Assembly: GCA_900768035.1 (NCBI GenBank)
Contig: CAAGBH010000141.1
Span: 1-28,222 of the forward strand
Source of the DNA: Clostridia bacterium
Lineage (GTDB): Bacteria > Bacillota > Clostridia > Oscillospirales > Acutalibacteraceae
Length of the DNA stretch: 28,222 nt
Reading direction: 5' to 3'
Part shown: positions 1-28,222 of the stretch, one piece after another
How positions within the stretch are numbered: position 1 is the first letter of the stretch
Layout: every line of letters starts with the position of its first letter
Position numbers and translations under genes: made by a program
The notes under the pieces: model-generated
What the model saw: the letters and a program-made list of their open reading frames with translations, nothing else
Told to the model about the DNA's origin: nothing
Databases searched by the model: none

Positions 1-820
1 CGGCAGATACCAGAACAACCGTTATAAAAATTATAAACGCCTTTAAAAATCGGTTGTAGAAAAACTTGTCACAAACATAAAGAAAAATCGAAACTATAAC
101 CGCAAGATGCATACCCGACACCACCATAACGTGTGCCACACCCGCCGATTTAACATTATCATAAAATTCATTAGTAAAATAACTTCTATCGCCCGTTAAA
201 AGCGCCAATATGGTTGAGGCTTCCCTGATTTCAAAGCCATCAAGAATTTCAGCCTTAATATAATCTCTCAAATTGCCAACCGCTCTTAAAACATAATCAT
301 ACTTATTAAGCGGAACTATATTTTTAGCATTTCCTTTAACATAAATATTCTTGCTGTAATTATCCTTTGCATATACAGAATCGGTCAAAGATTTAATATG
401 TATATCCGCCCTGAAATTCTGAGCAAATTCAAGATTTCCTTTATAATAAGTTAGTCTTATTTTACTTCCCTTTTCAAGCGTTTGGCTCTTAACTGTCTCA
501 ACTGTCGCCACATAATAATCCCCATAATATATCGGTTCTTCTATTACAATATATTCACCGTCACAGACGGTATCAGCATAATATTCCGAACGGCTAATTT
601 CAAAATTATGAAAATACAAACTTACCGATACCGCTAAAATGACCGCAAAAGAAAAAACAATCTGTGCTTTTATTTTTAAGAAAACCATTAAAAACACGAT
701 TGCCAAGAGTGTTATACAAATGATAAAAAGTGTCCTTTGGTGCGAAAAGGCAAGAGCCGATATCACACTTGAAAATACTGCGCTTAAAAGCATCGGTCTC
801 CTACTCAAAAAATCACACAA
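1..820 (-). CDS. comEC: ComEC/Rec2 family competence membrane protein, N-terminal part (runs off the window start)
   Basis: Not in the ORF track; I translated it by hand. Open frame from TTG at 820 (alternative ATG at 793) to the window edge. Hydrophobic N-terminus, then ALLTGDRSYF...VKSAGVAHVMVVSGMHLA, which is the ComEC G-x-x-H-x-x-x-x-SG-x-H motif. Confidence 0.88.
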   Translation of the reverse strand, partial: MCDFLSRRPMLLSAVFSSVISALAFSHQRTLFIICITLLAIVFLMVFLKIKAQIVFSFAVILAVSVSLYFHNFEISRSEYYADTVCDGEYIVIEEPIYYGDYYVATVETVKSQTLEKGSKIRLTYYKGNLEFAQNFRADIHIKSLTDSVYAKDNYSKNIYVKGNAKNIVPLNKYDYVLRAVGNLRDYIKAEILDGFEIREASTILALLTGDRSYFTNEFYDNVKSAGVAHVMVVSGMHLAVIVSIFLYVCDKFFYNRFLKAFIIFITVVLVSA

Positions 821-843
821 TAAAATTCAATCCTTTTTTATCG

Positions 844-872
844 TTTACAAAACTAATAATTTAGTGTATAAT
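844..872 (+). promoter_or_regulatory. SigA-type promoter for the DUF2975 gene
   Basis: TTTACA (844-849), N17, TATAAT (867-872); GAGGTGG RBS before the ATG at 896. Confidence 0.6.
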
Positions 873-895
873 ATCTTTTATCAAGAGGTGGTTAT

Positions 896-1318
896 ATGAA
901 AAAAACAAATTCAATAAAATTCTCTATAATTCTTACAGATCTATTCATATTATTGATTTTTGCCGTAGCAATAGCATTGCCGCTAATGGTCACTTGGTAT
1001 GTTGAAGCCACCAACCGCCTTGAAAGTCTTGCAACAACAATAATGGTAACTTGCTATCCCTGTGCACCTTTTACCATACTTTCTTTGCTTTTTTTAAGAA
1101 AACTTTTAATAAATATTAATAACAAAAACTTCACTACCGAACGCAATGTAAAATATCTCAAATATATGGCGCTTTGCTGTGTTATTATCGCTATAATAAC
1201 CCTCATCGCCGGAAGATACTATCTCCCGTTTTATCTTGTGGCAGGAACATTCCTTTTCTTAGCGCTTTTAATATTCGTGTTCAGAACAATTTTCATCAAT
1301 ATTTTTATAGAAGAATAA
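896..1318 (+). CDS. DUF2975-family membrane protein
   Basis: 140 aa with four hydrophobic segments and the pattern F..RNVKYLKYMALCC...YYLPF typical of DUF2975 proteins; good RBS. Confidence 0.7.
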   Translation: MKKTNSIKFSIILTDLFILLIFAVAIALPLMVTWYVEATNRLESLATTIMVTCYPCAPFTILSLLFLRKLLININNKNFTTERNVKYLKYMALCCVIIAIITLIAGRYYLPFYLVAGTFLFLALLIFVFRTIFINIFIEE

Positions 1319-1345
1319 TACCATAATTTTACAGTTATTTCAAGC

Positions 1346-1379
1346 AAAAAGCCCAACAGTCATTACTGTTGGGCTTTTT
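1346..1379. terminator. Intrinsic terminator, symmetric (potentially bidirectional)
   Basis: Perfect inverted repeat AAAAAGCCCAACAGT-catt-ACTGTTGGGCTTTTT. Confidence 0.85.
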
Positions 1380-1425
1380 AAGAATATAAAAGAAGTTTTT
1401 GGTATATATTATTAAGGGTGATTAT

Positions 1426-1896
1426 GTGAAAATCAAATGGAAAACCTTAATAATCTCTGTGGCAATACCGCTTATTGTCGGCGGACTCTCAGCACTTGTT
1501 ACACGAAACAGTATGCAGGATTTTGAGCAAATTTCAAAACCCGCTCTCGCTCCGCCGGGATGGCTTTTCCCTGTTGTTTGGACTATTCTGTTCACATTAA
1601 TGGGAATTGCATGTTATCTTGTTATTACCGCAAATGCAAGCATCAAGGAACAAAGCAGTGCTTTGAAATTTTATGCGCTTCAACTGATTTTTAATTTCTT
1701 TTGGTCAATTTGGTTCTTTAATTTAAAGGCTTATTGGTTTGCTTTTGTTTGGCTTATAGCACTTTTGATACTTATCATCGCCACAACTGTTAAATTCTGG
1801 CGCATTTCAAAACCCGCCGGTATTCTTATGTTACCATATATCGCTTGGGTAACTTTTGCAGGCTATCTTAACCTTGGAATAGCACTTATGAATTAA
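1426..1896 (+). CDS. tspO: TspO/MBR family tryptophan-rich sensory protein
   Basis: KPALAPPGWLFPVVWTILF, LIFNFFWSIWFF and LPYIAWVTFAGYLN motifs. Likely GTG start at 1426 after AAGGGTGA (the ORF track starts at 1399). Confidence 0.9.
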   Translation: MKIKWKTLIISVAIPLIVGGLSALVTRNSMQDFEQISKPALAPPGWLFPVVWTILFTLMGIACYLVITANASIKEQSSALKFYALQLIFNFFWSIWFFNLKAYWFAFVWLIALLILIIATTVKFWRISKPAGILMLPYIAWVTFAGYLNLGIALMN

Positions 1897-1940
1897 AAAA
1901 ATACTGACTCGCTAATATAGTGAGTCAGTATTCTTTTTTA
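1897..1940. terminator. Bidirectional terminator between convergent tspO and pgm
   Basis: AATACTGACTCGCTA...TAGTGAGTCAGTATT stem flanked by an A-tract and a T-tract. Confidence 0.85.
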
Positions 1941-1941
1941 A

Positions 1942-3645
1942 TTAAAATCCTAATAATTTACTTCCTTCGTTCTCAAGTAAAATTCTTTTTTCTTTAGCGT
2001 CCTGCTCGGTCTTGCCGACAGCATTCGAATAAAGTTTAATCTTAGGTTCTGTGCCCGACGGACGAACAATCAAAGAACTTCCATCCTGCAAATAAAAGCC
2101 TAAAACATTAGATTTCGGCAATGTTAAAACTGTCTTTTCGCCGGTACTAATATCAACACTTACAGAGTTTTGGTAATCTTTAAAGGTAACAACTTTTGTA
2201 TCTCCAACTACAGTAGGCGGTGTTTGGCGCAAACTCTCCATAATACCGCTTATTTTTTCCATACCGCTGATGCCCTCACAGGTGAAACTCTTTTGAGAAG
2301 AGAAATAATAACCGTATTTTTTATAAAGTTCGTCTAAAACATCAATCAAGGTTTTGCCCTGCGATTTATAAAAGGCTACCATTTCACAAATAAGCATTGA
2401 AGCATTAACCGCATCTTTATCCCTTACGTGTTCGCTTGAAAGATAGCCGTAACTTTCTTCAAAACCGAAGACATATCTATCCTGTTCACCTTTTTCTTCC
2501 AAAAGTCCTATTTGTTCACCGATAAACTTAAAGCCCGTCAACACATCAATCAATTCACAACCGAAATTATCTGCAATTTTCTTGCAAATCTCAGTTGTAA
2601 CAATAGTTTTTACCGCTATGGGATTTTTGGGCAAAGTTCCGTTTTCGGTTCTGCGGTCAAGAACATAGTTCAAAAGAAGGAAGCCAACCTCATTACCCGT
2701 AAACAAACGGTATTCTTCACCGTGCGGAATAGCGATACCAACTCTGTCACAGTCAGGGTCGGTAGCCAATAATAAATCAGTTTTTATATCCTCTGCCATT
2801 TTGAGAGCGCAAGCAAACGCTTCTTTGATTTCAGGGTTAGGATAGGGTGCTGTTGGGAAGTTGCCGTCAGGCAATTCCTGTTCCTTAACAACACTTACAT
2901 TCTTTACACCGATTTTTTCTAAGATTTTTCTTACGGGTTTATTACCGCTACCGTGCAAAGGCGTATAAATAACATTCAAATCAGACATATCAAGGTCAGG
3001 TGACACACGGCAATTTTCCACTTTTTCAAGAAATGCGTTTATTACTTCGTCACCTATATATTCAATCTTGCCGTCTTTAAGTGCAGTTTCAAAATCGATA
3101 CTTTTAACGTCCTCAAAAATATCGACCTTGTTCATAATATCAAGAACATACTCAGATGCCTCAAGACCTAATTGGCAACCGTCATTACCGTATGCCTTAT
3201 AGCCATTATATTTTGACGGATTATGACTTGCAGTTATAACAATACCTGCATCGCATTTTAAATATCTAACCGCAAAAGAGAGCATAGGAGTTGGCATAAG
3301 TTCTTTGTAAATATAAACCTTTATGCCGTTAGCCGCAAAAATTTCAGCAGCGGCTTTTGCGAAAGTATCCGATTTAATACGGCTGTCATAAGCGATTGCC
3401 ACCCTGCCGTTTTGGGTAACCGAATTAACATAAGCCGAAAGACCTTGAGTTGCTTTGCCAACGGTATAAACATTCATTCTGTTAGTACCCGCACCTATAA
3501 CACCACGAAGTCCGGCTGTACCGAATTCCAAATCTTTATAAAACGCTTCTTTTATATCTTCATCACTCATTGTTTCGAGTTCTTTTTTAACATCATTATC
3601 TTTGATTGCTTTTTCTTTCCAAATTTTATGTTTTTCGTATGCCAT
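1942..3645 (-). CDS. pgm: Phosphoglucomutase/phosphomannomutase (alpha-D-phosphohexomutase)
   Basis: FGTAGLRG, catalytic TASHNP, metal loop DPDCDR, GFEESYG and RPSGTEPKIK. ATG at 3645 with AAGGAGG RBS. Confidence 0.93.
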   Translation of the reverse strand: MAYEKHKIWKEKAIKDNDVKKELETMSDEDIKEAFYKDLEFGTAGLRGVIGAGTNRMNVYTVGKATQGLSAYVNSVTQNGRVAIAYDSRIKSDTFAKAAAEIFAANGIKVYIYKELMPTPMLSFAVRYLKCDAGIVITASHNPSKYNGYKAYGNDGCQLGLEASEYVLDIMNKVDIFEDVKSIDFETALKDGKIEYIGDEVINAFLEKVENCRVSPDLDMSDLNVIYTPLHGSGNKPVRKILEKIGVKNVSVVKEQELPDGNFPTAPYPNPEIKEAFACALKMAEDIKTDLLLATDPDCDRVGIAIPHGEEYRLFTGNEVGFLLLNYVLDRRTENGTLPKNPIAVKTIVTTEICKKIADNFGCELIDVLTGFKFIGEQIGLLEEKGEQDRYVFGFEESYGYLSSEHVRDKDAVNASMLICEMVAFYKSQGKTLIDVLDELYKKYGYYFSSQKSFTCEGISGMEKISGIMESLRQTPPTVVGDTKVVTFKDYQNSVSVDISTGEKTVLTLPKSNVLGFYLQDGSSLIVRPSGTEPKIKLYSNAVGKTEQDAKEKRILLENEGSKLLGF

Positions 3646-3688
3646 AGTTTCCTCCTTCAAATCAAAAAGCCAATATCATACATTTTTA

Positions 3689-3716
3689 ATTTTACCATAA
3701 TTTCGCAATAAATCAA
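3689..3716 (-). promoter_or_regulatory. SigA-type promoter for pgm
   Basis: TTGATT, N16, TAAAAT with an extended -10 TG. Confidence 0.5.
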
Positions 3717-3726
3717 TAGCAGTTTA

Positions 3727-3764
3727 TAAAAAAATCTCTTGCGATTGTATGTATCGCAAGAGAT
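3727..3764 (-). terminator. Intrinsic terminator of hppA
   Basis: 12-bp stem ATCTCTTGCGAT/ATCGCAAGAGAT followed by a T-run on the minus strand. Confidence 0.8.
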
Positions 3765-3774
3765 CTTTATCACA

Positions 3775-5862
3775 TTAGAAAATACTGAATTTCACAACCA
3801 AAGCCGCAAACACAATCGAAACCATTGATAAAAGTTTAATTAAGATATTGATTGCAGGACCTGAAGTATCTTTGAACGGGTCACCAACAGTATCGCCAAC
3901 AACCGATGCCTTATGTTGTTCACTGCCCTTTCCGCCATGAACACCCGACTCGATATATTTTTTAGCATTATCCCAAGCACCGCCCGAGTTTGACATAAAT
4001 ATTGCAAGCAAGAAACCGCTTACAGTAGCGCCTGCCAACATACCTACAACACCCGTTGTGCCCAAAACCAAGCCAACAACAACAGGAATAACAACTGCAA
4101 CCACCGTAGGCAATACCATTTCTTTTAAACTTGCTTTTGTGCACAAGTCAACACATTTTGCATAGTCAGGGTCAGTCTTACCTTCCATAATGCCTGTAAT
4201 TTCTTTAAACTGACGGCGAACTTCAACCACTACCGACTGTGCCGCCTTACCAACAGATTCCATAGTAAGCGCCGCAAAAACAAATGGCAGACAAGCGCCT
4301 ATAAACAAACCAATAAGTACGGTAGGATTCATAAGGTCAAAACCTGTAACCTCGCCGCCGACTTCCTTAACCTTATCAATATAAGATGCCATAAGCGCCA
4401 AAGCAGTAAGCGCTGCAGAACCAATAGCAAAGCCTTTTCCTGTTGCCGCAGTAGTATTACCTAAAGCATCCAAAGCATCGGTTCTGTTACGAACTTCACT
4501 TTCAAGTCCCGACATCTGAGCGATACCGCCCGCATTATCTGCAACAGGACCGTAAGCATCTGTTGCAAGGGTTATACCCAAGGTTGATAACATACCGACT
4601 GCCGCTAATGCAATACCGTATAAACCGTAAGATGCACCGCCGTCACTGAAACCGCCTGCTGTGCCATAAGCCACAAGCACGCAAACCGCAATTATGACAA
4701 TAGGAAGCGCTGTTGAGAGCATACCCAAAGAGAGACCGCCGATAATAATTGTGGCCGAACCTGTTTCACTCTTTGATGCTAAGTTTTTGGTTGGTTTATA
4801 AGATTCGCTTGTAAACAACTCTGTTGACTGGCCTATAAGCACACCTGCAATAAGGCCTGCAACAGTTGAGAAATAATAACCTATATTTTCTTTACCCAAA
4901 ACAAAATAAATAAGCGGTAAAGCAAGAATACCTATAACAATTGCGCTGAAATTAGTGCCTCGGCTTAAAGATTTAAGCAAGTCTTTTGGAGAGGCGTCTT
5001 CCTTTGTTCTTACAAAGAATGTTCCTATAATAGAACAAACTATACCCAACGCCGCCATTAACATCGGTACTGCTAAAGCATTAAAACTTCCGAATGCAGC
5101 AACACCCAACGCAGAAGCAGAAATTACAGAGCCAACATAAGATTCATATAAATCCGCACCCATACCTGCAACGTCGCCTACATTATCACCAACATTATCA
5201 GCGATAACGGCAGGGTTTCTCGGGTCATCTTCAGGAATTCCCGCTTCAACTTTACCAACGAGGTCAGCGCCGACATCAGCCGCCTTGGTGAAAACACCGC
5301 CGCCAACACGGGCAAACAACGCCATTGAAGAAGCGCCCATACCAAAGGTCAGCATAGCGCTGGTAATTTCAGAAGCCGAGCAACCAAAAATAAATTTCAA
5401 TATAAAAAACCAGATTGAAATATCCAAAAGTCCAAGACCAACAACCGTAAAGCCCATAACAGAACCTGCCGAGAAAGCAATTCTTAAACCGTTATTAAGT
5501 CCTGTTCTGCAAGCGTTGGCAGTTCTGCTGTTTGATGCTGTGGCAATTTTCATACCTATGTAACCTGAAAGCGCCGAGAAGAAACCGCCCGTAACAAATG
5601 CAAACGGAACAAACCAAGTAAGCATTTTCAAGGCAGCCATTACGCTTAAAATCACAAACATACAAGCAAAAAATATTATAACTACCTTATACTGACGCTT
5701 TAAATAAGCGTTGGCACCTGCCCTTATAGCAGAGGCGATTTTTTTCATTTTATCCGTTCCTTCGGAAAACTTCAAAACACGTTTAGCAGTAAGAAGTGCA
5801 TAAACCAAAGCACATACTGCGCCAATGAAAGTGATAATTACTAACAAATTCTCAATCTTCAT
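3775..5862 (-). CDS. hppA: Membrane-integral ion-translocating pyrophosphatase, K+-dependent, Na+ (probably Na+/H+) pumping
   Basis: GGGVFTKAADVGADLVGKVE, DNVGDNVGD, GGAWDNAKK and GDTVGDPFKD. GNTTAA (Ala, K+-dependent type) and DLYESY Glu. ATG at 5862 with GAGAGG RBS. Confidence 0.95.
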   Translation of the reverse strand: MKIENLLVIITFIGAVCALVYALLTAKRVLKFSEGTDKMKKIASAIRAGANAYLKRQYKVVIIFFACMFVILSVMAALKMLTWFVPFAFVTGGFFSALSGYIGMKIATASNSRTANACRTGLNNGLRIAFSAGSVMGFTVVGLGLLDISIWFFILKFIFGCSASEITSAMLTFGMGASSMALFARVGGGVFTKAADVGADLVGKVEAGIPEDDPRNPAVIADNVGDNVGDVAGMGADLYESYVGSVISASALGVAAFGSFNALAVPMLMAALGIVCSIIGTFFVRTKEDASPKDLLKSLSRGTNFSAIVIGILALPLIYFVLGKENIGYYFSTVAGLIAGVLIGQSTELFTSESYKPTKNLASKSETGSATIIIGGLSLGMLSTALPIVIIAVCVLVAYGTAGGFSDGGASYGLYGIALAAVGMLSTLGITLATDAYGPVADNAGGIAQMSGLESEVRNRTDALDALGNTTAATGKGFAIGSAALTALALMASYIDKVKEVGGEVTGFDLMNPTVLIGLFIGACLPFVFAALTMESVGKAAQSVVVEVRRQFKEITGIMEGKTDPDYAKCVDLCTKASLKEMVLPTVVAVVIPVVVGLVLGTTGVVGMLAGATVSGFLLAIFMSNSGGAWDNAKKYIESGVHGGKGSEQHKASVVGDTVGDPFKDTSGPAINILIKLLSMVSIVFAALVVKFSIF

Positions 5863-5879
5863 AAAAAACCTCTCTTGAA

Positions 5880-5945
5880 AAATTTTTCGGTGCAAAAAAA
5901 CTGCACCGATGATATATTAAAGGGTAATTATAACCCGAATATTTA
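5880..5945 (-). ncRNA. Structured 5' leader of hppA; candidate Na+ (DUF1646-type) riboswitch
   Basis: Leader reads AUAUU-CGGGUUA-uaau-UACCCUUU-AAUAU-AUCAUCGGUGCAG, then a hairpin UCGGUGCA/UGCACCGA. It lies between the promoter and the RBS of a Na+ pump gene. The family assignment is from memory of the motif and was not tested. Confidence 0.45.
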
Positions 5946-5981
5946 GAAAATTATAACTACATTTCATATATTTTACTTGTT

Positions 5982-6010
5982 ATTGTATCATATCGTTATA
6001 AATTTCTCAA
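5982..6010 (-). promoter_or_regulatory. SigA-type promoter for hppA
   Basis: TTGAGA (6010-6005), N17, TACAAT (5987-5982) with an extended -10 TG; implies a leader of about 110 nt. Confidence 0.65.
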
Positions 6011-6049
6011 TAAAAAAAATAAAATTTTTTAATATTTGTAAAATTTAAC

Positions 6050-6079
6050 AAAAAAAGAGCGGAGATTATCCGCCCTTTT
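6050..6079 (-). terminator. Intrinsic terminator of the metB-like/dapF/murE operon
   Basis: Minus strand AAAAGGGCGGA-taatc-TCCGCTCTTTTTTT directly after the murE stop. Confidence 0.8.
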
Positions 6080-7544
6080 ATAAATTTAATTCCTTTTTAA
6101 TCTCTGCCACGACTTCACGCTCATCGAAATGATAGCGAACGCCCTTGACCTCTTGATACGTCTGATGCCCTTTACCGAGAAGCACTATCATATCGCCCTT
6201 TTGAGCATTCTCGATACAGTATTTAATCGCTTCTTTGCGGTCATCAATCTCGATATACTTACCGCCCGACCTTGCAAGCCCTATCTTAATATCATTATTT
6301 ATTTCGTGCAAATCTTCATCACGGGGATTATCTTCTGTTAGGACACAAAGGTCTGCCATAGCGCCCGTAACTTCACCCATATCATATCTGCGAAGTTTTG
6401 AACGGTTACCGCCACCTCCGTAAACACATATAAGCCTTTTGGGTTTATATTCGAGCAAGGTTGTTAGCACGCTTTTGGTGCTGACTTCGTTATGAGCATA
6501 GTCAATAATCACAACAAAATCATCACAAACAGGCACAATTTCAACTCTGCCCTTAACCTTAACACTCAAAAGACCTTGTGCGATACTTTCGGTATTTACA
6601 CCAAGTAAGTGACAACACAAAATTGTAACAAGCGAATTATAAACCGAAAATACACCCGGTGTATAAACCGTGAAATCGGTTTTTAAAACACCGCTTGTTT
6701 TAAAACGCATTCCGAGTTTTGAATCTTGCTTTATAAACTCAATATTTCCCGCCTTTAAATCGGCATCGGTTTTAGTGGAATATGTCTTAACTTCGCAAGT
6801 GTGTCCCTTTAAAACTTCTTGTGTATGCTCGTCGTCAGCATTAACTATTGCAGTCTTGCATTGACGGAAAAGCAAACTTTTACACTCAGTATATTCTTCA
6901 AAACTTTCGTGTTCGTTAGGGCCTATATGGTCGGGTGACAAGTTGGTAAAAATTCCATAATCAAACTGGATTCCTGCCACACGGTCAAGTTTAAGACCTT
7001 GGGAAGAAACCTCCATAACGGCATATTTGCATCCCTTATCAACCATTGTTTTGAAAATTTTATGAAGTTCATAAGATTCGGGAGTGGTATTTTTCGTCGG
7101 CAATTTTTCATCACCGATTAAAATACCCGTTGTACCGATAAGTCCTGCCTTAACGCCCGACTGTTCCAACACGCTTTTTATCATATAAGTAGTGGTGGTT
7201 TTACCCTTTGTTCCCGTAAGACCAACCGTTACAAGTTGCTTTGCGGGATAACCGAAAAACGCCGCCGACATAAGCGCCAATGCTTTTCTTGAAGATTTAA
7301 CCTTTATCACGGTAATACCGTCAGGTATATCTTCAATTTCTCTTTCAACCACAACCGCTTTAGCGCCCTTTTCGATTGCCTGCCCTATAAAACTGTGACC
7401 GTCAACAACAGCGCCCACCATACAAACAAAAAGACAATCTTCAATCAGTTTTCTTGAATCATATATAATATCTGAAATTTCGGTTTGTAAATCACCCTTT
7501 AAAACCTCAAATTCAGTATCTTTTAAAATCTGCGAAAGTTTCAT
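6078..7544 (-). CDS. murE: UDP-N-acetylmuramoyl-L-Ala-D-Glu--diamino acid ligase MurE
   Basis: P-loop GLTGTKGKTTT, TTPES, MEVSSQ, FTNLSPDH, IIDYAHN, the meso-diamino-acid motif DNPR and GKGHQTYQ. Confidence 0.93.
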   Translation of the reverse strand: MKLSQILKDTEFEVLKGDLQTEISDIIYDSRKLIEDCLFVCMVGAVVDGHSFIGQAIEKGAKAVVVEREIEDIPDGITVIKVKSSRKALALMSAAFFGYPAKQLVTVGLTGTKGKTTTTYMIKSVLEQSGVKAGLIGTTGILIGDEKLPTKNTTPESYELHKIFKTMVDKGCKYAVMEVSSQGLKLDRVAGIQFDYGIFTNLSPDHIGPNEHESFEEYTECKSLLFRQCKTAIVNADDEHTQEVLKGHTCEVKTYSTKTDADLKAGNIEFIKQDSKLGMRFKTSGVLKTDFTVYTPGVFSVYNSLVTILCCHLLGVNTESIAQGLLSVKVKGRVEIVPVCDDFVVIIDYAHNEVSTKSVLTTLLEYKPKRLICVYGGGGNRSKLRRYDMGEVTGAMADLCVLTEDNPRDEDLHEINNDIKIGLARSGGKYIEIDDRKEAIKYCIENAQKGDMIVLLGKGHQTYQEVKGVRYHFDEREVVAEIKKELNL

Positions 7545-7545
7545 A

Positions 7546-8445
7546 CTATTCTCCTAAAATATGACTTGCGTCAATTTCGCCCTCAAAAACATTGTTGCTC
7601 GGTCCTGTCATAAACATACAGTTTGTATCTTCGTCCCACTCAATCAAAAGCGGACCGCCGATTTGTTCAACCGTAACCTTACGGTCGCACCTGCCTGTGA
7701 GAACACCCGCAACAACCGCCGTAGCGCAACCCGTACCGCAACCTATGGTTTCTCCTGTGCCACGCTCCCATTCACGAATTTTTATATAGTTACGATTAAC
7801 AACTTTTGCAAAAGTAACGTTGGTTTTATTCGGAAAAATGCTTGTCATAAACTCGATTTCTCTGCCGTATTTCTCGACATCCAAATCGTCAAGCGAGTCA
7901 ACAAACATTGCGGTATGGGGATTTCCCCACGATACTGCAGTTATATTGAATGTTTTATCCAAAACCTTAACTTCCTGCTCAACAAACTGAGGTAAATCGG
8001 TGCACACAGGGATAACTTTTGTATCAAGTCTCGGCTCGCCTATGTTAGCACGGATATTGGTAACAAACCCTCTGTCTTTATAAGGCATAGCCTTTTCGCT
8101 ATCCAGAGGTTCACGATTTTCAACCGTCAATTTTAATTTCTGAAGACCGCCGAGAGTTTCAATAACCAAATCGGTTTTATCGGTAAGTGCGTGGTCATAA
8201 ACATACTTGCCAACGCTTCGCAAAGCGTTTCCGCACATTTCACCCTCGGTGCCGTCGGGATTAAACATTCTCATTCTGAAATCTGCCGTTTCAGACGGAC
8301 ATATAAGCACCATACCGTCAGAACCGATAGCAAAATGCCGGTCACTTACAAACCTTGCAAGTTCCGGCAGATTGGTAAGTTTCTGATGTATGGCATCAAT
8401 ATAAACATAATCGTTTCCAAATGCCTGCATCTTAGTAAACTTCAT
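7546..8445 (-). CDS. dapF: Diaminopimelate epimerase family protein (divergent)
   Basis: FTKMQAFGNDY, both catalytic cysteines (EMCGN and GCGTG), GNPH and WERG. Confidence 0.9.
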   Translation of the reverse strand: MKFTKMQAFGNDYVYIDAIHQKLTNLPELARFVSDRHFAIGSDGMVLICPSETADFRMRMFNPDGTEGEMCGNALRSVGKYVYDHALTDKTDLVIETLGGLQKLKLTVENREPLDSEKAMPYKDRGFVTNIRANIGEPRLDTKVIPVCTDLPQFVEQEVKVLDKTFNITAVSWGNPHTAMFVDSLDDLDVEKYGREIEFMTSIFPNKTNVTFAKVVNRNYIKIREWERGTGETIGCGTGCATAVVAGVLTGRCDRKVTVEQIGGPLLIEWDEDTNCMFMTGPSNNVFEGEIDASHILGE

Positions 8446-8458
8446 TTTTATTCTTCCT

Positions 8459-9643
8459 TTAAGAGTTCATTGCTCTGTCTAAATCATTGATTATATCATC
8501 AACATTTTCAATTCCCACCGACAAACGCAAGAAGCAGTCGGTTATACCCAAAGCGTCCTTAATTTCTTTCGGGGTGTCCTCGTGGGTTTGGGTGGTAGGA
8601 TAGGTTATAAGAGTTTCTGTTCCGCCGAGGCTTTCAGCAAACATAATCAAATCAACATTCTTTAAAATCTTCTTAACAGTTTCAAAAGAATCCACCGTAA
8701 AGGAAATCATACCGCCAAAACCTGTTGTTTGCTTTTTAGTAACCTCATAATCTTTATGGTCGGCGAAGCCTACATAGTAAACCTCTTTAACCTTTTCCTG
8801 TTTTCTGAGCCAATCGGCAACCTTTATTGCATTTTCATTGTGTTTTGCCATACGGACTGCAAGAGTTTTTATTCCCCTTAGCACAAGCCAAGAATCCATC
8901 GGCGCCAACTGACTTCCGTGAGACTTGATATGAACACGGATTTTAGCCGAAATATCTTCGTTATCCTTAACAACCACAATACCCGAAATAGTATCATTAT
9001 GACCGCCGAGGTATTTAGTTGAACTATGAGTTACAATATCTGCTCCCAACTTGAGCGGTTGTTGGAAATAAGGTGTCAAAAATGTATTATCAACAACAGT
9101 TAAGGCACCTATAGATTTTGCAATTTTCGAAAGTTCTTCTATATCGGCAACCTTCATCATAGGGTTGGTCGGAGTTTCGATGAAAAACATTTTGGTATTA
9201 GGAGTAATTGCATTTTTTACCGCCTGCAAATCAGACATATCAACATTAGTATGTGTAATGCCGTATTTGCCGAAAATATCATTAATAATTCGCAAAGTAC
9301 CGCCGTAAATATCGTCCGACATAACAACATGGTCGCCAACATTCAAAAGAGAAAAAACTGCCATATTAGCGGCTTGTCCGCTTGAAAAAGCAAAGCCTTT
9401 TATACCGCCCTCTAAAATAGCCATTGTTCGTTCTAATTCCTGTCTTGTTGGGTTCTCGAGACGGCTGTAATCAAACCCTGTTGAATTTCCAAGTTCCGGA
9501 TGGCGGAAAGTTGCAGACTGAAAAATCGGCATACTCACAGCACCTGTAAGCGGTTCTGTACCCAAAGCGCCGTGTACCGCCTTAGATTCGAAATGCAAAT
9601 CTTCCTTAGTGCTGAAATCTTTATAATTGCTAAAATTTTTCAT
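8459..9643 (-). CDS. PLP-dependent trans-sulfuration enzyme, cystathionine gamma-synthase (MetB/MetI)-like
   Basis: DYSRLENPT, ETPTNP, VDNTF, the PLP lysine in HSSTKYLGGH, FAESLGGTETLITYPTTQTH and RLSVGIE. ATG at 9643 with GAAGGTGG RBS. Confidence 0.88.
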   Translation of the reverse strand: MKNFSNYKDFSTKEDLHFESKAVHGALGTEPLTGAVSMPIFQSATFRHPELGNSTGFDYSRLENPTRQELERTMAILEGGIKGFAFSSGQAANMAVFSLLNVGDHVVMSDDIYGGTLRIINDIFGKYGITHTNVDMSDLQAVKNAITPNTKMFFIETPTNPMMKVADIEELSKIAKSIGALTVVDNTFLTPYFQQPLKLGADIVTHSSTKYLGGHNDTISGIVVVKDNEDISAKIRVHIKSHGSQLAPMDSWLVLRGIKTLAVRMAKHNENAIKVADWLRKQEKVKEVYYVGFADHKDYEVTKKQTTGFGGMISFTVDSFETVKKILKNVDLIMFAESLGGTETLITYPTTQTHEDTPKEIKDALGITDCFLRLSVGIENVDDIINDLDRAMNS

Positions 9644-9682
9644 CAAACTGCCACCTTCCAAAAAACACTATTATACATAATA

Positions 9683-9711
9683 ATTCTACCAAAGCGCTAT
9701 TAAAAAGTCAA
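9683..9711 (-). promoter_or_regulatory. SigA-type promoter of the metB-like/dapF/murE operon
   Basis: TTGACT (9711-9706), N17, TAGAAT (9688-9683) with an extended -10 TG; leader only about 35 nt. Confidence 0.7.
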
Positions 9712-9752
9712 GATATACTGCCTTATTGTTGCCCAATTTAAAAAAGTTATAC

Positions 9753-9787
9753 AAAAAAGGCCCGCACTTTAATAAAGTGCAGACCTT
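9753..9787 (-). terminator. Intrinsic terminator of degV
   Basis: Minus strand AAGGTCTGCACTTT-att-AAAGTGCGGGCCTT-TTTT (stem with G-U pairs). Confidence 0.8.
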
Positions 9788-9793
9788 AAAGAT

Positions 9794-10663
9794 TTATCTG
9801 TCATTACCTATAAAGAATATTGCCAATGTTCCGGGACCTGAATGAGAAACGATTACAGGGTCCAGACAATTGTATACAACATTATTAACATTATAGCGTT
9901 TTTTAACCTCTTCGCCGATAATCTTTGCTTCTTCTTCGCAGTCGCCGTGAACTATGAAAATATCCTGATTTTCAATATCAGTTCCCTTTTCGCCCACAGA
10001 CTCAATCAAATGATTAATAGCGGCTTTTCTGCCTCTTGCTTTACCCGTAACATAGAGTTTTCCGTCATTTGCAACATGCATTAAAGGTTTAATATTCATA
10101 AGCGAGCCTAAAACTGCGCTTGTTCCCGAAAGTCTGCCGCCTCTCTTTAAGAAAAACAAATCATCAAGGGTGAATATATGGCAGAATGAAAGTTTATTTT
10201 CTTCAACCCAAGAAGCCACTTCTTCGATTGATTTGCCTTCGTTTTTAAGTTTTACAGCATAATGAACAACCAATCCTTCACCCATTGAAGCCGCAAGTGT
10301 ATCAACAACCACAACTTTACGCTCGGGGAACATTTCACGGTAATCCTCTGCCGCATTAACAATATTTTGATATGTTCCTGAAAGCCCCGATGAGAATGCC
10401 AACACAAGCACGTCTTCACCGCTTTCTAAAATAGGCAATATTGTTTTATCACAGTCATCACGGTTTGCAAGAGAAGTTGTGATATTTCCTTTAGCACGCA
10501 AAATTTTATAAGCCTCAGAAAAATTAATCTCCTGTCCTTTTATGTAACTGTAATAATCCTTATCGTCCACAAAATATTTTAAAGAAATTACCTCAACATC
10601 ATATTCTTTAATTTGACTGTAAGTAAGGTTAGCGCAAGAATCAGTAATAATTTTATAACCCAT
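9794..10663 (-). CDS. DegV family fatty-acid-binding protein
   Basis: [44 protein letters not shown] and HSGPGTL. Confidence 0.93.
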
Positions 10664-10693
10664 TTAAAAATTCCTCCTAAAAGCAATGTCAAC

Positions 10694-10723
10694 ATTATAC
10701 AAAACTATTATAGGCAATTTCAA
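10694..10723 (-). promoter_or_regulatory. SigA-type promoter for degV
   Basis: TTGAAA, N18, TATAAT upstream of an AGGAGG RBS. Confidence 0.45.
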
Positions 10724-10751
10724 TCTAAACTAATCATTTTAAATTCTACTC

Positions 10752-10793
10752 AAAAAACAACGGCAGTAGAGTTTTAAAACCAACTCTACTGCC
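10752..10793 (-). terminator. Intrinsic terminator of the B12-regulated operon
   Basis: 12-bp stem GGCAGTAGAGTT/AACTCTACTGCC followed by GTTGTTTTTT on the minus strand. Confidence 0.75.
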
Positions 10794-10805
10794 ATTAGAA
10801 TTTGC

Positions 10806-11315
10806 TTATTTTATCGCCTTTTCAAGCACCTTAGTGACCGGTTTATACAGCAAAAATGTTAAAACTATATTGCCTACGCCGTGAATCATATCAAAGCCCA
10901 GACCGCTTACAATATTAGCAATTCCATAAGCGAAACCGCCTATAAAGAAGTAAGGAACTGAACATAAAATTCCAAACAACAACCCAAAAACACCTGAAAT
11001 TAAGGTGTATAATATCTGACTATCTATTTTGCGCACCAAGCAGACCACAAGCGCAAGTATTGCCCAGATATAAAGATAATTCACAACCCACATAGAAAGC
11101 CCATAGGTTAAGATTTCACATCCCACAAATATGTATACCGATACAAGTGACTTCAATCCAAATTTCCGTGCAATAAAAATGGTCAAAAGCGAGACTAACT
11201 CGATATTCGGAAGTTGTGACATTATAACCTGTGAAACATACATCAAGACGCCTAAAAAGGTTAAAACAAGGGCTTGTTTTAAATTAACTCGGTGTGTGTG
11301 TAATTTCAAATTCAT
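10806..11315 (-). CDS. ECF transporter S-component, CbrT-like (cobalamin or corrinoid uptake)
   Basis: About 170 aa, very hydrophobic, with LPNIELVS and C-terminal FDMIHGVGN; lies downstream of a B12 riboswitch. Start uncertain (ATG 11315 or TTG 11309); either overlaps the upstream gene. Confidence 0.72.
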   Translation of the reverse strand: MNLKLHTHRVNLKQALVLTFLGVLMYVSQVIMSQLPNIELVSLLTIFIARKFGLKSLVSVYIFVGCEILTYGLSMWVVNYLYIWAILALVVCLVRKIDSQILYTLISGVFGLLFGILCSVPYFFIGGFAYGIANIVSGLGFDMIHGVGNIVLTFLLYKPVTKVLEKAIK

Positions 11316-11676
11316 CACCGTCTGCAATCGCAAGTTCATTGATACCAACCTGTGTCATTTCACCTGCTTTAGTTACGCACCACCAAGCCTTATCCAAATT
11401 ATAATCGGCTCTCACACCGTCAATATAAAGGTAATAGCCTGTTTTGTGTTCCTCGGGTTTAACAAGATTTTTCTCTAATAGTGCATCACCCAAAAACTCG
11501 GCATCTGTGGAAATTTCAAATTCTTTCTCGGTTTTGTCCTTATAAACAACCGTTACAATTATATCCTTATCACCGTTTTTAGTGTCAGGCTTTGTTACAA
11601 TAATAATTGCCGCAAAAGCCGCTATTATTACTGCACACACTATGCTTAGTGTGATTATAAGTCCCTTTCTTTTCAT
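11284..11676 (-). CDS. Membrane-anchored DUF4430 (transcobalamin-like beta domain) protein, putative corrinoid-binding
   Basis: N-terminal transmembrane/signal segment, then YIDGVRAD...AWWCVTKAGEMTQVGINELAIADGDEFEI, the DUF4430 pattern. AAGGAG RBS. Confidence 0.75.
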   Translation of the reverse strand: MKRKGLIITLSIVCAVIIAAFAAIIIVTKPDTKNGDKDIIVTVVYKDKTEKEFEISTDAEFLGDALLEKNLVKPEEHKTGYYLYIDGVRADYNLDKAWWCVTKAGEMTQVGINELAIADGDEFEITHTPS

Positions 11677-11726
11677 AAAAAAACTCCTTTTGTATTATTG
11701 TCCTAACAACGCCAATACAAAAGGAG
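11677..11726 (-). promoter_or_regulatory. Riboswitch expression platform: RBS-sequestering hairpin with a U7 tail
   Basis: Perfect 13-bp stem CTCCTTTTGTATT/AATACAAAAGGAG, followed by TTTTTTT and then the ATG. Confidence 0.75.
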
Positions 11727-11810
11727 ATATACATATAAAAAGAACGCCACAAAAGGAAGGCTTCTTCGCAACATACACCGTCAATTACTCGTGACACATT
11801 TGTACCGACA

Positions 11811-11990
11811 ATTGACAGCGAGTATTCCGACTTATTGTGCAAGGGGGTCTGTTCCTTTAATTCTTCGCCTTCCCGCAAAAGCAGTGACATAATGAAGAAT
11901 CTTAACACAAATTACGGCGACGAGTTCGCAGGGGAATTTCACCCCTATTCCAGTTTAAGAAAAGCGGTTTTGCGCTTTTCACTGCCAACC
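11811..11990 (-). ncRNA. Cobalamin (B12) riboswitch aptamer
   Basis: Minus strand: closing stem TTGGCAG/CTGTCAA; AAACTGGAA; AGGGGTGAAATTCCCCT T-loop stem; GCGA-ACTCG-TCGC-CGTAA; GTCACTG...GGGAAGGC; B12-box-like AAGTCGGAATACTCGC. Gene context fits. Confidence 0.88.
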
Positions 11991-12006
11991 TTTGCTAAGC
12001 ATTATG

Positions 12007-12035
12007 ATTTTAACAGCAAAAACGCCTGTTGTCAA
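12007..12035 (-). promoter_or_regulatory. SigA promoter of the riboswitch leader
   Basis: TTGACA (12035-12030, overlapping the ABC-F stop codon), N17, TAAAAT with an extended -10 TG. Confidence 0.75.
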
Positions 12036-13909
12036 CCCTCAACAAAACTCTCCCACTCGGAAAAAACTTCGTCGAGTTTTGTTTCCAAATCAATTTGCTC
12101 TTGCTGTAGTTCCGAAAGTTTGACATAATCTGAAATATTTTCAGGTTTTGAAAGTTCTGTTTCGATTTGCTTTATCTTTTCTTCAAGTGTTGCTATTTGT
12201 TGCTCTGCCTTTTTTATTGCTTTTTCTCTCTTGGCTTTTTCTTTCAAAGGGGTTGTATATGTCTTTTTCTCTTTTGGTTTTTCCTCTGTTTTAGGTTTTA
12301 CCACCGTTTTTTCTTTTTGAAGATATTGTTCATATCCGTAAGGGTAAAACTTAACGCCGTCATTTTCAAAAGACAAAAGCGAATTTGAAATTTCACGGAT
12401 GAAATATCTATCGTGCGAAACAAAAAGCACCGTTCCCTCAAACTGTTTCAAAATTTCTTCAAGGGTTTCCTTGCCGACGATATCCATATGGTTAGTCGGC
12501 TCGTCAAGGATTAAAAAGTTCGGTCGGCGCTTGAAGATTTTACAAAGTGCCAGTCTCACCCGTTCTCCGCCCGATAACATATCGACCGTTTTGAAAACAT
12601 CCTCACCGCTGAAAAGGAATGCACCCAACGCACTTCTCGCCTCAAAATCAGTAAGATTTGGAAACGCCTTTAAAAAATCCGCCAATACGGTATCACGGCT
12701 TGCATACTGTGCCATTTGCTGTTCGAAGTATCCAATACTAACTCTCGGTCCGAATTTAAACTCACCCGTCAAGGCGGGAATCTGCCCCATCAAAGTTTTA
12801 ATAAATGTCGATTTGCCGAGCCCATTACCGCCGATTATTCCAACCTTTTCTCCCCGCTTCATTTCAAGGTTTACAGTTGATAAAATACTGTCATATCCTA
12901 TGCCGAGTTGCTTAACCGATAAAACATCCTTAACACCTATATCAAGCGGTGTGAAATCAGTATGAAAAGTTTTCAAATCATAACTTTCGGGAGCGTCAAG
13001 TGTATCCATTCGCTCAATCTGTTTCAACTTGCTTTGCGCCATTGAAGCCTTGGTGGCTTTATAGCGAAATCTTTCGGCTAAATTTTCAAGCCTTTCTATT
13101 TCCTTTTTCTGCGCTGAATATTCCTTTGCCTGCCTTTCGCGAAGTTCCTTCTTTAAGGCCGAAAACTTAGAATAATTACCCGAATATTTATATGTCTTGC
13201 CGTGTTCTATTTCATAAACCGTATCAACAACATTATCCAAAAACATACGGTCATGCGAAACCACAACAAACGCCTTTTTATAATTTTTAAGATAATCTTC
13301 AAGCCAACCGACCGCCTCTATATCAAGATGGTTTGTAGGCTCGTCCAAAAGCAGAATATCCGGTTTTGACAAAAGCAATTTTAAAAAAGCAATCTTCGTC
13401 CTCTGTCCGCCCGAAAAGGCATACAAAGGTTTATGCTTTTCCTCGTCTGAAAAGCCAAATTTTTTGATAGCATTTTCATATTCCTTTTCAAAATAGAAAC
13501 CGCCGAGATTGGTGAAAGTATCAAGTAAATTTGTGTAATCCTTGATGTTTTCGGGTGTAGAATCTATTTCCATTAAGGCTTGCGCTTTATCAACACGCTC
13601 TTTCATATCTAAAATTTCACTATAAGCCGAGCGCACTTCCTCTAAAAGCGTCAGCGAGTCGTCGCTAAATGTCATCTGCGACAAAAAGCCTATTGTCACC
13701 CCGCCCGAAACCGCAAAAAATGCTTCGGTATCGCTATCTTGTTTTTGGATATTATATTCACCCGAAATCAGTTTTAAAAGGGTGGTTTTTCCACAACCGT
13801 TTCTGCCGACAACTGCAATTTTACTGTGGTCGTTAATCTCAAAGTTGACCGATTTTAAAATCGGTTCTCCCGATAATTCAACCACACCGTTTTGAATTTT
13901 AAGTTGCAT
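12032..13909 (-). CDS. ABC-F family ribosome-associated ATPase
   Basis: Two nucleotide-binding domains (GRNGCGKTT/FSGGQR/LDEPTNHLD and GGNGLGKST/LSGGER/LDEPTNHMD), an interdomain linker, a C-terminal coiled coil and no transmembrane segments. Confidence 0.92.
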   Translation of the reverse strand: MQLKIQNGVVELSGEPILKSVNFEINDHSKIAVVGRNGCGKTTLLKLISGEYNIQKQDSDTEAFFAVSGGVTIGFLSQMTFSDDSLTLLEEVRSAYSEILDMKERVDKAQALMEIDSTPENIKDYTNLLDTFTNLGGFYFEKEYENAIKKFGFSDEEKHKPLYAFSGGQRTKIAFLKLLLSKPDILLLDEPTNHLDIEAVGWLEDYLKNYKKAFVVVSHDRMFLDNVVDTVYEIEHGKTYKYSGNYSKFSALKKELRERQAKEYSAQKKEIERLENLAERFRYKATKASMAQSKLKQIERMDTLDAPESYDLKTFHTDFTPLDIGVKDVLSVKQLGIGYDSILSTVNLEMKRGEKVGIIGGNGLGKSTFIKTLMGQIPALTGEFKFGPRVSIGYFEQQMAQYASRDTVLADFLKAFPNLTDFEARSALGAFLFSGEDVFKTVDMLSGGERVRLALCKIFKRRPNFLILDEPTNHMDIVGKETLEEILKQFEGTVLFVSHDRYFIREISNSLLSFENDGVKFYPYGYEQYLQKEKTVVKPKTEEKPKEKKTYTTPLKEKAKREKAIKKAEQQIATLEEKIKQIETELSKPENISDYVKLSELQQEQIDLETKLDEVFSEWESFVEG

Positions 13910-13960
13910 TTTACCACCGCCTTTACATATTTAAAGGTGCCTTTAAAGACACCTTTGAAT

Positions 13961-14977
13961 TTATTTTATTTTTGCATTTTTATAAAGCAAATCAAGCACT
14001 TTATCGCTTACGATTTTACTTTCGAAACTGTATTCTCCGTAATATTCTTTAATCCTTTGGGCATCAACATCGGGACTGTTATATTCCTTAACCACTTTAT
14101 CAATCTCTTTATTGATTTCGTCTTTGGTTACAGAAAGTTTTTCTTTATCAAGAATTGCATAAAGCACCATGTTTTGCTCCATTACAGGTTTCACCTGTTG
14201 TGTCACTATGTTTTCCTTAAACTGTTCCTTAGTCTGTCCCATACTCTGCAAATATACTTCCATTGTAACATTATAACTGTTTTTGAGGGTTATTTCGTAA
14301 GAACTTAAAATTGCATTCGCAATAAGGTCAACATCTTCTTGCGGATAATCCTTAACCTTAGAAGATTCAATCACCTTACTATAAATAAACATTTCTACCG
14401 CTCTTTGCTTAACATCAGCATTATATTCTTCAACCGATTTGAAATCTAACTCTTTATAATAATCTTCGGCTTTCATTTTATCTTCTGTTGCAACATAATT
14501 TACCTTAACAGTAAATACAACCTTTGCGCCGTTGAGTTCTTCTTTGCCATAGTTTTCAGGGAATGTGAGATTAAGGTTAACCGTTGAGCCGATTTCCACA
14601 CCGATAAGTCCATCTTCGAAACCTGGAATAAATGAGCCCGAACCAATTTCAAGGTCATACCCTTGCGCCGTACCGCCCTCAAATGCTACGCCGTCTTTTT
14701 TGCCAACATAGTCAATATTAACAACATCGCCTTTTTGAACCTTACCCTTGGTCTTATTGACATAAAATTCATTTTCTTCTATATCCTGTTCAATCACAGC
14801 GTCGAAACATTCTTTAAATTTATCAGACGAAGTGTCAACTTCTACACCTTTATACTCACCCAATGTAACATATTTATCAAGATTTACATTATAAAGTATT
14901 CTTTCACTTTTCTTACCACAAGCGGACAAACAAACCATAAGTCCTAAAAGCAATAGCATAGATAAAATTCTTTTCAT
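13961..14977 (-). CDS. Lipoprotein trigger-factor homologue (FKBP-type PPIase plus trigger-factor C-domain; no ribosome-binding domain)
   Basis: Signal peptide with lipobox LSAC (Cys20); trigger-factor-type FKBP domain GDVVNIDYVGKKDGVAFEGG..LEIGSGSFIPGFEDGLIG..TFPENY; helical C-terminus. Confidence 0.82.
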   Translation of the reverse strand: MKRILSMLLLLGLMVCLSACGKKSERILYNVNLDKYVTLGEYKGVEVDTSSDKFKECFDAVIEQDIEENEFYVNKTKGKVQKGDVVNIDYVGKKDGVAFEGGTAQGYDLEIGSGSFIPGFEDGLIGVEIGSTVNLNLTFPENYGKEELNGAKVVFTVKVNYVATEDKMKAEDYYKELDFKSVEEYNADVKQRAVEMFIYSKVIESSKVKDYPQEDVDLIANAILSSYEITLKNSYNVTMEVYLQSMGQTKEQFKENIVTQQVKPVMEQNMVLYAILDKEKLSVTKDEINKEIDKVVKEYNSPDVDAQRIKEYYGEYSFESKIVSDKVLDLLYKNAKIK

Positions 14978-14979
14978 TT

Positions 14980-16107
14980 TTATTCTCCTGTCTCTTTCAA
15001 TTCGCCTTTTGAAAATGATTTTAAATAAGCATTGATAAACCCATCAAGGTCGCCGTCCATAACAGCGTTTATATTGCCCGATTCAAAACCTGTTCGGTGG
15101 TCTTTTGCAAGAGTGTAAGGCATAAAGACATACGACCTTATCTGCGAACCCCAAGCAATTTCCTTTTGAACGCCCTTAATATCTTCGATTTTTTCAAGAT
15201 GCTCACGCTCTTTGATTTCAAGAAGTTTTGATTTTAGCATTCGCATTGCCTGTTCTCTATTCTGGAACTGACTTCTTTCATTCTGACACGCAACCACTAT
15301 TCCCGTAGGGATATGGGTTAAGCGCACCGCTGACGAAGTTTTATTTATATGCTGACCGCCCGCACCTGACGAACGGAAAACATCCATTTTAATGTCCTCT
15401 TCCCTGACTTCAATGTTCATATCGTCAGTGATTTCAGGCATAACTTCTAATGATGCAAAAGAGGTGTGGCGTCTGCCCGAAGCATCAAACGGAGAAACAC
15501 GCACAAGACGGTGAACACCCGATTCGCTCTTTAAATATCCGTAAGCATTCTCGCCCTCAATAAGCACCGTAGCGCTTTTAAGCCCTGCCTCGTCACCGTC
15601 GAGGAAGTCGAGAACTGAAGTTTTAAATCCGTGACGCTCGGTCCAACGGGTATACATACGAACAAGCATTGAAACCCAGTCCATAGCCTCTGTTCCGCCA
15701 GCACCCGCATGGAAAGTTATGATTGCATTATTCTTATCATACTCACCCGTAAGCAAGGTGCTAAGTCTCAGAGATGCAAGACCGCTTTCAAATTCGTTTA
15801 GCGTATTTTCTATTTCCTCAATTAATGAAAGGTCTTGCTCCTCGTCACCCATTTCAATCAAAACAGATAAATCTTCATAGGTTGAACATAAACTATCATA
15901 GGTTTCAACCGTATTTTTGAGTTTACCTGTTTTTTGAAGAATCTTTTGCGATTTTTCCATATCATCCCAAAATTCAGGGGCGCTCGCCTTGGTCTCAAGT
16001 TCTTCAATTTCAGAACAGAGTCTGTCATAACCTAAAGCATCTTTAAGGTCGTGAAGTTCATCAGTATTCGCTTCAAGCCTTAACTTTAACTGCTCAAATT
16101 CAAGCAT
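14980..16107 (-). CDS. prfB: Peptide chain release factor 2
   Basis: SPF recognition motif (RVSPFD), GGQ and WGSQIRSY. ATG at 16107 with AGGAGA RBS; single uninterrupted frame. Confidence 0.96.
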   Translation of the reverse strand: MLEFEQLKLRLEANTDELHDLKDALGYDRLCSEIEELETKASAPEFWDDMEKSQKILQKTGKLKNTVETYDSLCSTYEDLSVLIEMGDEEQDLSLIEEIENTLNEFESGLASLRLSTLLTGEYDKNNAIITFHAGAGGTEAMDWVSMLVRMYTRWTERHGFKTSVLDFLDGDEAGLKSATVLIEGENAYGYLKSESGVHRLVRVSPFDASGRRHTSFASLEVMPEITDDMNIEVREEDIKMDVFRSSGAGGQHINKTSSAVRLTHIPTGIVVACQNERSQFQNREQAMRMLKSKLLEIKEREHLEKIEDIKGVQKEIAWGSQIRSYVFMPYTLAKDHRTGFESGNINAVMDGDLDGFINAYLKSFSKGELKETGE

Positions 16108-16121
16108 AAATTTTCTCCTAA

Positions 16122-17039
16122 TTATTTTTTTAAAACAAATGCACACCAATTATCTTTGTAGCATTCCTCAATAACAGTAAAGCCGAATTTTTCTGCCGCC
16201 GATAAAATATCGTCTTTTCTTATGTCAATGATACCCGATATTATAAATACCGCATCATCAGTCATAAAATCTTTAACATTTTCGAAAAGTCTTATAATAA
16301 CATCTGCCACAATATTTGCACAGACAATTTCGAATTTACCTCTAACTTTTTCTGCCAAATCACCGACAATAAATTCACATTTATCGGTAATATTATTAAT
16401 CTCGGCATTCTCTTTTGCGGTTTTTACCGACTGTGCATCAATATCAACACCGATTGCATTTTCCGCTCCCAAAAGGATTGATGCTATTGCGAGTATACCA
16501 CTGCCGCAACCGATATCAAGCATTTTTGTATCATTATTTACATACTTTTGCAAAAGTTCGAGACAAAATGAAGTTGTAGCGTGGGTACCCGTACCGAAAG
16601 CAGCACCAGGGTCAATACTTAAAACCGTGCGGTTATCTTTATTTTCATATTCTTCCCAACTCGGCACTATTGCCAACTTTTCGCCAACTTCAATTGTGTG
16701 GAAATATTTTTTCCAATTTTCGTTCCAAGCGTTATCATTAACACCGATAGAGCCAACTTCACAATCAATTTTTTCGGCAGCAAGACGCTCTTTTAAAAAT
16801 TCAACCGCTTCTAAAGCGTTATCCTCTTCGCTGATGTAAATATGAATAATAGAACTTGTACGGTCCTTTGCAATAAGGCTTTCGTCAATAAGATTGATAT
16901 GCGCTATTTCTTCCGCTTTTTCTTCCAAATCGGAATAATCTTCAATATAAATTCCGTAAGGCACCGTCATATTTGCGATAGCCGATGCCAATTCTGTATC
17001 CTTTTGAGGAACTTTTACAGTAATTTCAGTCCAGTTCAT
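16122..17039 (-). CDS. prmA: Ribosomal protein L11 methyltransferase
   Basis: WNENWKKYF, IDPGAAFGTGTHATT, LDIGCGSGIL, ANIVAD and ISGII. Confidence 0.95.
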   Translation of the reverse strand: MNWTEITVKVPQKDTELASAIANMTVPYGIYIEDYSDLEEKAEEIAHINLIDESLIAKDRTSSIIHIYISEEDNALEAVEFLKERLAAEKIDCEVGSIGVNDNAWNENWKKYFHTIEVGEKLAIVPSWEEYENKDNRTVLSIDPGAAFGTGTHATTSFCLELLQKYVNNDTKMLDIGCGSGILAIASILLGAENAIGVDIDAQSVKTAKENAEINNITDKCEFIVGDLAEKVRGKFEIVCANIVADVIIRLFENVKDFMTDDAVFIISGIIDIRKDDILSAAEKFGFTVIEECYKDNWCAFVLKK

Positions 17040-17091
17040 TTTAAACTCCAAATAATAAAATCAAATTATTTTATCACACTTTTTTATATTT

Positions 17092-18216
17092 TTAAAGTGT
17101 AAATTTAAGTATTTCTTCCTTTGTATCATAAGCGGTGCCTTGCACCATTCCGTTTCTTCCACCGCCACGAACATTTATTTTCTCTTTAAAATCTTTAAAG
17201 AATGTGTCTAATTTTTTAGGCTCACCGCAAATTGCGAAAGAATAGTTATTTTCACTTCCGCTGAAAACGCCTCTTATTCCGCCTTTTGATTTATGTAAAG
17301 CATCACTTAAAAGCGAAAGTTCTTTCATATCAAAACCGTCTTCAAAAAGCAAGGATATTTCGCTTTCGGGCTCGAAATTTTTAGAGATTTCTGCAATAAG
17401 GCGGTGCTTCAAATTTATAATTTCAAACTTTTGTTTGCCCATTTGCTCAATCTGTTTTTCAACACCCGAAACAACCTCATCTTGCGGAGTGCATAAAAGT
17501 GATGAAATTTTCAAAGTGTTTTCATTTTGATTATAGTAATTTTCAAGAGCGTCCATACCGCATTTTACAAATAAACGAACTCCGCCCTTATTTTTGCAAA
17601 ACGAAATAATTTTAATAACACCGATTTCACAAGCGGAATTTACATGAGGCGCACAGCATGCGCAACGGTCATACCCCTCAATCTCAACTATACGGACATC
17701 CTCTTTTAAATCAAGTTTTGCTCGGTATTCGAGATTTTCAAGGCTTTCGGGATAAAAGCAGTTAAATTTTGCATTTTTATATATCGCCTCGTTAGCAAGT
17801 TTTTCAATTTTCTTTAAATCTTGCTTTTGTAGAAGACCGTCAAAATCCATTGTCATTTCGGTTTCGCTCAAATGAAAACCAACATTTTCATATCCGTAAA
17901 GCGAATGAACGATACCCGAAATTATATGCTCACCCGAATGGTTTTGCATTTTACGAAAACGCTTTTCCCAGTCGAGTTGACATTCCACCTGTTTTCCGGT
18001 TTGGATTGGATTTTCAAGATAGTGGTAAATTTCACCGTCTTCAATCTGAACATCTAAAACCTTGATTCCGTCAATAAAGCCTATGTCAGCAGTTTGTCCG
18101 CCGCCCTCAGGGAAAAAAGCAGTTCTGTCAAGCACCGCTTTATTATCTTCACAAGATAAAACTGTAGCGGTAAATTCCTTTATATGCGAATCTATATCAT
18201 ATAACTTTTGTGTCAT
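17092..18216 (-). CDS. AlaX-type alanyl-tRNA editing protein with a C-terminal DHHA1-like region
   Basis: LDRTAFFPEGGGQ, zinc ligands HSGEH and CACCAPH, C-terminal RGGGR. ATGA overlap with the murC stop. Confidence 0.85.
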   Translation of the reverse strand: MTQKLYDIDSHIKEFTATVLSCEDNKAVLDRTAFFPEGGGQTADIGFIDGIKVLDVQIEDGEIYHYLENPIQTGKQVECQLDWEKRFRKMQNHSGEHIISGIVHSLYGYENVGFHLSETEMTMDFDGLLQKQDLKKIEKLANEAIYKNAKFNCFYPESLENLEYRAKLDLKEDVRIVEIEGYDRCACCAPHVNSACEIGVIKIISFCKNKGGVRLFVKCGMDALENYYNQNENTLKISSLLCTPQDEVVSGVEKQIEQMGKQKFEIINLKHRLIAEISKNFEPESEISLLFEDGFDMKELSLLSDALHKSKGGIRGVFSGSENNYSFAICGEPKKLDTFFKDFKEKINVRGGGRNGMVQGTAYDTKEEILKFTL

Positions 18217-19586
18217 TGCAGTTTTTCCTTTACAATATAAGCCGCTTTATAAATATCTCCGCCGCCCATAGTGATAACGATATCATTTTCCTTTGCGGTT
18301 TCGATTATCTTATCGGCAATATTTTCGAATCCGTCCACAATGCAAACATCCCGAAGTCCCTTAGCAATATCTTCTGAGGAAATGCCGTAAGTATTAACTT
18401 CACGAGAGCCCATAATCGGGGTTAAAATAACCTTATCTGCAATAGACAGTGCCTTTATAAATTCGTCTTTCAAAAGCGCAGTACGGGAGAATGTAAAAGG
18501 TTGGAACACAGCTATAACATTATTATAATCAAGATTTTTAGCCGCAGTAAGTGTTGCGGTAATCTCGGTCGGGTGGTGGGCATAATCGTCTGCTAAAACA
18601 AAGCCATTAAACTCACCCAAAAATTCAAATCTTCTGCCGGCACCTGTGAATTTTTCGAGCGCATCTTTTATTCCGTCAGCGCCAACGCCCATATCAAACG
18701 CCACCGCAAAAGATGCCAAAGCGTTAAGCACGTTATGGTGACCGGGTATATGAAGTTCTATATTTGCAAGAACTTCGTTGCCTTTGCAAGCATCAAACGA
18801 AAAACCGAATTTTCCGCTTTTAACATTTTTAGCATAATAATCGTTCTTTTCGCCAAAACCAAAAGTCGTAATTTTACCGCTTATGCCGTCGGTCGCTTTG
18901 AGGGCTAATTCATCATCGCCGTTCACATAACAATGCTTGCCCATTGAAACAAACTTATGGAACGATAAAATAAGATTATCCATTGTTTTGAAATAATCAA
19001 GATGGTCGTTATCTATATTCAATAAAACTGTTATATCGGGTGAGAGTTGCAAAAAGGTATCCACAAACTCGCAAGACTCACAAACCATAGTCTCGCTCTT
19101 GCCCGCAATACCGTTTGAATTTATAAGCGGTAACTTACCGCCGATAACTGCCGTAGGGTCGCACTTGTTTAAAATTAAAATTTGTGTTATCATAGAGGTA
19201 ACCGAAGTTTTACCGTGTGTTCCGCAAACACCGATTACATTGTCAAACTTTCTTGTAAGCGCACCTAATAAATGCGAGCGTTCCATTGTTGGAATACCTA
19301 ATTCGCACGCTCTAACAAGTTCGGGGTTATCTTTAGAAATTGCGGCAGAATAAACCACGAGTTCTGCGCCCTCAACATTTTCGGCGCTATGCCCCATAAA
19401 AACTTTTACACCCAAAGCCTTAACACGCTTTAACGGGTCGCTTTCGTTATTATCAGAGCCTGTGAGAATATATCCTTTGCTATGGAGAATTTCTGCCAGC
19501 GGACACATTCCGCTCCCGCCGATACCTATCATATGGATATGTTTTACACTGTCAATTATTTTATCTTCTTTACGGAGTTGTTTCAT
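18213..19586 (-). CDS. murC: UDP-N-acetylmuramate--L-alanine ligase
   Basis: IGIGGSGM, GTHGKTSVT, NIDNDHLD, GAGRRFE, DDYAHHPTEI and FQPFTFSRT. Confidence 0.95.
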   Translation of the reverse strand: MKQLRKEDKIIDSVKHIHMIGIGGSGMCPLAEILHSKGYILTGSDNNESDPLKRVKALGVKVFMGHSAENVEGAELVVYSAAISKDNPELVRACELGIPTMERSHLLGALTRKFDNVIGVCGTHGKTSVTSMITQILILNKCDPTAVIGGKLPLINSNGIAGKSETMVCESCEFVDTFLQLSPDITVLLNIDNDHLDYFKTMDNLILSFHKFVSMGKHCYVNGDDELALKATDGISGKITTFGFGEKNDYYAKNVKSGKFGFSFDACKGNEVLANIELHIPGHHNVLNALASFAVAFDMGVGADGIKDALEKFTGAGRRFEFLGEFNGFVLADDYAHHPTEITATLTAAKNLDYNNVIAVFQPFTFSRTALLKDEFIKALSIADKVILTPIMGSREVNTYGISSEDIAKGLRDVCIVDGFENIADKIIETAKENDIVITMGGGDIYKAAYIVKEKLQ

Positions 19587-19672
19587 AACGCTTCCCCTTA
19601 TTATATTACTATTTAATTATTATATTACTTTTTAAGTAAAAAATAAACCCTTTTTTGCGAGGTGACTGATAA

Positions 19673-20782
19673 ATGTTTAAAATTCCACTAAATATTGAGT
19701 TTATAATCGACCGATTAAGCCAAAACGGACACTCGGCTTATATCGTCGGCGGATGCGTGAGAGACCTTCTTTTAGGGAAAACACCTCACGACTTTGATGT
19801 AACAACCTCTGCCACACCGCAAGAGATTATATCCCTTTTTGAAAAAACAATCCCAACAGGAATTAAGCATGGAACAGTCACCGTTTTAATAGAAAACACA
19901 CCTGTTGAAGTCACCACTTTCAGAACAGAGGGTGCTTATACCGACAACCGCCGACCAGACAATGTCGAGTTTGTAAAAGATTTAAGGGAAGACCTATCCC
20001 GCCGAGATTTTACAGTCAACGCTATGGCATATAACAAAAAAGACGGGCTAAAGGATTATTTCGGTGGCAAAGCCGACCTTGAAAATAAAATTTTGCGGGC
20101 AGTAGGCAACCCCGAAACTCGCTTTTGCGAAGATGCTTTGCGGATTTTACGCCTATTCCGTTTTGCTTCAACCCTTAATTTTAAAATTGAAGAAAAAACT
20201 TTGAATGACGCTTTAAAATGCTCATATTTACTAAAAAATGTAAGCGCCGAGCGAATTTTTGCAGAACTTAAAAAAGCGGTTATGGGTGAAAACTTTAAAA
20301 TTTTTGCACCCTTGATAGAGTGTGGCGGACTTGAATTTTTAAATATTAATAAACTACCTGATTTTGAAAAAATGAAAACCGCAAGCGAACTTCACTGCCT
20401 TTTTATACTTTTAGATTATAACGGACTTCAAAAACTAAACCCCTCAAACAAAGAAAAAGAATATTTCAAAAAAATGAATTTGGCTTTAAAAATGCCAACA
20501 CCTAAAACCGAAGAAGATATCAAAAATATGCGTGCGGTAATAGATGACGAAATTTTAAATGATTATTTTGTTTTTAAAAACCTTAAAACTAATTTATTGC
20601 AAACTGTTTTAGAGAAAAATGAACCTTATTTGATTTCACACCTATCCCTTAACGGAAAGGACCTTTTAGAATTAGGATATCAGGGTGAAGAAATTGGCGA
20701 AATATTAGAAAGATTGCAGAAATTCGTCATAAAAAATCCTGAGAAAAACAACAAACAAGATTTAATAAACCAAATACCGTAA
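19673..20782 (+). CDS. cca: CCA-adding tRNA nucleotidyltransferase (class II)
   Basis: VGGCVRD, DFDVTT, EVTTFR, DLSRRDFTVNAMA and EDALRILR. Confidence 0.9.
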   Translation: MFKIPLNIEFIIDRLSQNGHSAYIVGGCVRDLLLGKTPHDFDVTTSATPQEIISLFEKTIPTGIKHGTVTVLIENTPVEVTTFRTEGAYTDNRRPDNVEFVKDLREDLSRRDFTVNAMAYNKKDGLKDYFGGKADLENKILRAVGNPETRFCEDALRILRLFRFASTLNFKIEEKTLNDALKCSYLLKNVSAERIFAELKKAVMGENFKIFAPLIECGGLEFLNINKLPDFEKMKTASELHCLFILLDYNGLQKLNPSNKEKEYFKKMNLALKMPTPKTEEDIKNMRAVIDDEILNDYFVFKNLKTNLLQTVLEKNEPYLISHLSLNGKDLLELGYQGEEIGEILERLQKFVIKNPEKNNKQDLINQIP

Positions 20783-20787
20783 CAAAG

Positions 20788-20829
20788 AAATGTAAGTGCC
20801 ATAATATGAATTAGGCACTTCATTTTTTT
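20788..20829 (+). terminator. Probable cca terminator overlapping a possible sporulation-sigma promoter
   Basis: AAGTGCC/GGCACTT stem followed by CATTTTTTT. The motif CATAATAT spans the top of the stem and the loop. Confidence 0.5.
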
Positions 20830-20842
20830 GTTAGGTGATTAT

Positions 20843-21640
20843 ATGAAGAAAATTTGTATTATAGGCGGAGACCGCCGACTTAGAAAAGTAAAACAAGTTT
20901 TAGAGAATGATAATTTTTATGTTGATACTTTAGGGCTTTATCCCGATGATAACGCTAAAATTGAATTGAGCGATGTTTTGGTTTTGCCTGTCCCCACAAC
21001 AAAGGATAATGTGACTGTTTTTACACCCTTAACCAACCGTATTATCCCTTTGAGCGAAGTGGAAGAAAGAGCAACAAACCAACTGGTGCTTTGTTGCAAT
21101 TATAAATTCAAAACAAAAGAAAGTATCGACTATAACACACTTGACAGTTATGCCCTTTTAAACGCTGTTCCCACAGCAGAGGGCGCAATTAAAATCGCTA
21201 TTGAAAACACACCTTACACTCTATGGAAAAGTAATATTTTAATTATAGGCTACGGCAGAGTGGGTAAAATTTTAGCCGACCGACTGAAAAACCTCGGCGC
21301 AAATGTGACAGTAAGCGCACGCAAACCCCGTGATTTTGCCCTTTTAGATGCTCTCGGATTTAATTACATAAATACCGAGAATCTTTCCCGTCAGTATTTA
21401 AATTATGATATTATCTTCAATACGGTCGATTTTAAAGTTATAAATGATGAAATGCTTAAAAACTGTCCGTCAAACCTTTTGGTTGATTTATCTTCAAAAG
21501 GCGGTTTCGATTTAGAATATGCAAAATCACTTGGAATGACCGCATTAAAACCGCCTGGACTTCCGGGAATAGTTGCTCCCGAAACCGCAGGAGAAATCTT
21601 AGCCAAAACGGTTAAAGAACTAATTCGTTTTCACACTTAA
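20843..21640 (+). CDS. spoVFA: Dipicolinate synthase subunit A
   Basis: IIGGDRR, NAVPTAEGAI, IIGYGRVG, DLSSKGG and PGLPGIVAPETAG. ATG at 20843. Confidence 0.9.
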   Translation: MKKICIIGGDRRLRKVKQVLENDNFYVDTLGLYPDDNAKIELSDVLVLPVPTTKDNVTVFTPLTNRIIPLSEVEERATNQLVLCCNYKFKTKESIDYNTLDSYALLNAVPTAEGAIKIAIENTPYTLWKSNILIIGYGRVGKILADRLKNLGANVTVSARKPRDFALLDALGFNYINTENLSRQYLNYDIIFNTVDFKVINDEMLKNCPSNLLVDLSSKGGFDLEYAKSLGMTALKPPGLPGIVAPETAGEILAKTVKELIRFHT

Positions 21641-21652
21641 AAGGAGAACATT

Positions 21653-22225
21653 ATGCAAAACATTACATTAGGATATGCAATGACCGGCTCCTTTTGCACG
21701 ATACAAGAATCATTAAAAACTCTAAAAAAACTTAGTGAATACGATATAAAAATCAAGCCGATTATGTCCGAAATAGTTTATAAAACCGATACCCGTTTCA
21801 TAAAAGCGCAAGATTTAATAACACAGGTGGAAGAAATATGCCACGAAAAAGTTATTCACGATATTGTATCGGCAGAGCCGATAGGCCCGAAAAATCTACT
21901 TGATATTCTGGTGGTAGCCCCCGCCACAGGCAACACCCTTGCTAAAAGCGCATTGGGTATTACCAACGGTGCTGTGACTATGGCAATAAAAGCGCATCTG
22001 CGCAACCAAAGGGCTGTCGTTTTAGGTATTGCCACTAACGACGCCTTGGGCGCCAGTGCAAAAAACATCGGTCTTTTGCATAACACAAAAAATATCTTCT
22101 TCGTTCCTTACCGCCAAGACGACCCGCAAAATAAAAACAATTCGCTTATATGCGATTTTTCACTTATCCCGCAAACTGTAGAACTCGCTTTACAAGGCAA
22201 ACAGATAGAACCACTTTTAATTTGA
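21653..22225 (+). CDS. spoVFB: Dipicolinate synthase subunit B
   Basis: GYAMTGSFCT, AEPIGPK, APATGNTLAK, KAHLRN, ATNDAL and VPYRQDDP. Confidence 0.94.
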   Translation: MQNITLGYAMTGSFCTIQESLKTLKKLSEYDIKIKPIMSEIVYKTDTRFIKAQDLITQVEEICHEKVIHDIVSAEPIGPKNLLDILVVAPATGNTLAKSALGITNGAVTMAIKAHLRNQRAVVLGIATNDALGASAKNIGLLHNTKNIFFVPYRQDDPQNKNNSLICDFSLIPQTVELALQGKQIEPLLI

Positions 22226-22250
22226 CATTTTTCTTTTGTTGGTATATAAT
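22222..22250 (+). promoter_or_regulatory. Consensus SigA promoter for mntP
   Basis: TTGACA (22222-22227, overlapping the spoVFB stop), N17, TATAAT (22245-22250). Confidence 0.8.
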
Positions 22251-22290
22251 CATTTTGTTTGACATATATACCCACAAAGAGAGTGATTAA

Positions 22291-22854
22291 ATGGGAATTT
22301 TTGAACTGTTAATATTGGCAATCGGTCTTTCAATGGACGCTTTTGCAGTGGCTATTTGCAAAGGTCTTGCCACATATAAAGTCAATAAAAAACAAATGAT
22401 AATAACTGGTCTTTGGTTTGGCGGTTTTCAGGCCTTAATGCCACTTATAGGTTATTTTTTAGGCACCGCTTTCCAGAAATATGTTACCGCAATAGACCAC
22501 TTTATTGCTTTTTTCCTTTTAGGAATAATCGGCGCTAATATGATTAAAGAGTCTTTCTCAAAGGAAGAAGAAACCTCTTGCGATTCGTTTGCTTTCAAAA
22601 CAATGCTTGTTATGGCTATTGCCACAAGTATTGACGCATTGGCGATTGGTATCACCTTCGCCCTTTTGCCCGATGTTAATATAATAGCCGCCGTTTCCTT
22701 TATCGGAATAGTTACCTTTACACTTTCTGTGATAGGCGTTAAAATCGGTAATATCTTCGGTGCAAAATGGAAAAGCAAAGCCGAATTTTTAGGCGGTGCA
22801 ATACTGATTATTTTAGGCACAAAAATATTACTCGAACATCTTAATATAATATAG
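22291..22854 (+). CDS. mntP: Manganese efflux pump MntP
   Basis: [32 protein letters not shown] and [13 protein letters not shown]. Confidence 0.92.
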
Positions 22855-22855
22855 T

Positions 22856-22886
22856 AAAAGAACTGACTTAAAAAGTCAGTTCTTTT
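22856..22886. terminator. Bidirectional terminator between mntP and citrate synthase
   Basis: Perfect AAAAGAACTGACTT-aaa-AAGTCAGTTCTTTT. Confidence 0.85.
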
Positions 22887-22887
22887 G

Positions 22888-24234
22888 TTATCTTTTCTCC
22901 ATAGGGATATATTCTCTATGAGGTTGCACTGCCATATATGCAGGGCGGATAATTCTTCCCGCATTAAGAATTTCTTCAATTCTGTGAGCAGACCAACCCG
23001 AAATACGGGCAATAGCAAAAATCGGGGTAAAAAGTTCCCTCGGAAGTCCTAACATATCATAAACAAAACCGCTGTAAAAGTCTACATTAGCACTAACGCC
23101 CTTATACATTTTACGCTGTTTTACTATAAGTTTCGGTGCGATTTCTTCAACCTTAGAATAGAGCGCAAATTCTGCGCCGAGTCCCTTTTCTACCGAAAGA
23201 TTTTTAACATATTCTTTGAAAACCTCGGCTCTCGGGTCTGACTTAGAATAAATAGCGTGACCTATACCATAAACTAAGCCTGTTTTATCAAATGCTTCTT
23301 TATGAAGTATCTTATCAACATAACAAGTTACTTCCTCGTCGTCTTTCCAGTCTTTAACATTCTTCTTAATATCCTCAAACATATCGCAAACCTTTATGTT
23401 TGCGCCGCCGTGCTTTGGACCTTTAAGAGAACCTAAAGCCGCCGCAATAGCAGAATAGGTATCAGTTCCCGAAGAGGAAACCACATGAGTTGTAAAGGTA
23501 GAGTTGTTACCGCCGCCGTGTTCAGCGTGAAGAACTAATGCCATATCAAGCACTTTTGCCTCAAGCGAAGAATATTTACTGTCAAGACGGAGCATATAAA
23601 GTATATTTTCAGCAGTAGACAAATTCGTATCAGGTTCGTGAATGAAAAAACTGTTTGCCTTTTTAGTGCCGTAATTATATGCATTATAACCGTAAACCGC
23701 CAACGACGGAAAACGGGCAATCAACTGCAAACACTGGCGCAATACATTAGGTATGCTTGTGTCGTCGGGATTAGAATCATAAGAATAAAGGGTCAAAACA
23801 CTTCTTGCCAACGAATTCATCAAATCGGTAGAAGATGCTTTCATTATAATATCCCTGACAAAATTGTTAGGAAGCGCCCTGTTTTCACCCAAAAGCATAT
23901 TAAACTCTTTCAACTGTTCAGCATTAGGAAGTTCGCCAAACATCAAAAGATATGTTATCTCTTCAAACCCGAAACGGTTATCAGAAGTAAACCCGGAAAC
24001 CAACTTTTTAACATCATATCCTCGATAATAAAGTTCACCACGGCAAGGCTGTTCCTCACCGTCTATTATTTTCTTGGAAATAATATCAGAAATTTCAGTA
24101 AGACCTGTCAAAACACCCTTACCGTTAAGGTCACGAAGTCCCCTGTAAACCTTATGTTCAGTATATAAATTCGGTTCTATTTTACAGTTTTCACATATTA
24201 TATTTGAATATTTATCAATAAGTATATTGCTCAT
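22888..24234 (-). CDS. gltA: Citrate synthase (Si-type GltA family)
   Basis: LYYRGY, LHAEHGGGNNSTFT, LKGPKHGGAN, GIGHAIY..SDPR, NVDFYSG and ARISGWSAH. Confidence 0.92.
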   Translation of the reverse strand: MSNILIDKYSNIICENCKIEPNLYTEHKVYRGLRDLNGKGVLTGLTEISDIISKKIIDGEEQPCRGELYYRGYDVKKLVSGFTSDNRFGFEEITYLLMFGELPNAEQLKEFNMLLGENRALPNNFVRDIIMKASSTDLMNSLARSVLTLYSYDSNPDDTSIPNVLRQCLQLIARFPSLAVYGYNAYNYGTKKANSFFIHEPDTNLSTAENILYMLRLDSKYSSLEAKVLDMALVLHAEHGGGNNSTFTTHVVSSSGTDTYSAIAAALGSLKGPKHGGANIKVCDMFEDIKKNVKDWKDDEEVTCYVDKILHKEAFDKTGLVYGIGHAIYSKSDPRAEVFKEYVKNLSVEKGLGAEFALYSKVEEIAPKLIVKQRKMYKGVSANVDFYSGFVYDMLGLPRELFTPIFAIARISGWSAHRIEEILNAGRIIRPAYMAVQPHREYIPMEKR

Positions 24235-25409
24235 TTATTTGCCTCTTTCAATTTAATAAGATTTCTTGTGTATTCAATTCCGCATTCCAAAGGTTTTTCG
24301 AAAGACAAGGCATACAAATCAGTCGCCTTACATTCAAGCGCAAAAACCTTTTTGGCATCGTCCCCAAGATTTTCAATTTCATTTGCCCTTAAAACGAACG
24401 GGATTTTTGAAATATGCTTATTCTCTTTTATAATTTTTTCGCCTTTTTTATTAAATCCCAAAATACGAAGATACGGCGGGGTTTTCATAAACATAGTGTT
24501 ATCTATACCCAAAAATGCCGAAAGCACGAGCCGTCTCACCCTTGCGAGCGTATATCTTTTAACCTTGATTTCTTCATAAAGTCCCGAAAGACTTGTAGCC
24601 GATTTGACTGCTGAAAACAGTTTATTTTCCACGCCCTCGCTCAAATCGGGCAAATGTGACAACTCGTGGGAAGTTTTAGTTCGCAAAACACCTAACACCG
24701 TATTTTCTATTCTCTTAATATCAGAAAAATCTTCTTTAAATATATAACCTATTTCTTCGGGTATATATTTCTTCACAAACTCAAAGTCACTTTTTAGAAG
24801 TTTTTCACGGATTAGCGAAGCCGAAACAAAATCATGGTCGGTTTCCCTGCTGTCGTGCATGGCGCCCTGCCTTTTAACAGTTTTAAACTGCATTTTTGAG
24901 CCGATGTTTCTGCAAGCAGTAATATATTCAATGGCTAAATTATTGTTTGCGCCCTCTAAAAGTCCTTTGGTAACACCCAACTGTTCGGCGGTTATTTGTC
25001 TTGCCTTGGCAAATGTTACACCGCCCTTTAGGTTTTCGGGCAATTTTTCGGAAAACTCTTGCGAAGATAAAATTCCGCTTGCCTTTTTAAGAGCGCAAGT
25101 TCTGCCCGCCTCACTGCCGAACATTAAAATATCGCAACCCAAAGCATCTAAAATACTAACCGCACCCAATGCAAAATTCTGAGCGGTTGACATTGAATAA
25201 CAAACAGGAAGTTCAACCACCAAATCAGCACCGCATTCAAGCGCCATCTTTGCACGGACACCTTTTTCAACTATTGCGGTATCCCCACGCTGAACAAAAT
25301 TTCCGCTTATAACACAAACAACTTTTCCGTATTTTTTAGCTTTTTGCAGTAAAAGTTTATGCCCATTATGTAAGGGATTAAACTCAGCGACTATACCAAC
25401 CGTAGACAA
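24231..25409 (-). CDS. tmcAL: tRNA(Met) cytidine acetate ligase (HIGH nucleotidyltransferase family)
   Basis: GIVAEFNPLHNGH, SGNFVQRG, FGSE, NNNLAIEY, SASLIR and KRYTLARVRR. TTG start; ATGA overlap with gltA. Confidence 0.85.
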   Translation of the reverse strand: MSTVGIVAEFNPLHNGHKLLLQKAKKYGKVVCVISGNFVQRGDTAIVEKGVRAKMALECGADLVVELPVCYSMSTAQNFALGAVSILDALGCDILMFGSEAGRTCALKKASGILSSQEFSEKLPENLKGGVTFAKARQITAEQLGVTKGLLEGANNNLAIEYITACRNIGSKMQFKTVKRQGAMHDSRETDHDFVSASLIREKLLKSDFEFVKKYIPEEIGYIFKEDFSDIKRIENTVLGVLRTKTSHELSHLPDLSEGVENKLFSAVKSATSLSGLYEEIKVKRYTLARVRRLVLSAFLGIDNTMFMKTPPYLRILGFNKKGEKIIKENKHISKIPFVLRANEIENLGDDAKKVFALECKATDLYALSFEKPLECGIEYTRNLIKLKEANK

Positions 25410-25434
25410 ATAATCACCTTCTTTCTTAAAAAAC

Positions 25435-25463
25435 TTGAAAATGTAAAAAATATATTGTATTAT
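25435..25463 (+). promoter_or_regulatory. SigA-type promoter for ackA
   Basis: TTGAAA, N17, TATTAT in an AT-rich divergent intergenic region. Confidence 0.45.
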
Positions 25464-25525
25464 ATTATTTAATATAATATCATATTTTGGTATTTAGTTC
25501 AATATTTTTCATTGGAGGAATAAAA

Positions 25526-26722
25526 ATGAAAATTTTTGTTGTAAATGCAGGAAGTTCGTCTTTGAAATATCAGTTAATTGATATGGAAAACGAACAGGTT
25601 TTAGCAAAAGGTCTTTGTGAGAGAATCGGCGTTTCAGGTGCGATTTCACATAAAGCGGCAGACGGCAGAACATATTCGGCAGAAACTGCTATGCCAACAC
25701 ACAGTGAAGCATTTGAGGCAGTTGTTTTTGCGCTGACAAAATCTGACGCAAAGGTTATTGACTCTTTTGACGAAGTTTCGGCTATCGGCCACAGAGTAGT
25801 TCAAGGCGGAAGTATCTTTAAAGATTCTTGCCTTATCACCAAAGAAGCATTAAAGCAGATTGATGAATTAAGCGAACTCGCTCCTCTTCACAATCCGGCA
25901 AACGTGCTTGCAGTTAATGCTTGCATTAAAACTTTCGGTGAAGATAAACCGCAAGTAGCAGTATTTGATACATCTTTCCACCAAACAATGCCTGAACACG
26001 TTTATATGTTTGCACTTCCCTATAAATATTATGAACAATACGGCGTTCGTAAATACGGCGCTCACGGTACAAGCCACCGCTTTGTAAGTGACAGATTGGC
26101 AGAGGTTGTCGGCAAAGACAAAAAAGATTTAAAAATGGTTATCTGCCACCTTGGTAACGGTTGTTCAATAACCGCTGTTAAAGACGGTGTTTGTTATGAC
26201 ACCTCAATGGGCTTCACCCCTCTTGACGGCTTTATGATGGGAACCCGTACAGGTACGCTTGACCCCTCTGCTTTAACATACATCGCTGAAAAAGAAAACC
26301 TTTCCCCTGCAGATATTAACCGCATCTGCAATAAAGAATCAGGTGTTTTGGGTGTTTCAGGCGTTTCAAACGATAACCGTGACTTAAGCGATGCGGCCAA
26401 GAATGGCAACCACAGAGCGCAACTTGCTATAGATATGCAACGCTATCAGATTTTGAAATTTGTTGGTTCTTATATCGCCGCTATGAACGGAGTTGACGCT
26501 ATCGCATTTACAGGCGGTATCGGTGAAAACGATGCGGCACTTCGTAAATATGTTTGCGAAAACCTTGCATACTTAGGCGTAAAAGTGGACGACAATAAAA
26601 ATGCTCTTCGTGGCGAAGAAGTTAAAATCACAACTGATGACAGCAAAGTTGACGTTTATGTTATCCCCACTAACGAAGAATTAGCAATCGCACGAGACAC
26701 ATTAAAAATTATATCCAAATAA
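25526..26722 (+). CDS. ackA: Acetate kinase
   Basis: NAGSSSLKY, GHRVVQGG, APLHNP, FDTSFH, HGTSH, CHLGNG, FTGGIGEN and PTNEE. ATG at 25526 with GGAGG RBS. Confidence 0.96.
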   Translation: MKIFVVNAGSSSLKYQLIDMENEQVLAKGLCERIGVSGAISHKAADGRTYSAETAMPTHSEAFEAVVFALTKSDAKVIDSFDEVSAIGHRVVQGGSIFKDSCLITKEALKQIDELSELAPLHNPANVLAVNACIKTFGEDKPQVAVFDTSFHQTMPEHVYMFALPYKYYEQYGVRKYGAHGTSHRFVSDRLAEVVGKDKKDLKMVICHLGNGCSITAVKDGVCYDTSMGFTPLDGFMMGTRTGTLDPSALTYIAEKENLSPADINRICNKESGVLGVSGVSNDNRDLSDAAKNGNHRAQLAIDMQRYQILKFVGSYIAAMNGVDAIAFTGGIGENDAALRKYVCENLAYLGVKVDDNKNALRGEEVKITTDDSKVDVYVIPTNEELAIARDTLKIISK

Positions 26723-26727
26723 AACTT

Positions 26728-26760
26728 AAAGCGGCACTTTTTGAAAGTGCCGCTTTTTTT
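26728..26760. terminator. Terminator between convergent ackA and rex
   Basis: AAAGCGGCACTTT-ttg-AAAGTGCCGCTTTTTTT. Confidence 0.85.
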
Positions 26761-27385
26761 ATTCGTTTGTCATTTTATAAGAAAGCCTTGTCAAACTGTC
26801 ACCAAAGTGAACATTTTCAACCTTAATACCCGGATAATTCATTGCAATATCATAATGACTGAAATTCCAAAAAGATTTTACACCTAATTTTATAAGTTGT
26901 TTGGATAGTTTTTCTGCCGCTTCCTTAGGAATACACAATATTGCCGCTTCGGGTAAATTTTCACGGCAAAACTCATCTAAAGTATTTGTACTTCTGATAG
27001 GTTGATTTTTAACAATCTGCCCCACTAAAGATTCTTTGGCATCAAAAAGACCTATTAAATGGAATCCTTTAGATTCAAAATTCATATGCATTGTAACAGC
27101 ACGGCCTAAATTACCAACACCGATTAAAATAATATTTTTAGGTTTATCAAGACCCAAAATATGCCCTATTTCAGACTGTAAGATTTCAATATTATAACCA
27201 TATCCTTGCTGACCGAAACCGCCAAAACAGTTTAAATCCTGCCTGATTTGGCTTGCGGTAAGCCCCATTCTTTCGGAAAGTTCCCTCGAAGATATCCTTG
27301 TGATACCCAAACTTTTGAGTTCTCCTAAAAAACGGTAATATCTGGGTAAACGTTTTATAACTGAATTTGAAACTGCCCCACCCAT
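26759..27385 (-). CDS. rex: Redox-sensing transcriptional repressor Rex
   Basis: VIKRLPRYYR, ISSRELS, SQIRQDLNCFGGFGQQGYGY, GVGNLG and WNF. Confidence 0.96.
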   Translation of the reverse strand: MGGAVSNSVIKRLPRYYRFLGELKSLGITRISSRELSERMGLTASQIRQDLNCFGGFGQQGYGYNIEILQSEIGHILGLDKPKNIILIGVGNLGRAVTMHMNFESKGFHLIGLFDAKESLVGQIVKNQPIRSTNTLDEFCRENLPEAAILCIPKEAAEKLSKQLIKLGVKSFWNFSHYDIAMNYPGIKVENVHFGDSLTRLSYKMTNE

Positions 27386-27420
27386 TTTAATTCTCCTATA
27401 TAATTTAAAACTTCCTTATA

Positions 27421-27449
27421 ATAATAATGTAACTGCAAGAAAAAGTCAA
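27421..27449 (-). promoter_or_regulatory. SigA-type promoter for rex
   Basis: TTGACT (27449-27444), N17, TATTAT (27426-27421). Confidence 0.55.
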
Positions 27450-27473
27450 TCGAAAAAATTTTTTAAAAAACTA

Positions 27474-27501
27474 TTGACAAATGGAAAATTATGAGTATAA
27501 T
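27474..27501 (+). promoter_or_regulatory. SigA promoter for perR-rubrerythrin
   Basis: TTGACA (27474-27479), N16, TATAAT (27496-27501). Confidence 0.75.
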
Positions 27502-27506
27502 AAAAT

Positions 27507-27519
27507 AGTAATCATTACT
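27507..27519. promoter_or_regulatory. Fur/PerR-type operator
   Basis: Perfect palindrome AGTAAT-C-ATTACT at the predicted transcription start of the Fur-family gene. Confidence 0.7.
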
Positions 27520-27535
27520 GATTTGGGTGATAATT

Positions 27536-27913
27536 ATGAAACATTATTCTCGTCAACGTGAAACAATTTTAGAAGTTTTACGCTCAACAGATACTCACCC
27601 TACAGCAAATTGGATTTACACTAAAGTTCGGGAACGTATTCCCAATATCAGCCTTGGCACAGTTTACCGAAACTTATCGGAACTTGCCAAAACCGGTGAC
27701 ATTTTGAGTATAGATGTCGGTGACGGGTTTGAACATTATGACAGTGATATTTCACCCCACGCACATCTGCACTGTCGATGTTGCGGAAGTATCACAGACG
27801 CCAAACTCAAAACCGATTATATTTCAAAAATCGGAAATGAATACGGCTTCGAAACGCAAACATCCATTTATGTAGCGTATGGAATCTGTAAAAATTGCAA
27901 TACTAAAAATTAA
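27536..27913 (+). CDS. perR: Fur-family regulator, PerR-like
   Basis: [32 protein letters not shown] and GICKNC; directly upstream of rubrerythrin. Confidence 0.82.
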
Positions 27914-27936
27914 ATTACATTTTGGAGGAAATTATT

Positions 27937-28222
27937 ATGAAAAAATATGTATGTCTTATCTGCGGTTACACACACGAAGGTGAATCAGCACCTAACGAAT
28001 GTCCAATCTGCCACGCACCTGCTTCAAAATTCCAAGAACAAGCAGGCGAAAAATCCTGGGCTGCCGAACATGTTGTAGGCGTAGCAAAGGGTGTAGATGA
28101 CAGAATTATTGAAGGCTTACGTGAAAACTTCAACGGTGAATGTACCGAAGTTGGTATGTATCTCGCAATGGCTCGTGTAGCACACAGAGAAGGATATCCA
28201 GAAATCGGTCTTTACTGGGAAA
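27937..28222 (+). CDS. Reverse rubrerythrin / NADH peroxidase (partial, runs off the window end)
   Basis: Manual translation: [32 protein letters not shown] (rubredoxin CxxC...CxxC), then WAAEH...[35 protein letters not shown]. Confidence 0.92.

Follow-up and report, generated by a model that had tools for sequence, protein, structure and literature searches.

The locus raises the question of what a PLP enzyme of cysteine and methionine metabolism does in one operon with dapF and murE. The initial annotation of the window, that is, of the whole stretch of 28,222 nucleotides analysed here, had proposed a natural route to a sulfur-bridged substitute for diaminopimelate (DAP). Our analysis partly supports this thioether interpretation: judging from sequence comparison, the cassette probably makes lanthionine or cystathionine and builds it into the wall as an option beside DAP. 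The features of the locus are collected in Table 1.

Table 1. Features of the three-gene cassette, with their positions in the window
Feature	Position	Strand	Assignment and evidence
Cys/Met-metabolism PLP enzyme, 394 aa	8459..9643	-	PF01053, 489 bits; clostridial MetI/MetB (cystathionine gamma-synthase) lineage; candidate thioether synthase
Cassette-type DapF, 299 aa	7546..8445	-	TIGR00652 above cut-off; candidate L,L to D,L thioether epimerase
Second MurE, 488 aa, Lachnospiraceae type	6078..7544	-	NF001126 and TIGR01085 above cut-off
Sigma-A-type promoter, TTGACT-17-TAGAAT, extended -10 (upstream TG)	9683..9711	-	Sequence match
Intrinsic terminator-like hairpin 3' of degV, closing the upstream side of the cassette	9757..9787	-	14 pairs, T tail
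Intrinsic terminator-like hairpin immediately 3' of the murE stop	6053..6079	-	Sequence

The operon of MetI/MetB-like PLP enzyme, DapF and MurE is real. The closed unit described initially was recovered with its promoter, both terminator-like hairpins and intergenic gaps of 13 bp (PLP gene/dapF) and 1 bp (dapF/murE). The start of the PLP gene was set at the ATG common to relatives (the ORF finder had placed a TTG start at 9661). Promoter-type matches numbered 29, against 17.7 expected in shuffles, and a single match alone is therefore weak; a TTGACT...TA.AAT site is also found 5' of the PLP gene in three other genomes (G026, G033, G024), and the upstream hairpin is nearly identical in G026. 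The leader from promoter to ATG measures only about 35 nt, a length that rules out an S-box or T-box, and Rfam gave no match at the promoter or leader of the window. S-box and T-box elements were found neither at the window nor at 7 cassette loci; the 3 metI-patB control loci equally lacked them, so this comparison does not discriminate. Purifying selection acts on each of the three genes, with synonymous:nonsynonymous codons of 62:5, 31:5 and 86:16 relative to G026. As first noted, the window contains no recognisable metA, metC, metE, dapA, dapB or lysA among its reading frames, of which 10 were scanned against family libraries. The window also carries murC and dpaA/dpaB.

Chance adjacency is excluded by the linkage of the genes in other genomes. 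Among the 80 closest loci, found in genomes through the DapF alignment and including Roseburia and other Lachnospiraceae, the PLP gene lies upstream in all 80 and MurE downstream in 78 (the exceptions are L117 and L124); the synteny, whose loss in relatives had been named as a refutation, is strongly conserved. Roseburia inulinivorans, Roseburia hominis An869, Anaerosporobacter faecicola KCTC 15857 and Anaerolentibacter hominis CSJ-1 are carriers available in culture. The three-gene linkage holds down to identities of 57/48/47%, in another family, and 46 more remote PLP homologues all lack a neighbouring dapF. The genes flanking the cassette vary between loci. In G098 and G103 DapF is fused to MurE. 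The two loci lacking MurE count against the thioether reading, as do G043, where dapF and murE are paired and the PLP gene lies elsewhere, and G096, where another cassette-type PLP gene stands unlinked as a second copy. In trees, each of the three genes forms a cassette group of its own. The genus of the window probably gained the cassette horizontally. Carriage on plasmids was rejected, since the 112 matching plasmid records, all below 60% identity, contained no cassette-type copy. The one match on viral contigs was a truncated dapF adjoining phage-like genes, and the GC contents of the cassette (40.5%), the genome (38.1%) and the dcw murE (34.8%) gave too weak a signal to be used.

Synthesis of a thioether, its epimerisation and its ligation into peptidoglycan appear to be the best reading of this gene set, and a fairly probable one. 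The PLP enzyme, derived from MetI/MetB, would couple cysteine to a second amino-acid unit, giving L,L-lanthionine with O-acetylserine or a second cysteine, or L,L-cystathionine with O-acetylhomoserine. The dedicated DapF would then invert one centre to give a meso-like D,L form, which the dedicated MurE would add at position 3 of the stem, parallel to the meso-DAP route of the host. What we infer here are the three reactions, the direction in which flux runs, and the incorporation into the wall. Lanthionine is slightly favoured as the product, if only tentatively; cystathionine is a more doubtful candidate, and the formation of both is quite improbable.

A replacement of DAP in an organism lacking it is excluded, and the claim of a sulfur-bridged substitute was in this respect not borne out. 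The genome of the window contains asd, two dapA genes, dapB, ddh, lysA and metA, with metA, dapA, dapB and lysA only on contigs other than that of the window. Its canonical dcw murE, found when second copies were inventoried, lies on another contig (C147) between a PBP-like gene and mraY and is 41% identical to the MurE of the cassette, which is accordingly not the housekeeping enzyme of the dcw cluster. Because the full DAP route and the dcw murE are retained, the cassette is regarded as a parallel accessory route. The same inventory gave Ddh and LysA and no DapL above cut-off, and the single DapF found in this draft (87% complete) is the cassette copy; DapD and DapH were covered by a weak motif screen lacking a positive control. 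With meso-DAP available through Ddh and no DapL found, no ordinary job can be named for this DapF.

This pattern extends to other carriers. Two MurE genes are present in 42 of 50 cassette-type genomes. A separate DapF is kept in 31 of the 32 genomes with the DapL route, and 13 of the 15 with the Ddh route have no DapF except the cassette copy. These absences rest on drafts, the completeness of most genomes other than that of the window not being given. Gene identities, co-inheritance, paralogous status and genomic absences are direct observations. Ddh or DapL was found in 47 of the 50 genomes, and apparently every carrier tested is DAP-competent; this leaves the benefit of the cassette without an explanation and counts against the thioether reading.

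The other explanation that survives best, itself rather unlikely, is a duplicate dapF-murE pair working on ordinary DAP, as a backup or at one growth stage such as sporulation, with the PLP gene as a co-transcribed passenger for methionine or cysteine metabolism. Pairs of dapF and murE without the PLP gene do exist in Lachnospiraceae and their relatives (L224, L236, L237, G049), the cassette-type MurE is the sole full-length MurE found in G043, G055 and G104, and both MurE and DapF retain all canonical DAP-binding residues. A methionine role agrees with the presence of MetA in 47 of 51 genomes and of PatB elsewhere in 23 of 50 (0/15 with the Ddh route, 23/32 with the DapL route), and bifunctional MetB/MetC enzymes are proposed in the available part of the GapMind preprint. 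An ordinary role in methionine synthesis with MetC at a distance, named at first as the opposing case, is possible in those 23 genomes; it is unsupported in the genome of the window, where MetY and MetA are present and no MetC/PatB (cystathionine beta-lyase), MetH or MetE (methionine synthase) was found. Against the passenger, the PLP gene is kept at all of the 80 closest loci, and also where no methionine pathway was found. In 20 of 21 cassette-less relatives in the genus the PLP enzyme has no match at E<=1e-90, a further sign that it is uncoupled from methionine synthesis. Four reduced genomes (G094, G097, G098, G103), which probably belong to sulfur-amino-acid auxotrophs, retain it, and Hom, MetY, PatB, MetH and MetE were not found in them, which disfavours a methionine role and favours lanthionine; serine and homoserine acetyltransferases were not separated by comparison for their MetA. 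Moreover, Ddh genomes in which DapL was not found would leave an ordinary DapF without a source of L,L-DAP.

The DapF itself also bears on this alternative. It scored 251.5 bits with TIGR00652 (cut-off 114.65), and its catalytic Cys71/Cys236 and its distal L-amino-acid site are intact. The site residues N11, N62, C71, G72, N73, N175, N209, E227, R228, C236, G237 and T238, each conserved in 97 or more of the 99 cassette copies, correspond to N13, N66, C75, G76, N77, N164, N197, E215, R216, C224, G225 and T226 of the Anabaena enzyme. Beside the catalytic motifs, however, the clade has fixed substitutions of its own (A8, A74, W173, T211, E225, G235), which argue against a plain duplicate, and a loop Glu is present in 99/99 cassette copies as opposed to 13/42 others. 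The position Gln44/Gly47 is linked to lanthionine turnover in the available part of PMC12039745. The cassette copies have Gly there (99/99), and so do the non-cassette DapFs (42/42); Gly44 thus permits lanthionine but is no marker of it. The DapF structure that AlphaFold predicted from an alignment of 5 sequences was of poor quality, with a mean pLDDT of 60.5, and was excluded from the evidence. In the second DapF of Roseburia both catalytic Cys are replaced by Ser. It was at first suspected to be dead; this was dropped, since a natural type of DapF with Ser/Ser has been reported (cited in PMC13728532, of which a part was available), and the enzyme is counted as probably functional. Should such Ser/Ser enzymes be inactive, DAP synthesis in Roseburia could be served by the cassette DapF.

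The MurE of the cassette (NF001126, 509 against a cut-off of 373) keeps the P-loop, K222, R381, D405-N-P-R408 (DNPR) and G457. We take K222 to be the carbamylated Lys and R381 the Arg before DNPR; the role of G457 is likewise presumed. The Glu of the GKGHE motif is Q461 in the window; of 95 cassette copies 84 have E at this position and 10 have Q, and 29 of 30 others have E. Only four positions, a weak signal, distinguish the group, and the ordinary meso-DAP motifs are retained, which counts against the thioether reading. The MurE of Anabaena and that of E. coli take D,L-lanthionine, according to the available part of PMC12681378.

A different residue or product, somewhat less probable than the passenger, would be L,L-DAP formed from meso-DAP by DapF in reverse, homolanthionine, some further replacement product made by the PLP enzyme, or a product of the Mur ligase outside the wall. 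DapF could supply L,L-DAP in the Ddh genomes, other taxa relevant to the gut are known to have walls with L,L-DAP (PMC11382707, in the part at hand), and all three proteins have group-specific substitutions. However, DNPR (D405, N406, R408), a motif tied to D,L-DAP in the same portion of PMC12681378, is present in 95/95 cassette MurEs, the L,L-DAP version gives the PLP enzyme nothing to do, and the cassette adjoins wall genes in several genomes, lying directly before murE1/murF at 5 loci.

The PLP enzyme has no PF00291 match, and among the best 25 of 70 NCBIfam families no cut-off was reached and no curated synthase equivalog passed; the best scores were 478 (cut-off 594) for PRK07671 and 464 (cut-off 642) for PRK06176, the top family being a gamma-lyase family. 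Y59, R61, Y113, K210, E337 and R373, which we take to be the PLP lysine and the Tyr/Arg/Glu active-site motifs, are conserved. An ordinary metI-patB operon was rejected: patB adjoins 33 of the 46 nearest non-cassette homologues (51-59% identity), the sister group of the enzyme, and is near none of the 113 loci L064-L176. Least probable is a reverse module of salvage or editing, in which DapF would turn meso-lanthionine or allo-cystathionine, from the diet or from the walls of other microbes, into the L,L form for cleavage by the PLP enzyme, recovering cysteine or keeping thioethers out of the wall; the gamma-lyase family at the top, several top PDB matches to cystathionine gamma- and beta-lyases, the reversibility of DapF reactions and the probable auxotrophy of the reduced genomes agree with it, but it gives no reason for the ATP-dependent ligase co-inherited at nearly all loci, neither a transporter nor a peptidase gene recurs constantly beside the cassette, the nearest homologues hold the synthase position in metI-patB operons, and in the Bacillus beta-lyase 8JUI Val takes the place of Glu337, a position whose role we presume.

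Returning to thioether synthesis and ligation, we put at slightly better than even the chance that common gut Clostridia, including Roseburia inulinivorans, exchange horizontally a dedicated route to lanthionine or cystathionine peptidoglycan beside their DAP wall. Such a route would be the counterpart in nature of one that has otherwise been constructed in laboratory E. coli alone. Our literature search found no description of the cassette, as the initial annotation had supposed; it returned natural thioether-bridged peptidoglycan only for Fusobacterium and no report of cystathionine as a natural stem residue, and the available part of the review PMC11382707 has no wall-composition entry for Roseburia. 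If true, a thioether wall in Gram-positive gut commensals would broaden known wall chemistry, and genes labelled metB, dapF and murE would conceal a different pathway. If the wall were mixed or could be switched, its sensitivity to hydrolases and the muropeptides sensed by the host could differ, and the peptidoglycan fragments reaching host sensors could change; meso-lanthionine reportedly activates NOD1. The cassette offers a simple genomic marker for the choice of strains.

Among known systems, Fusobacterium nucleatum carries lanthionine at stem position 3, made by the PLP synthase CysK1/FN1220, and its predicted DapF-like lanthionine epimerase is a histidine racemase (PMC9600241 and PMC11602996 for the former, PMC11602996 for the latter, in their available parts). 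The racemase finding counts against the thioether reading. The cassette would resemble the Fusobacterium system in that a PLP enzyme makes a thioether diamino acid from cysteine for position 3. The Fusobacterium synthase, however, is annotated as a cysteine synthase, is not of PF01053 and can use L- and D-cysteine to form D,L-lanthionine directly, and DAP synthesis is absent there, whereas cassette hosts keep the DAP route and a second MurE. The CysK-like genes in the genome of the window lie elsewhere than the cassette. With its MetI/MetB-type enzyme, true DapF-type active site and Gram-positive clostridial hosts, the cassette would, if the reading is true, be a second and enzymatically distinct natural route to a thioether wall. 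In E. coli DAP auxotrophs, overexpression of metB with loss of metC is said to have given thioethers. Such auxotrophs use lanthionine or cystathionine (Richaud 1993; Mengin-Lecreulx 1994), and a DAP-auxotroph suppressor of M. smegmatis makes lanthionine, as related in the available parts of PMC12039745, PMC12681378 and bioRxiv 10.1101/2021.12.18.472960. A thioether, DapF-dependent epimerisation and incorporation by MurE, as proposed for the cassette, are common to these cases; the strains were engineered or selected and rely on housekeeping enzymes that are promiscuous, whereas the cassette is natural and consists of co-inherited, dedicated paralogues. Clostridial metI(metB)-patB(malY) transsulfuration operons hold the nearest homologues of the PLP enzyme, which differs in forming a separate group, with dapF-murE in place of patB and fixed Q90 for M and E355 for A. 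With canonical DapF and meso-DAP MurE, finally, the cassette proteins share the family cut-offs and the catalytic and substrate-binding residues, and they differ in being extra copies.

The three-gene cassette is real and conserved. In the window, the initial annotation's closed unit was recovered in every part: the open reading frames are separated by gaps of 13 bp and 1 bp, and a promoter of sigma-A-like type and a pair of terminator-like hairpins flank them. A promoter scan of the window returned 29 promoter-like sites against 17.7 in shuffled sequences, so the lone cassette promoter match is weak; the same site also appears upstream of the PLP gene in three relatives. An Rfam search with the cassette leader of about 35 nt gave no match. 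Synonymous to nonsynonymous codon differences from a compared genome (G026) were 62:5, 31:5 and 86:16 for the PLP enzyme, DapF and MurE, respectively.

Locations of the cassette genes and other features (window coordinates unless a contig or locus is named)
Feature	Location	Strand	Basis
PLP enzyme, Cys/Met metabolism, 394 aa	8459-9643	-	ORF and family searches
DapF, 299 aa	7546-8445	-	ORF and family searches
MurE, 488 aa	6078-7544	-	ORF and family searches
ORFs downstream of cobalamin riboswitch (DUF4430 protein, small membrane protein)	11284-11676 and 10806-11348	-	
Cobalamin riboswitch	11822-11951	-	
dpaA/dpaB, dipicolinate synthase	20828-22225	+	
metY-metA, host genome	G000:C64 6201-8421		
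Hydrolase, MurF-like and Ddl-like genes, host genome (L035)	G000:C46 293-3861		
murE beside cassette MurE, Anaerolentibacter hominis CSJ-1	L269 8610-9731		
Single DapF and MurE protein	L128 4989-7331		
Single DapF and MurE protein	L136 4995-7334		
Truncated cassette dapF, viral contig	L309 1782-2468		

The synteny, whose conservation the initial annotation had left to be checked, is retained in relatives. In a scan of the genome collection with a five-sequence DapF alignment, the best 80 of 554 matched relatives were kept; all 80 loci carry the PLP gene upstream in the same orientation (within 400 bp in 77), and MurE is located downstream of DapF in 78. Among the 80 of 572 metagenome loci kept in the reciprocal search with the PLP enzyme, PLP enzymes of at least 64% identity (n=34) have DapF downstream in 28 loci, the other 6 ending too early to judge, and those of at most 59% identity (n=46) have DapF in none and patB nearby in 33. 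The identical gene order was found in G055, from a different family (57/48/47% identity). The flanking genes vary by lineage; murF follows the cassette in 5 loci, such as PLP-dapF-murE-murE-murF-priA, and DapF-MurE fusions are present in genomes G098 and G103. In loci L128 and L136 the two enzymes form a single protein of about 780 aa. Named carriers include Roseburia hominis An869, Anaerosporobacter faecicola KCTC 15857 and Anaerolentibacter hominis CSJ-1; the 3761-member cluster of cassette-type DapF includes Roseburia inulinivorans, a membership that concerns the DapF protein record alone and not gene context. In L309, dapF is truncated beside phage tail-like genes, possibly by a prophage inserted in the cassette. 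A Roseburia-like cassette in a record labelled Thermoguttaceae (Planctomycetota; L105) likely reflects a mislabelled or contaminated assembly. Many genomes of the order also have DapF-like domains within open frames some 1340 aa long (L011, L025 and others), the upstream part of these frames resembling the carbamoyl-phosphate synthase large subunit.

Within the genus, cassette-type DapF was found in 3 of 36 genomes (83-98% identity), always accompanied by the PLP gene and MurE; 13 have only an ordinary DapF (43-47%) and 20 gave no match. A PLP-enzyme match at E<=1e-90 was absent from 20 of 21 cassette-less relatives, and in the exceptional one it sits between two cysK-like genes. Trees were built from all non-cassette rows and a cassette subset (33 of 99 DapF, 36 of 95 MurE and 38 of 96 PLP rows, the window's row in each) after exclusion of 4 ambiguous-context rows per gene. 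In each tree one branch sets the cassette copies apart, with support of 95 for DapF (quick IQ-TREE), and 96 and 93 for the PLP enzyme and MurE (FastTree); sampling by similarity to cassette DapF makes the DapF grouping partly one of construction, the other two to a lesser degree. Across 66 loci, which are not mutually independent, the pairwise identities of the three genes show correlations of 0.87-0.90. The window's copies nest within Lachnospiraceae-type sequences, well removed from the DapF and division-cluster MurE that belong to the genus itself, and the mean identity of the PLP enzyme to Roseburia-type copies is 85%, compared with 33-67% in 11 other shared proteins. Thus, the genus likely gained the cassette horizontally.

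The initial annotation had proposed a sulfur-bridged substitute for DAP and a genome inventory. The host genome (1.2 Mb, 87% complete, against which absences are to be read) carries another murE, of canonical type, within the division cluster (contig C147), with 41% identity to the window's MurE, and no DapF was found other than the window's. Replacement of DAP is contradicted by the retention of asd-dapA-dapB, lysA-dapA and ddh. No DapL passed the cut-off, and a motif screen run without a positive control gave nothing convincing for DapD/DapH or N-acetyl-DAP deacetylase. Meso-DAP from the Ddh route needs no DapF. Sulfur genes comprise metY-metA, hom and CysK-like genes; PatB, a second MetC-like gene, CysE, MetH and MetE were sought there and not found, and three relatives from the genus likewise gave no MetH. 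Methanethiol may be the source of methionine, or a synthase that escaped recognition may make it. The cobalamin riboswitch lies upstream of the DUF4430 and membrane protein genes, probably a B12 uptake unit despite the missing MetH. The dpaA/dpaB genes suggest that the host sporulates and that the DAP pathway is drained by a second outlet. The host division cluster yielded no canonical murF; L035 holds an alpha/beta hydrolase, a Ddl-like gene and a MurF-like protein of 524 aa with a hydrophobic N-terminal extension, scoring below the murF cut-off.

Fifty cassette-type genomes, mostly drafts and mutually related, were compared (45 of the 80 loci and 5 relatives). Two MurE were found in 42. Ddh occurs without DapL in 15, with the cassette DapF as the only DapF in 13 of these; DapL occurs without Ddh in 32, of which 31 keep an additional DapF; neither was found in 3. 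In the second, housekeeping DapF of Roseburia-type genomes, Ser replaces both catalytic Cys in 5 of 5 copies read (L254-L258, 27-30% identity to the window's), a type reported to occur in nature (PMC13728532). In G043, G055 and G104, no full-length MurE was found besides the cassette-type enzyme, which must therefore also accept whatever those walls use; in the first two, the division cluster runs from a PBP gene to murF without murE (L290, L273). In Anaerolentibacter hominis CSJ-1, the murE beside the cassette copy encodes 373 aa without the N-terminal domain, and the cassette copy is the sole MurE of full length found.

The cassette DapF keeps all residues that bind both DAP ends in the Anabaena structure; a diamino diacid whose distal centre is L should therefore remain its substrate. 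Gly occupies the lanthionine-tolerance site, as in 42 of 42 non-cassette copies, and fixed changes adjoin the catalytic motifs (A8, A74, W173, T211, E225, G235; 97-99 of 99 copies). The PLP enzyme descends from the metI-patB lineage, has Q90 in place of an otherwise invariant Met, and passed none of the curated families among 25 shown. The likeliest role of the cassette is that of an accessory pathway leading to thioether peptidoglycan. That a thioether made by the PLP enzyme would be epimerised and ligated at stem position 3, parallel to DAP, is rather probable. Counted against it are the ordinary-looking MurE, which keeps R381 and DNPR and differs from housekeeping copies at few positions; PatB in about half of the carriers (over the cut-off in 23 of 50, all DapL-type); the 2 of 80 loci without MurE; and the PLP gene split from dapF-murE in G043. 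A DAP duplicate with a passenger PLP gene would suit such a MurE, and is unlikely beside the constant upstream PLP gene. A different residue or product is slightly less likely again. Salvage or editing is the least probable. For a DAP-making cell, the thioether route might spare DAP and lysine, offset diversion to dipicolinate in sporulation, or evade wall hydrolases.

The literature search, outside which lay subscription journals and strain descriptions with possible wall analyses, found no description of the cassette, in agreement with the initial annotation. MetA is present in 47 and CysE in 44 of 51 genomes (the fifty and the host). The reduced genomes G094, G097, G098 and G103 (completeness unreported) keep the PLP gene, cassette dapF and a divergent, stand-alone MetA (L299-L302), which is split in G094 and interrupted by a stop within the match in G097; the G094 cassette lacks MurE. 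Hom, MetY, PatB, MetH and MetE were sought in these four and not found, and by gene content the PLP enzyme there would hardly serve methionine synthesis. The missing Hom makes a homoserine-derived product doubtful and favours lanthionine. In Lactobacillus casei, a MetA-annotated protein acts as a serine acetyltransferase (PMC4742844).
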